A DNA stretch of 58,373 nt, the filler included, from a bacterium (GTDB lineage Bacteria > CLD3 > SB21), in assembly GCA_013360215.1 (NCBI GenBank). It is 3 parts of 3 records of this genome, joined end to end, with 100 filler letters (N's around TTAATTAATTAA, not from the genome) between each part and the next. Parts side by side here need not be neighbours in the genome. Positions count along the whole stretch, not along the records: positions 1 to 19,972 come from JABWCP010000037.1; 2 more parts are not named here. The stretch is one strand, 5' to 3'. The stretch's first letter is position 1. The number at the start of each line of letters is the position of its first letter. Positions 1 to 58,373 of this stretch are shown here, piece after piece. The position numbers and the translations under genes are program-made. The notes beneath the pieces are model-generated. The model was not told the origin of the DNA. It worked only from the letters and a program-made list of their open reading frames with translations, and made no database searches.

Positions 1-221
1 TAATAATCAGTTTTTGAAATATAATGAAATTACCAATCGACCGACGAAATTTTACGAAATTTACAACCAACCCTCGGGTTGGTTGTAAAACAACAAAACA
101 GGACATGTCTACTTTGGTAAAAACCGGGCATTCCTATTTTGCCTTGACACGGATAAATACCCGGCTTGCCTCTCTGAATAAGTTTGTGTAGCATACACTT
201 CAGAACAAAACGGGAGATTTT

Positions 222-944
222 ATGTCCGACGTATTTCTCAAGGCTCAATGGAAAAACCTTATCATGGCCAACTATGCCGTTGACCCATCGCTGCTCCGGC
301 CGTATGTGCCAAGCGGCACGGAATTGGATTCCTGGAAAGGCACATTTTACGTCAGCTTGGTGGGGTTTTTATTTGAAGATACACGTGTACACGGTCTGTC
401 GTTTCCTTTTCACAAGACATTCGAAGAAGTCAATCTGAGATTTTATGTACGGCGATTTGAATCCGGTGTATGGCGCCGCGGCGTTGTTTTTATCAAAGAG
501 ATTGTCCCGCGCAGTCTCATCACATGTATCGCCAATACAGTGTATCATGAGCATTATGCGACGCACGCGATGCGGCACCGTTTTACGTCCGATGCGCACT
601 GCAAAACATTTGAGTATAGTTTCAAATCGGCTAACGGCTGGAATACGATTTCAGCGAAAACGAATACCGAATCAATCGCGATGGCTGAAGGTTCGGAACA
701 GGAGTTTATTGCCGAACATTATTGGGGTTATACTCGCATCAACGAAAAAAAACTTGGCGCTTACGAAGTGCGGCATCCGCGTTGGGATATATATCCTGTG
801 ATGGATTACCATATCGCATGTGATATCGGAGGTCTGTACGGCGAACCCTTTGCCAAAACAATGGCCCGTAATCCGGATTCTGTTTTTGTGGCCAAAGGAT
901 CGCCGATCGAAGTAATGAAAAAAACCATTATAGAACATATCTAA
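222..944 (+). CDS. DUF2071/YqjF family protein
   Basis: 240 aa; FLKAQW, FEEVNLRFYV, GVVFIKE, EFIAEHYWGY and YEVRHPRW motifs; GGGAG RBS upstream. Confidence 0.85.
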   Translation: MSDVFLKAQWKNLIMANYAVDPSLLRPYVPSGTELDSWKGTFYVSLVGFLFEDTRVHGLSFPFHKTFEEVNLRFYVRRFESGVWRRGVVFIKEIVPRSLITCIANTVYHEHYATHAMRHRFTSDAHCKTFEYSFKSANGWNTISAKTNTESIAMAEGSEQEFIAEHYWGYTRINEKKLGAYEVRHPRWDIYPVMDYHIACDIGGLYGEPFAKTMARNPDSVFVAKGSPIEVMKKTIIEHI

Positions 945-957
945 AGTGACCACACGG

Positions 958-985
958 TTAAACTTTTGTAAATACTATACGTCTA
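958..985 (+). promoter_or_regulatory. Putative ECF sigma promoter
   Basis: TAAAC-N16-CGTCTA (AAC 961-963, CGT 980-982) upstream of the lipoprotein/barrel operon. Confidence 0.55.
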
Positions 986-1138
986 ATGAATGCCGACAAA
1001 ATCATATTTAACGGCATACAAGTTATCGTAATTATTTGTAAATAATCGCTTTGATTTTCGTGGTACAAGGACAAAAAAGGTCGTATAATCTAATAGTTTA
1101 TAAGAATTGATATTCTAGGATCGTAAGGAAGGTGCCTT

Positions 1139-2047
1139 ATGAAAGCCTCTTTTAAAAAAATACTCACGGTTTTGGTTTTTTCGCTGATTTGGAGCGGATG
1201 TTATACGGCTGTACGTCAATCGGGGGGGTATTACTCCGAGTTTGATCATGCCGATGCAAAACAACCGGAGATAACTCAAATTCAGTCATCGGATGAAGAC
1301 TCATCGGTTCAGGATGAAGAAGTCACTCCATCCTACGACGAAGATCGTGATATTTATATTCAAAACTATTATGGCCCGGAATATCCATATCCTTATGGTT
1401 ACTGGACACCGGGTTGGGTAAATTATCGTCATCCGTATTATTACGGCGCCGGGATGTATTTTGGCCCGCGTGTTCGACTGGCCTATGTCGGAACGTATTG
1501 GGGTTATGGTTATTACGATCCTTTTTATGATCCGTATTATTACTACGACGGATGGTGTTATTATCCGACCGGTTACGGTCATCATGATAATAATCCGATA
1601 CATCCGTCACAACAGCGTACGTATGGTGGGCGACGTGTCTATACCGCATCGTCAGCGCCTAATCTTCCCGGTATTGTGGGGGTCAGTGTAGCCTCGTCAG
1701 GCGGAGGCACAACGCAGCGCATCTATCGTACCGGCAATCGCACCTCCGGTGAGTCTAGAATTGACCAAGACCGTGTGCGCCGAAACTACCGTAAATATTA
1801 CGGCTTTGAAACGGGTGATAAGGCTGTCAATGCGGAAGCTGGCCGTAAATCCCGCAATGCCAATCGTGAAACAAGCACGCGTAATAAAGAAACACGCGAA
1901 ACCAGACAAGTACGCGATAATAATTCCCGCAATAATGGCGGAGAACGTAACGCGCGTTCCGGTGAAAGAAACAGCGGACGCTCCGGTCGTAGTGAAGGCC
2001 GATCCGGCGAAACCCGTTCTTCCGGGAAACGTTCGGCGAGAAATTAA
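1139..2047 (+). CDS. Putative lipoprotein with Tyr/Gly-rich middle and Arg/Ser-rich disordered tail
   Basis: Signal peptide with lipobox IWSG-C; AAGGAAGG RBS; low-complexity composition. Confidence 0.7.
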   Translation: MKASFKKILTVLVFSLIWSGCYTAVRQSGGYYSEFDHADAKQPEITQIQSSDEDSSVQDEEVTPSYDEDRDIYIQNYYGPEYPYPYGYWTPGWVNYRHPYYYGAGMYFGPRVRLAYVGTYWGYGYYDPFYDPYYYYDGWCYYPTGYGHHDNNPIHPSQQRTYGGRRVYTASSAPNLPGIVGVSVASSGGGTTQRIYRTGNRTSGESRIDQDRVRRNYRKYYGFETGDKAVNAEAGRKSRNANRETSTRNKETRETRQVRDNNSRNNGGERNARSGERNSGRSGRSEGRSGETRSSGKRSARN

Positions 2048-2050
2048 ATT

Positions 2051-2647
2051 ATGAAATACATTGGTCTTTTAATCACAATCCTTGTGTCATTGTACAGTAG
2101 TGCGTGTTATACCGTTGTCGGTGTTTCCCGTTCGGATGATCGTATCCAAAACGAAGCAACCGAATCCGAGCCCGATTTTGCCGCTTACGATCCGTATGGT
2201 GTTACACCGTCGACGATGTGGGAGTACTATTACGAAACACCGTTTCCTTGGTGGTATGTGCCGTATGCGGATGAATACGATGCGTTTGACGATACGACAA
2301 CGGCTACTGATCCTACCGAAACATCATCGTATTCGTCATCACGCAGAAATTACGGGAGACGCCGTGCGGCGCTCAATGACGCGTCGTCCGGGTCTTCTGT
2401 TTCGACCGGTTATGCTTCACCCGTTTATAGCCCGGGTGGAACGACGCCGTCGTTTGTACCTTCGTATTCTACCGGATCAAGCGCTTCCTATAGTAGTCCA
2501 TCCACGCCGGTTAAAACAGACTCTACAGTACAATCCGGATCCGGTAGTTCGGATTCTAATTCTAATTCGTCCACGAAGACTCAAGATACGAACAGAAAAA
2601 GAGGTTACGGAAATCGCAGAACTGCGAAAAGCGGAGACAAGAAATAA
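2051..2647 (+). CDS. Putative Ser/Thr/Tyr-rich lipoprotein
   Basis: Lipobox-like YSSA-C followed by YTVV; starts 3 nt after the previous stop. Confidence 0.65.
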   Translation: MKYIGLLITILVSLYSSACYTVVGVSRSDDRIQNEATESEPDFAAYDPYGVTPSTMWEYYYETPFPWWYVPYADEYDAFDDTTTATDPTETSSYSSSRRNYGRRRAALNDASSGSSVSTGYASPVYSPGGTTPSFVPSYSTGSSASYSSPSTPVKTDSTVQSGSGSSDSNSNSSTKTQDTNRKRGYGNRRTAKSGDKK

Positions 2648-2652
2648 CTGAG

Positions 2653-3993
2653 GTGATATACATGAAGTTTTTATCGTATGGGATGAGTTTATTTTTTTAT
2701 TCATTTATTTTGTTGGCACAAAATGAAAATAATGCTGTGCGGCCTTTTATGAACGAATTTGGTCCCGGTGCGCGGGCATTGGGTTTGGGTGGAGCTTATT
2801 CTGCAATTGCCGAAGATTATACCGCCGTATATTGGAATCCGGCAGGGCTTGCGCAAATACGTAAAATGGAATTTTATACAGCGTTTGCGCATCGAAATAA
2901 TACTAATGCCATCACATACCAAGGTACGCGTACAGAGACATCCAACGGTTTTACAAGCATGAACGCTTTAGGATTTGTATTTCCGGTTCCCACAACGCGC
3001 GGAAGCCTTGTGTTGGCTTTCGGTTTTCATCGCGTCAACTCATTTGACGATTACAATCGCGTGACCGGTTCGCCGATGATCGGTAATATAAGTTTTGATC
3101 AGGATGAAAAAACTACAAATACCGGTAGCCTTAACCATTGGAGTTTTGCCGGTGCGCTTGATCTGACGCGCAATGTTTCAGTCGGTGCAACACTCAATAT
3201 TGTTACTGGGAAAAATGATCTAAGTGTAGATTTTTTTCAGGATGATGAGATTGCCATGCTTGATGACAGCATTGCTACAAAAGAAGTATCCTTCGCTGAA
3301 AAACCGGACTATTCGGGGTTTAACTTCAAAATCGGAACTCTATTTCGCCCCGCAAAAAACCTGCGTGTTGCTCTCACGGTAACGGCACCTACAAAAATCA
3401 CAGTTTCAGAAAATTACTCCGAATCCACGACCATCAAAACGGACAACGACGGATATTATTCGGATTCATGGTATGAGCCCTACAAGTATCATATTACAGC
3501 GCCTTGGAAATTTGAGATTGGCAGTTCATACAAATACAAACTTGCACTTTTTACAGGCTCTGTCGAATGGGTGGATTGGCAACAAACACGATTCAGTTCT
3601 AATATATTTGATGCCGATGGAAAAAATATAGACGATGCGATCAACAACGCATTACTCAATGATTATCGTACATCGGTAAATTATCGTATCGGCACAGAGA
3701 TGGTAGTCCCTCAGATCGGTTGTAAAGTTATGGCCGGATACGCTTACCAACAATCGCCTTATAAAAATGGCCTTGAGATCGTTAATAGCGATCACCGTTA
3801 TATTTCTGTTGGTGCAAGTTTTCTCTTAGACGAACAGGTTAAAATAGACGCTGCTTACCAATATGGATGGTGGAAGCAGGCAACAACCGATAATTTATTG
3901 GCCTATGGACCTTCGCCGGATTATTATAACCGGTACACCTCTGAAAAAATAACATCTAAAAAACTTCTGCTCAGTTTAAGTTACCGTTTTTAG
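2653..3993 (+). CDS. Outer-membrane beta-barrel, FadL/OmpP1/TodX-like
   Basis: GARALGLGGAY...YWNPAGL N-terminal signature; amphipathic strands; C-terminal LSYRF. Confidence 0.8.
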   Translation: MIYMKFLSYGMSLFFYSFILLAQNENNAVRPFMNEFGPGARALGLGGAYSAIAEDYTAVYWNPAGLAQIRKMEFYTAFAHRNNTNAITYQGTRTETSNGFTSMNALGFVFPVPTTRGSLVLAFGFHRVNSFDDYNRVTGSPMIGNISFDQDEKTTNTGSLNHWSFAGALDLTRNVSVGATLNIVTGKNDLSVDFFQDDEIAMLDDSIATKEVSFAEKPDYSGFNFKIGTLFRPAKNLRVALTVTAPTKITVSENYSESTTIKTDNDGYYSDSWYEPYKYHITAPWKFEIGSSYKYKLALFTGSVEWVDWQQTRFSSNIFDADGKNIDDAINNALLNDYRTSVNYRIGTEMVVPQIGCKVMAGYAYQQSPYKNGLEIVNSDHRYISVGASFLLDEQVKIDAAYQYGWWKQATTDNLLAYGPSPDYYNRYTSEKITSKKLLLSLSYRF

Positions 3994-3996
3994 CCG

Positions 3997-4992
3997 ATGA
4001 AAATAAAAAACTATCGTTTGATCATACACGGCGGAATTATTTCCGCCTTTTTATTATATAGCTTCACGCTTTCAGCGCAGGTACGTCCTTTAGATCAGGC
4101 GATATTGCGGCCCGGATCAGGCGCTTATTCCGATGTGATGCACATCAAGGGAGAAACAATCAAAGCTATGGTGGCCGCCTTGTCTGCGGATTCTATGGAA
4201 GGACGTGCGACGGGAACACGTGGATTTGATAAAGCCGCACGATGGGTGAAAGAATTTTTTGTTCAACACGACATTCAACCTTTACCCGGAGGATATTTTC
4301 AGGATTTTACGGTACCAACTTCTGTATTAAAAGAACGGCTGCATTCAAACGAATGGTCAAGCGAAACGGCTTCGACAAAAAACATTATCGGGTATATAGC
4401 GGGAAATGATTCTCTCCGGCGCGATGAGTTTATTGTTTTAACGGCACACCTGGATCATCTGGGAAAAGAAGGCGATTCGATCTATGCCGGGGCTAATGAT
4501 AATGCGAGCGGGGTTGCATCCGTGTTGCAGATTGCGCGATGGATCAAAGAATCCAAAACCGGTTTGGGGCGTTCGGTGGTTTTTATTTTGTTTAGCGGCG
4601 AAGAAGCCGGTTTATTAGGGTCTTATCATTTTGTAGAAAACCCATGGATTGATCTTAACAAAATCCGCCTGTTGATTAATCTTGATCTGGTTGGTTCGGG
4701 TCGTGACGGTATCATGTTACAAGGATCGGAAAACTATCCCGATTATGCGGTGCGAATAAAAAAAATAAATGATGAGTGGTTTGGTTTTGAAATGAGTACG
4801 CGACCTAATTCGCCGAACTCAGACCACTATTATTTCAACAAAATAGGATTACCGGCATTTTTTGTGTATGCCTATCGTGGCACAATGCCCTACCATGCAC
4901 CCGGCGATACCTCAGAAAAGATTGATGAAAAGGTTTTAGAGAATGTTACCCGATGGGTTGCGGCGATGATTGTAGCATTTGGAAACGAATAA
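3997..4992 (+). CDS. M28 family aminopeptidase
   Basis: MEGRATG, AHLDHLG, GANDNASG, FSGEEAGLLGS, NLDLVG, SDH and YH motifs. Confidence 0.9.
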   Translation: MKIKNYRLIIHGGIISAFLLYSFTLSAQVRPLDQAILRPGSGAYSDVMHIKGETIKAMVAALSADSMEGRATGTRGFDKAARWVKEFFVQHDIQPLPGGYFQDFTVPTSVLKERLHSNEWSSETASTKNIIGYIAGNDSLRRDEFIVLTAHLDHLGKEGDSIYAGANDNASGVASVLQIARWIKESKTGLGRSVVFILFSGEEAGLLGSYHFVENPWIDLNKIRLLINLDLVGSGRDGIMLQGSENYPDYAVRIKKINDEWFGFEMSTRPNSPNSDHYYFNKIGLPAFFVYAYRGTMPYHAPGDTSEKIDEKVLENVTRWVAAMIVAFGNE

Positions 4993-5050
4993 CCCCGAAA
5001 TATTTTTACGTCGTTCTTTACGATCCGAAAAAAATACTTCGGGGTTTTTT
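4991..5050 (+). terminator. Hairpin/terminator between convergent genes
   Basis: AACCCCGAA(A)TATTTTT...AAAAATA(C)TTCGGGGTT followed by a T run. Confidence 0.6.
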
Positions 5051-5154
5051 AGCTATACAGTTTACTTTCTCGGAACTGGTACCGGCACGGGTTCAGGTTG
5101 CTTTCCAAAAAGTCGTTTTAAGATTTCTATCAGTTGTTCCATAAACCTTTGATT

Positions 5155-6090
5155 TTAGTTTCGGGCAAGAATGCGTATGTCGCCACCGGAAGTGTGTGCG
5201 CGTATCAATTCGCCGCCGCCGTTGATTGTGCCACGTACTTTGTTTTCACGCATTTTCCCGTTGACCATGATCGGTAAATCAAACTCAACCTCACCACCGC
5301 TCGTGGAGGCGTCTATCGTTGCGGCAATGTTTTTGGGGAGATACAGCGCGATGTGACCGCCTGATGTTTCCACATTAACGCCTTTATTGTTACCGCTCAC
5401 GTATACCTCAATATGTCCGCCGGATGTTTCAGCATTGGTGCGACCGTTGATGTCTTCGATACGGATACTACCGCCGGATGTGGAAACATCCAAATCGCCG
5501 TTAATATTGCTCATACTCACATTTCCACCGGAGGTTCTCAAGTTGAGATTACCTGTCGTTGATTTGGCACGAATATTACCACCGGAAGTTTTGAGTTCGG
5601 CATTACCATTGATATTCGTCAAATCAAGATTACCACCGGATGTCCCACCTTGGATTAACCCTTTTACGTCCTGAATGGTAATATTTCCACCGGCCGTGCC
5701 TAAAGAAACATTATATTGCGAAGGAACATTGACGATATAATCAACATCCATTGAGTTACTATTATGGCCAAAGAAATTGTTTTTTCTCATCCAGTTGCCG
5801 CGAATAGTCACATCATTACCTGTTTTTTCCGCCGTAATTTCAAAATCTTTAAGGTCGTCATCCGAACCGCGCATACGCGCCATGATAGAAACCTTGTCAT
5901 CGGAAGAGCCCACGATTTTGATCGAACCAAAGTCTGTAGTCAAGGTAAGTTGGCCGCCCGGTGATACAGGAAATGAACGTGTAAATTCTTTGACTGCAAC
6001 GACCGAACCCGATGCTGCGGTGTTATCGGTCGCCGAAACAGTGAAGGCTACCAACAGTGTCAGCGTGAGAAATAATTTTTTCATATACAT
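5155..6090 (-). CDS. DUF4097 family beta-strand repeat exported protein
   Basis: Signal peptide; many TSGG(N/D/H)I repeats. Confidence 0.85.
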   Translation of the reverse strand: MYMKKLFLTLTLLVAFTVSATDNTAASGSVVAVKEFTRSFPVSPGGQLTLTTDFGSIKIVGSSDDKVSIMARMRGSDDDLKDFEITAEKTGNDVTIRGNWMRKNNFFGHNSNSMDVDYIVNVPSQYNVSLGTAGGNITIQDVKGLIQGGTSGGNLDLTNINGNAELKTSGGNIRAKSTTGNLNLRTSGGNVSMSNINGDLDVSTSGGSIRIEDINGRTNAETSGGHIEVYVSGNNKGVNVETSGGHIALYLPKNIAATIDASTSGGEVEFDLPIMVNGKMRENKVRGTINGGGELIRAHTSGGDIRILARN

Positions 6091-6116
6091 CCCTTCTCGT
6101 TTTTTGGACTTTTTAT

Positions 6117-6143
6117 AAAACGAGATTCGGCGGAAAAAGTTTC
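6117..6143 (-). promoter_or_regulatory. Putative ECF sigma promoter
   Basis: Minus strand GAAAC-N16-CGTTT about 30 nt upstream of the DUF4097 start. Confidence 0.55.
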
Positions 6144-6180
6144 GGAAATAAATTTGTATTTCGAACCAAGCCCAAAGGCC

Positions 6181-6215
6181 AAAAAAAAGAGGCTATCTTA
6201 AGACAGCCTCTTTTT
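6181..6215 (-). terminator. Intrinsic terminator after hbd
   Basis: A-run, GAGGCTATCT-TA-AGACAGCCTC, T-run. Confidence 0.75.
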
Positions 6216-6237
6216 ATGTCGTAATTTTGATTTTAAA

Positions 6238-7143
6238 TTACTTAACGAAATTCATCACGTCTTTATTGACGACGGGTGTCCCTGATGAATAATCGTAAAA
6301 GCCTTTGCCGTTCTTACGGCCATAAAAGCCCGCTAAAAACATTTTGCGAAGCAGCGGGGGGCAAGAATACATCGGTTCGCCGTATTCTTTGAACATGATT
6401 TCAGCGATACGGTAGGTCGTGTCAATGCCGACGAAATCTAAAAGCGTCAGCGGACCCATGGGATAACCGCAACCGAGCATCATACCTTTGTCGATATCTT
6501 CGATGGAAGCGATGTTATTTTGTACGGCACGGATCGCACCGAGGAGATAAGGCACTAAAAGGAAATTGACCACGAATCCGGAATTGTCTTTTGTTGCGAT
6601 CGGTGTTTTACCAAATGCTTTGCCCAATTCGAAAGCCGTATTAAATGTTTCTTCCGACGTACGTACGGCTTTTACGATTTCAACCAGTTTCATGACCGGT
6701 ACCGGATTGAAAAAGTGCATACCGCAGAAACGGTCGGGGCGATTGGTTGCGGCGGCCATTTCCGTCACGGTAAGGCTGGATGTATTGGAAGCAAAAATCG
6801 TATGCGGAGGACAGATCTTATCAAGATAAGCATACGTTTCGTTTTTTATTTTTACATCTTCGATAATGGCTTCGATGATAAAATCGCAGTTTTTCAGATC
6901 ATCTAAACTGGTCGTGCCGGTGAGATTAGCGATGGTTTTATCTTTTTCTTCGGCCGTGATTTTACCTTTGGCGGCATTACGTTCCAATTGTTTTTTGATA
7001 TTTCCGACGCCTTTATCAATCACGTCCTGGTTTACTTCGCGAACGATCGTTTTAAATCCCGATGCAGCGGCGACCTGAGCAATACCGGCGCCCATAAGGC
7101 CGCAACCCAATACGCCGACGGTTTTGATGTCTTTGACTTCCAT
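6238..7143 (-). CDS. hbd: 3-hydroxybutyryl-CoA dehydrogenase
   Basis: GCGLMGAGIA Rossmann motif, IEAIIED, ASNTSSL, GMHFFNPVPVMKLVE, GYPMGP. Confidence 0.92.
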   Translation of the reverse strand: MEVKDIKTVGVLGCGLMGAGIAQVAAASGFKTIVREVNQDVIDKGVGNIKKQLERNAAKGKITAEEKDKTIANLTGTTSLDDLKNCDFIIEAIIEDVKIKNETYAYLDKICPPHTIFASNTSSLTVTEMAAATNRPDRFCGMHFFNPVPVMKLVEIVKAVRTSEETFNTAFELGKAFGKTPIATKDNSGFVVNFLLVPYLLGAIRAVQNNIASIEDIDKGMMLGCGYPMGPLTLLDFVGIDTTYRIAEIMFKEYGEPMYSCPPLLRKMFLAGFYGRKNGKGFYDYSSGTPVVNKDVMNFVK

Positions 7144-7170
7144 GCGAATACTCCTCTTGGATGGTTATGT

Positions 7171-7671
7171 TTATTTTTTTTGTATGATCTTCGTGCGGAC
7201 GATCCACGCGTCGGGATAACCGGCTTGTTTGGCTTCGGTTCTCTTCATTTCGGCATCGTCGCGTTGTATAAAATTTCCCGCGCGAACTTTATGATATGGC
7301 GGTTCATAATCAAGATAAATTTCGCCGCTCAAACGAACGCTTACGGAGTCTCTTATTTCCAACGCTTCATAATAATCCGTTGTAGAAATGAGCTGTACCC
7401 GGTATCCGATCACAGAGGTTTCTTTACCGGAAGATGTAACTACAACTTCGGCCGGTTCGGTATAAGGTTGAATGGTTACTTCATATGTTCGCGGTTCGAT
7501 GATCCACGGATCATTGAGCGTTGTAAAATCAAACGGTTTTACCGAATGGTCGTGCTGAGGAAGGGGCTGTATGATCGGGGACGGCTCTGCCGACGCGGTT
7601 TGTTTGACATTGTGCGCACCGCACGACAAAATAAAATTCATACTAAAAAATATGTATCCGATTTTCTTCAT
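7171..7671 (-). CDS. SPOR-domain lipoprotein
   Basis: Lipobox ILS-C; C-terminal GYRVQL...PYHKVRAGNF...GYPDAWIV. Confidence 0.8.
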   Translation of the reverse strand: MKKIGYIFFSMNFILSCGAHNVKQTASAEPSPIIQPLPQHDHSVKPFDFTTLNDPWIIEPRTYEVTIQPYTEPAEVVVTSSGKETSVIGYRVQLISTTDYYEALEIRDSVSVRLSGEIYLDYEPPYHKVRAGNFIQRDDAEMKRTEAKQAGYPDAWIVRTKIIQKK

Positions 7672-8327
7672 GCCGCCAAATGCGTTTTGAGATCAGAGAG
7701 ACGTGGGATGATCAAATCCGGATTCAAGGTTGCCAATTCTTCGGTCGAATGCATCCCGGATGTTACGGCGATAACAAAAACATTTGCTGATTTTGCCGCT
7801 TTGATATCCAAAGGACTGTCGCCGATGTAAACCGTTGTTTCGGGTGTGCCGGCTAATTCCTCAATAGCTTTGATCAATCCTTCCGGATGAGGCTTGAGAT
7901 GCGTGACGTCTTCGTACCCGATGACAATATCGAAATAATCATCCATTTCCTTTTCGATCAGCGTTTCCCATATCGTGGAGCGTCTTTTAGTAGAGACTAT
8001 GCCCAGTGTATAAAGTTCGTTATATAAGAATTCCAGTGTTTCGCGCACACCGTCCAGCATGACCGTATTGCGAACCATAGCACCGGTATCGGCATGCTCC
8101 ATAAAAAGAGATTTACACGTTTGTATTTTTTCTGCATCCGACGGGTCAATAAAACGAGCAAATGTATCTTCGAGCGAATAACCGATCATACGACGAATGG
8201 CGTCCGGGTGTCCTGGCGGCGCCCCCACTTTTTCCAGAGCAAAATTAACACAGGTGATGATACCTTCGGAAGAATCAGCAAGCGTATAGTCAAAATCAAA
8301 AAGAATTTGATGGATATTTTTATTCAC
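7668..8327 (-). CDS. HAD family phosphatase (Gph-like)
   Basis: [10 protein letters not shown] motif [14 protein letters not shown]. Confidence 0.88.
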
Positions 8328-9951
8328 CGATTTTAAAACGCTTAACTGTTTTTTGAAGTGTCGTGGTAAGGTTATTAAGATATTCGGCGGACTTGGCTAT
8401 TTCGTTGATACCGCCGGCGATTTGTTGTGTTGCCGTATTGATCACTTTGACATTATCCGTGATCTGATCGCCCGTAACGGATTGCTCCTGACTCGAGACG
8501 GCTACCTGACTGACCATCATGGTGACATTTTTGAAGACGTCTGAAATTTCCTTCAAGCTGGACTTGGCTTCTTGTGAAAGACGTATGCCATTGGCGGCTT
8601 CTTCATTGCTACGTCCCATCAGATTGACAGCTTCGTTTACGTTGACCTGTATCTTGGATATGATGTCATTGATCTCGGTGGTGGAATGAGCCGTACGTTC
8701 GGCCAGTTTTTTGATTTCATCAGCTACAACTGCAAAACCTTTACCTTTTTCGCCGGCGCGTGTTGCTTCAATCGACGCATTAAGTGCGATCAGGTTCACT
8801 TGTTTAGTAATGTCGTCAATGATACTTACAACCTTAGTAATTTTTCGGCTGGATTCGGATAAAGAATTGACAACATTGGAAGACTGCTGAACCATGGCCA
8901 GCATTTTTTGCATACCGTCCACCGTTTCATCAATCACTTGCGAACCTTTATCGGCGCTACTCTGTGCGTGAATGGCCATTTCTTTGGTATTGCCGATATT
9001 GTGAGCGATCTCATAACTGGTTTTGCTCATTTCTTCGATAGCGGCGGTTACGCTGGCTGTTTGGCCCATTTGATCTTGTGCATTGCGCGCCATGTTTTCC
9101 GTACTCACGCCGATCTGTTTACTGGATGAAGATACAGCGGCGGTCGCATCGGCTACTTCGCGCAAGATCATGCGGAATGAGCTTAAGAAGCTATCCACGG
9201 TTTGCACCAATTGTCCGATTTCGTCCTTACGTTGCATATCAAACCGGGTATTCACACCATCGCGGTTGATCTTGAACGCAGCCTCACGTACCGGCAAAGC
9301 GATAGTCCGGGCAATGAGTGTACTAAACAAAATGCCGATTAACACTATAACTGTAGTTTCTATTATCAATGTCCATCTGGAATTTGAAAAATCATTTTCA
9401 AGATTGCTGACGCTTTTATTGATAAGTCCGGCTGTGATTTTTTTTCCATTGTCGCAGTAATCCATGACACGTTGATATGCCGCATCAAAATAAATATCTG
9501 ATTCCGTTCCGGCTTCTGATTTTATTTTTTGCTTTTTCAGTTCTAAGCGTTCATCTGCCGCATTGACCATATCCACCAATGCATACCGAATGCTTGTGAG
9601 TATCTCAATCAAAGCCGTGTCTTTGACAGCGGAATACGTTTGATTATCACGAGTCCCGCCATCTAATAATACGGATGCGTATTCGATGCCACCATTCCAA
9701 TGATTGTAAACTTCTTCCATACGAACCGAATTATCGCCGGACAACATTTCCTCAAACCAAAGGTGCCCCTTGGTCGTATGGTATTGAATTTCGACAATAG
9801 CGTTTTGCGCAGGTATCACATCTATTGCTGCTTTGGACATGCCAAACAAATCGGACATCTTGCTGATCGCAAAATAGGATAAGCCGATTAACATGGCGAG
9901 CAACGTGCCAAAACCGATGAGTAGTTTATACGTGATTTTGAGGTTTCTCAT
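8320..9951 (-). CDS. Methyl-accepting chemotaxis protein
   Basis: Two TM helices, HAMP (RKDEIGQL), signalling hairpin [28 protein letters not shown]. Confidence 0.93.
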
Positions 9952-10333
9952 AAGCCCTCGTAGGGGTATATATTGTCTTGTATGTAATTATATAAGCTTG
10001 CGAATTGCCGTTGATGCTTTATTTCTACACTTGATTCACGATATGAATCGCATAGTTATTTTGGTAATGCAACAAACGAACACACTTTAACTATAAGACT
10101 ATGAGCTATATTACAGCATTCGTCTTTGGAATAATTCTTGACGAAGTTTTGATTCTAAACAAGCAAATAACCGAAAATTTAACCGGTATCAAAAGAAATG
10201 CGTGTAAACTTACCGAATCAGCGTTAAAGATGCAAATAGGATTGTTAGTCACATCCGGTGGAGAGGAACGATTCGCACGGGCCTTTTATTTGCTTAAATC
10301 GTTAAGCAGGTCATACGTCAACGAGGTTAGAAT

Positions 10334-11029
10334 TTATGCGACGAATTCAGACATCGCGACGGCTCTGTGTATGATACGAGTCAACAACGTGTCTCTGCTA
10401 AAATGTGTTTCATTGATAATGGCGTCCGGTATTTGATGAATAATTGTCTTGAAGAGTTCGGGCGCATGTAATGCCGTATTATATTGTTTTTTGGAAATTG
10501 ACGGTACCTCAAATAAAACATGGTTATGGAAGAGCTCAAGAGTTTGTTTTACTCCCGGTTGAAATAAAGCCAACGCGCCATGATCAATGATCCATATTTT
10601 ATTATGGGTATCGCGAAGCAGATTATTTGCGCTGTTGGTTCTGTCCATATTCATAAAAAACAGGTCAATCGTATACAGAGCGGATACTAAAACCGGGTCC
10701 GCTAATAATTGATTATCAAACGCGATCGGAGAAGAGTCCGGTATATAGCTAATTCCAAGATTCCAGCCGAAACTTTTCTGAACGATGTCGTCAAACTCAT
10801 CGCTACCAAACGTCCAAGGCAAGTTATCCGGAATTTGTATCCATCGTGCGTCGGGTATGGGCCAACCCAATTGCGATGCGATGCGGGATACAATAAATTC
10901 AGAAACAAGGCTGATAGCGCCGTTACCGGAACCGCGCATTTTCAGGACGTAAGTCTGCGCGTTTTCCGTTTCGATCAAGGTTGGGAATGAACTGCCTCTA
11001 TATTGCTGTATAAATCGTTTAAGTTTCAA
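10334..11029 (-). CDS. HipA-like (PI3/4-kinase fold) protein kinase
   Basis: RGSSFP loop, YVLKMRG lysine, DLFFMNMDR...N...IIDHG catalytic motifs; TTG start uncertain. Confidence 0.8.
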   Translation of the reverse strand: MKLKRFIQQYRGSSFPTLIETENAQTYVLKMRGSGNGAISLVSEFIVSRIASQLGWPIPDARWIQIPDNLPWTFGSDEFDDIVQKSFGWNLGISYIPDSSPIAFDNQLLADPVLVSALYTIDLFFMNMDRTNSANNLLRDTHNKIWIIDHGALALFQPGVKQTLELFHNHVLFEVPSISKKQYNTALHAPELFKTIIHQIPDAIINETHFSRDTLLTRIIHRAVAMSEFVA

Positions 11030-11122
11030 AATTCATTGTCATGTTAAGATAAATATGCCAACGACAGGCTTGACGGGTGCCGTGGCATTGCTTGCTACAA
11101 AACTAAAAACAGTAATCTGATC

Positions 11123-11668
11123 TCAAATTTTTAGCATTCCCCGAAAGCCGCGTGCGGCGTAATACGACTCGGCGCCGTTGTGGTAGACAAAAACATGGTC
11201 GTAACGACGATCGCAGAATAGTGCACCGCCAAGTTTTCTGATTGGATCGGGTGTTTTTATCCAGCTGGAAGTTTTAGTGTCGAATTCGCCTAATTTTTGT
11301 AATTCCCTGTATGCTTCTTCGGTTAAGATGTCTATGCCCATGCGTGCAGCCACATCCATCGCGTTGTCTTTAGGTTTGTGTTCTTTGCGAGCGTCTAATG
11401 CTTCTTTATCATAGCATAGACTTCGACGTCCGGCGGGGCTTTCCGGCGCACAATCACAGAAAATATATTCGCCTGTTTTTTTATCAAAGCCTATGACATC
11501 CGGTTCACCTCCGGTTTCCTCCATCATTTGGAGAGGTTTTAATTTGCGTGCGTTTTTTTCCAATTTAGCGCAAATATCCGCCCATTTAAGGGTTTTGTGG
11601 CGATGCATATTTTGTGTAAAGCGCTTTTCCAACACATCCAAGAGTTGGGAGTGATTCTTTTTTGTCAT
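11123..11668 (-). CDS. DUF4256 family protein
   Basis: MEETGGEPDV, ESPAGRRSLCYD, GGALFCDRRY, YHNGAESYYAARGFRG. Confidence 0.88.
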   Translation of the reverse strand: MTKKNHSQLLDVLEKRFTQNMHRHKTLKWADICAKLEKNARKLKPLQMMEETGGEPDVIGFDKKTGEYIFCDCAPESPAGRRSLCYDKEALDARKEHKPKDNAMDVAARMGIDILTEEAYRELQKLGEFDTKTSSWIKTPDPIRKLGGALFCDRRYDHVFVYHNGAESYYAARGFRGMLKI

Positions 11669-11818
11669 TTTTTTTGGAGTTTAGTTTTTTAAAAATACGT
11701 TATAAAAATCCAATGAAATAACGGTTATCAATCGATTGATGATTCTATAAAAAATTTTGTACTAACTACAACAATAAATAATTTTTTAGGAAAAAAATTC
11801 AAGTAAGTTATCGAAGAA

Positions 11819-12298
11819 TTATATTGAAATTTTGATATGCTCTCGGCTTAATGAATGATGTGCAAAATCGTCCTCAACGCTGTATGCGCAGATGAGCCAA
11901 AGATGGCTGCCTTTAATAAATGATTTATGGTATTGATCGCTGGATTGGCAAGGCATTGAGAATTTCAGAATCGTACCGACATCATTTTCAAAACATAGCG
12001 TATGATCAATAGTGCTTTGAATTCTAAGTCCTTCTACCTTTTGATGTACGCCTATAGAGGAGACATATTGATCTTCGACAATGGTTTTGTCTCTAAAGTA
12101 AGCGCCCATAACTAAGTTGGAACCAATAATCTCATTTTTATCATTAAAACCAAGCGCTACCCATCCCTTTGTCGGTGCAAAAACCTCAAAAAAGACACGA
12201 TCATTTTTCAAATTCCATTTAATGTTCATGTTTCCTACAGAAATTTGCTTACAGGGCATTGTAAGTATAACCATTAGTAGAGTAGATAAATTTATCAT
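11819..12298 (-). CDS. DOMON domain protein
   Basis: APTKGWVALGF...GSNLVMG and DDFAHHS pattern; N-terminal hydrophobic stretch. Confidence 0.75.
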   Translation of the reverse strand: MINLSTLLMVILTMPCKQISVGNMNIKWNLKNDRVFFEVFAPTKGWVALGFNDKNEIIGSNLVMGAYFRDKTIVEDQYVSSIGVHQKVEGLRIQSTIDHTLCFENDVGTILKFSMPCQSSDQYHKSFIKGSHLWLICAYSVEDDFAHHSLSREHIKISI

Positions 12299-12714
12299 GG
12301 TTTAGAGATTTCATTAAGAACATCTGTAAAATTACTTTACCCCCAATGCTCTACATACTGACCGTTATTTAAACGAATAATATCTATTATATTTATTTCG
12401 ACTTCTTTTTGTGATGCCACTATTCCGAAAATTTCACCGGTATGTTTTCCTTTTATTTTTTTTCTAGTAGCAACCAAGTCCCCTTCAGCAATCTGGTCAA
12501 GAATTTCAACTTTTAGGTCTGAAAAACCTTTATGTAAAATATTATTGATAAAAAAATCAAAACTGGCCTTACCATTGGGTGCATTCGGCGGAGCAGAATG
12601 GTTAATAACTTGTTCGGATAACAATTGATCGAAAGAACTTTTGCTGGCGATTTCGATACACTCTTTGTTAAATTTTTGAACAATTGTTTTGTTAAGTTCC
12701 GACTGGTTTTTCAT
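12295..12714 (-). pseudogene. SnoaL-like ester cyclase with probable premature TAA at 12337-12339
   Basis: QIAEGDLVATR...GKHTGEIFG...EHWG; the frame stays open 13 codons past TAA to a TGA overlapping the next ATG. Confidence 0.65.
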
Positions 12715-12811
12715 AATAACCCCTTTTTTTTTGAACAATCATTGTGCACAAAAATAAGGTTTTATAAAAAGAAGAGTTAGGCCAACCGGCTCAATTCCTA
12801 TTCCTATGAGT

Positions 12812-13675
12812 TCATTTAGATGAAAAATAATTTTTAGGTGAAAATCCAAAATGTTTTTTAAAAGCTTTGGTGAAACCGGTATGAGTTTCAAAACCGAGTT
12901 GAAACCAGATATCGCTGGGCTTTGTTTTTTCGACCGTAAGCATGTGTACAGCTTTGTCCATTTTTCTTCTTAAAAGCCATGCATTGGGGGATATTCCGTA
13001 TATTTTTTGGAAATGGCGTTTAAATGTAGATAAACTCAGATTGCACAAAAAGGACAGTTCATGAAGCGTGAGATTGTTTAAAGCGTTTGACTCCATCACG
13101 CTTCGGATCGTCATTTCAACTTGAGTGATGGATTCGGTCGTTTTAAAATTTAAGAAATTACGGGTATGATGCTCAAGCAGGTAAAGCAAAAGTTCTCTTA
13201 ATTTCAATTGCTTCATTGATTCAGATAGAGTTCCATGTTTTTTTAAACTTAGTAGAAGGGAGTTTATATAGTTAATTATAAAGTCGTCTTTTCTAAAAGA
13301 AACATAAGGACTGCTCTGAATTCGAAGATTTTTCTTTAACGTATTTATTACACTCGCATATGTTACACAGAAATCAGCCAATTCTTCCCGGCTGAAAAAA
13401 ATCAAAACACTTTCAAAGGGTCCTTGGCTTGAAATGTCAATTGTTGCAATACAATTGCCGGTCGTAAGCATATGGATTTCATTTTCATTCGCGTGAACAG
13501 TTTTTTCTGAAAAATACATGGTTTTATGTCCGCGTATGACCAGACTAATTGCATTCATTGTCAAAACGGATCGTTCTTTGATGCTATTTGTTTGAGCAAG
13601 GTAATGATGCATGATAACCGAACTTCGATTTTCGGATCCGCGGGAATTTTTTTGTGGAAGACTTATAGTTTTCAT
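12812..13675 (-). CDS. AraC family transcriptional regulator
   Basis: C-terminal double HTH (LSLSTFKRHF...LGFETHTGFTKAFKKHFGFSP). Confidence 0.92.
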   Translation of the reverse strand: MKTISLPQKNSRGSENRSSVIMHHYLAQTNSIKERSVLTMNAISLVIRGHKTMYFSEKTVHANENEIHMLTTGNCIATIDISSQGPFESVLIFFSREELADFCVTYASVINTLKKNLRIQSSPYVSFRKDDFIINYINSLLLSLKKHGTLSESMKQLKLRELLLYLLEHHTRNFLNFKTTESITQVEMTIRSVMESNALNNLTLHELSFLCNLSLSTFKRHFQKIYGISPNAWLLRRKMDKAVHMLTVEKTKPSDIWFQLGFETHTGFTKAFKKHFGFSPKNYFSSK

Positions 13676-13808
13676 GAATGATTTTTATAAATGCAGTTTT
13701 TTTCTAAAAATTAGATTCAATCCATGGCGATATGAATACTTATTAAAAAAAGGAATTGGTATGAAAAGCAATGGTCATTCACTCTTAAAGATAGTTAATC
13801 ATTATTAT

Positions 13809-14327
13809 TTATAGCTTTTTCATCATCAGAATATCGGTTTGTATATCATCACCCAAACGAAAGGGATGCGAGCCAAACGCGACAAATCCGAGCTTATTAT
13901 AAAATGCAATAGCGTTATCATTCTTTTCCCACACGCCCAACCAAACATGATCTGCTTTTGATTCTCGTGCTATATGCATTGCTTTTTCGTACAGGGAAAG
14001 CCCGACTTTTTTTCCTTGAAAATCGCGTCGCACATAAATTCTTTCGATTTCTAACGAATAAATATTTTTTGTTTCGGCTGACGATGGGCGGAGGTTTATT
14101 TTTACATAACCGACGATATCGTGTCCTGATTTGGCAAAATAAAACCGGGAATGAACATCACGCAATTCATCGGTAAGACGTTCAATTGAAAATGATTCGT
14201 CCAGATATTTCTGCATGTTTTCTTTTGTGTTTTGCTCGGAAAAAGTCTCATAAAACGTTTGACGGCTGATAAGTGTCAGTTTTTCTGCATCCTCCGGTAT
14301 CGCTCTGACAATAATCACTTTATCCAT
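13809..14327 (-). CDS. GNAT N-acetyltransferase (PaiA-like)
   Basis: LEIERIYV...FQGKKVG, VWLGVWEKN...AIAFY; start placed at ATG 14327. Confidence 0.88.
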   Translation of the reverse strand: MDKVIIVRAIPEDAEKLTLISRQTFYETFSEQNTKENMQKYLDESFSIERLTDELRDVHSRFYFAKSGHDIVGYVKINLRPSSAETKNIYSLEIERIYVRRDFQGKKVGLSLYEKAMHIARESKADHVWLGVWEKNDNAIAFYNKLGFVAFGSHPFRLGDDIQTDILMMKKL

Positions 14328-14351
14328 GAATACATTTTTGAAGTTTAATAA

Positions 14352-14383
14352 CAAAGCCTATTCGTTGGAACGAATAGGCTTTG
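14352..14383 (-). terminator. Hairpin after gnd
   Basis: Perfect inverted repeat CAAAGCCTATTCGTT-GG-AACGAATAGGCTTTG. Confidence 0.65.
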
Positions 14384-14405
14384 GGTAACGCGCTATATTA
14401 AAAAA

Positions 14406-15302
14406 TTATTTTTTAACTTCGTGACCGCCGAATTGGTTGCGCATCATAGCGAGCATTTTAGCCGCAAAGCTTTCCGGTTGGCGAGAGTGGAAACGCTCGA
14501 AAAGAGACAGTGTAATGATGGGTGCAGGTACGTCTTTCTCCATCGCTTCGAGGATAGTCCATCGGCCTTCGCCGGAGTCGGCCACCCAACCTTTGATACC
14601 GTCGAGCGTCGGATTTTTTTTGAGCCCTTCGGCGGTGAGTTCGAGAAGCCATGAGCGTACCACAGAACCTTGCATCCACAGATCGGCAATGCGTGCAATA
14701 TCCAGTTTATATTCAGATGCTTTCATAATTTCAAAACCTTCGGCATAGGCTTGCATCATACCGTATTCGATTCCATTGTGAACCATTTTTACCATGTGGC
14801 CACTGCCATGTGCGCCCATGTGCGCCCAACCGTTATTGGGCGGCGCAAGTGTCGTCAGGATCGGTGAAAGGAAATCCACATCGGCTTTATTACCGCCGAC
14901 CATCATGCAGTAACCGTTTTGCAGGCCCCATACGCCGCCGCTGGTACCAACATCCACATAACAAATACCTTTGGCTTCGAGTTCCTTGGCACGGCGTACA
15001 TCGTCTTTATAGTACGAATTACCACCGTCAATAATGATGTCTCCTTTGCCGAGAATGTTAGCCAGTTTGGCGACGGTATCTTCTGTAGGCTTGCCCGCAG
15101 GAACCATGATCCATACCGCTTTACGGCCTTTGAGCTTTCCCACAAGGTCTTCATAGGAAGAAGCGCCGGTCATTCCTTTTTCTGTAAGGCCTTTCACGAC
15201 ATCGGGATTGAGGTCGTAACCGACGATTTCATGTTTATCGCGCATCAGGCGCTGTACCATAAAACCGCCCATTTTTCCAAGGCCGATAAATCCGAGTTGC
15301 AT
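14406..15302 (-). CDS. gnd: 6-phosphogluconate dehydrogenase, decarboxylating (short YqeC type)
   Basis: GLGKMG, IDGGNS, GTSGGVWG, KMVHNGIEYG, DSGEGRW, RNQFGGH. Confidence 0.95.
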   Translation of the reverse strand: MQLGFIGLGKMGGFMVQRLMRDKHEIVGYDLNPDVVKGLTEKGMTGASSYEDLVGKLKGRKAVWIMVPAGKPTEDTVAKLANILGKGDIIIDGGNSYYKDDVRRAKELEAKGICYVDVGTSGGVWGLQNGYCMMVGGNKADVDFLSPILTTLAPPNNGWAHMGAHGSGHMVKMVHNGIEYGMMQAYAEGFEIMKASEYKLDIARIADLWMQGSVVRSWLLELTAEGLKKNPTLDGIKGWVADSGEGRWTILEAMEKDVPAPIITLSLFERFHSRQPESFAAKMLAMMRNQFGGHEVKK

Positions 15303-15511
15303 AAAATACCTCCGGTAAAAAATTGGTGGACTATAAAACGTTCAACGAATGATTTCAGTAGTTGTGGAAAGGCGCATGAATTTGATCAAAAGCGCAGATA
15401 AATGCAAAATGTTTTATGGTTGAACTGATACTGTTCTGACTCAATTAAAAAATAGTGCGGCTCAATGTTTTTTGAAACTTGACGGGTGCAGAGATTTTTG
15501 ATCGTGGGATA

Positions 15512-16153
15512 TTATTTTTTGTCATGTGATGCAATCGCCTCTACAACCTTACGAATAGTATCTGTATCAAAGCCGCGTTGTTGCAAAAATGCTGAAAGTT
15601 TAATCTGTTTTTTACGTTGATCGCTTTCGCGAATCGTTGCATACTTTTTTTCTGCTAACCGTAAAACCGACGGAAGATCGCTATCAGGTACAAATTTTTG
15701 CATTACCTGCCGAATCAAGTCCGGAGCGATTCCTTTTTTATTCAGTTCGTATGCCAAGGCGCGTTCACCCATAGCTTTTTTGCGTAGGCGGGACTGTGCA
15801 AATCGCATCGCAAAATCCAAATCATCTATGTATTTCTCTTCACTCAGTTTTTCCAGTACGGACGTTATGGTTTCATCATTATATCCTTCGCGGTGCAAAC
15901 GATTTGAAATTTCTTCGCGACTTCGCGGGCGAAGACTGAGCCAACGCAGCGCGGCGGTCGTGGCGCGCCGTGTGCTATCCCAAAGCTGAATGCTGCTCCA
16001 TTGTTTTTCATCAAGATCGGAGTCGTCATATATTCCAAATTTCACCAAGGTTTCGTAGAGTAATTCATATGAATCACCTTCTTCTGTCAAAACACAAACC
16101 GTTGCCGATTGATTACGTTTGACTTTCTTTTGTTGTATCGAAGCGATTTTCAT
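15512..16153 (-). CDS. recX: RecX regulatory protein
   Basis: ALRWLSLRPRSREEI, YIDDLDFA, ELNKKGI, FLQQRGF. Confidence 0.9.
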   Translation of the reverse strand: MKIASIQQKKVKRNQSATVCVLTEEGDSYELLYETLVKFGIYDDSDLDEKQWSSIQLWDSTRRATTAALRWLSLRPRSREEISNRLHREGYNDETITSVLEKLSEEKYIDDLDFAMRFAQSRLRKKAMGERALAYELNKKGIAPDLIRQVMQKFVPDSDLPSVLRLAEKKYATIRESDQRKKQIKLSAFLQQRGFDTDTIRKVVEAIASHDKK

Positions 16154-16761
16154 GTGAATTTTATTTGGAATAGGGGTTTGTATTGCGCTCCCTGACGCTG
16201 TAATACGCTTTCATAAAGAGTCAGCGTCGGCATGCCCCACTCCGTTTCACCGATAAATTGATTGATGGCATTTTGCTGTGCAAGGTGGGCGGAAGGCCAA
16301 TCACGCAATCTAGCCAAAGTGGCGTGGGGAATAAATTTTTTATCTTCCGTTGTCAAACCAAGGGCATTGAGCCGAATGCAAATTTTGTTTTGCAAACTTT
16401 CGATGGTCGATGATTTTTTAAAACCAATCCATAAAACTTTGGGATTTCCTTTTGTCGAAAAAAAACCAAGGTGTGTGGCGACTAAATAAAAGGAACCTGC
16501 TTCATTCAGATCCGATAGACCGCGTGTGATTTTGGGTATAGCAACCCGATTTATCTCACCGAGAAGAGCCAACGTGATATGAATATTGGTCGGATTTACC
16601 CACGCGATGCGTGCGTCGTTAAATAAGGGTCTTAAACGCCTCTGTTGTTCTGAAAAAAAGGAAAAGGCTTCGTTAGGAAAATCGAGCGCAATGAATGCGC
16701 GGATAGTTTCATTTTTCAACGATGCTGTAATTGAGTTGTTCTTTACTTTTGATCGTATCAC
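16150..16761 (-). CDS. thpR: RNA 2',3'-cyclic phosphodiesterase (2H family)
   Basis: RAFIAL, two HxT motifs (HITL, PHATLAR), LYES; true start may be slightly downstream. Confidence 0.88.
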   Translation of the reverse strand: MIRSKVKNNSITASLKNETIRAFIALDFPNEAFSFFSEQQRRLRPLFNDARIAWVNPTNIHITLALLGEINRVAIPKITRGLSDLNEAGSFYLVATHLGFFSTKGNPKVLWIGFKKSSTIESLQNKICIRLNALGLTTEDKKFIPHATLARLRDWPSAHLAQQNAINQFIGETEWGMPTLTLYESVLQRQGAQYKPLFQIKFT

Positions 16762-17425
16762 CGGCTTTTTTAGCGTCTTCGCGCGTAGCGTACGCGCCGA
16801 CCCATACCAGAATCAAATTTTTCCCGTTAACTGTTTTCTCTGAAAATTCAATCGGAGTGTATCCTTTTGCTGTCAGTTTTTGTTTTAACTCTTGCGCGTT
16901 TTTTTGATCGGAAAAAGCGCCAACCTGCAATCGGAATTTTTTCCCGGCGTTTATTTCCGTAGGGCGCACTGTATCGCTCGGGGCCGTCATGATGGCTTGT
17001 GTTGCTTCGTCGGATTTGGCCGCCGGAAAAAGTGTTTCTGCCGACTTAATGCATGATGAACCGGGATAATCCGTTCGTAGTTTAATCAAATTATCCTGCG
17101 CCAACGCATAACGGCCGGCCGCCGCGTCGTATTGGATCATACGATGATATGCTTCCGGTGCGAAAATATTTTTCGGATAGTCGCGAACAAAACGGAGATA
17201 AACCGCATACGCGGCAGCGCCATCGGTTTCATATGTGTTTTTGAGAAAAATCGCCTCGGGTGCTTTGGGAAATTTTTTTTCCATTTCCGCAATGAGCGTT
17301 TTAAGCGAATCAGTTTGTTCGCGCTCCCATAAGCCGATATACTTTTTTAGCCCCGGATCGCTCATGGTTTGGCCCGACACCGGGATAACATGCAGTAACA
17401 AAAATATGATAATCCAATTATGCAC
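16709..17425 (-). CDS. Exported TPR-like + SPOR domain protein
   Basis: Signal peptide; helical YP repeats; FRLQVGAFS...NA...VWVGAY. Confidence 0.8.
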   Translation of the reverse strand: MHNWIIIFLLLHVIPVSGQTMSDPGLKKYIGLWEREQTDSLKTLIAEMEKKFPKAPEAIFLKNTYETDGAAAYAVYLRFVRDYPKNIFAPEAYHRMIQYDAAAGRYALAQDNLIKLRTDYPGSSCIKSAETLFPAAKSDEATQAIMTAPSDTVRPTEINAGKKFRLQVGAFSDQKNAQELKQKLTAKGYTPIEFSEKTVNGKNLILVWVGAYATREDAKKAGDTIKSKEQLNYSIVEK

Positions 17426-17927
17426 TTGGTGTACTCCGCTTAGCTTTTATAAGATAGATGGAAATACCAATGATAAGTGTCAAAATCAAAAGAAAAATAG
17501 ATACCACTCCGGCCGGATTTTGATCTATGTGGCCTGACAAAGCCGATTGTACCACGATATATGTTAACCACCACATAAGAAAGAGCGCATTAAGTTTTAT
17601 CAATGCCAAACTCATGCGCGTAATTCTAACGTTGCGGTGAATCAACATCGGTAAAGTGTCGCCGGGTTTCGGATGCAAAAAGGAAAGCGCTGTCAATGGG
17701 ATGTATATTATAAGAACCGATAATGCAGGCAGAAGCCATAATGTATGTTTGGAGCCCCAATTGTCAGGATAACCCGACCAATCAAAATGAATGGCGATGC
17801 TTTCGGGTAATTGTTGAATATGGCCCATGACCAAAACAAAGGAGGCAGCGACGACAGCGATGCAAATTACTTCGATCCACTTTTCGTAAGAACTTCGAGG
17901 CATCGTTATATTGACGCGGCTCGTCAC
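17418..17927 (-). CDS. DUF1648/SdpI-like membrane protein
   Basis: LPESIAIHFDWSGYPDNWGSK motif; four TM helices. Confidence 0.8.
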   Translation of the reverse strand: MTSRVNITMPRSSYEKWIEVICIAVVAASFVLVMGHIQQLPESIAIHFDWSGYPDNWGSKHTLWLLPALSVLIIYIPLTALSFLHPKPGDTLPMLIHRNVRITRMSLALIKLNALFLMWWLTYIVVQSALSGHIDQNPAGVVSIFLLILTLIIGISIYLIKAKRSTPSA

Positions 17928-17932
17928 GGTAT

Positions 17933-19744
17933 CTACGGATCGCTTAATACTGCAATAGCTGCAGCACCCGGGCCGGCGTGGGTTGCGATGACGGTAGATA
18001 CATCGGTGATCAGGATATCATCGCGATCAATTTCATAATACCGGCTTAATTGCGTTGCATACCAATCGGCAATACCGATTGAGTTAGCGTGAGCGATACC
18101 AAAACGCGGTTTTTTTCTGTTTTTGGTGGTTGCTTTGACAAGGTCCATCACTTTACGCAGGGCATTGGAGTGACCGAAAGCCTTGGCGATGGGTACCACG
18201 GCGCCATCTTGTACAGTTAGCACTGGGCGAATGTTTAATAATTTGGCGATGGCTCCGCGTGCTTTACTTACGCGGCCGCCTTTGATGAGATAGTCCATGG
18301 TCTGCACGCTGATAAATACTTTCATGTTATTGCGGCAGTACTCCAGATGCTGAATGATTTTTTCAACCGGCGCGTTTTCGCGAATCATCGGCTCGATTTC
18401 TCGCACCATGACTCCGATACCGACGGATGCGCTCATCGAATCAAAACAAAATATTTTATCTTGGGCTACCTGACGTGCCATACTGAGGGCGCCTTGATAC
18501 GTGCCGCTGAGTTTGGATGAAAGGTGAATGGAAATTACGTTTTTGTAAATTTGTAAAAGGCGTTCGTACGATTCTTTAAATTTAGCCGGCGTCGGTTGCG
18601 AAGATTTGGGATGATCCGGTGAAGACGTCAATTTTTCATAAAATTTCTTCGGTGTCAAAGTAAGGCGGTCTATATAAATCTGTTCACCAAAATGTACATT
18701 GAGTGGAATGACATGAATGTGATTTCGACGGATATATTCGAGCGGGAGATCGCAGCACGAATCGATGGCAATCGCCGTGTCTTGAACATTCTCGGAGTGC
18801 GCATTGAGAAACTGCTGTTTCATATCGTCTATTTTGGTAGAAATCACGTGTCCATGATCGGCTAATACTTCAAATACGTCTTCCGGCGTATTGGAGTGCA
18901 AATGGATTTTGACTTTTTTGGTTGAGCCGGCCACAATCAGGGAATCGCCGAACTGGTTGAGACTTTCGCGGATTTTTTCGCGATCCATGTTTTCGCCGAC
19001 AAGCAGACATTCGGTACAAAACTGATACGTGATTTCTTCAAAGGCATGCTCATCAATGTGCGCTTCCATCGCTTCGTCTTCGGTTTCAGATAAACCTTGA
19101 CGCTTGATATCGGAAATGCGTCCGTTTTCTATGAAGTCCAGCACGCCTTCGAGCATGGTCACAAATCCTTGCGCGCCCGCATCCACTACACCGGCTTTCG
19201 CTAAGGCGGCCATTTGTTTAGGCGTATTGGCGAGCGACTGTTTGGCATCGGCAAGGCTTTCACGGAATAATTCGGAAAAATCATCCGTTTTATCGGCGTT
19301 TTTTTCTACGGATTTTCCCCAGTCGCGTATGACGGAGAGTATGGTGCCTTCGACCGGATTGGAAATCGCACTCCATGCGGATTTTGTTGCTTTTTGCACG
19401 GCATCAGAAAATTTTTTGGTCGTGCATTTGGCGCTGCCTTGCAATCCTTCATTCATGCCTTGAAAAAACTGCGCCATGATCACACCGCTATTGCCGCGCG
19501 CGCCCATCAGAGCCGAATCAGCCAACACGATCGCCATCGAATCAATCTCATGCAATTCTTCTTTTTCGACCGTCTCTGCGATGTTTTTCAATGTGGACGC
19601 CATATTGGTGCCCGTATCGCCGTCAGGAACCGGAAACACATTGATGTTATTGAGATATTCTTTTTTGTTGATAACGTGATTGCATCCGGCGATCACGGAG
19701 CGTTTGAGGCGAATGCCGTCTAAATACTTGATTTTGAGTCTCAA
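17933..19744 (-). CDS. DAK2 (FakA-like)-DegV (FakB-like) fusion, putative fatty acid kinase
   Basis: INVFPVPDGDTGTNM, GARGNSG, VVDAGAQG; then KSSQP, SSKLSGTY, LIKGGR, HAGPG; start reassigned to TTG 19744 behind AGGAGG. Confidence 0.9.
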   Translation of the reverse strand: MRLKIKYLDGIRLKRSVIAGCNHVINKKEYLNNINVFPVPDGDTGTNMASTLKNIAETVEKEELHEIDSMAIVLADSALMGARGNSGVIMAQFFQGMNEGLQGSAKCTTKKFSDAVQKATKSAWSAISNPVEGTILSVIRDWGKSVEKNADKTDDFSELFRESLADAKQSLANTPKQMAALAKAGVVDAGAQGFVTMLEGVLDFIENGRISDIKRQGLSETEDEAMEAHIDEHAFEEITYQFCTECLLVGENMDREKIRESLNQFGDSLIVAGSTKKVKIHLHSNTPEDVFEVLADHGHVISTKIDDMKQQFLNAHSENVQDTAIAIDSCCDLPLEYIRRNHIHVIPLNVHFGEQIYIDRLTLTPKKFYEKLTSSPDHPKSSQPTPAKFKESYERLLQIYKNVISIHLSSKLSGTYQGALSMARQVAQDKIFCFDSMSASVGIGVMVREIEPMIRENAPVEKIIQHLEYCRNNMKVFISVQTMDYLIKGGRVSKARGAIAKLLNIRPVLTVQDGAVVPIAKAFGHSNALRKVMDLVKATTKNRKKPRFGIAHANSIGIADWYATQLSRYYEIDRDDILITDVSTVIATHAGPGAAAIAVLSDP

Positions 19745-19826
19745 AATATCCTCCTGTAGTCGGTATGAACAAGCCGGAACGCTGATTTGAATGGATTGAA
19801 GCGTTCCAAATGGAAGTGCAGTCAAA

Positions 19827-19855
19827 AAATTAGATTAAAGGCCAATGAAAGTCAA
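19827..19855 (-). promoter_or_regulatory. Sigma70-type promoter of the DAK2-DegV operon
   Basis: TTGACT (19855-19850)-N17-TAATTT (19832-19827). Confidence 0.7.
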
Positions 19856-19874
19856 GCAATTGTAAATAATGTCA

Positions 19875-19972
19875 TGGGAAACGGAAGCAACATCGTACCC
19901 CCCTTTGGATAGAAGGGAAAGAAGGATTGAGATTGGTGATAGAACATTGCAGGAAGTCTTGCGAGCGTAGCG
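19875..19972. mobile_element. Terminus of a multicopy element, copy 1 (truncated by contig end)
   Basis: 98 nt identical to 39731-39828; begins TGGGAAACGG; contig breaks inside it. Confidence 0.75.
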
Positions 19973-20072
19973 NNNNNNNNNNNNNNNNNNNNNNNNNNNN
20001 NNNNNNNNNNNNNNNNTTAATTAATTAANNNNNNNNNNNNNNNNNNNNNNNNNNNNNNNNNNNNNNNNNNNN
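19973..20072. other. Artificial contig spacer
   Basis: N run with TTAATTAATTAA (stops in all frames) at 20017-20028. Confidence 0.98.
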
Positions 20073-20169
20073 TGATCGCTGCCGTCAATGTCGTCTTACC
20101 GTGATCCACGTGGCCTATCGTGCCCACATTCACGTGCGGCTTTGAACGGTTAAATTTCTCTTTTGCCAT
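20073..20169 (-). CDS. tuf: Elongation factor Tu, 5' fragment cut by contig end
   Basis: [41 protein letters not shown]. Confidence 0.97.
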
Positions 20170-20214
20170 GGCATCTCCTCGTATTGAGTGTCAAGAGTAA
20201 GTTGATGTTGTTCG

Positions 20215-20291
20215 TGGAGCCTGAGATCGGAATTGAACCGATGACCTCGTCCTTACCAAGGACGCGCTCTAACCATCTGAGCTACACAGGC
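20215..20291 (-). tRNA. tRNA-Thr(GGT)
   Basis: Cloverleaf GCCTGTG...CTCAGGC-T-CCA; anticodon arm CGTCC-TTGGTAA-GGACG; GGTTCAATTCC T-arm. Confidence 0.95.
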
Positions 20292-20312
20292 TTTGCAATA
20301 CTGCATTTATCG

Positions 20313-20385
20313 AGCGGGAGACGAGACTCGAACTCGCGACATCTTGCTTGGAAGGCAAGAACTCTACCAACTGAGTTACTCCCGC
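20313..20385 (-). tRNA. tRNA-Gly(TCC), CCA not encoded
   Basis: GCGGGAG...CTCCCGC-T; anticodon arm CTTGC-CTTCCAA-GCAAG. Confidence 0.95.
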
Positions 20386-20514
20386 AATTACATACAAAAT
20401 AATTTTTTTTAAAGAGCTTTTTTCGTTGGACAAGTAGCCTTTTCTAAGTTCAACACATGCTACACTTAAGAGCGAAAAGCTAATAAAAATATATAGTTAT
20501 CCAAACGAGGTGCA

Positions 20515-20543
20515 AATATATACAAAAAGCCCTCGCATGTCAA
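20515..20543 (-). promoter_or_regulatory. Sigma70-type promoter for tRNA-tuf
   Basis: TTGACA-N17-TATATT followed by TGCACCTCG. Confidence 0.8.
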
Positions 20544-20623
20544 GCATTTTCTTGTTTTTGTTGCTTTTAATGGATGTTTAAAACGGTAGGAAATGAAAAA
20601 TGTGTCAAGACCTGAAAAAATAG

Positions 20624-20739
20624 AAAGATTGCCTCAAAAGCTTAATTCGAACGTATAGAATGTGAAATTTATTTTTTTCAAAATTAAAACAAATACCACA
20701 TCTGTCCGCTTTCAAAAAAGAGCTCTTAAGGCAACCTTT
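20624..20739. repeat. Degenerate inverted repeat (MITE-like)
   Basis: AAAGATTGCCTCAAAAGCT...AGCTCTTAAGGCAACCTTT, 16/19 complementary. Confidence 0.45.
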
Positions 20740-20761
20740 TATTTAGGCAAAATATCGCGAA

Positions 20762-21940
20762 TTACTGATTTATCTGAACAAATTCCACTTTGGCCTGTAC
20801 CGTGGAACCTTCGGCGTTAAGCAATACTAAACCGACATTAGCAGTTTCAGGAAATTCGGTTTCAAATGTAGCGTATTCTACCCAGTCGTCGGCGATCGTG
20901 CTGTAGTAAGCCGTCCAAGTATAGCCTTTACGCACAAGTTTGAGATAACCAAAATCCTTAAATGCTTCAATACTTTTTTCAGTGCGCGGTACTTCGATGC
21001 CGCCGGCATAACCTTCTACATACACATACGCGCCGTTATAAAACACAAACGCACGTACATTTTGATTGCCATTGTGAGCCGTAAGTCCAAACCCGGCACT
21101 ATAGTAGCGCGACCAATCCATTTTTACTTTTACTATGGCTTCAAAATCCCCTTTTACGTTGGGTAACTCAAGGCGCGGGGCGCTCTTATTCGGTTCTTGC
21201 GGATTCCAATATTCGCCGGAAGCGATAGACACTGTCATATGGCCGTCACCCAGAAAACTGTATTTGGAGTTTTGATCTTGATCTGTCCATTTATAGCTCC
21301 CAAGTGATTTGGACTTGAAATCTGTAACCCCGCTTCCACCATTGGGCGCACTGTTAACCGTCGAATTAACTGAAGTCGCTTTTGTGGACGGTGTTGTAGA
21401 AACTGGCGTTGACGTCTTTGGCGATACGACAGGTTTTTCGCTCTCTTCTGGCGTGACCGCCTCCGTGGCCGGTTCTTCACCTACCTCTTCATCTACACGC
21501 ACTATTATGACATCCGGATCTTTTTTCGTTTGCGCATTGAGCATTGCTACGGCACCCATCGCGGCTGAACGATTGCGATCCATCATTTTCTGTTTGGCAT
21601 AATCTTTATCCAACGTTTCAATAGGAATAAGAGCTAAAACATAATAATATTTTGTTGCCGGATCCTGATAATAGGCTTCAAAACGTAACGACGTCATAGC
21701 ACCTTTGACGTCTTTTTTGGGATATTTGTTACGAAGCAGTTTTTCGAGAGCTGCTTTAGATTTTTTTTCGGCTTTTTCTTTGGCTTTATCAGGCCGGCTG
21801 TCTTTAGCAACGCCTACGGAAACAAAATTTTCGGCCGAATAGGAACCGGGGTTATCCACCCAAGTCGGTTTTTGTGCAAATACGGACGAAGACCCAATCA
21901 GCAACGTCCCGAGCATCAAAAAAAACAAATTTCTTTTCAT
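20762..21940 (-). CDS. Exported hypothetical protein with Thr/Ser/Pro linker and ConA/DUF1349-like C-terminal beta-sandwich
   Basis: Signal peptide MKRNLFF...VFA; KPTWV...VGVA N-domain; SAPRL...GDF...YLKLVRKG..WTAYYS...W C-domain; start ATG 21940 with GAGGAG. Confidence 0.6.
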   Translation of the reverse strand: MKRNLFFLMLGTLLIGSSSVFAQKPTWVDNPGSYSAENFVSVGVAKDSRPDKAKEKAEKKSKAALEKLLRNKYPKKDVKGAMTSLRFEAYYQDPATKYYYVLALIPIETLDKDYAKQKMMDRNRSAAMGAVAMLNAQTKKDPDVIIVRVDEEVGEEPATEAVTPEESEKPVVSPKTSTPVSTTPSTKATSVNSTVNSAPNGGSGVTDFKSKSLGSYKWTDQDQNSKYSFLGDGHMTVSIASGEYWNPQEPNKSAPRLELPNVKGDFEAIVKVKMDWSRYYSAGFGLTAHNGNQNVRAFVFYNGAYVYVEGYAGGIEVPRTEKSIEAFKDFGYLKLVRKGYTWTAYYSTIADDWVEYATFETEFPETANVGLVLLNAEGSTVQAKVEFVQINQ

Positions 21941-21981
21941 GTATGTCTCCTCTGAGTATAGTTCTGAACGGATATACATAC

Positions 21982-23535
21982 TTAATGAAAGTATGAGGTA
22001 AACGATTGTATCATATTATCCAATCTTTCTTGCGTACGCGCTTCGGCTATTATACGCATGATCGGTTCGGTATTGGACTTGCGAAAATGAATCCATCCGT
22101 CTTCGAAAATAATTTTAACACCATCCACCGTATCTACGCGGCCTTTTTTCTGATCCTTAAGTATTTTGGTCATGACAGCATCGGCATCAATATCATGCAA
22201 TTCGATTTTATCTTTTTTCATGATAAAATAAGGAAGCTCGGCTACACATTCTGAAAACGGTTTATTTTTTTGTAATACATACTGTAAGGCAAGAGCAATC
22301 CCGGTACATGCATCGCGGCCAAGATGAATTTCCGGTAAGATCACGCCTCCGTTACCTTCGCCGCCGATGACGGAGTCTATCTCTTCCATTTTGATGGAAA
22401 CATTGATTTCACCAATACGTGTATGATGAGTTTGAACGCCGTACATGGAGGCAATTTGATCTATGCCCATAGTGGTAGATGCGTTGACGACAACCGGGCC
22501 CTTTTTGCGTGATAAAACGAGGTCCGTTGCGATCATTAAGGTCAATTCTTCACCGATGGCTTGGCCTTTTTCGTTGACCAATGCCAACCTATCAACATCA
22601 GGATCAACGGCAAAACCAATATGGGCTTGATGTTGGCGAACCGTTTCTTCGAGTGCTTTTAGATTATCAACAGATGGCTCCGGATTACGAGGAAACACGC
22701 CATGCGGTTCTTCATTGATCACCACTACGTTACACCCCAGTTCTTTGAGAAGTCTGGGCACGATCACGCCGCCTGCGCCATTCACGCAGTCCACTACAAC
22801 TTTAAAGTTACGTTTTCGCAGCGCCTCCACATCGATGTATTCTAGTTCTAGAATATGATCAATATGATTTTGAATGGCGTGATCATAATAGTTGATTTTT
22901 CCGATGCGATCCCATGTTGCAAGCAAGGTGGATTTACGATCCGCTATTTCGAGTACCTCATTCATCTGACTCTGTGTCAAAAAACGCCCCCTAGGTCCGA
23001 TCAGTTTCAGCGCGTTCCATTGGATGGGATTATGGCTTGCAGTGATGGCAATACCGCCGTGCGCGTTCATATCATTGACTGTGATCTCTACCGTCGGCGT
23101 AGGTACTATACCGATGTCTACGATTTTACATCCCGCGGCAAGCAATGTACCGGTCACGAGTGTTTTGACCATCTCGCCGGACACCCGCGAATCCCGACCG
23201 ACAACAACCGTACCGCCATTACACCACGTGCCAAAAGCGGCCGCGTATTTTGTGATCACTTCCGGCGTAAGACTTTCACCGATGATACCACGTATGCCGG
23301 AAACGCTAACCATCAGCGTTCCGGTTTCTTTTGGTGCGGTGTGTGAAGACGGTTTGACCGGTAGTGACTTGTTTCCGTTTCTGTATTTTTCAGAGAGTAT
23401 CTTTGTTAGTCGGCCTTTAGATTGAATTTGAACAGTTTTTCCATCTCCCCCAGAGGCACCGTTATGTTTCTTCTTTAGAGGAAGGTCTTTGGTCGATCTT
23501 GATTTCGCTTTTTGGGGTGTTTTACTTTTTTTCAT
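21982..23535 (-). CDS. glmM: Phosphoglucosamine mutase / phosphohexomutase
   Basis: SVSGIRG, GRDSR, ITASHNP, DPDVDR, GGEGNGG, RKSNTEP. Confidence 0.85.
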   Translation of the reverse strand: MKKSKTPQKAKSRSTKDLPLKKKHNGASGGDGKTVQIQSKGRLTKILSEKYRNGNKSLPVKPSSHTAPKETGTLMVSVSGIRGIIGESLTPEVITKYAAAFGTWCNGGTVVVGRDSRVSGEMVKTLVTGTLLAAGCKIVDIGIVPTPTVEITVNDMNAHGGIAITASHNPIQWNALKLIGPRGRFLTQSQMNEVLEIADRKSTLLATWDRIGKINYYDHAIQNHIDHILELEYIDVEALRKRNFKVVVDCVNGAGGVIVPRLLKELGCNVVVINEEPHGVFPRNPEPSVDNLKALEETVRQHQAHIGFAVDPDVDRLALVNEKGQAIGEELTLMIATDLVLSRKKGPVVVNASTTMGIDQIASMYGVQTHHTRIGEINVSIKMEEIDSVIGGEGNGGVILPEIHLGRDACTGIALALQYVLQKNKPFSECVAELPYFIMKKDKIELHDIDADAVMTKILKDQKKGRVDTVDGVKIIFEDGWIHFRKSNTEPIMRIIAEARTQERLDNMIQSFTSYFH

Positions 23536-23553
23536 CGTTGAATTTCTAAAAAA

Positions 23554-26151
23554 TTACATCGACACGAGTTCGTTTACTTTTGCTAATGCAGCATCCAGTT
23601 TGGAAATATCCTTAATACCAGCCGTTGCCGAATGCGGTCTGCCCCCGCCGCTTCCTCCGGCTATTTGTGCAATAGCTTTTACCAGATTTCCGGCGTGCAG
23701 TTTTTTATCACGGATCAGATCATCACTGACCACACAAAGGATCGTATCTTGGGTGGCGAGGACACCTACACCGGAAGTCAATTTCTCACGCAGCTGATCA
23801 CCCACCGCACGCAATTCCGTTCCTGACGGCAATGTTATTTTGCGAGTAATTACTTTAAATCCGTTAACCATAACGGCGGATGCAATCAAACCGTCTAATT
23901 GGCTAGTCACACTTTGCAGACGAAGATCCGACAGTTCTTTTTCAAGAAGTTTACGATCATTGATCAAAGATTCGATGCGTTCCGAGATTTCTTCCGGTTT
24001 ACAATTGAGCGTGTGCCGTAATGATTCTTGCAATGCATATTGATTTCGGAATAATCCCTCCGCGACGGATCCGGTAATGGCTTCAATCCGGCGCACACCG
24101 GAGGCGATGCTGGATTCGGACACGATTTTGAAAAAACCGATTTTCCCCGTCGAGGGCACGTGCGTGCCGCCGCAAAATTCTTTGCTGTATTCGCCAAACT
24201 GCACCACATTGACAAATTCACCGTACTTGTCTCCGAAAAACGATAACGCGCCCATTTTTTTCGCATCGGCGATCGGTATATTGCGATGGTGCTGCAAAGC
24301 AATGTTTTCAAATACTTTTTCCTGCACCATGGTTTCGATTTTCTTCAACTGGTCATCCGTGATTTTTTCAAAATGCGAAAAATCAAATCGTAAACGATAA
24401 GGCTCAACTACGGAACCGGACTGATGAACGTGTTCACCGAGAACTGAACGCAGTGCCGAATGCAATAAATGCGTGGCCGAATGATTTTTGATGGTCGGCT
24501 CGCGATGATCTTTGGAAACGGAAAGCTGTGCGGATGCGGCTGACGATAATGAAAAATTCTCAAAATCATCCGCAAAATGCACGACGTCATCCCCCACACG
24601 CTGCGTATCCCAAATTTCAAATACATGGTTTCCGATCGTCACCGTACCTTTGTCACCGACCTGACCGCCGGACTCCGCGTAGAAAGGCGTTTGATCAAAT
24701 ACCATTTGTATCAATTTACCATCACGGAAATATTTCAACGGTTTGGCCTGACTTTCCAAAACATCATACCCGATAAATTTGGTTTTAACCTCGGATCCGA
24801 ACGTTTCCCATTTTATCTCTTTATTGATAAATATTTTTTTTCCTTCGTCACGCGAACGTTGTTTTTGCGCCTTCATTTCTTCCGTAAACTTTTCTTCATC
24901 CACAGAAAGGCCGCGCTCGGTCGCCATCACACGCGTCATATCCGCCGGAAATCCGAACGTATCATAAAGTTTGAATACATCCGCACCCGGTATTTGTTTT
25001 ATGCCTTTAGATTCCAATTTGCGTGCCATGTCTTCAAAAACTTCGATACCGCGATCAAGTGTTTTATTAAAATTTTCTTCCTCGGTTTTGATTACGCGCT
25101 CGACAAACTCCTGTCGTGCACGGATTTCAGGAAAAGCATCACCCATCGCACCAACGACATTGGCAACAAGCTTGTAAATAAACGGTTCATGCAATTCGAG
25201 TTTACGACCATATAATGCAGCCCTCCGCAGAATGCGCCGCAAAACATAACCTCGGCCGTCGTTGCCCGGAATAGCACCATCCGTTATAGAAAACGTCAAC
25301 ATGCGGATGTGGTCGGCAATGACACGAAACGGCGCCTGAATCGCGGATTCGGCGTAATTTTTTCCCGCTACTTTTTCAATTCCTGAAATAATATCAGTAA
25401 ACAAATCAATATCGTAGTTCGAAGTTTTACCCTGTAAAACCCGTGCAACGCGTTCAAAACCGGCACCGGTATCAACGTGTTTAGCCGGTAGTTCAGTCAG
25501 GCTGCGATCGGCATTTCGATTAAACTGTATGAACACCAGATTCCAGAGTTCGATCACTTCGGGTGACCCGGCATTGACCAATTTGCCGCCATTCCCGTCC
25601 GGTGTAAGATCAATATGTATTTCTGAACACGGCCCGCACGGTCCCGTATCGCCCATTTCCCAAAAATTATCTTTTTCTCCAAATCGCAAAATATGATCCG
25701 GATTGATATCCGTAACTTTTTTCCAAGTTTCGACCGCTTCATCGTCCGTCTTGTACACGGTTGCATAAAGGCGATCTTTAGGCAACCCCCACTGCTTCGT
25801 AAAAAGTTCCCATGCCCACTGTATCGCTTCGGTCTTATAATAATCCCCAAATGACCAGTTACCCAACATTTCAAAAAATGTATGGTGGTATGTATCGTGC
25901 CCTACTTCTTCGAGATCGTTGTGTTTGCCGCTGACGCGGATACATTTTTGCGAATTGGCCGCTCGTGTATAGTCTCGTTTTTCGGTACCCAAAAAAATGG
26001 GCTTAAACTGGTTCATCCCTGCATTAGTAAAAAGTAACGTCGGATCGTCATTAGGAACAACCGGACTGGATGGTACAAAACGATGCCCGCGCTCTTCAAA
26101 AAAACGGATAAATTGACTACGAATTTCTTTCGCCGTAAGAACATGTGCCAT
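23554..26151 (-). CDS. alaS: Alanine-tRNA ligase
   Basis: LLFTNAGMNQFK, FFEMLGNWSFGDY, NHSATHLLH, EFCGGTH, GGSGGGRP. Confidence 0.99.
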   Translation of the reverse strand: MAHVLTAKEIRSQFIRFFEERGHRFVPSSPVVPNDDPTLLFTNAGMNQFKPIFLGTEKRDYTRAANSQKCIRVSGKHNDLEEVGHDTYHHTFFEMLGNWSFGDYYKTEAIQWAWELFTKQWGLPKDRLYATVYKTDDEAVETWKKVTDINPDHILRFGEKDNFWEMGDTGPCGPCSEIHIDLTPDGNGGKLVNAGSPEVIELWNLVFIQFNRNADRSLTELPAKHVDTGAGFERVARVLQGKTSNYDIDLFTDIISGIEKVAGKNYAESAIQAPFRVIADHIRMLTFSITDGAIPGNDGRGYVLRRILRRAALYGRKLELHEPFIYKLVANVVGAMGDAFPEIRARQEFVERVIKTEEENFNKTLDRGIEVFEDMARKLESKGIKQIPGADVFKLYDTFGFPADMTRVMATERGLSVDEEKFTEEMKAQKQRSRDEGKKIFINKEIKWETFGSEVKTKFIGYDVLESQAKPLKYFRDGKLIQMVFDQTPFYAESGGQVGDKGTVTIGNHVFEIWDTQRVGDDVVHFADDFENFSLSSAASAQLSVSKDHREPTIKNHSATHLLHSALRSVLGEHVHQSGSVVEPYRLRFDFSHFEKITDDQLKKIETMVQEKVFENIALQHHRNIPIADAKKMGALSFFGDKYGEFVNVVQFGEYSKEFCGGTHVPSTGKIGFFKIVSESSIASGVRRIEAITGSVAEGLFRNQYALQESLRHTLNCKPEEISERIESLINDRKLLEKELSDLRLQSVTSQLDGLIASAVMVNGFKVITRKITLPSGTELRAVGDQLREKLTSGVGVLATQDTILCVVSDDLIRDKKLHAGNLVKAIAQIAGGSGGGRPHSATAGIKDISKLDAALAKVNELVSM

Positions 26152-26245
26152 GAAATCTATTATAACTCCAAATAATTGATTTTACAGATATAAATATATA
26201 AACGCTATGCGGATTATCAAAACAATTTCAAATAAAATCGGCAAT

Positions 26246-26977
26246 TTAGACCTTGCGTGCGATTAGTCGCACAAAACCTTTAGACGTTTCGGACCATGTT
26301 ATTCGCAGACCGTTGGACTCCAAAACCCCTTTCATCCAATCCACCGAGAGCCTCAATTTAGGATAAACACTTATTTTATGCTCCCATTTTTCGCTAATCC
26401 TGATATTTAAAATATCGTGCACATAAACTTTTTCGGGAGCATACTCAACAAAACACGTAAATATCTTTTCTGCATCTGATCGAACCGGAATAAACCGTGA
26501 AACACCTGAAAGTTCCACGCTGTAATCGCGAAAAGATAAAATAAAGGAACCTCCGGGAACTGTTTTTTCGGAGCATAGTCTGATAGATTTATAAATATCT
26601 TCTTTGGAACCAAAGTGTGTAATCGTATCTCCCATACAAACAATTACTTCAAATTCTTTTGTTGTAACTTCTAAAAATCTTAGAATATCCGAATTATAAA
26701 CTTCAATTTTTCGATCTTTAGTACGTGCTCCCAATTCGGAGCAAAGTTTATCACTTATATCAACACTCAAAACATCAAAACCTAAATCATTTAGTGCTAA
26801 TGTTTGAAACCCGCTACCTGCTCCCAAGTCCAAAGCTGTACCTTTGCTGGATGGGATAATACCTTGTTCCTTAAAAAACTTAAGATTTTCAGAGTATTGG
26901 GCATCAAACCCGCCATACATCCAAGTATAGACATCTGCCAATAGCTGGTCGTAATGTCTTTTGACAATTTCTGACAT
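26246..26977 (-). CDS. Class I SAM-dependent methyltransferase
   Basis: ALDLGAGSG motif I, VDIS, IVCMGDT, PGG; AT-rich. Confidence 0.88.
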   Translation of the reverse strand: MSEIVKRHYDQLLADVYTWMYGGFDAQYSENLKFFKEQGIIPSSKGTALDLGAGSGFQTLALNDLGFDVLSVDISDKLCSELGARTKDRKIEVYNSDILRFLEVTTKEFEVIVCMGDTITHFGSKEDIYKSIRLCSEKTVPGGSFILSFRDYSVELSGVSRFIPVRSDAEKIFTCFVEYAPEKVYVHDILNIRISEKWEHKISVYPKLRLSVDWMKGVLESNGLRITWSETSKGFVRLIARKV

Positions 26978-27027
26978 ATCTTTTTTTTAAAACTGTGCGA
27001 AGTAAGGCTTAAGGAGTGTTTTACGGA

Positions 27028-27381
27028 TTACAGTTGCTTTAAGAGCGTCTCTATATCCAGTCGGATATCTTCGATCAGATGATGTGCTTTTTCCCTATTA
27101 TTATTGTTTTGAGGAACCGGTACAACCGGGAGTTGTTCTGTATCCCCCAACATTCTTTTTTTGGCGCCTTCGATCGTAAACTTATCCTCGTACAGTAGTT
27201 TCTTTATTTTGAGGATATTATCTATGTCGTCTTCCGTATAAACTCTGTTACCGGAACGGTTTTTAAGCGGCTTCAGCGCATCAAATTCCGTTTCCCAATA
27301 CCGAAGTACATACTGCTTCAGATCGGTTTTTTCACAAACTTCACTGATCGTATAGTATATTTTTTTGATCGGTTCGGTCAT
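27028..27381 (-). CDS. MerR family HTH regulator
   Basis: YYTISEV...VLRYWETEF...NRVY...FTIEGAK. Confidence 0.9.
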   Translation of the reverse strand: MTEPIKKIYYTISEVCEKTDLKQYVLRYWETEFDALKPLKNRSGNRVYTEDDIDNILKIKKLLYEDKFTIEGAKKRMLGDTEQLPVVPVPQNNNNREKAHHLIEDIRLDIETLLKQL

Positions 27382-27404
27382 AGATTCACTCCGGACTAGG
27401 CTTT

Positions 27405-27442
27405 AAAACAAGAGCGGCAACCTTTTCAGATTACCGCTCTTT
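27405..27442 (-). terminator. Terminator after ald
   Basis: AAGAGCGGCAA...TTACCGCTCTT hairpin with adjacent A run. Confidence 0.65.
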
Positions 27443-27452
27443 GTATAAACGA

Positions 27453-28568
27453 TTATTTGACGACTTGTTCTACCGGAACATAAGGAAGGTCAAACGCATC
27501 AGCGACGCCTTTATAAACGACTTTTCCATTGAGGATATTGCATCCGAGTAAAAGTTCGTGATTGTCTTTGACGGCTTTCTCCCAGCCTTTATTGGCCAAT
27601 TGTACGGCATACGGCAGTGTTGCATTGGTCAAAGCGACCGTCGACGTAAACGGAACCGCACCGGGCATATTGGCAACGCAATAGTGTACGATACCGTCTA
27701 TGTTGTAGATCGGTTCTTCGTGTGTCGTAGGTTTAGTTGTTTCAACGCAACCACCCTGATCCACAGCCACATCCACGATTACGGCACCGGGTTTCATGGT
27801 TTTTAGCATATCGCGTGTAATAAGGTGCGGGGCTTTGGCTCCGGGTATCAAAACAGCACCGATCACGAGATCGGCATGTTTGATCACTTCGGCGATATTA
27901 TAGCTATTGGACATCATGGTATGTACGTTTTTGGGCATAATATCATCCAAATAACGCAAACGATACAAATCAATATCCATCATAATGACACGCGCACCGA
28001 AACCAGCGGCTATTTTTGCAGCGTTGGTACCTACAACACCTCCACCGATCACAACGACGGTTGCGGGTTCAGTGCCGGGAACGCCGCTCAGAAGTAATCC
28101 GCGGCCTCCAAACGTTTTTTCAAGATACTTAGCACCGGCATGGACCGCCATACGTCCTGCTACTTCTGACATCGGATCAAGCAAAGGCAACTTACGATCC
28201 GAACGTTGAACCGTTTCATAAGCGATCGCAATACACTTGGATTTGATCATCGCTTCGGTCAAAGCACGATCGGCAGCAAAGTGAAAATACGTAAATACGA
28301 CCTGATTCTCGCGAATCAATTCGTATTCCGGTTTGATCGGCTCTTTGACTTTGACGATCATATCAGCACGACCGTAAACATCTTTAGGGGTCGGTACGAT
28401 TTCAGCTCCGGCTTTGACATATGCATCATTGTCGAAACCGCTGCCTACACCGGCATTATTTTCGACTATCACAGTATGACCGTGTTTTTTGAGTTCGGCT
28501 ACGCCTACGGGCAAAAGACCGACACGGTTTTCTTTGGTTTTGATTTCCTTAGGTACACCTATAATCAT
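27453..28568 (-). CDS. ald: Alanine dehydrogenase
   Basis: MIIGVPKEIK..ENRV, KVKEP, PMSEVAGR, GGGVVG, VANMPGAVP. Confidence 0.97.
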   Translation of the reverse strand: MIIGVPKEIKTKENRVGLLPVGVAELKKHGHTVIVENNAGVGSGFDNDAYVKAGAEIVPTPKDVYGRADMIVKVKEPIKPEYELIRENQVVFTYFHFAADRALTEAMIKSKCIAIAYETVQRSDRKLPLLDPMSEVAGRMAVHAGAKYLEKTFGGRGLLLSGVPGTEPATVVVIGGGVVGTNAAKIAAGFGARVIMMDIDLYRLRYLDDIMPKNVHTMMSNSYNIAEVIKHADLVIGAVLIPGAKAPHLITRDMLKTMKPGAVIVDVAVDQGGCVETTKPTTHEEPIYNIDGIVHYCVANMPGAVPFTSTVALTNATLPYAVQLANKGWEKAVKDNHELLLGCNILNGKVVYKGVADAFDLPYVPVEQVVK

Positions 28569-28596
28569 GACTTCGTCTCCTAGAATTTGGTCCAGA

Positions 28597-29895
28597 TTAT
28601 TGAACAATTGAAATTTGCATTTTATCTACAAGTTTTGCAAGCGTATTCCCTGTTTTTTGGATGTCTCGGATCGTAAGTCGGTCAATCAATTTAGTGATTT
28701 CACCGATATTTACTTTCTTGCCAAGATAAATTTCATTTTTTGCCAAACGTATCATGCGCGTACTGGTACTTTCAAGGCCGAAAAGAAGATTTGCTTTGAT
28801 TTGCGCTTTGGCCATACGCAATTCTCCGGCTGTAATCGGTTTATCCGCAAGCTTACGTAATTCGGCTTTTACCGTATCCACACTTTTTTGGACCTGATTT
28901 TTATCGGTGGCCCAATACACTCCAAAAATGCCCCCGTCATTTAAAAAATCAACAAAACTGTATATGGAATACGCCAAGCCCATCTTTTCACGAATTTTTT
29001 GAAATAAACGCGAACTCATACCGCCGCCAAGCACGGTATTGAGAACTAGATATTCAAAACGATGATCATCGGTATAGGATTCATGAATCGTCACTCCCAT
29101 ACACACATGTGCTTGATTGATCTTCTTTTCAACTACCTCAGTTTTTGACGGAGTATTTCGTATGGCATATTTTTCGAAACCCGTCGGCCAGTAGGATGTA
29201 TTACGCAAACTTTTTGGAAATACAAATTTTTTTGCAATGACCGATTGCAGTTTGGCCTCATCAAAATTACCTGCAACAGACACCACCATATTGGATGGTA
29301 CGTAATATTTACGATACGTATCCACTATGCTTTTACGATCCAAAACTTTTACGCTTTGCGGTGTTCCAAGGATATTATAACCCATCGGATGATTTCGATA
29401 CACCTGACCATAAAAATAATCCTGTACAAATTCTTCGGGCGTATCTTCCGTATCACGAATTTCTTCTAGAATCACCTGTTTTTCGCGATTTATTTCCTTG
29501 GCATCAAATCGTGCATGAATCACTAAGTCGGCCAGCACATCCACGGCTAAGGCCATATCCTCGCTGAGAATATTCGCATAAAAACACGTATGCTCTTTAC
29601 TGGTAAAAGCATTGATGCTGCCGCCGACATTTTCTAAACTTTTGGCGATTTGCAACGCGCTACGATGTTTCGTCCCTTTGAATACGCTATGTTCGATAAA
29701 GTGAAAGATCCCCATCGTATCGGCTGATTCAAACCGGCTTCCGGCTGTAATCCACACCCCGATAGATACCGAACGCAGGTGCGGCATATGCTGAGAAACC
29801 AAGGTCAGTCCGTTATCCAGAATGACCTTGGTATAATTATTCTCGTCGTATAAAGTTTTCATTCCCGTTTCCGGGACTATGAAATTACGTGGCAC
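28597..29895 (-). CDS. M16 family (pitrilysin-like) zinc peptidase
   Basis: HFIEH (HxxEH), NAFTSKE, LGGGMSSRLFQKIREKMGLAYS; follows pnp. Confidence 0.92.
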   Translation of the reverse strand: MPRNFIVPETGMKTLYDENNYTKVILDNGLTLVSQHMPHLRSVSIGVWITAGSRFESADTMGIFHFIEHSVFKGTKHRSALQIAKSLENVGGSINAFTSKEHTCFYANILSEDMALAVDVLADLVIHARFDAKEINREKQVILEEIRDTEDTPEEFVQDYFYGQVYRNHPMGYNILGTPQSVKVLDRKSIVDTYRKYYVPSNMVVSVAGNFDEAKLQSVIAKKFVFPKSLRNTSYWPTGFEKYAIRNTPSKTEVVEKKINQAHVCMGVTIHESYTDDHRFEYLVLNTVLGGGMSSRLFQKIREKMGLAYSIYSFVDFLNDGGIFGVYWATDKNQVQKSVDTVKAELRKLADKPITAGELRMAKAQIKANLLFGLESTSTRMIRLAKNEIYLGKKVNIGEITKLIDRLTIRDIQKTGNTLAKLVDKMQISIVQ

Positions 29896-29897
29896 GC

Positions 29898-32087
29898 TTA
29901 GTGTCTGTCCTTTTTGTGATGATGACTACTGCGGCGATGTTCGTGACCTTGCCCGCGGTTGGCATCTTTTTCAGGTTCTACATGACCTTCGGGTTTGGGC
30001 ATAAGCGCTTTACGGCTCAATTCATATTTGGTTTTACCATCCCGCTGCGTCATATCTTGCAAAAGAACCTCAACCACATCACCAAGTTTGAAGTAATCTT
30101 CTACTTTAGCAACGCGCTTGTAATCAATCTCCGATATATGCAGAAGCCCTTCTTTTCCGGGCAGGATTTCGACAAAAGCGCCGAATTCTGTAATCTTCTT
30201 GATCGGGCCGCTATATTTTTTTCCGATTTCCGGTTCTTCGGTAAGCGCTTTGATCATGTTGATTGCGATTTCAGCATTTTCGGAATTGACTGCGCCGATT
30301 TTGACGGTACCGTCATCTTCGATATCTATCGTTGCACCGGATGCTTCTATAATGTGGCGTATCATTTTGCCGCCGGGTCCGATCACCAAACCGATAAGAT
30401 CTTGTTTGATCTTAATGGTTGTGATCTTCGGCGCATACCGTGAAATATCCGGGCGAGGTTGAGCCAGCGCGGTATTCATGATACCCAGAATGTGCATACG
30501 TCCGTCTTTAGCCTGTGCCAAAGCTTCACGCATGATTTCCGTTGAGATACCACGTATTTTGATATCCATCTGACATGCCGTGATCCCATTGGTCGTACCG
30601 GCTACTTTAAAATCCATATCTCCCAAATGATCTTCGTCACCAAGGATATCGCTGAGAATCGCATATTTTTCCGATTCTTTGATAAGTCCCATAGCGATAC
30701 CGGCTACGGGCGATTTCATCGGAACGCCTGCATCCATAAGTGAAAGCGAACCGCCGCAGACCGAAGCCATAGAACTTGAGCCATTGGATTCTAAAATATC
30801 GCTCACGATACGAATCGTGTAGGGGAACTCGGCATCGGACGGCGCCATATTTTTGAGTGCGCGTTCGGCTAAGTTACCGTGTCCTATTTCACGACGACCG
30901 GGACCGCGCGAACCGCGTGCTTCGCCGACTGAAAACGGCGGAAAATTGTAATGCAACATGAATCGTTTGTACGTTTCTACCGAATCCACACCGTCAATAA
31001 TCTGTTCATCTAATTTGGTACCAAGTGTGGTAGCCACAAGCGCTTGGGTTTGGCCGCGGGTAAAAAGTGCCGATCCGTGAACGCGAGGAAGTACGCTAGT
31101 TTGGCATACGATCTGACGAATATCGCGCGTCGTACGACCGTCTAAGCGCCGCTTTTCATCCAGGATCATCGAACGCATATCGGCATACTGGAGATCATCA
31201 ACCATTTTTTTGATTGCCGCATCCATCTCCGGATATTTTTCTGCAAACTGTTCGCAGAGTGACTTCTTCAGTTCTTTTAGTTTCTCGTTGCGCAGCGATT
31301 TATCTGCGATGCGATCGGCTTCATACACGACCGGCTTAGCGATCGCGGTAATGTCGTTGATAAAATCCTGCGGTAACGTTGCGGCGTCGAATGTTCTTTT
31401 TACGGGCGCAATATCTTTGGCTAATTCTTCCTGAAGCGCAATGACTTGTTTGATAACATCATGCGCAAAAAGAATCGCATTAAGCATATCTTCTTCGGAA
31501 ATCTCGCGGGACTCCCCCTCCACCATGGCGATGGAGTCTTTGGTGCCGGAAACCACGATATCCATATCGCTGGTTTCTAATTGTTTGAATGTGGGATTGA
31601 TGATCATTTGACCGTCAATTCGCCCTACACGCACAGAGGCTATCGGATTATCAAACGGAACATCGCTGACCATAAGTGCAGCCGAAGCGCCAATACCGCC
31701 GATCACATCTGCACTGCCTTCCTGATCCGACGAAATCACATTGACATTGATGATCGTATCGTAAAAAAATCCTTCGGGAAATAACGGACGAAGCGGACGA
31801 TCAATAAGACGACTTGAAAGAATTTCTTTTTCCGAGGGACGGCCTTCACGACGGAAAAAACCGCCGGGTATTTTACCGGCAGAATACGAACTCTCGCGGT
31901 AATCCACCATCAGCGGAAAATAATCAATGCCTTCTTTCATTTCTTTGGCACACACAACGGTTGCCAAAATCGTGGTATCACCATAGGTAATCCACACCGC
32001 ACCATCGGCTTGACGCGCTACACGACCATGTTCGATCGTGAGCGTACGCCCGCCCAGTTCCATGGATCGGGATTTGATTGTAAACAT
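29898..32087 (-). CDS. pnp: Polyribonucleotide nucleotidyltransferase
   Basis: [39 protein letters not shown] and S1 domains. Confidence 0.99.
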
Positions 32088-32124
32088 ACCATTTCTCCTT
32101 AATTATGAGGTATTACTATAAAAA

Positions 32125-32244
32125 GAAACGGTGTGATGCGTTTTGTTTGCCAATCCGCACGTCGCGTCAGCCTAAGCGAAAACTGTGCGTCAGGTTTCGT
32201 TTAGAATGACGTTGATGCAGATAACAGACGAATCCCACCATTTC
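32125..32244 (-). promoter_or_regulatory. Long stem-loop in the pnp 5' leader
   Basis: mRNA GAAAUGGUG...CUAAACGAAACCUG-ACGCA-CAGUUUUCGCUUAG...CACCGUUUC pairs over about 120 nt. Confidence 0.6.
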
Positions 32245-32264
32245 AATGAACATATAAACAAAAA

Positions 32265-32338
32265 CAGGCTGTCCCAAAAACGCACCGTGTTCAACCTAAC
32301 AAAAAGAGAACAAAACGGATAGCTTTTGGGACAGCCTG
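32265..32338. repeat. Perfect 15-bp inverted repeat, 44-nt spacer
   Basis: CAGGCTGTCCCAAAA...TTTTGGGACAGCCTG just after the rpsO stop. Confidence 0.8.
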
Positions 32339-32345
32339 ATACAAA

Positions 32346-32615
32346 TTACTTACGGATACCGAGTTCTGCGATCAATGAACGATATTTCTCAATATCTTTC
32401 TTGGTCAAATACGTGAGTAAACGTTTGCGCTGACCAACGAGTTTGAGCAACGAACGGCGCGAGCTGTGATCTTTTTTGTGCTCTTGCAGGTGCTTTGTGA
32501 GCTCGTTGATGTGTTGCGTGAGCAGCGCGATCTGGACTTCCGTGGCCCCGGTATTTGTCGCAGTTCCGCCGTGCTTTTTAATCACTTCGATTTTTTGTTC
32601 TTTGGTAACGGCCAT
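32346..32615 (-). CDS. rpsO: 30S ribosomal protein S15
   Basis: [12 protein letters not shown]...[21 protein letters not shown]. Confidence 0.99.
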
Positions 32616-32680
32616 GTGATTCTCTTTACTCCTTTATGTTTTTGAAATTATTGGGCTTACTTTTAACCCAAAAGCGCGTG

Positions 32681-32709
32681 AATGTATATAATGCAAATAT
32701 GTAAGTCAA
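32681..32709 (-). promoter_or_regulatory. Sigma70-type promoter of rpsO
   Basis: TTGACT-N17-TACATT. Confidence 0.7.
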
Positions 32710-32730
32710 TTGTTTTTTTAATAAAAAAAT

Positions 32731-33663
32731 CTAAAAACCTTGTTCGCGCGCATGGCGGATATCCTGACGAATTTGCCAGATCAATTCTTCGCGGGATGAA
32801 AATTTACGTTCGTCCCGAATACGATAAATAAACTCAAGACCGACAGATCGATCATACAGATCACGATCAAAATCAAGGATATGCGCTTCGATCACGGTTT
32901 GCAAACTCGTGTCGAACGTAGGTCTCTGGCCAATATTAGTAACCGCAGGAAATGAAGAACCATCCACATTCACACGGCATGCGTAAACGCCCGGCATCGG
33001 GATGAGTTTCTGCATATGTGTGGGTTGGATGTTTGCCGTAGGGAACCCGATCGTGCGGCCTCGCCCGGCGCCATGCTGTACCGTGCCTTCGACGATATAA
33101 CGACGGCCTAAAAGATCATTGGCTGTAGCTACATCCCCGTCTTTCAACATATTGCGAATCATCGTGCTATTAACGACAATACGATCAAAATCAAACGCCG
33201 GCAATTTTTCGATAATAAAATTCTTTTCGACAGCCATCGGCTGTAACGACTCGAATGTGCCGCTTCGGTTTTTTCCAAAAGCATGATCGTAGCCTAACAG
33301 TAATTTTTTCAGGCCGGCTCGTTGAATCAAAAATTGGTCAACAAATTCTTGCCCTGTTTTTTCCATTAAGGAACGGTCAAATTTTACAATAAGAAGCGCA
33401 TCCACCCCCAACTTGGCAAAGACCTCTTGCTTTTCGTGCATCGTAGTCAGAATAGGTATGGATTTCGCTTTTTCAGGATTAACTACAGATTGGGGATGAG
33501 GATCAAACGTAAGAATAACCGAGCGCGCCTTCAACGCCTGCGCATCTTCGACTAATTTTTTTATAACCGCCTGATGACCGCGATGCACACCGTCAAATGT
33601 GCCCATAGTAAATACCGATGGTCTATCGGGATTTATCGCGTCAAAACCTTGTAAAATTTGCAT
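32731..33663 (-). CDS. ribF: Bifunctional riboflavin kinase/FAD synthetase
   Basis: GTFDGVHRGH, GRTIGFPTAN, NIGQRPTF, IEAHILDF. Confidence 0.97.
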   Translation of the reverse strand: MQILQGFDAINPDRPSVFTMGTFDGVHRGHQAVIKKLVEDAQALKARSVILTFDPHPQSVVNPEKAKSIPILTTMHEKQEVFAKLGVDALLIVKFDRSLMEKTGQEFVDQFLIQRAGLKKLLLGYDHAFGKNRSGTFESLQPMAVEKNFIIEKLPAFDFDRIVVNSTMIRNMLKDGDVATANDLLGRRYIVEGTVQHGAGRGRTIGFPTANIQPTHMQKLIPMPGVYACRVNVDGSSFPAVTNIGQRPTFDTSLQTVIEAHILDFDRDLYDRSVGLEFIYRIRDERKFSSREELIWQIRQDIRHAREQGF

Positions 33664-33681
33664 AAAATTTAGAATATAAAA

Positions 33682-34437
33682 TTATGATTTATCGGCGGAT
33701 GTCGCTAATGCTTGTTTTATACGCTCAGCCATATTCAGCACATCCGAACTATTTTCTACGGAATATGCCCCAATGGATAAGCGACGCAGCGATTTGACAA
33801 AGGCTCCGCACCCTAATTCGTTTCCCAAGTCTCGTGCCAATGCACGGATATAAGTCCCTTTGGAACACTCTATCATCACCCGCAATATGTTTTCTTTGTA
33901 AGATAAAACGTGGTATGCATGTATAGTTATCCGGCGCGGTTTGATATCTACAGTTTTTCCTTTACGAGCCATTTTGTATGCAGGCACACCATTGATCTTG
34001 ATGGCTGCAAACTGAGGAGGGATTTGTTCTATTTCGCCGATACTTTTATTGCAAATTTCCTGCAAAACCGCTTTGTTCAAATCCGGCACCGGCGCTTCAC
34101 TCGTGATACGTCCTTCAATATCCAATGTATCGGTAGTTTTACCCAAAACAAATTCGGCTTCGTACACTTTATCCAAATCGGAAAATGTATCTATTGTTTT
34201 CGTTGCTTTGCCGGTGCACAAAATGAGTAAACCGGTAGCAAAAGGATCCAACGTCCCTGCATGACCTACCCGCTTGGCTTTGCAGGCAAAACGAATTTTG
34301 TTAACTACATCAAAGGATGTCCAACCGGCCGGTTTGTCAATAAGTAGAACTTTTCCTTCGTCAAAAAAAAGACGAAGTTCGTCGGTGTTGAAAAATTTTC
34401 CCGCCGTCAGATCGTGCGGTCCGATTACAGGAAACAC
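33682..34437 (-). CDS. truB: tRNA pseudouridine(55) synthase
   Basis: DKPAGWTSFDVV, GHAGTLDPFATG, CSKGTYIRALA. Confidence 0.97.
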   Translation of the reverse strand: MFPVIGPHDLTAGKFFNTDELRLFFDEGKVLLIDKPAGWTSFDVVNKIRFACKAKRVGHAGTLDPFATGLLILCTGKATKTIDTFSDLDKVYEAEFVLGKTTDTLDIEGRITSEAPVPDLNKAVLQEICNKSIGEIEQIPPQFAAIKINGVPAYKMARKGKTVDIKPRRITIHAYHVLSYKENILRVMIECSKGTYIRALARDLGNELGCGAFVKSLRRLSIGAYSVENSSDVLNMAERIKQALATSADKS

Positions 34438-34443
34438 GCGCGT

Positions 34444-34785
34444 TTATTCCCCTTTGATCTGCTTAAATATTTGTTCTAAGCGATCGGCATTGGCTAACGT
34501 GTCATCATAATAAAATTTTAATTCCGGGATGTGTTTGATTTCGATACGTTCTGCGATTTTGCTGCGCAAAAAACCTTTGGCATGGTCCAGCGCTTTACTG
34601 ATGGCTTTGATTTCATCAGGCGGCGCCATCGCGGTGAAATATACTTTCGCAAAACTCATGTCGCTGGATACACGGACGGCCGTCACGGTGACCAATTTGG
34701 CTCGCGGATCGTGCATTTCCGTTTGTATGATAACTCCTATTTCCCGCAATATCAGTTCCTGAACGCGGTGCATACGTTGATTCAT
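34444..34785 (-). CDS. rbfA: Ribosome-binding factor A
   Basis: DPR...VTVT.V.VSSDMSFAKVY, PELKFYYD; synteny. Confidence 0.96.
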   Translation of the reverse strand: MNQRMHRVQELILREIGVIIQTEMHDPRAKLVTVTAVRVSSDMSFAKVYFTAMAPPDEIKAISKALDHAKGFLRSKIAERIEIKHIPELKFYYDDTLANADRLEQIFKQIKGE

Positions 34786-34798
34786 ATTAATCTCATCG

Positions 34799-35080
34799 TT
34801 AGTACATGGTCAGTTCGCGGTTTACGATTTCGCATTGGCCTTTGGCCTCGATAAAATGTATGATCGCATCCATCGTATTACGAATTAAATGTTCTTCATT
34901 GGCGACCATACTGACACCCAATTCGGCGCGTTGCCATTTATCTAAGTGGCCGGTCTCCGCTATACTGACGTTAAATTTATGTCGAACGCCTTCTTTTATG
35001 CTTTTTACGACAAAGCGCTTCTCTTTGAGTGAAGCGCTTGCGTGTATAAATAAATCCATTTTATAGACTCCGACGATCAT
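34799..35080 (-). CDS. DUF503 (YlxP) protein
   Basis: SLKEKRFVVKS...KFNVSIAE...DKWQ; lies between infB and rbfA. Confidence 0.92.
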   Translation of the reverse strand: MIVGVYKMDLFIHASASLKEKRFVVKSIKEGVRHKFNVSIAETGHLDKWQRAELGVSMVANEEHLIRNTMDAIIHFIEAKGQCEIVNRELTMY

Positions 35081-35093
35081 GATCGTGGGGTGC

Positions 35094-37670
35094 TCATACC
35101 GATAATGTTCGTTTGGTTTCTACGCGTTCGTAGCACTCGACGACATCACCGGATTTGATATCATTGTATCCGTCAATGGTAAGACCGCACTCAAATCCCT
35201 GCGCAACTTCGCGGGCATCGTCTTTGAAACGCTTGAGTGATGAAAGTTTACCCTCATATACAACTTCGCCGTTGCGCAGAAGACGTATGGGCTGTGTACG
35301 ATTGACTTTTCCGTCCACCACATAACAACCGGCAACCGTACCCACCTTGGATATTTTGAAAATTTCACGTATTTCGACCATACCTGTGATTTTAATTTCA
35401 TAATCCGGTTCAAGCATACCTTCGAGCGCTTTGCGGATATCTTCGATACAGTCGTAAATAATGTTGTAATAGCGTATATCTATGTTTTCACGCTCGGCCA
35501 GTTTACGCGCATTGAGATTGGGGCGAACGTGGAAGCCGATGATGATCGCTCCGGAGGCCGATGCGAGTAACACATCTGATTCGGTAATTACGCCGACGCC
35601 GCGGTGAATGATATTGACCTTCACTTCGGGTGTACTGAGGCGTTGAATCGAATCACTGAGTGCTTCGACGGAACCATCCACGTCGCCTTTGAGTACGATC
35701 GCCAAATCCGATACTTTGCCGTCGCGCACTTGTTTAGAGATTTCATCCAGGGTAAGGAATTTGACGCGGCGATGGTCCTGCTCGCGCTTGAGCTGATGCC
35801 GTTTTGTGGCGATGTTACGGGCAATACGTTCGTTGGAGGTAACAACCAATTTATCCCCGGCTTGGGGCAAACCGTCAAAACCGATCAACTGCACCGGTGT
35901 TGAAGGACCGGCGGCTTTTACCGAATTACCGCGTTCATCAAACATAGCTTTCACACGACCGTAATAAATACCGCAAATAAACGGATCGCCGATGTGTAGA
36001 GTACCTGACTCGACCAGCGCTGTGGCCGTCGCTCCGCGTCCTTTGTCCAATTGTGACTCCACAATGGTACCTTTCGCGCGGCATTCTACTTTCGCTTTGA
36101 GTTCCAAAACATCCGCTTCGAGGAGAATCTTCTCCAACAATGTATCTACGTGTAAGCCTTTTTTAGCGGAGATTTCCACGCATTGGTATTTACCGCCCCA
36201 ATCTTCGACAAGAATATTTTTTTCAGAAAGTTGCGTTTTAATACGCATGGAATTGGCTTCAGGCTTATCAATCTTGTTAATCGCAATAATGATAGGTACG
36301 CCCGCGGCTTGCGCGTGATTAAGCGCTTCCACCGTTTGAGGCATGACATTATCGTCGGCCGCGACGACGATCACGACGATATCCGTAACCTGTGCACCGC
36401 GCGCACGCATTGCGGTAAAAGCTTCGTGACCCGGTGTATCCAAAAATGTGATTTTTCGACCTGAAGACAGCGTAACTTCGTAAGCACCGATATGTTGGGT
36501 GATCCCACCTGCTTCGCCGGCTACGACGTTCGCCTTACGTATATAGTCAAGAAGTGATGTTTTACCGTGATCAACGTGACCCATGATCGTCACGATCGGC
36601 GCACGGGTTGATTCCGGTACATCTTCCTGCTCTTCCAACTCTTCAATTTCATTTTCCTCGAACTCTTTGACTTGCTCGACATCGTATCCGAATTCACCCG
36701 CTACGAGCGTAATGGTATCCATATCCAGGCGTTGATTGATAGAAACCATCAATCCAAGCTGGAGACAGGTTTTAATAATTTCGCCTACAGCCACATCCAT
36801 CATATCGGCTAATTCGTGCGCCGAAAGGTATTCATGCACACGAATCACATTACGTTCTTCTTCGGACTCTGCCGCTTCGGCTTCTCTTTCTTCGCGTTTT
36901 TGCTTACGCCGTTTTTGACGCTCTTCGCCGGCCGTGCGCGAATCATCCATCTTAGCCATCGTTTCACGGATAGCCGCTTCGACGTCTTTTTCGTCTATCT
37001 TATTTTTCTTCTTCTTTTTCTTTTTATTATTCTTACCGCCTTTTTCTTCGACCACTAAAACTTCAGGCTCCGCTTCACCTTCTTCTTTGCCACCCTTCTT
37101 CTTTTTACGACGCGGGTCAGTTTCGTCTTTCATCGCTTGTTTTTCAAGCTGTTGGCGCGCTTTTTCAAACGCAAGCTTAAATTCCTCGATGGATTTTTGC
37201 GAGGATTTCAGGTTTTCTAGCAGATCAACTTTTTTCTTTTCTGAAGGATGCGTATCCGCGTTTGTATTTTTTGCTTCAACCGAGATCGTTTCATCGGCAG
37301 GCACAGCATGCGGCTCAGCCGACACCGGTTCAGTCTGATGCACTGTTGCGGGTTCTGAAACCTCCTTAACCGTCTTTTCATCTTTTACGGATTCCGGTTC
37401 TAATTCCGGTTCCGGTTTAGGCTCGGATGACAGCTCAAAAATAGACGTTTGTTTTTCGTCTTTTTTCTCTTTTTTGTCTTTTATTCTCTGATAGGTATCG
37501 GCGTGTTTTTTCTCTTTGGAAAACTTAGCCATTACCTTCTCGATCATTTCCTCATCGAGCCCGCTCATGTGATTTTTTACTTCTTTGAAGCCGCTCTTTT
37601 GAAGAAATGTTACGATTTCCTGATGGCTTACCAAAAGCTCTTTGGCAAGCTGAAATACTTTTTTGGACAT
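35094..37670 (-). CDS. infB: Translation initiation factor IF-2
   Basis: [44 protein letters not shown]. Confidence 0.99.
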
Positions 37671-37699
37671 AAATCCGCTTTTATGTAGTTAAGAAATAC

Positions 37700-39082
37700 T
37701 TATTCATTGGAAGACGTTTCCGTCGCCGGTTGCAGGTTCTCAATAACTGCGGCCAACCGACTGATGGCACGTTCGGGAATTCCTTCGACGTTTTTGATCT
37801 CTTCGATGGAAGCAATATCACCAAGTTTTACGAAACCTGCTACCAGTAATTTTTCGGCTACTGCTTTGGATACGCCTCGAACTTCGACGATCAACGAAGC
37901 TTCTGTATAAACTTCCGGCTGCGCCTCGGGTTTAGCCTCCGGGCGAACCGTCGGCTTAACAGTAGTTTCACGAATTGTTTCAGCTTCTGGAGTTTCGTTT
38001 TCGTCAACGATCTCGTCCGCTGCTTCTTCGACGTGCGCTTCGCCGCTTAATTCGCTGTATTTAATTGTTTCGATTTGAAAGCCGGTCAGACGTGCGGCTA
38101 AGTTTATATTTTGACCGAAGCGACCGACCGCGATGGACATCTCATCGTCATTGATAACAGCCAAGGCTTTTTTGTCGGTGGTATCCACTTCGACACGCAA
38201 GGGTTTGGCCGGACTCAACGCGCGAGAAATAAAAATTTCCGCGTCAGGACTCCAACTGACAATATCAATTTTTTCGTTATTAAGCTCTTTGACAATCGCC
38301 TGAATACGTACGCCTTTCATGCCGACACAAGCACCCACCGCGTCAATACGTTTATCGTTTGAAAATACGGCGATTTTCGTACGCTCACCCGGATCACGGG
38401 CAATAGCTTTGATTTCGATAATACCATCGTATATTTCAGGTACTTCGTTTTCAAACAAACGTTGAAGAAATTCGGGTTGTGCACGGGATACCACGATACG
38501 CGGGCCGCGCGGATCATCCACGACATCTTTGATAACGGCACGCACCGTATCACCGCGTTTGTAACGTTCATTGGAAATTTGTTCCATTTTGGGCATGATA
38601 AGTTCGGTGCGCTCAAAACTGATATAAATTTCATTTTTGTTGATCTGGCGGATCTCACCGACAACGATTTCGCCGATACGGTTTTTAAATTCGTCCATGA
38701 TCAGTTTGCGCTCGATGTCTCGTATTTTCTGATTGAGTGTCTGACGTGCACTGATAATAAGACGACGACCGAAACTTGCCGGATCAATGATATGTACATA
38801 ATCGTCACCGACTTTCATATCCGGATCCATTTTTTGAGCATCTTCAATGGAAATCTCGGCCACAGGATTTGTTACCGGATCGGCAACAACAACGTTTTGG
38901 TAAATTTCAATTGCCGGTTTGTCTAAGTTAACGATCACATCAAAGTTGTCCGTTGAGCCGTACTTTTTTTTGATCATCATTTTAAAAATTTCCTCGATGA
39001 CCAAATTGAGTTCATCCTTCTCAATGTTTTTTTCACGGGCAATCTGCGTAAACGCATCGACTATCATGCCACCGTGTTCCAT
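37700..39082 (-). CDS. nusA: Transcription termination factor NusA
   Basis: EVPEIYDG, ARDPGERTKIAV, VGACVGMKGVRIQ; acidic linker and HhH-like tail. Confidence 0.98.
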   Translation of the reverse strand: MEHGGMIVDAFTQIAREKNIEKDELNLVIEEIFKMMIKKKYGSTDNFDVIVNLDKPAIEIYQNVVVADPVTNPVAEISIEDAQKMDPDMKVGDDYVHIIDPASFGRRLIISARQTLNQKIRDIERKLIMDEFKNRIGEIVVGEIRQINKNEIYISFERTELIMPKMEQISNERYKRGDTVRAVIKDVVDDPRGPRIVVSRAQPEFLQRLFENEVPEIYDGIIEIKAIARDPGERTKIAVFSNDKRIDAVGACVGMKGVRIQAIVKELNNEKIDIVSWSPDAEIFISRALSPAKPLRVEVDTTDKKALAVINDDEMSIAVGRFGQNINLAARLTGFQIETIKYSELSGEAHVEEAADEIVDENETPEAETIRETTVKPTVRPEAKPEAQPEVYTEASLIVEVRGVSKAVAEKLLVAGFVKLGDIASIEEIKNVEGIPERAISRLAAVIENLQPATETSSNE

Positions 39083-39141
39083 GCTGCCTCCGATAAATGG
39101 TTCACTATATTAATTTGTTTTCTAATTTATTCTTTTTACAA

Positions 39142-39609
39142 CTACCACTTCAGTTTTATCTTAGCCTGTTTAATCTGGCTAAGTTCAATGGTGATATCTG
39201 AAGTTTGTTTTTTTGCTAACTGGACTCGAAGCGTAACATTATTATCTCCCACGCCAACCACAGTTCCTTCCATTGTTTTATCGCCTTGGTCCGATAAATA
39301 TGTCATTATTATGGTTCTGCCCATGTTTTTGCGAAATTGCCAATCTTGTGAGATCGGACGCTCCAAACCGGGAGACGAAACTTCGAGAAGATAATTTTCA
39401 CCTAAAAAATTTTCCGCATCAAGAACTGTCTCAATTTCACGGCTAAATTCACGACAGCGGTCTATTATTATCCCTTTTTCACTATCGAGAAATACACGCA
39501 ACATATAACGACCGGATGTGGATTTCAAATCAATATCCACAATTTTAAATTCAGTATTTTCAATAATTTTACTGACTATGTTTCGTATACGCGTTTGTAA
39601 ATTATTCAC
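39142..39609 (-). CDS. rimP: Ribosome maturation factor RimP
   Basis: LRVFLD..GI..D.C, YLLEVSSPGLERP; start reassigned to GTG 39609, downstream of promoter and leader. Confidence 0.92.
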   Translation of the reverse strand: MNNLQTRIRNIVSKIIENTEFKIVDIDLKSTSGRYMLRVFLDSEKGIIIDRCREFSREIETVLDAENFLGENYLLEVSSPGLERPISQDWQFRKNMGRTIIMTYLSDQGDKTMEGTVVGVGDNNVTLRVQLAKKQTSDITIELSQIKQAKIKLKW

Positions 39610-39624
39610 TTTTATAACTTTATG

Positions 39625-39657
39625 AAAACAAAAAAGTGGGTCTTGCGAACCCACTCC
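39625..39657 (-). promoter_or_regulatory. rimP leader terminator hairpin
   Basis: AGTGGGTTC-GCAA-GACCCACT-TTTTTGTTTT: GNRA-capped terminator, matching the described rimP leader. Confidence 0.8.
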
Positions 39658-39682
39658 GTAATAGGTAAAGAAGCTGTCCGTA

Positions 39683-39711
39683 AATATAAAGCTTCTTTTT
39701 ACGTAATGCAA
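39683..39711 (-). promoter_or_regulatory. Sigma70-type promoter of rimP-nusA-infB
   Basis: TTGCAT (39711-39706)-N17-TATATT (39688-39683), just upstream of the leader hairpin. Confidence 0.72.
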
Positions 39712-39730
39712 GTATTTTTTGATTCAACTT

Positions 39731-39829
39731 TGGGAAACGGAAGCAACATCGTACCCCCCTTTGGATAGAAGGGAAAGAAGGATTGAGATTGGTGATAGAA
39801 CATTGCAGGAAGTCTTGCGAGCGTAGCGA
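39731..39829. mobile_element. Terminus of a multicopy element, copy 2 (truncated by contig end)
   Basis: Identical to 19875-19972 plus one base. Confidence 0.75.
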
Positions 39830-39929
39830 NNNNNNNNNNNNNNNNNNNNNNNNNNNNNNNNNNNNNNNNNNNNTTAATTAATTAANNNNNNNNNNNNNNN
39901 NNNNNNNNNNNNNNNNNNNNNNNNNNNNN
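39830..39929. other. Artificial contig spacer
   Basis: N run with TTAATTAATTAA at 39874-39885. Confidence 0.98.
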
Positions 39930-39983
39930 AACGGACGTTTTCACGGTAAAACGATCGTAGAGCATATTCGATCTAAAGAATGA
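39930..39983 (+). CDS. 3' end of a probable YpdA-type bacillithiol disulfide reductase
   Basis: Translates as NGRFHGKTIVEHIRSKE*, matching the YpdA C-terminal (FIE)NGRFHG motif; only 17 codons visible. Confidence 0.55.
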   Translation, partial: NGRFHGKTIVEHIRSKE

Positions 39984-39994
39984 GTTGCATTTAG

Positions 39995-40546
39995 CTACGG
40001 AATTAATGCGTGACCTTCGGCTAATACCTGATCGTAGAACAATTCTAGCGCAGGATTGACACCTCGCAATCCCGTCACCACTTTTTCAGTCCAATCATAA
40101 TATTCTTTACGCCGCAGCGTATCCCATCCTCGTGGCGGCGAATGCGTCACATCGCGTACGTTGCAAATCTTGTCGGCAAGGCGTATGACCTTAGCGGCAG
40201 GGCTCAATGCGGCAGCGGTAGCAATCTGCTTTTGTTTACGTTCGCTCTTCATTAACGACGGATCGTCGGTTACTTCTAATACCATAGTAAGAACAGTCTT
40301 TCCGAATAATCCGAGGATTTCATCGGGTGTGGTTTGTGTATCCTCTATGGTATCATGTAAAATTGCGGCCACGATAATATCGGGATCGCGTACTTCAGCT
40401 ACACGCCAAAGTAACTCTGCAACCTGAATCGGATGATTGATATACGGCGACGCAGCAGGATCTTTGCGTCGCTGGTGCCGGTGTTTTTCGGCTGAAAAAT
40501 GTATGGCGGATAAAATCTGCGTGAGATGTTGTTCCGAGAAAACCAC
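39995..40546 (-). CDS. Mesh1-like HD-domain small alarmone hydrolase
   Basis: KHRHQRRKD...PYINHP, AAILHDTIEDT, EVTDD, LADKICN. Confidence 0.9.
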   Translation of the reverse strand: MVFSEQHLTQILSAIHFSAEKHRHQRRKDPAASPYINHPIQVAELLWRVAEVRDPDIIVAAILHDTIEDTQTTPDEILGLFGKTVLTMVLEVTDDPSLMKSERKQKQIATAAALSPAAKVIRLADKICNVRDVTHSPPRGWDTLRRKEYYDWTEKVVTGLRGVNPALELFYDQVLAEGHALIP

Positions 40547-40798
40547 AGCGCTCCTTATGTGCAGTCAAAAAAAAAATATGTCAAAACGCGTGAATGCGGT
40601 ATGGAGTTTTTTTTCAAGAATCCTCAATCGTAATCAAGCTACGACTGTAACTATCAACAATACAAGGAACATTTACACTTGGTCTGGCACTAATATAATT
40701 GTTGATATGAGCTTAAGTATGAGTCTTGTGATGACGTTCGTATAAAGTTCTTTATCAAATGTGTGCGGCCTCTTTCTGATAAAATTAATTACGCGTTG

Positions 40799-40825
40799 TT
40801 AACCTTTCTACGTATCAAACGTCTT
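40799..40825 (+). promoter_or_regulatory. Putative ECF sigma promoter (autoregulatory)
   Basis: TTAAC-N16-CGTCTT upstream of the operon encoding an ECF sigma. Confidence 0.6.
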
Positions 40826-40858
40826 AGTATAAAGGCTTCTTTATACTAAGGAGAACGT

Positions 40859-42181
40859 ATGACCCGGTATGTATTCATTTTGTACATGGCGCTATTCGCT
40901 GGGATAGTACATGCATCAGCCCAACAAATTACACATGAACAGAAAGCCGCGATTATTGAAACAACGGCAGGTTTGTTAGATGAACATTATGTTTTTCCGG
41001 ATAAAGCAAAAATCGTCGGAAAGATGCTGGTAGATAAATTGAAAAATAGGGGATATGATTCGTTCAGAGATGGGGAGGCGTTTATTCAGGTTCTCAATGA
41101 AGATTTGACCACAGCTTTATCTGATCAACATATTAAGATTACTTTTGATCCGCGTCGCGTTAAACAAATTAAAATGGAAAAAGACAATGATGGTAAAAAA
41201 TTACCGTTGACTAAAGAATGGTTCGAGCGATTGCGTTTTGAAAATTTCAGACTTCGCAAAGTGGAATGGATGGATGGAAATATAGGCTATTTTCGTTTCC
41301 TAAATTTTACCGAACTTGATGTGGCCAAGGAAGCGATCAGCGCTTCAATGACGTTTATAAGACATTCTGATGCCATCATAATAGATTTGCGGGACAATGG
41401 CGGCGGTCATTCCGAAACCTTGCATTATTTGCTTAGTTATTTTTTGCCGGATCGCCAGAAAATCGGTGAGTTTCACTATCGTAAAAACAATCGCGTTGAA
41501 GAAATTAGGATTCCATCGGATACATCCGTAAAGAAAATTCCGAATGATGTGCCGTTATTTCTTTTGGTGAGTCGTAAAACCTCATCGGCGGCGGAAGGTA
41601 TGGCATCGGTGCTGCAGTCGTCGGGGCGCGCCATAGTTGTCGGTGAACGGACTAGAGGCGAAGGAAATCCTGGAGAATTGTTTATACTAAATGACAATCT
41701 GTACATGATGATTCCAACAGCGGTCAGCAAGAATGTGTGGCCCGAAAAACTGCCGGTGGAAGGTCATGGTGTTCAGCCGGATCATGTCATCGCTTCTGAG
41801 CTCGCACTTGAAAAGGCGAAACTGGAGATATGTAAAACTTTCGCTTCTTCTTCCAAGATAAAGGAATTAAAACAATCCTACCTTTGGCAAATACCGGTGT
41901 GGGAATATGCAATAGCTCCGCAAACCATGCCCGAATACTTCCGGAGTACGCTGTGTGGTTCTTACAACGAAGGAAGGCAAATAATTTACGAAAACGGAAT
42001 GTATTATTATGTCAATAAGGATAAACAGCAGTTCAGACTTATGAATTACGGGCAAAATATATTGGCGATGGAAGGGAAACCATTTGTTCGAATACGAATA
42101 CCTGCCAATGAGCAAAAAATAACGTATTTTGAGTTTATATGGGATGATGAGTTTTCTGAGCGAGTTGCACGCATCGAATAA
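40859..42181 (+). CDS. S41 family peptidase (IRBP-like), exported
   Basis: Signal peptide; HYVFPD, NIGYFRF, IIDLRDNGGG, TSSAAE, VGERTRG, GHGVQPD. Confidence 0.9.
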   Translation: MTRYVFILYMALFAGIVHASAQQITHEQKAAIIETTAGLLDEHYVFPDKAKIVGKMLVDKLKNRGYDSFRDGEAFIQVLNEDLTTALSDQHIKITFDPRRVKQIKMEKDNDGKKLPLTKEWFERLRFENFRLRKVEWMDGNIGYFRFLNFTELDVAKEAISASMTFIRHSDAIIIDLRDNGGGHSETLHYLLSYFLPDRQKIGEFHYRKNNRVEEIRIPSDTSVKKIPNDVPLFLLVSRKTSSAAEGMASVLQSSGRAIVVGERTRGEGNPGELFILNDNLYMMIPTAVSKNVWPEKLPVEGHGVQPDHVIASELALEKAKLEICKTFASSSKIKELKQSYLWQIPVWEYAIAPQTMPEYFRSTLCGSYNEGRQIIYENGMYYYVNKDKQQFRLMNYGQNILAMEGKPFVRIRIPANEQKITYFEFIWDDEFSERVARIE

Positions 42182-42205
42182 CCAATACAGAATCGGAGAA
42201 ATATT

Positions 42206-42661
42206 ATGTTAGAAGAAGTCGTACTGTTTCCTGCGCTAATGCTGTTGATCGGGTGGGCTTTATGGCTCTGGACGCGTAAGACACAAATGCGTCATCGGGA
42301 ACGACTGAAACAATTGGAATTGCAGCATGAGTTGGCAAAAAAATTTTCATCCAGCCCGGAATTCATAACATTTGTACAAAGTGAAGAAGGGAAAAGAATA
42401 TTTACAAATCATGAATCGGGAGTTCATTTTAAAATAATCCGTTATGTGACCGGCGCATTATTACTGATGCTAATAGGCGTTGCTATGATTATCAACGCGT
42501 ATTCATATCGTTTTGAGACGGATTCAAATTATGTGAGTAAAGCGCAGGACTTTTATTATTGGGGTAGTCTTGCCGTTGCCATCGGAATCGGGCTTGCTGT
42601 CAATGCATACGTCACCGTATGGCTTGGCAAAAAATGGAACTTATTCGGTGACCGCAAGTAA
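42206..42661 (+). CDS. Three-TM membrane protein associated with ECF sigma
   Basis: TM-RHRERLK helix-TM-TM; GGAG RBS; immediately upstream of the sigma gene. Confidence 0.65.
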   Translation: MLEEVVLFPALMLLIGWALWLWTRKTQMRHRERLKQLELQHELAKKFSSSPEFITFVQSEEGKRIFTNHESGVHFKIIRYVTGALLLMLIGVAMIINAYSYRFETDSNYVSKAQDFYYWGSLAVAIGIGLAVNAYVTVWLGKKWNLFGDRK

Positions 42662-42666
42662 CCGAC

Positions 42667-43167
42667 ATGCGAGAAGATGATTTTAAAATATTTTACGAAT
42701 CCTACGCAAAGACGTTATGGGCTTATGCATTGCGCCTGACCGGTGATGCATCGTTGGCAGACGATATTGTGCAAGAGAGCTTTATTCGTCTGTTGCATCG
42801 CGATATAGATTCACTTACGGACGCGCAACGCAAATCCTATCTGTTTCAAACGGCGACTAATCTATTCAGGGACCACTTGCGTAAAACCAAAAGAACAGTG
42901 GCATGGGACGACGTAGATGAGAATGTGTTCATGAAGACGGCTGTGTACGGAGAAGCCGTGGATTTTACCACTGCGTTTGATCAATTACCGCCGCAACAAC
43001 GCGCACTTTTGTGGATGGCGTATGCCGAAGATTATACCCATGAAGAAATTGCACGTGCTTTGGAATTAAAACCATCCAGCGTAAAAGTATTACTTTTCAG
43101 AGCGAAAAAACAATTGACAGACGTACTCACCCGTTTAGGAATAACAAAGGAAAACCGGCATGACTAA
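42667..43167 (+). CDS. ECF RNA polymerase sigma factor
   Basis: ADDIVQESF, YLFQTATNLFRD, YTHEEIA...SVKVLLFRAK. Confidence 0.93.
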   Translation: MREDDFKIFYESYAKTLWAYALRLTGDASLADDIVQESFIRLLHRDIDSLTDAQRKSYLFQTATNLFRDHLRKTKRTVAWDDVDENVFMKTAVYGEAVDFTTAFDQLPPQQRALLWMAYAEDYTHEEIARALELKPSSVKVLLFRAKKQLTDVLTRLGITKENRHD

Positions 43168-43603
43168 CTGTGAATACGAAGCTAAAGTGTTACAATCAAT
43201 AACTGACAACCGATGGAGTGATGAGATTCACCATCATATCCGTGAATGTGAAAATTGCCGAATGATTGCAGAAGTAACACCCCGAATCAAAATACTGCGC
43301 GATGAAACTAAAAATCAGGCTGTGGTTCCATTTTATCGCTGGATATACATACAGGCCGCAATACGGTTAAAAGAGAAAAAAACGGCACAGCTGAAATTCA
43401 GAAGTAATATCATGCTTGCTCTGACAGTCCTAATCGCATGTATCGGTGTGACGTTGCTTTTTGAGTTCAACGGGTATTCTCCGCTAAATGTATCGAAACA
43501 ATGGGGTAGTTCGGATGTTTTGTTCGTTTTGACGGGATTGGGAGTATGGCTTCTATCGCAATGGCCACTACATTTTATCGGCGAAATAGAGAATCAAAAA
43601 TAA
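43160..43603 (+). CDS. Putative zinc-binding anti-sigma factor
   Basis: HIRECENC (HxxxCxxC-like) followed by two TM helices; overlaps the sigma stop. Confidence 0.75.
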   Translation: MTNCEYEAKVLQSITDNRWSDEIHHHIRECENCRMIAEVTPRIKILRDETKNQAVVPFYRWIYIQAAIRLKEKKTAQLKFRSNIMLALTVLIACIGVTLLFEFNGYSPLNVSKQWGSSDVLFVLTGLGVWLLSQWPLHFIGEIENQK

Positions 43604-43604
43604 T

Positions 43605-44096
43605 TTATCTAAGGTACGTTTCAGATACGGCGTAATAAATGGCCATGAGCCCGCTAAAAACGCTGCTTGCAATAAAACGCCGTTCGAGAGGAACTGTGTT
43701 TTGTATGATGTAGTTACCGGCAAAAGAAATCACGATCGCACCGGTAAAAGAAGATAAGCCGCTCATCCAGGAAGTGTGTAGTAAAACCGATAACGAAGGC
43801 CAAGTCAGAATGGTTGACGGGTTGAGACTTGCACGAATAAGAAAAATATGCCGGGCGATCCAAAGCGGATTAAAATATGCGATAGCGGCGAGTGTGCGTG
43901 GGAACCAATGGTTGAAAGTTCGGTTGATCCATCCGAAGTATAAGGGGATCTCAAACGCATAGATCAAACCGCCCGCGAGAGCCATTGTCACAATGCGTAC
44001 TGCGTTAACCTCACCCCATATGATTTGCGTTATCAGATCGCCCAAAGGGTATATGATAAACCCGGCTATGCGGTTCTTATTGAGAAATGTGCGCAT
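43605..44096 (-). CDS. Mpv17/PMP22-like membrane protein
   Basis: LGDLITQ, RIVTM, FNP and QNTVPLERRF parallel MPV17 LGDIISQ, RTLTM, FAP and NFYLVPLHYRL as recalled. Confidence 0.6.
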   Translation of the reverse strand: MRTFLNKNRIAGFIIYPLGDLITQIIWGEVNAVRIVTMALAGGLIYAFEIPLYFGWINRTFNHWFPRTLAAIAYFNPLWIARHIFLIRASLNPSTILTWPSLSVLLHTSWMSGLSSFTGAIVISFAGNYIIQNTVPLERRFIASSVFSGLMAIYYAVSETYLR

Positions 44097-44118
44097 TGTT
44101 TTGGGTGGTCGCCGTAGC

Positions 44119-44751
44119 TTATTGGATTTCGTTTAGCAGCGTGCGGATTTTAGTCATCAGAATATCCACGCCGACGACATTTTCTACACCGTGCGGGATG
44201 ATAATATCGGCATAGCGTTTGGAGGGTTCGACAAATTGTAAGTGCATGGGGCGCACAAATTTTTCATACTGCTCGATGACGGAATCAATCGTACGTGCAC
44301 GCTCACGTATATCTCTCTGCAAACGGCGAATCAGCCTAACATCCGCGTCGGTATCAATATAGACTTTGATATCCATCAGATCGCGTAATTCGGGGTTTTC
44401 TAAAATCAGAATACCTTCCAGTAGGATCACTTTGTGCGGTTCGAGAGCTGTCACTTCCGAAGTGCGTGCATGGGTCTTATGATCGTAGTTGGGAATGCGA
44501 ATGGTTTCCCCGCGCAGCGCTTGTTTAAGATGATCAACTAACAAATGATTATCGAAAGCGTCGGGATGATCAAAATTATGACCGGCGCGTTCCTGATGCG
44601 GGATTTGCGATAAATCTTTGTAATACGAATCCTGAGCGATGATGACTACTTGATTATGACCGCCAAGGGTTTCAAAGATTTTTTTGGATACGGATGTTTT
44701 ACCGGAAGCAGTTCCTCCGGCGACGCCGATCAAGATGTGTTTTTTGGACAT
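44119..44751 (-). CDS. udk: Uridine kinase
   Basis: GVAGGTASGKT, QDSYY, NFDHPDAFD, RRLQRD, VRPMHLQFVEPSKRYAD. Confidence 0.96.
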   Translation of the reverse strand: MSKKHILIGVAGGTASGKTSVSKKIFETLGGHNQVVIIAQDSYYKDLSQIPHQERAGHNFDHPDAFDNHLLVDHLKQALRGETIRIPNYDHKTHARTSEVTALEPHKVILLEGILILENPELRDLMDIKVYIDTDADVRLIRRLQRDIRERARTIDSVIEQYEKFVRPMHLQFVEPSKRYADIIIPHGVENVVGVDILMTKIRTLLNEIQ

Positions 44752-44760
44752 AGATGTATG

Positions 44761-47079
44761 TTACTGTGGTTTTATTTTGGATTTCAATTTTTCGATGGCT
44801 GTTAATACGGCTTCATTCGTAGCCGGTAATGTAAATTCCGGCTCGTAGCGATGATGGCTTACGGCCGACACGGCATCTTTGATCGCGAGCCAGCCTGAAA
44901 GACCTAGCATAAAAGGCGGTTCGGCGACGGCTTTACTGGAATGTATCGTATTGGCGTTGGGTGCGTTTTGTAAAAGTGCAACGCGAAAATCTTTGGGAAT
45001 ATCCTGCACGCCGGGGATTTTGTACGTATCGGGCGAATGGGTGAGTAAACGACCCGCCGCGTCGTGTTTTATTTCTTCGGTGGTACACCAACCGAGGCCT
45101 TGAATATAGCCGCCTTCGATCTGGCCTATGTCGATCGCAGGATTGATGGATTCGCCGACATCGTGCAATATATCCGAGCGTAAAAATGAATACCCGCCGG
45201 TGAGCGTGTCAACCAACACTTCAGTAATGCACATACCGTAAGCAAAATAATGAAAAGGTCGTCCTTCGCCTTTTTCTCTGTCAAAAAATATTCCCGGTGT
45301 ACGATAATAACCTGTAGCACTGAGGCTGACCTGTTTCATAACCGCGATCGGCATCAGTTCGTCAAATTTTATAAGACGCTTTGGATAACGCATATCATAA
45401 ACCGTATCATCCTCAAATACGATATCATCCGGCGATGAGCGCACTTCGAGAGCCCGCTCATTAAAATAATCCGCGGCGACACGCATCAATCGCAATTTTA
45501 ATTGATCAATCGCATTTTTGACGGCCATGCCGTTGAGATCCGTTCCGGCCGAAGCCGCTGTGGCGGATGTATTCGGAACTTTAGATGTATTGGTCGCATT
45601 GACTTTGATGCGGGTGAGAGGCACGCCGAGTTCTTTGGCAGCAATTTGAGCAATTTTCGTGTGGAGTCCCTGACCCATTTCCGTGCCACCGTGGTTGACG
45701 AGTACGCTGCCGTCTTTGTAGATATGAACCAGTGCGCCGGCTTGATTGAGAAAAGAAGTCGTAAATGAAATACCGAATTTTACCGGCGTGAGGGCTATCC
45801 CTTTTTTCTGAAATTCATTCTCGGTGTTAAACAGGTGAATGGCGCGGCGGCGCTCCCAATAATCGGAAGTATTCATAAGTTGTTCAAAGATGACCGGCAA
45901 ACGATTTTGTTCGATCACTTGCCCGTAAGGCGTCGTCTGATTTTCGTTCGTTCCGTAAAAATTAATTTGACGGACTTCTGCGGCATCTTTTTGCAGGCTT
46001 CGTGCTATCTGGTCAATGATGTTTTCGATAACGGCCATACCTTGCGGGCCGCCGAATCCGCGAAATGCTGTGTTGGATGGAAGATTGGTTTTCCATGCGT
46101 TGCCGATGATCTCGATATGCGGGATGAAATAAGCATTGTCACTGTGCAACATCGCACGTTCTAAAATCGCAAAAGATAAATCCGTAGCAGCGCCGGCGTC
46201 GGCATTCAGTTCGATCTTTAGAGCCGTGATTTTTCCGTGGTCATCAAATCCGACTTCATAATGCGATAAAAACGGGTGACGTTTTCCCGTCATGATCTGA
46301 TCGTCATCACGAAATAGTCGAATTTTTACATGGCGTCCGGTGGACCGGGCCAGCAAAGCCGCCCACGCAGCCGTGTGGTTGCCTTGCGTTTCTTTACCGC
46401 CGAAACCGCCGCCCATACGCCGCACTTCGACGACGACGTCATGTTTGGCAATGCCTAAAACTTCGGAGACAATCGCTTGCGTTTCGGAAGGATGTTGTGT
46501 GGAACTGTAGAGATTGATTTCATCGCCTTCGCCCGGTACCGCAAGACAGGTCTGTGTTTCTAAATACCAGTGTTCCTGCGCTCCGGTAAACAGCGACCCG
46601 TTAAGCCGATACGCTGCGTTTTGCAAGTACTCATCGGGTTTGCCGCGACGGATTTTTCGCGCCGGTCCGAGCAGTGCATTTTTTTGAATCGCGGTCGGCA
46701 AATCGGTAATCACTTCCAGAGGCTCATATTCGATTTTTATTTTTTTCGCCGCCTGAAAGCATGCTTCGGGTGAGTCACCCGCAATCAGTACGATAGCCTG
46801 GCCGATACAGGTCGTTTCGTGTTCTGCGAGGCACGGTTCATCATGTACAACGGGCCCCATTTGGTTGTGGCCGGGTATATCGCGCCAGGTCAGCACGGCA
46901 TGGATTCCCGCGGAAGCGCGTGCATCTTCAAGTTCGATATGCGTGATGCGTGCGTGTGCATGAGCACTATACACCACGTGACCGTGCAGCATTTGCGGCG
47001 GCTCCGGGATGTCGTCAATATAAACCGAACGGCCGGACACATGTTTGGCCGCGCTGTCATGAGGGATGGAGGAGTGCAT
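44761..47079 (-). CDS. xdhB: Xanthine dehydrogenase molybdopterin-binding subunit
   Basis: PHDSAAKHVSG, QEHWYLE, RMGGGFGGKETQ, AFRGFGGPQG, SKAVAEPP; start ATG 47079. Confidence 0.96.
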   Translation of the reverse strand: MHSSIPHDSAAKHVSGRSVYIDDIPEPPQMLHGHVVYSAHAHARITHIELEDARASAGIHAVLTWRDIPGHNQMGPVVHDEPCLAEHETTCIGQAIVLIAGDSPEACFQAAKKIKIEYEPLEVITDLPTAIQKNALLGPARKIRRGKPDEYLQNAAYRLNGSLFTGAQEHWYLETQTCLAVPGEGDEINLYSSTQHPSETQAIVSEVLGIAKHDVVVEVRRMGGGFGGKETQGNHTAAWAALLARSTGRHVKIRLFRDDDQIMTGKRHPFLSHYEVGFDDHGKITALKIELNADAGAATDLSFAILERAMLHSDNAYFIPHIEIIGNAWKTNLPSNTAFRGFGGPQGMAVIENIIDQIARSLQKDAAEVRQINFYGTNENQTTPYGQVIEQNRLPVIFEQLMNTSDYWERRRAIHLFNTENEFQKKGIALTPVKFGISFTTSFLNQAGALVHIYKDGSVLVNHGGTEMGQGLHTKIAQIAAKELGVPLTRIKVNATNTSKVPNTSATAASAGTDLNGMAVKNAIDQLKLRLMRVAADYFNERALEVRSSPDDIVFEDDTVYDMRYPKRLIKFDELMPIAVMKQVSLSATGYYRTPGIFFDREKGEGRPFHYFAYGMCITEVLVDTLTGGYSFLRSDILHDVGESINPAIDIGQIEGGYIQGLGWCTTEEIKHDAAGRLLTHSPDTYKIPGVQDIPKDFRVALLQNAPNANTIHSSKAVAEPPFMLGLSGWLAIKDAVSAVSHHRYEPEFTLPATNEAVLTAIEKLKSKIKPQ

Positions 47080-47119
47080 GAATAAATCTATCAAATATAT
47101 TTTGAAATGCAATTTTCGT

Positions 47120-50100
47120 TCACGGGCGTTTCCGGAGTACGGGAAGTTTGACGGTTTGAAAAATGTTATCACGATCAACGGTCGGGTGCTGCTGATCGCC
47201 GGACCATGATGCGACCGTTTCGCGGAGATACCGGCGTAACTCCTGCGTATCTATAAATGAATCCCGATTGGTATCCGCGGCACCGTTAAACGCCTGCATC
47301 AAAGCTTCTGTAAAAAGACCGTTGGCAAAATCATCGCGTTCATACGAATACTCGCCACCGAGAGATGAGGAAAACACGATCGCACCGGAACGCCGCGAAA
47401 GATTGTTGTATATGTAACGATCTTTTTGATACAGGTAACGCCGTTTTTTCCCGGGTGTGCGAAAACCGCGCACTGCCCGCGAACGTGCCGGGATATTATT
47501 TTGAGCCGACAACGTACCGCCTTCGTCTTCTGCCTCGCCTGATTCGCACGTATCCATAAAAAATAATTTGCGACGGGGCGCTATACCGTGCAGCAGATTT
47601 TCAAACTCTTCAAACGGAATGGATGATGATTCCAAATGTTCGCGATCGGCTTCATAGGGGAGATAATAATACGTGGCATCCGTCCCGGCGGAATACATGC
47701 CGTGACCCGCAATAAACATGATGACGACATCATTAGGACCTGCCGATTGTAGAAATTCGGCCGCCGATCGTAATTGGTTTCGCGTAACACGGTCGTTGAG
47801 AAACGTATGCACGTGCGTACTTTGTGCGGATGGTAAAGATGAAAACATCGCGGCCAGATCGCGTACATCCTTGTCCGCGTAACGAAGATTCAGCATGGAG
47901 TCACGGTATTGCGAAACACCAAATCCGAGAAAATAAATATGTGACGGCGATTGCACGGGCGACGTAACCTGTTGCCACGCGCGCAACGATTCAATACCTC
48001 GTTCATCACGGCACGACACTTCGATTTTGTTCGTACCGGATATCAATAAAACAGAATCGCTGGCGATTACGTGATGCCCGTTGATCGGTTTTCCATGCAC
48101 ACCAAACAGGGGTACGTTATTGACATAGATTTGATAGGATCGAAGCGAACTTTGCTCCGAGGCGAATATCAACTCCATATGAACGGTTATATTATTTTGA
48201 CGGCTTTCACGGATCACTACGGTTGGTGCGGTAGTTGTGGGGTTGGTTCCGGCGTCGGATGGTAATCGTTTCCGATAGCACGCCGCGTAATGTTGGCGTA
48301 GCTCGTCACTGCCGATCGCCAAACGTTCGAGAATCAAGTCCGGTCTGTTATTCGCTGTGGCAAATTGATCTACACCATAAGCGTGCATGGAGTTGATCAT
48401 TGCGACAAATCGGCCGCCACCGGTCGAAGCGTCAAATAAACCTTCGGGAGTGAACATGATCCATTCGTGATCATCGGACATAAAAACGGCGTTTTCCATG
48501 AGGCCCACATGCCAAAGACGCGAAGTACCGTCATCGCCGCCGCTAAGGAGATGTTTGCCATCCGGTGAAAAAGCGAGCGTGTTGACGTATCCGACGTGAC
48601 CGGTAAAAGTCTTAACCGGCGCACCATCCATCCGGCACAATTCTATTTTATCGTTGACGGTATAGGCTAAGAATTTTCCGTCCGGCGAAAATGCAACGGC
48701 ACCAAAATTTTTACCGTGATCAGTTGGGATTTCGAAAACAGTATTGCCAGCACGATCGCGTACAATAAGATTTTTGTTATCATTGACATTAAGAGCGGCA
48801 AAATACTTTCCGTCCGGCGAAAAACGAACACTGACGATCATGCCGTAATCACCATGCCCGGTGAGTGTTTTTTGTAATGTTCCGTTACTATGCCAAAGTT
48901 TTACTTCACCGAAATTGCTGCCTGTTATTATGCTGTGGCCGTCGGGCGCTACGCTGATCGAGTTGACGCGATCTTTGATCGGGCCGAACGTGCGCTCACG
49001 GATTTTGGTTTTGATATTCCAAACCGAAACGCGGCGATCAAACCCGCCTGAAAGAATGCGTTCGCCGTCGGGCGTGAAGGTAATGCAATCAATCGGAGAT
49101 TGTGCGTTGAAAGTTGCCAACAAACGACCTTCCAAAGAGTATACATGTACAAACCCGTCACCGGTTCCTACAGCGAATAACGCGCCGTTGGGTGAAACAT
49201 CCATCGCCATGACGATCTTGGATGGTGTCTGGATACGTGCATAAATGCCACCTGTAGTATTCCACACGACAATACGTTGATCCCAATGGGCGGTTATAAA
49301 ATGTTCACGATCGGGCGTCCAAGCGATACTTTGTACCCAATGACCGCCTTCGCCCGGTTGGTATGTCGTACCGATAACCTGCTGGAGAGTGCCGTCCGAT
49401 TTCCAAAGCGCTGCCGATTTGTCGAAACTTGCGCTGGCGATTTCCATGCCGTCCGGCGAAAAACATACATCGGAAATGGCTTCACGATGAAGGCGTTCAA
49501 ATTTGCGTAATGTCTTTCCGTCACGATCCCAGATGCGCATGGTACGATCATAGCTGCCGGATAAAAGAAATTTTCCGTCGTTCGAAATATCAAGTGCATA
49601 TATGTTATCGCTGTGGCCGCTGTAGGTGCGAATCAGTTTTCCTTCGAGCGACCATTCGCGGATAAACGGATCAAATCCGGAAGTGAAAAGGGAAGTCCCG
49701 TCGGGTGAAAAAAGCACATTGGTCACTTTTGCAGAAAATTTTCGGATTATACCTACGCTGTCACCGAAACAGTTCCATATACGAACGGATTGATCTTCAC
49801 TGCAACTGGCGATCAAAAGCCCGTCGGATGAAAAAGCAACGCCAAGTACCATGCCGCGATGGCCTTCCAAAGCGTTTTCGAACGTGCCGTCAATATTTCC
49901 CAAAACAACGGCATTGTGATTGCCGAAGGCAAACCGAAGCCCGTCCGGTGCAAATTGAATTGACGTGACCGGGCCTTGATCCGTTTCAAATGTGTTGACC
50001 AGTTTTCCGAGTACATTCCACAAATAGATTTGTTTACCGCTGCCGGCCGCGATGATATGTTTTCCGTCGGGTGAAAAACGTGCTGACCATACCGGCTCTT

Positions 50101-50332
50101 CAGCCGTGAAGATACGCATCAAGCGTCCGTCGCGACTCCACAGGCGTACCGTGCGATCATGCGAGGCGGTGATGAAAGTTTTGCCGTCCGGAGCAAAATC
50201 CACCGACGCGACTTCACCGGTATGCGTACTCTGAATAACCATTTCAAACGTTGCATTCTGTGCCTTTATATAAGGAACGAAAGCGATGAATAACCCAAAA
50301 AAAACTACGGCACTCTGGAAACTGTGTTTCAA
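47120..50332 (-). CDS. Exported WD40-repeat protein with C-terminal caspase-like (C14) domain
   Basis: Signal peptide; more than 12 FSPDG/GH...W repeats; LRYADKD, FIAGHG, DTCESG, NGLFT, QHP. Confidence 0.9.
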   Translation of the reverse strand: MKHSFQSAVVFFGLFIAFVPYIKAQNATFEMVIQSTHTGEVASVDFAPDGKTFITASHDRTVRLWSRDGRLMRIFTAEEPVWSARFSPDGKHIIAAGSGKQIYLWNVLGKLVNTFETDQGPVTSIQFAPDGLRFAFGNHNAVVLGNIDGTFENALEGHRGMVLGVAFSSDGLLIASCSEDQSVRIWNCFGDSVGIIRKFSAKVTNVLFSPDGTSLFTSGFDPFIREWSLEGKLIRTYSGHSDNIYALDISNDGKFLLSGSYDRTMRIWDRDGKTLRKFERLHREAISDVCFSPDGMEIASASFDKSAALWKSDGTLQQVIGTTYQPGEGGHWVQSIAWTPDREHFITAHWDQRIVVWNTTGGIYARIQTPSKIVMAMDVSPNGALFAVGTGDGFVHVYSLEGRLLATFNAQSPIDCITFTPDGERILSGGFDRRVSVWNIKTKIRERTFGPIKDRVNSISVAPDGHSIITGSNFGEVKLWHSNGTLQKTLTGHGDYGMIVSVRFSPDGKYFAALNVNDNKNLIVRDRAGNTVFEIPTDHGKNFGAVAFSPDGKFLAYTVNDKIELCRMDGAPVKTFTGHVGYVNTLAFSPDGKHLLSGGDDGTSRLWHVGLMENAVFMSDDHEWIMFTPEGLFDASTGGGRFVAMINSMHAYGVDQFATANNRPDLILERLAIGSDELRQHYAACYRKRLPSDAGTNPTTTAPTVVIRESRQNNITVHMELIFASEQSSLRSYQIYVNNVPLFGVHGKPINGHHVIASDSVLLISGTNKIEVSCRDERGIESLRAWQQVTSPVQSPSHIYFLGFGVSQYRDSMLNLRYADKDVRDLAAMFSSLPSAQSTHVHTFLNDRVTRNQLRSAAEFLQSAGPNDVVIMFIAGHGMYSAGTDATYYYLPYEADREHLESSSIPFEEFENLLHGIAPRRKLFFMDTCESGEAEDEGGTLSAQNNIPARSRAVRGFRTPGKKRRYLYQKDRYIYNNLSRRSGAIVFSSSLGGEYSYERDDFANGLFTEALMQAFNGAADTNRDSFIDTQELRRYLRETVASWSGDQQHPTVDRDNIFQTVKLPVLRKRP

Positions 50333-50366
50333 ATGATCACCAATTTTTTATTATTAAAAGTATAGT

Positions 50367-50696
50367 TTAATCAACAATGAGGAGTTTGACGCCCGATGCG
50401 GAATACGAGCGGTGCGGTTCGGCATGATCGGCTACGATATAACTCATGCCTTGCGTGAGTTCAAATCGGCGCCCGTCTTGCAGTTCGGATACAAAAGCGC
50501 CTTCCAGCACAAACACGGCATGGCCTTTTTCACACCAATGATCGGCGAGATAACCGGGTGAATACGTCACGATACGCATGCGTACATTACCGTGCGAAAC
50601 GGTTTGCCACAACGCTTGGCCGGTTTCGCCTTGATGCGTCACCGGCGATGTATTGGATAAATCAAAAACCTGAAATGGTGCGTTTTCAATACGCAT
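50367..50696 (-). CDS. DHCW-motif cupin protein
   Basis: YSPGYLADHWCEKGH, GVKLLIVD; AAGGAG RBS. Confidence 0.88.
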   Translation of the reverse strand: MRIENAPFQVFDLSNTSPVTHQGETGQALWQTVSHGNVRMRIVTYSPGYLADHWCEKGHAVFVLEGAFVSELQDGRRFELTQGMSYIVADHAEPHRSYSASGVKLLIVD

Positions 50697-50837
50697 AGAA
50701 AAAACTCCTTAACCGATAGAGTAGTGAAAAAACGAATTAATAGCGGCCTCATGATTGTCAAAATATAAGCAGTAAATCAAGCGCTCGTCGTTTTAGCGCA
50801 TTTAAATTCAATTATGAAGGTTTTGATAATTTTTGAG

Positions 50838-50886
50838 TCTTCGCGTCTTGGCGAGAATGAATTTACCCTCGCAAAGCCGCAAAGAG
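50838..50886. repeat. REP-like inverted pair
   Basis: CTTCGCGTCTTGGCGAG / CTCGCAAAGCCGCAAAG, 14/17 complementary; same motif at 56405-56524. Confidence 0.65.
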
Positions 50887-50982
50887 ATATAGAAAGAAAT
50901 TTTTTGATATAGTAAGTGCACATACCTCTCAAAGATAGTCGCCGAATCAACCGTACGTCGCAAGTACGCAATTACGAGGCTG

Positions 50983-52425
50983 TTAACACATTAAATTCGT
51001 CTCACTCCAAAATTTCAACAGGAGATTGCGGGCCACCGTGCGTCTAAATTCGGCACCGGAGCGCGCATCGGATATGGGACGAAATTCCAAGTCAATGAGG
51101 GGCATTGCAGATTCGATGGCAGCGCGTGTCCAAGGTTTGCCGGTGAGGAAAGCTTCGGTGCGTTCGGCACGTTTGGTTTTTTCAGCCATGCCGCCATAAG
51201 CCATAATGATTTTTCGGATGGCACCGTCGTTGCTACGCTCAAGCCGAAATGCCGCGCTGACGGTGGATATGTCAAGGTCTTTGCGCTTAGATACCTTGTA
51301 TGAACGTACAATCGTACCGGGTTGGACTTTGGGAAGTTTTACAGCCGTGATGATTTCATCGGCTTTACGAACGGTCGTACGGTAACCGGTGATAAATGCA
51401 TCCATATCCACGCGGCGTTGACCGTGTACGCTTTCCAATAGAATTTTGGCTTGATACGCCAATAATACGGGCAACGTATCCCCGATGGGCGAAGCGCTTC
51501 CGAGATTTCCGCCGAGCGTGGCGAGATGACGTATTTGCAGCGAGCCGAATACTTGGAGTATGTCATACAGCGCAGGGTGTGAAGTTTTTACGATGTCTCG
51601 CACTTGGTTGAGCGAAAGTCCGGCACCGAGGATCAATTTGTCGCCCGATTCCGATACATTTTTGAGTTCCGGTACATCGGAGAGGTCGAGAATAGAAGTA
51701 AGCGATTCGTGCTTTTTAGTCACACGCAGTGTGATGTCGGTGGCGCCGCTGATGATCAGGGCTTCCGGGTGTTCGGCAAGGTAAAGTAAGGCCTCACTGA
51801 GAGTGGCGGGTTTGACATAGCGATGGTGCACTGTGTGAATCGCAATCGTCCCGTGTATGATCGTCGAAAGCTGATCGTAGTGGCGCGATTCGTTTTCGCT
51901 CAGCGCGTCGTGCCTTTCATTCACACAGGCTGTGGCCGCCGCTTCGACGATCGGACGGTAACCCGTGCAGCGACAGAGATTACCGGTCAGCGCATCGTTG
52001 ATGGTTTCGCGCGTGGGGTTGGGATGATTTTTATACAGTGCGAACATGGACATGACGAAACCCGGCGTACAAAAACCGCATTGCGTTCCGTGTTTTTCGA
52101 CCAACGCATGTTGCACGGGGTGAAGATGTTTTTCATCGCGTGTGAGGCTTTCTACGGTCAGAAGCTGTTTACCATGGAGCATCGGTAAAAATATCAAACA
52201 ACTGTCCACGGCGGTGTAGCGTACCGTGCCGGCTTGTGCGGTTTCGCCGATGACCACCGTACATGCGCCGCAGTCGCCTTCCGCGCAACCTTCTTTGGTG
52301 CCTTTGCGATCCGGCAAACTGCGCAGGTACTGCAGGACCGTCGTGATCGGTGTATAAGGACAGTCCGGTCCGAACGTAATAGATTCGTGCCGACCGTCGA
52401 GTAAAAAAGAAATCGTGTTTTTCAT
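50983..52425 (-). CDS. xdhA: Xanthine dehydrogenase small (FeS/FAD) subunit
   Basis: GTKEGCAEGDCGACTV, QCGFCTPG, GNLCRCTGY, GGNLGSASPIGD, YKVSKR. Confidence 0.96.
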   Translation of the reverse strand: MKNTISFLLDGRHESITFGPDCPYTPITTVLQYLRSLPDRKGTKEGCAEGDCGACTVVIGETAQAGTVRYTAVDSCLIFLPMLHGKQLLTVESLTRDEKHLHPVQHALVEKHGTQCGFCTPGFVMSMFALYKNHPNPTRETINDALTGNLCRCTGYRPIVEAAATACVNERHDALSENESRHYDQLSTIIHGTIAIHTVHHRYVKPATLSEALLYLAEHPEALIISGATDITLRVTKKHESLTSILDLSDVPELKNVSESGDKLILGAGLSLNQVRDIVKTSHPALYDILQVFGSLQIRHLATLGGNLGSASPIGDTLPVLLAYQAKILLESVHGQRRVDMDAFITGYRTTVRKADEIITAVKLPKVQPGTIVRSYKVSKRKDLDISTVSAAFRLERSNDGAIRKIIMAYGGMAEKTKRAERTEAFLTGKPWTRAAIESAMPLIDLEFRPISDARSGAEFRRTVARNLLLKFWSETNLMC

Positions 52426-52475
52426 GAGCCAACTTTCAGGATATCAGCCGTGATAGGGGATAACGCGTGACGGAA

Positions 52476-52805
52476 CTACCACTTTTTGAATATGAAAAAA
52501 ACAGCAGCGATCATCAGAGCGAAGCCCACGAGGTAATTCCATTTTAATTCTTCTTTGAGGTACAATACGGAAAACACACAAAATACGGTAAGCGTGATGA
52601 CTTCCTGAATGGTTTTGAGTTCTGCGGCATTAAATCGTCCGTGACCCCAGCGATTGGCCGGCACTTGAAAGCAATATTCCACAAACGCGATACCCCAGCT
52701 TATGAGAATGGCAATCCACAACGGCGAATCTTTATACTTCAGATGGCCGTACCATGCAAAAGTCATAAAGATATTGGAAATCGTCAGGAGTATGATCGTG
52801 TCCAT
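52476..52805 (-). CDS. DMT superfamily protein (DUF486)
   Basis: SNIFMTFAWYGHLK, EYCFQVPANR, LKTIQEVITL. Confidence 0.9.
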   Translation of the reverse strand: MDTIILLTISNIFMTFAWYGHLKYKDSPLWIAILISWGIAFVEYCFQVPANRWGHGRFNAAELKTIQEVITLTVFCVFSVLYLKEELKWNYLVGFALMIAAVFFIFKKW

Positions 52806-52828
52806 GCAAATTGAATTCGTTTGTCTTC

Positions 52829-55800
52829 CTACATATTCCTGCGGTATTGACCGCCGACCTTATACAGCGTGGAACTGATTTGTCCCAAGGAACATGTTTT
52901 GGCCGTTTCCATCAGTTGTTCGAAAATATTGCCGTTTTGCAGAGCCACTTGGGACAACGTGTCCAAGGCGCCTTGGGTCGTGCCATCGTTGGTTTTCCAA
53001 AAATTATGCACGTTGACGATCTGCTGTTCTTTTTCTTCTTTGGTTGAGCGGATGAGTTCCGTCGGTTGCGCTTCGCTTACGCCTTTGGGATTGAGAAACG
53101 TATTGACGCCGATGATCGGAAGTTTGCCGTCGTGTTTGAGGCTTTCGTACAGCAAAGATTCTTCCTGTATTTTATTGCGCTGATACATCGTTTCCATCGC
53201 ACCTAATACACCGCCGCGTTCGGAGATGCGATCAAATTCGCCCAGAATCGCCTCTTCCACGAGATCGGTCAACTCTTCGATGATGAAAGAGCCCTGGAGT
53301 GAATTTTCATTCTTCGCTAAACCGAGTTCTTTATTGATGATGAGCTGAATCGCCATGGCACGTCGTACGGATTCCTCCGTCGGCGTCGTGATCGCTTCGT
53401 CGTAGGCATTGGTGTGGAGCGAATTGCAGTTATCGTAGATCGCCATCAGTGCTTGCAGCGTGGTGCGAATGTCGTTGAAATCAATCTCCATCGCATGCAA
53501 ACTGCGACCGCTGGTCTGGATGTGGTATTTGAGTTTTTGCGAACGGTCATTGCCTTTGTATTTGTACTTCATGGCGATAGACCAGATGCGGCGCGCACAA
53601 CGACCGATAACGGAATATTCCGGATCAAGCCCGTTGCTGAAAAAGAACGAAAGATTCGGCGCAAAGTCGTCCACATGCATTCCGCGCGAGAGATAGTATT
53701 CCACAAAAGTGAATCCGTTGGATAATGTAAAAGCGGCCTGCGTGATCGGGTTGGCACCGGCTTCGGCGATGTGGTATCCGGAAATGCTGACGGAGTAGTG
53801 ATTGCGAATTTGTTTACGTACGTAATAATCCTGCATGTCGCCCATCATTTTGAGAGCAAACTCCGTCGAGAAGATACAAGTGTTCTGCGCCTGATCTTCT
53901 TTGAGAATATCCGCCTGCACCGTGCCGCGCACGACCTTGAGCGTATCGGCTTTGATTTTTTCATAGGTTTCCCGATCTACCAAGCGGTCTCCCGTCGTGC
54001 CGAGCGTACCGTATCCGAAAAGCACGCCGTCGTATTTGATGGCTTTTTCATAATGCGGATGGCTGTGATCAAATTTGGTTTTGTTCAGTTTATCCGTTTT
54101 ACCGTTTTGCCGTAGGTGTTTTTCGACCTGTTGATCAATGGCGGTATTAAAGAACATGGCGAGAATCATCGGCGCAGGGCCGTTGATCGTCATGGAGACG
54201 GACGTATTGGGATCGCAGAGGTCAAATCCGGCATACAGTTTTTTCATGTCGTCGAGCGTACAGATCGAAACGCCGGAATTGCCGATTTTGCCGTAAATGT
54301 CCGGACGGTAATCGGGGTCTTCGCCGTAGAGCGTGACGGAATCAAACGCCGTGGACAAACGTGCATAAGGCTGAGATTTGGACAAATAATGAAAACGACG
54401 ATTGGTGCGTTCGGGTGTTCCTTCGCCGGCAAACATACGCGTCGGATCTTCGCTGGTGCGTTTGAATGGGAAAACGCCGGCCGTATAGGGAAATTCGCCG
54501 GGCACATTTTCTTTCATGATCCATGACAGCAGATCGCCCCAATCCTGATACCGAGGGAGGGAAACTTTGGGAATGCGTGTACCGGAAAGCGAGTGCGTCG
54601 AAAGTTCGTTGATGATCTCCTTATCGCGCACTTTGGTGATCATTTTGTCCTGTGCATAAAGTTTTTTAAATTCATTCCACTCTTCGAGGCGTTTACGAAA
54701 TTCCGGGCGCAACCGGATATTCAGATTATCCAACATGCGATCAAGCGCGGTGATGAGTTCGGCGGTATTGGATACTTTATTAAAATCAAGTTGTACCGAT
54801 CCGTCCACGCCTTGCTCCATATCAAACGAGCGCAACTGTCCGCCGGCGATTTGATCCTGATTTTGAAAAACCGACTTGGTGCCGCTGAGTTGATAGATTT
54901 TACGCGCTACGTCGGATTGTTCTGCCGCAAAACGGTGATAACCCCGGACCGTGTCGGTGATTTCGCTGAGGTACCGCGTCCGTTCGGGCGGGATGATAAA
55001 TTTCTTTTTACTCATCTCATCCGTCATCGTCATACGGGTATTCCAGCCGATGTTGGTTTTTTTATTAAGCGCGGCGATGAGATGCACATACAGCGTATTG
55101 ACGCCGGGATCGTTAAATTGGCTGGCGATGGTTCCGAAAATAGGCAACGTTTCGTCTTCGGCGGTAAACATCTTGCGGGAGCGTTTGTACTGTTTGCGTA
55201 CGTCGCGCAGCGCGTCGAGCGAACCGCGTTTGTCAAATTTGTTGAGCACGACGATATCGGCAAAATCAATCATATCGATTTTTTCGAGCTGGGTCGCTGC
55301 GCCGAAATCGCTGGTCATCACATACATCGCGACATCCACGAGGTCCACGATTTCCGAATCCGACTGACCGATACCGGCGGTTTCGACGATGATGAGATCA
55401 AACGCTGCGGCTTTGACGATTTCGATAGCTTCCTGAATGGCTTTACTCAGTGCCAGATTGGATTGGCGCGTGGCGAGCGAACGCATATACACGCGGTCAT
55501 TGACGATGCTGTTCATGCGAATGCGGTCACCCAGCAGAGCGCCGCCGGTCTTACGTTTGGACGGATCAACGGAAATGATGGCCACGGTTTTATCCGTAAA
55601 ATCATGAATAAAACGGCGTACCAGTTCGTCCGTGAGTGAACTTTTGCCGGCGCCGCCGGTACCTGTGATGCCGAGAATCGGTATGCGTGTAGCCGGTTTG
55701 ATTTTTTCTAATTTTTTACGAAGCTGGTCGAGTGCGCCGTTACTTTCTTCGACGGCGTTTTCGGCATACGTGATCAGTTTGGCGATGGTGCCCGGATTTT

Positions 55801-56278
55801 TTTTAGGTAAAGCGTCCACTTCGCCGTTGACGTGATCGATCGTCGGAAAATCCGTACGTCGCAGCATATCGTTGATCATGCCTTGCAGCCCCATGATGCG
55901 ACCGTCTTCGGGGGAGTATATCCGGTCAATGCCGTACGCTTCGAGTTCTTTGATTTCGTCGGGAACGATCACACCGCCGCCGCCGCCGAAAATTTTGATA
56001 TGTTTGGCGCCTTTCTGATTGAGCAGATCGCGCATGTATTTGAAGTATTCGACGTGGCCACCCTGATACGAACTCATCGCGATGGCTTGCGCGTCTTCCT
56101 GTATGGCCGTATTGACTACGTCTTCGGCGCTGCGATTGTGTCCGAGGTGAATGACTTCCGCGCCCGACGATTGCAGGATACGGCGCATCACATTGATGCT
56201 CGCGTCGTGCCCGTCAAAAAGACTGGCCGCAGTAACAAATCGGATTTTATGTTTGGGTTTGTAAACTTCCGTTTCCAT
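52829..56278 (-). CDS. icmF: Fused isobutyryl-CoA mutase / MeaI GTPase chaperone
   Basis: N-terminal B12 domain [52 protein letters not shown]. Confidence 0.96.
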
Positions 56279-56404
56279 GCTGTATCCTTAAAAAATAGAT
56301 TTTGCTTAATTTGAAGGTACGCGTGAAACATAAAAAATTTGCCGCACATTCTCAACGGGTTTGTGGGGAAATGAGTGATAGATAGACAATAGCATTTCTC
56401 TCTT

Positions 56405-56524
56405 CTTAGCGTCTCTGCGAGAAACAATTCATGTTCATGAGAAGTTACAACGATCAAATTGGAATACATGCTCGCCAAGACGCTAAGAACTTGTAAAGTT
56501 TTTCTGTTTAGCGTCTCTGCGAGA
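56405..56524. repeat. Cluster of three REP-like units in alternating orientation
   Basis: CTTAGCGTCTCTGCGAGA (56405), CTCGCCAAGACGCTAAG (56471, inverted), TTTAGCGTCTCTGCGAGA (56507). Confidence 0.75.
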
Positions 56525-56550
56525 TGTTTTTATACTCATATATAGCAACT

Positions 56551-56583
56551 AAAAAAAACGGCACAGGCGAATAACCTGTGCCG
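56551..56583 (-). terminator. Intrinsic terminator
   Basis: CGGCACAGG-TTATTCG-CCTGTGCCG-TTTTTTTT on the minus strand. Confidence 0.85.
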
Positions 56584-56608
56584 CGTAAATAGGTATTTGA
56601 TTCTTTAC

Positions 56609-58373
56609 TTACTTCATCAGCGTGATCTTGTGGCTTTGTGTGAGAGTGCCCGCTTCAAGCCGCACGATGTATATGCCGCTTGGTTGCATATTGCCGCTGT
56701 CATTGGTTGCATCCCACTGCACGGTGTGCCTACCGGTGGACTTGACACCACGATAAAGCGTCTTCACTTTCTGCCCGAGCGTATTATAGACCGTCAGCTT
56801 TATTTGCGTCTCTTGCGGCACTTCAAAGGCAATCGTTGTACTGGGATTAAAAGGATTAGGATAGTTGGCGGTGATTCTAAACTGTTCGGGCATGGAAGAA
56901 AGTGAGGATGCGGAAGAAGTTTTGGACAATAATGCCGGCTTGATCTCAGGCGTAGTGCTTGGGATTGTTTCCGGTATAGATTTTGCCCCCATTGATTCCT
57001 CTTGATCCAATGCTTCTACATATGGGTCAAGTCCTTCCGTATAAGGATCGTTTTCTGTCCAGCGGAAGTGATAACCTGAGGCACGTACGGTTTCTTTGAT
57101 CGGACGAAGCCATTCTTTTTTCTCCACATCGCTCATCGTACTAAAGTCTAGCTGCAATCCGTAAGAACTCGAATTGTCAGACGCTACGCTTTGCGATAGA
57201 TCGCTCTCTTTTGAAGCTATCGGATTACCGCCACAACCTTCACACTGGCCTACATAATCTACTGAATAATCTTCTGCGGTGTACATTGCTACCTCATTGA
57301 TGGTGTCCCGCATAAAATAACGAAGCTGGAAGCAATATTCGTATGAATCCATAGGGACTACGCTAGCCGACGCTCCTGTAGATAGAGGCTGCCATACACC
57401 GCTAAAATTCCATTTGATGAACCATTGGAAACTGGCTTTGTATGATCCGGTCATATTAGAATAATAATTAAGCGTTTGTTTCTGTGTGAATATCTGCGGC
57501 CCTTGTACGGCAGCTACATGATTGCTCTGCTTATATATCGCTTTGGCATCCACGGCATTGGAGGCGACATAAAACGTCCGCACCGTATCAAATAATACGC
57601 CGTCAGACCATTTGCTAAAATAGATATTACTACCGGCTTTTAGGCGGGTCACGACGGGTACATTGGTGCCCTGAAAACCCAGTGCAGCGCGGTAAGTCTG
57701 ATCTTTGGCCAAAGTTTGATTTACTCCATTGATACTCACTGTGACGGGTGACATGGCCGCTGTTGAAGTCGGAGTAATACTGAAGTTTTTGAAAAATGAA
57801 GTAACCGGTGCGCCTATCTCAGCTATGTTCCATATAGCGCGTGTAGCGCCCTCGCTTATCGGTGTTGATAGTAAGTTCTCGTATTGACTGCAATACAAAT
57901 TATTTGTTGAAGCATCGTAGGTAACGAAAAAATCTTTATTCGGATAGTAGGGACTACTGGAACTAATATTTCCATAGATATCACGGCCATACCGGCAATC
58001 CCGTGTATCAATAGTAATCGTGCGCGAAAACGTTAAGTTGATTGTTATCGTTATCAGATATTTACCGTAATCAAAAATGCGGTCGCACCCATTATTACTA
58101 GGGCTAGTCGTCGAATAGCCTTGAGTTGAAGCACCCACCAACAAAATATCTTTATTGAATGTTTGTTCCAAATACTGGGTGTGACCTGCCGGGATCGGAG
58201 TGAGCGAACTATCGTAATGTACATCGCCAGTTGATAGGTCAAATCGTGGTGTCCATTTGATCTGAACATAACTAGTACCGTAATTGATGATTTTTACTTT
58301 CAATTCGTAGGTAACCAACAGCCCATCGGCATAGAGATGATCAAGGCACGCAAGGCCTAAAACAATAAAAATA
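56609..58373 (-). CDS. Secreted protein with T9SS type A/FlgD-Ig-like C-terminal domain; 5' end outside the window
   Basis: NYPNPFNPSTTI...VYNTLGQKV...WD...SGIY...KITLMK; frame open to the window edge reading IFIVLGLACLDHLYA-D (signal peptide). Confidence 0.85.
   Translation of the reverse strand, partial: IFIVLGLACLDHLYADGLLVTYELKVKIINYGTSYVQIKWTPRFDLSTGDVHYDSSLTPIPAGHTQYLEQTFNKDILLVGASTQGYSTTSPSNNGCDRIFDYGKYLITITINLTFSRTITIDTRDCRYGRDIYGNISSSSPYYPNKDFFVTYDASTNNLYCSQYENLLSTPISEGATRAIWNIAEIGAPVTSFFKNFSITPTSTAAMSPVTVSINGVNQTLAKDQTYRAALGFQGTNVPVVTRLKAGSNIYFSKWSDGVLFDTVRTFYVASNAVDAKAIYKQSNHVAAVQGPQIFTQKQTLNYYSNMTGSYKASFQWFIKWNFSGVWQPLSTGASASVVPMDSYEYCFQLRYFMRDTINEVAMYTAEDYSVDYVGQCEGCGGNPIASKESDLSQSVASDNSSSYGLQLDFSTMSDVEKKEWLRPIKETVRASGYHFRWTENDPYTEGLDPYVEALDQEESMGAKSIPETIPSTTPEIKPALLSKTSSASSLSSMPEQFRITANYPNPFNPSTTIAFEVPQETQIKLTVYNTLGQKVKTLYRGVKSTGRHTVQWDATNDSGNMQPSGIYIVRLEAGTLTQSHKITLMK

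Follow-up and report, generated by a model that had tools for sequence, protein, structure and literature searches.

The 98-nt sequence with which two of the contigs end is best read as the left terminal inverted repeat and leader of a multicopy insertion sequence (IS) of about 1.27 kb, belonging to a family that lands in one orientation and at a fixed distance upstream of sigma70-type promoters. We put the probability of this reading at roughly 90%. Both copies in the window (the whole 58,373-nt stretch of DNA analysed) lie beside a predicted promoter that points away from them (Table 1), and the same arrangement recurs, with the spacing varying by lineage, among relatives of the element in metagenomes.

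The repeat and the element behind it

The sequence beginning TGGGAAACGGAAGC... occurs exactly twice in the window, at 19875 and 39731, both times on the + strand, and 100 shuffles yielded 0 matches. Up to the spacer it measures 98 nt in copy 1 and 99 nt (one more A) in copy 2, and the bases that precede it are unrelated between the two (...GCAATTGTAAATAATGTCA and ...GTATTTTTTGATTCAACTT, respectively), just as the earlier note had described for the ends of contigs 1 and 2. The same note had placed a -35/N17/-10 promoter on the minus strand after exactly 19 nt in each case, ahead of a Dak2-DegV fusion and of rimP-nusA-infB; the predicted pairs TTGACT/TAATTT and TTGCAT/TATATT do stand at that distance, and Pfam bears out the genes as named (for the operon beside copy B, RimP_N 2.1e-22 and NusA_N 2.4e-29). 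The likely start of the Dak2/DegV fusion gene is a TTG at 19744, with AGGAGG ahead of it.

Table 1. Features at and beside the two copies of the repeat, in window coordinates.
Feature	Position	Strand	Remarks
Left end of IS copy A	19875..19972	+	Left inverted repeat and start of untranslated leader; truncated by the end of contig 1 (19972)
Left end of IS copy B	39731..39829	+	Identical to copy A across 98 nt, plus one base; contig 2 ends at 39829
Left inverted repeat of copy A	~first 30 nt from 19875	+	TGGGAAACGGAAGCAACATCGTACCCCCCT; 26–28/30 bases match left repeats of related elements
Predicted 15-bp target duplication, copy A, left copy	19860..19874	.	Inferred from relatives
Predicted 15-bp target duplication, copy B, left copy	39716..39730	.	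Inferred from relatives
-35-like hexamer TTGACT, Dak2/DegV gene	19850..19855	-	19 nt from IS end; offset equals family mode
-10-like hexamer TAATTT (copy A)	19827..19832	-	17 nt past TTGACT
-35-like hexamer TTGCAT, rimP-nusA-infB operon	39706..39711	-	19 nt from IS end
-10-like hexamer TATATT (copy B)	39683..39688	-	17 nt past TTGCAT
Copy A target gene, fatty-acid-kinase-like fusion Dak2 + FakA-like_M + DegV	17933..19744	-	Pfam DegV 4.7e-84, Dak2 6.7e-39
Copy B target operon	35094..39609	-	rimP 39142–39609, nusA 37700–39082, infB 35094–37670
Artificial, non-biological inter-contig spacers	19973..20073; 39830–39929	.	N runs around TTAATTAATTAA at 20017–20028, 39874–39885

Taken loosely, the promoter pattern TTG-N20-TAnnnT occurs 32 times in the 58,373-nt window, both strands counted, or 2.7e-4 per position, with no enrichment over shuffles (mean 39). 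At such a frequency a second copy with the same offset and strand would be unlikely to arise by chance, bearing in mind that n = 2 and that the pattern was picked post hoc. A stricter promoter scanner called neither of the window promoters, both of which are weak when judged by a consensus that is that of E. coli.

That the repeat is one end of a multicopy mobile element, as had been proposed, is borne out by sequencing runs. When four public runs from four studies were compared with positions 19000–19972, a separate contig was found to begin exactly at 19875 in 4/4 (its length was 1,269 nt in X1 and X8 and 1,272 nt in X14; in X7 it was broken, at 487 nt). The flanking DNA itself also turned up in runs of more than one study. 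This collapsed contig had about 5–7 times the depth of the flank (45.3 vs 6.4, 708.7 vs 117.1, 67.2 vs 13 and 18.2 vs 2.9–5.4), a ratio not equal to copy number, and several contigs with differing left flanks terminate within the first 30 nt of the element. Collapse of several genomic copies by the assembler would make each contig stop k-1 bases into the repeat. Among the run flanks, those represented by a single contig were counted, and ends that were a consensus of two contigs (X1; X8 at 19874 and 19875) were excluded as mosaics; the two clean flanks have TTGCTT at a distance of 19 nt (X7) and TTGCTA at 18 nt (X14).

The window holds only 98–99 nt of its own element, and the route to the transposase was through a relative. 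The five nearest genomes by NusA held chance 18-nt matches to the repeat and nothing longer. One of 19 genomes of the relatives' class, G017, carried a match to the element, with 83% identity across nt 1–63. The G017 copy retains both inverted repeats together with a frameshifted, internally deleted transposase remnant; 18 nt separate its left end from the sequence TTGCAT-N17-TAAAAT, and a PD40-repeat gene follows downstream. Further relatives were sampled at 80 metagenome loci, in which 61 left ends were located and 38 loci had two ends. Putative membership of the window element in this family is supported by the inverted-repeat match, by the G017 relative and by the length of ~1,269 nt, which falls inside the family range of 1,188–1,512 nt.

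Both inverted repeats were seen in the G017 copy and in all 38 two-ended metagenome loci. They are about 30 bp long in the family and run 5'-T GGGA ... CATCGTACCCCC (T-GGGA...TCCC-T), the first base being T in 35/38 loci and the last base T in 38/38; the TG..CA end entertained in the earlier note is not borne out, there being no strict TG...CA. Pairing of left and right flanks, which that note had suggested as a way to find target duplications, gave a divided result. A 15-bp duplication abutting the first T of the element was present in seven of the 38 two-ended loci (15/15 matches in six, 14/15 in one), whereas 29/38 had no clear 15-bp duplication (3–8/15 matches; also one locus with 11/15 and one shifted by a base). 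Missing duplications are to be expected if assemblers joined the ends of different copies.

In relatives of the window element the transposase is about 360 aa long, with helix-turn-helix (HTH) and DDE parts, and is distantly IS481-like. It was matched by 503 protein clusters at E ≤ 0.001, most of them of 350–370 aa and on contigs of 1.2–1.9 kb, and NCBI product names for these proteins are ‘helix-turn-helix domain-containing’ or ‘hypothetical’. The best NCBIfam match was IS481 (NF033577; E 4e-29 to 1e-33, model positions 2–282 of 284), with scores in the three proteins tested of 102, 115 and 117 bits, which lie below the curated cut-off of 224. Other NCBIfam matches were to IS3 and IS630 (N-terminal part), and the ISNCY/IS1202 model gave a weak N-terminal match in 1/3 proteins (E 8.5e-6, 25 bits vs a cut-off of 250). 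A Pfam scan returned helix-turn-helix and weak rve_2/rve_3 families alone, with no Mutator match at E ≤ 0.01. The protein has two or three helix-turn-helix units, and the catalytic residues D151, D225 and E269 were invariant across 17 sequences.

Foldseek placed its predicted fold with IS21 IstA (E 1.5e-8), TnsB and retroviral integrases (E 1.5e-8 to 1e-4 overall), at 10–16% sequence identity and with low TM-scores (0.24–0.42, normalised to the query). By NCBIfam, Pfam and fold, then, the transposase belongs with the integrase/IS481 enzymes rather than with the Mutator-like ones, the alternative that the earlier note had raised. The family is large and mostly environmental, with one transposase of retroviral-integrase (RNase H) fold whose nearest named relative, at a distance, is IS481. 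Searches for the transposase came back empty in the 18 remaining genomes from the relatives' class or phylum and in five long-read KSB1/Calditrichota-type genomes, emptiness that is no proof of absence, and tblastn against 72,556 plasmid records gave no match at E ≤ 1e-20.

Distance to the -35 hexamer across the family

Targeting was counted on 50 non-redundant left flanks, each of at least 50 nt. TTG stood at offset 19 in 22/50 of these and at offset 14, 18, 19 or 20 in 39/50, compared with 4.6 expected (P ~1e-22 for the peak). A perfect TTGACA was present in 21/50, and a hexamer with at least 4/6 matches to the -35 consensus in 41/50; the other nine had no hexamer with ≥4/6 matches at offsets 12–22. 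On the right flanks, taken as a control (n = 55), no TTG offset rose above 2 matches. Junction distances in the metagenomes therefore cluster at 14 or 18–20 nt rather than falling at random, and the proposal of a fixed short distance upstream of a sigma70-type -35 box, with one orientation and the promoter left intact, extends from the two window copies to 39 of 50 independent left flanks. The window copies (both 19 nt), the two run flanks and the G017 copy (18–19 nt) agree with the family pattern.

Downstream of the hexamer the flanks also resemble promoters. Thirty of the 41 flanks with a -35-like hexamer had a predicted -10 with ≥4/6 matches after a spacer of 16–18 nt (shuffle mean 10.35, maximum 17), and 25 of the same 41 had TAnnnT at the -10 (shuffle mean 4.0, maximum 10). 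An open reading frame of 60 aa or more that points away from the element and starts within 350 nt was found at 22/26 loci with sufficient flank, in what was a mechanical count with no control. The spacing follows lineage: measured from the left end to the -35 hexamer, one clade uses 14 nt and the others 19 nt, and in a quick tree the 13–15 nt class formed a single clade with 100% SH-aLRT (8/9 of its labelled rows).

Eighteen flanks had the hexamer at an offset of exactly 19. Their hexamer counts were T18, T17, G18, A17, C15 and A13, a conservation that is inflated, since these flanks had been preselected for ≥4/6 matches, and their -10 positions peaked at T12, A11 and T11. There was also bias just ahead of the hexamer, the third position before it being C or G in 17/18 flanks and the first position before it C in 11/18.

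Proposed docking on the promoter and rival explanations

Comparison of the junctions shows the family inserting in a single orientation beside predicted sigma70-type promoters that point away from it; the left end of the element, on the 5' side of the transposase, comes to rest 19 nt (in one clade 14 nt) upstream of the -35 hexamer. Strand transfer would then take place at two points, ~4 and ~19 nt ahead of the hexamer, or at about -40 and -55 relative to the transcription start; the core promoter and its gene are kept intact, and the sequence upstream of about -55 is replaced by the element. We infer that the complex formed by the transposase settles on the -35 hexamer, through a DNA-binding domain of its own that reads TTGACA or through contact with bound sigma region 4 or RNA polymerase, and that the positions of the cuts follow from a fixed protein geometry; this would account for spacing being a lineage trait. 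The likely benefit to the element is a safe landing site in which no gene is broken, and this would explain copies beside essential operons such as rimP-nusA-infB.

Two readings that dispense with such targeting can be set against these data. An artefact of assembly, adapters or chimeric joining, or a non-mobile duplication such as an rRNA-operon flank, with the equal spacing due to chance, would be in keeping with there being only two window copies, both at contig ends, and with the want of exact matches in two large collections (0 for a 47-mer of the repeat among genome contigs, 0 for a 24-mer among metagenome contigs). Yet four runs, one from each of four studies, separately yielded the repeat as a contig of its own, next to several unlike flanks, a homologous element in G017 combines the two inverted repeats with the remnant of a transposase, and the same anatomy is repeated across 80 metagenome loci, which leaves this explanation almost vanishingly improbable; contigs starting at 19875 in 4/4 runs rule out the adapter or assembly artefact that the earlier note had listed as a possible refutation. 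An Rfam search of the window, too, found two tRNAs and no other family, so that the repeat matches no RNA already described. It is common for insertion sequences to provide outward promoters, and since the element always adjoins a promoter-like site the repeat might instead be a mobile promoter or regulatory cassette that delivers a -35/-10 pair to neighbouring genes. However, the hexamers lie within flanks that are unrelated between copies, fall outside the 15-bp target duplication, and vary from copy to copy (TTGACT, TTGCAT, TTGCTT, TTGCTA), from which it follows that they were part of the target before insertion; a cassette of this kind is accordingly very improbable.

The two remaining explanations accept the same element and the same landing rule, and divide over what the transposase recognises. 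In one, (C)TTGACA is read directly by a DNA-binding domain of the transposase, with sigma and RNA polymerase uninvolved, and the enrichment of -10 elements and downstream genes arises by selection, insertions beside intragenic TTGACA having been lost. The hexamer is far better conserved than the -10 in the 18 offset-19 flanks, positions immediately upstream of it are biased (positions for which no reading by sigma is known), and the transposase has helix-turn-helix units with which such reading could be done; against this, the conservation is inflated by the preselection, the window element accepts TTGACT, TTGCAT, TTGCTT and TTGCTA, of which TTG alone is constant, and the approximately threefold to sixfold -10 enrichment over shuffles would need strong selection. 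Direct reading has, on balance, slightly less than an even chance. In the other explanation, which is also the one put forward for TnGBS/ISLre2 and in the earlier note, protein contacts hold the transposase to sigma region 4, bound at the promoter, or to RNA polymerase; we put this at a little short of even odds. Its targets would be expected to resemble complete promoters, as they do (-35, 16–18 nt spacer, -10 and a gene reading away), and the cuts would bracket about -40 to -55, which is close to the positions occupied by sigma region 4 and the alpha C-terminal domains. Tethering is less easily squared with the conservation of the hexamer, which is probably stronger here than in ordinary promoter sets, and with the bias upstream of it. 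A predicted complex that paired the transposase with G017's sigma region 4 spoke neither for nor against tethering (scores of 0.16 and 0.12, the mark being 0.32). Similar behaviour is common to unrelated Mutator-like elements, according to the available text of PMC3942029, which speaks for tethering. From the target sequences, the near-invariant TTGACA and the preferred C before it, direct DNA reading would fit at least as well as positioning by sigma or RNA polymerase.

Other kinds of element were considered and rejected. IS110/bridge-RNA and IS200/IS605-type elements are ruled out by junction-adjacent bases that are not conserved, and a group II intron by the wrong 5' end; an rRNA-operon flank is set aside since the data are explained by a 1.27-kb unit that has inverted repeats and carries a transposase.

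Beyond the landing rule itself, we tentatively propose, at somewhat under even odds, a second and evolutionarily independent solution to promoter homing, in which a widespread IS481-related family of integrase fold docks on the -35 of housekeeping promoters, whether via bound sigma region 4 or by a sigma-like reading of TTGACA, and makes two cuts fixed 15 bp apart, the register (19 or 14 nt) being set by transposase lineage. The choice of target decides whether a transposon harms its host, and promoter homing by an integrase-type family unrelated to the Mutator-like elements, with another geometry (15-bp duplication, 19 or 14 nt), would represent a convergent ‘safe harbour’ strategy that offers two systems in which to compare how a transposase finds the -35 region. 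It would likewise account for the persistence of copies beside essential operons, here rimP-nusA-infB, and for a recurrent cause of intergenic contig breaks in metagenome-assembled genomes. For annotation, each junction would serve as a pointer to a promoter in uncultured bacteria, with the caution that a TTGACA box beside such a repeat is the host gene's. Were the docking reading true, the elements would locate genuine promoters to the exact base in never-cultured phyla, compact single-protein tools could be envisaged that insert at a defined point ahead of whichever sigma70 promoter is chosen, and promoter homing would cease to be a Mutator curiosity.

Relation to known elements

By profile the nearest named family is IS481 (NF033577), with which the present elements share a single ORF, N-terminal helix-turn-helix domains, a DDE core and a length of 1.0–1.5 kb, although their scores of 102–117 bits are far under the curated cut-off of 224. 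Target duplications of IS481 elements are given as 2–15 bp in the available text of PMC10045372, where 15 bp is the upper class reported; the IS481 members ISMac4 and ISA0963-1 and the eukaryotic IS481EU have 15-bp duplications, as here, and the word ‘promoter’ is absent from that text. The termini of the IS481 family, on the other hand, are 5'-TGT...ACA-3' in the portions available of PMC10045372 and 10.1101/2022.12.17.520857, as against T-GGGA...TCCC-T here. The ISTde1 subgroup of the IS1202 family, distant relatives of IS481 and IS3, has duplications of 15–17 bp, comparable with the 15 bp found here, and its sister subgroup ISAba32 inserts in an oriented, site-specific manner beside XerCD sites; TGT stands at both ends in ISTde1 and ISAba32 and at the right end only in the IS1202 subgroup, and no promoter targeting is reported for ISTde1 (all from the accessible part of 10.1101/2022.12.17.520857). 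IS21 IstA, TnsB of Tn7 and CAST elements, and retroviral integrases are alike in catalytic fold; there is no helper ATPase gene here, and the structures are silent on target choice.

A search of the literature found promoter targeting for the Mutator-like TnGBS, ISLre2 and ISKra4 elements only and none for the present family, so that the earlier note's suggestion of an undescribed instance holds, in the literature searched, as a second and unrelated case. The family works like TnGBS, ISLre2 and ISKra4 but is not one of them. Both groups insert in a set orientation, a short and constant distance from a sigmaA/sigma70 -35 box on its upstream side, and leave the promoter intact, and in TnGBS-type elements the fixed orientation is accompanied by asymmetry between the two inverted repeats (PMC3942029, in the text available). 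Theirs, however, is a Mutator-like (p-MULT) DDE transposase, and that of the present family has an integrase fold and is IS481-like; they have 8–9 bp repeats and a conserved terminal C, compared with 15-bp duplications and a terminal T; and they lie 15–17 bp from the -35 (peak 16 bp) by the right repeat, whereas here it is the left end that faces the promoter, at 19 or 14 nt.

Repeat copies and predicted promoters in the window

One common sequence closes contigs 1 and 2 of the window, whose three contigs are separated by artificial N/TTAATTAATTAA spacers; its start is abrupt in both (see table), and no third copy was found elsewhere within the window. The bases before copy 1 show no similarity to those before copy 2. 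Direct reading of both copies confirmed what the earlier note had described, namely the same repeat, unrelated flanks and an equal 19-nt spacing to a predicted promoter. Behind the predicted promoters lie a Dak2/FakA-like-DegV fusion gene (copy 1) and rimP-nusA-infB (copy 2). TTG-N20-TAnnnT has 32 matches in the window, both strands counted (2.7e-4 per position), so one offset common to both copies is unlikely to be due to chance (n = 2). A strict promoter scanner called neither window site as a promoter.

The host, which is uncultured, belongs to the FCB group; its NusA shares no more than 70% identity with proteins from metagenome-assembled genomes labelled ‘Bacteroidota bacterium’. Contig 2 opens within the initial codons of an EF-Tu gene, which may be another collapsed repeat; two tRNA genes and a perfect TTGACA-N17-TATATT lie upstream of the EF-Tu start, the latter indicating that the host uses canonical −35 boxes. 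In three sequencing runs, high-depth contigs from other organisms matched 34 nt within the Dak2/DegV gene with 2–3 differences; this stretch is probably a conserved coding motif. The rimP leader contains a terminator-like hairpin between the predicted promoter and the start codon, which might act as an attenuator for rimP-nusA-infB, since in other bacteria NusA is known to regulate its own expression through terminators in the leader.

Coordinates of features, in window positions unless a locus of the related genome G017 is named
Feature	Position	Strand	Detail
Repeat copy 1	starts 19875; contig 1 ends 19972
Copy 1 promoter layout	from 19875 outward	minus	19 nt, TTGACT, 17 nt, TAATTT
Repeat copy 2	starts 39731; contig 2 ends 39829
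Copy 2 promoter layout	from 39731 outward	minus	19 nt, TTGCAT, 17 nt, TATATT
Stretch in Dak2/DegV gene	19491-19524		34 nt
Variant junction, run X8	19874/19875		19 extra bases
Left repeat read backwards	19875-19907	minus	KGGYDV...
Region at start of contig 2 (strand given for EF-Tu)	20074-20543	minus
tRNA genes (two)	20218-20291 and 20313-20385		upstream of EF-Tu start
Promoter-like site	20515-20543		TTGACA-N17-TATATT, upstream of EF-Tu start
rimP leader hairpin	39633-39657	minus	10 pairs, then T run
G017 relic	L083 1501-2230		~730 nt
G017 RpoD-like sigma factors (two)	L165 1357-2214; L166		ORFs ~285-289 aa

The multicopy element and its relatives

Exact-word scans of two sequence collections gave no match to the repeat. 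Contigs of four public runs on activated sludge, each from a different study (X1, X7, X8 and X14), were compared over window 19000-19972: a separate contig starting at 19875 was present in 4/4 runs, with a length of 1,269 nt in X1 and X8, 1,272 nt in X14 and 487 nt (broken) in X7, and the element contig had ~5–7x the depth of the flank contig, depth not being copy number. Several more contigs, with different left flanks, ran into the repeat and terminated within its initial 30 nt. Flanks were read from single contigs, two-contig ‘consensus’ flanks being left out as mosaics; the two clean ones had TTGCTT after 19 nt (X7) and TTGCTA after 18 nt (X14). The repeat is the left end of a real multicopy element of ~1.27 kb, the window's own copies being known from their left 98–99 nt and from the length of the run contigs. 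The window contigs stop 98–99 nt into the repeat, presumably because a de Bruijn assembler does so at a collapsed repeat. In X8 only, the Dak2/DegV-flank contig carried 19 extra bases after the element's first seven, with a T-to-A change at the return to normal sequence. An indel in the left repeat may account for this, or the contig may hold the stump of a related element's end carrying a second inserted copy.

A profile scan of metagenome contigs recovered at least 551 relatives among at least 599 pattern matches, the best 80 being taken as loci. A conserved core allowed the ends to be read in these loci: the left end is T-GGGA, 11 bases, then CATCGTACCCCC, and the first 30 nt of the window repeat matched the closest dozen at 26–28/30 positions. 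The right end is the inverted counterpart of the left, with one base fewer, and runs into the final codons of the transposase gene. In loci L085-L164 this overlapped ORF end encodes the C-terminal ...RGYD(L/V)IxYP, and the left repeat read backwards ‘encodes’ a similar peptide; the 98-mer is open in each of its three minus-strand frames because the right repeat overlaps the ORF end and the left repeat mirrors its coding. Among the best 80 loci, 38 had both ends plus 15 nt of flank; 35/38 of these begin with T and 38/38 end with T, and lengths ran from 1,188 to 1,512 nt, a range that the window element's 1,269 nt fits. When flanks were paired, as the earlier note proposed for finding target duplications, the 15 nt outside both ends were identical in 6/38 loci and matched at 14/15 in one more (7/38 in all). 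The rest had no clear 15-bp duplication, presumably because assemblers joined ends that came from separate copies, or because copies recombined with one another.

One of 19 genomes from the relatives' class, G017, matched repeat nt 1–63 (83% identity). Its copy is an internally deleted relic in which a left repeat and its matching right repeat enclose what is left of a frameshifted DDE protein, the transposase having lost its N-terminal DNA-binding portion; as both inverted repeats are kept, it is possibly a non-autonomous derivative. TTGCAT-N17-TAAAAT lies 18 nt from its left end, with a PD40-repeat gene behind. G017 also encodes two short RpoD-like sigma factors (263 and 258 bits, under the TIGR02393 cut-off of 354), of a size resembling that of the short primary sigma of Bacteroidota.

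A search with the G017 remnant returned 503 protein clusters, mostly of 350–370 aa and on contigs of 1.2–1.9 kb, the closest (P0002) at 83% identity. These transposases have N-terminal helix-turn-helix domains, and D151, D225 and E269 are invariant in a 17-sequence alignment. The best named family was IS481, matched over the full length (E 4e-29 to 1e-33) at 102–117 bits, well under the curated cut-off of 224, and a domain scan gave no match to any Mutator-type family; the alternative raised in the earlier note, a DDE transposase like those of IS3, IS21 or IS481 rather than a Mutator-like one, is thus borne out for the relatives. A predicted transposase structure (mean pLDDT 76) matches IS21 IstA, TnsB and retroviral integrases.

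Oriented insertion beside predicted promoters

Left ends were located in 61 cases from the best 80 loci, and the 50 that were non-redundant with at least 50 nt of flank were counted. TTG stood at an offset of 19 nt from the left end, read away from the element, in 22/50, and at 14, 18, 19 or 20 in 39/50, against 4.6 expected (background frequency 0.024; binomial P for the offset peak ~1e-22); right flanks (n = 55) had at most two TTG matches at any offset. The hexamer was a perfect TTGACA in 21/50 left flanks and matched the −35 consensus at 4/6 or more, at offsets 12–22, in 41/50. After 16–18 nt, 30 of these 41 had a −10 hexamer of at least 4/6 (shuffles: mean 10.35, maximum 17) and 25 had TAnnnT (mean 4.0, maximum 10). 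At 22 of the 26 loci with enough flank, an outward-reading ORF (at least 60 aa) started within 350 nt, a mechanical count with no control. As judged from these flanks, the family is shown to insert in one orientation beside predicted sigma70-type promoters, its left end facing the promoter and the putative core promoter staying intact; the paired loci above show that it duplicates 15 bp. Junction distances peak at 19 rather than being random, and the promoter-targeting mobile element proposed from two copies holds across the family.

The hexamer lies 4 nt beyond the duplication in the 19-nt class, whereas in the 14-nt class the two share one base; lying outside, it is the target's own and not carried in by the element. 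In a quick maximum-likelihood tree of 69 transposases (built without L138, the G017 remnant at L083 and L084, and any row shorter than 300 aa or containing stops), one clade (100% SH-aLRT) contained 8/9 rows labelled as the 13–15 nt class, the exception, L128, being ambiguous with TTGAAT also at 19. Spacing therefore follows the transposase lineage.

Strand transfer would take place at two points on the upstream side of the hexamer, ~4 and 19 nt away (about −40 and −55 relative to the transcription start), which would seat the transposition complex immediately upstream of the −35 element, in a register presumably set by fixed protein geometry. The transposase might read the hexamer's DNA directly, as suggested by its far better conservation than that of the −10 and by a skewed base composition immediately before it (C or G in 17/18, C in 11/18, in flanks pre-selected for a hexamer match), but a strict DNA code sits poorly with the window's own element, which accepts TTGACT, TTGCAT, TTGCTT and TTGCTA. 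The hexamer might instead be recognised through sigma or RNA polymerase; a structure prediction pairing the transposase with sigma region 4 of G017 speaks neither for nor against contact.

Comparison with known systems

According to PMC3942029, TnGBS and ISLre2 insert in an oriented manner 15–17 bp upstream of −35 boxes, the ISKra4 group more weakly, and all are Mutator-like with 8–9 bp repeats; only ISLre2 and ISKra4 are singled out for insertion 50–250 bp from genes in the accessible portion of PMC9208149. Within IS481, PMC10045372 gives duplication classes of 4, 15 and 25 bp for IS481EU and lists ISMac4 and ISA0963-1 as members with 15-bp duplications; the word ‘promoter’ is absent from that paper. 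The accessible part of a preprint on IS1202 describes XerCD-site targeting in one subgroup and, for the subgroup with 15–17 bp duplications, makes no mention of promoter targeting. In the largely non-subscription full-text literature searched, IS481-like elements were nowhere described as targeting promoters, a provisional result. The present family resembles TnGBS/ISLre2 in its way of working but has none of the features of membership in that group, and it is a divergent relative of IS481, falling below the curated score and lacking the terminal TGT...ACA signature. Promoter-adjacent insertion, a known kind of behaviour, is here carried by an unrelated class of transposase.
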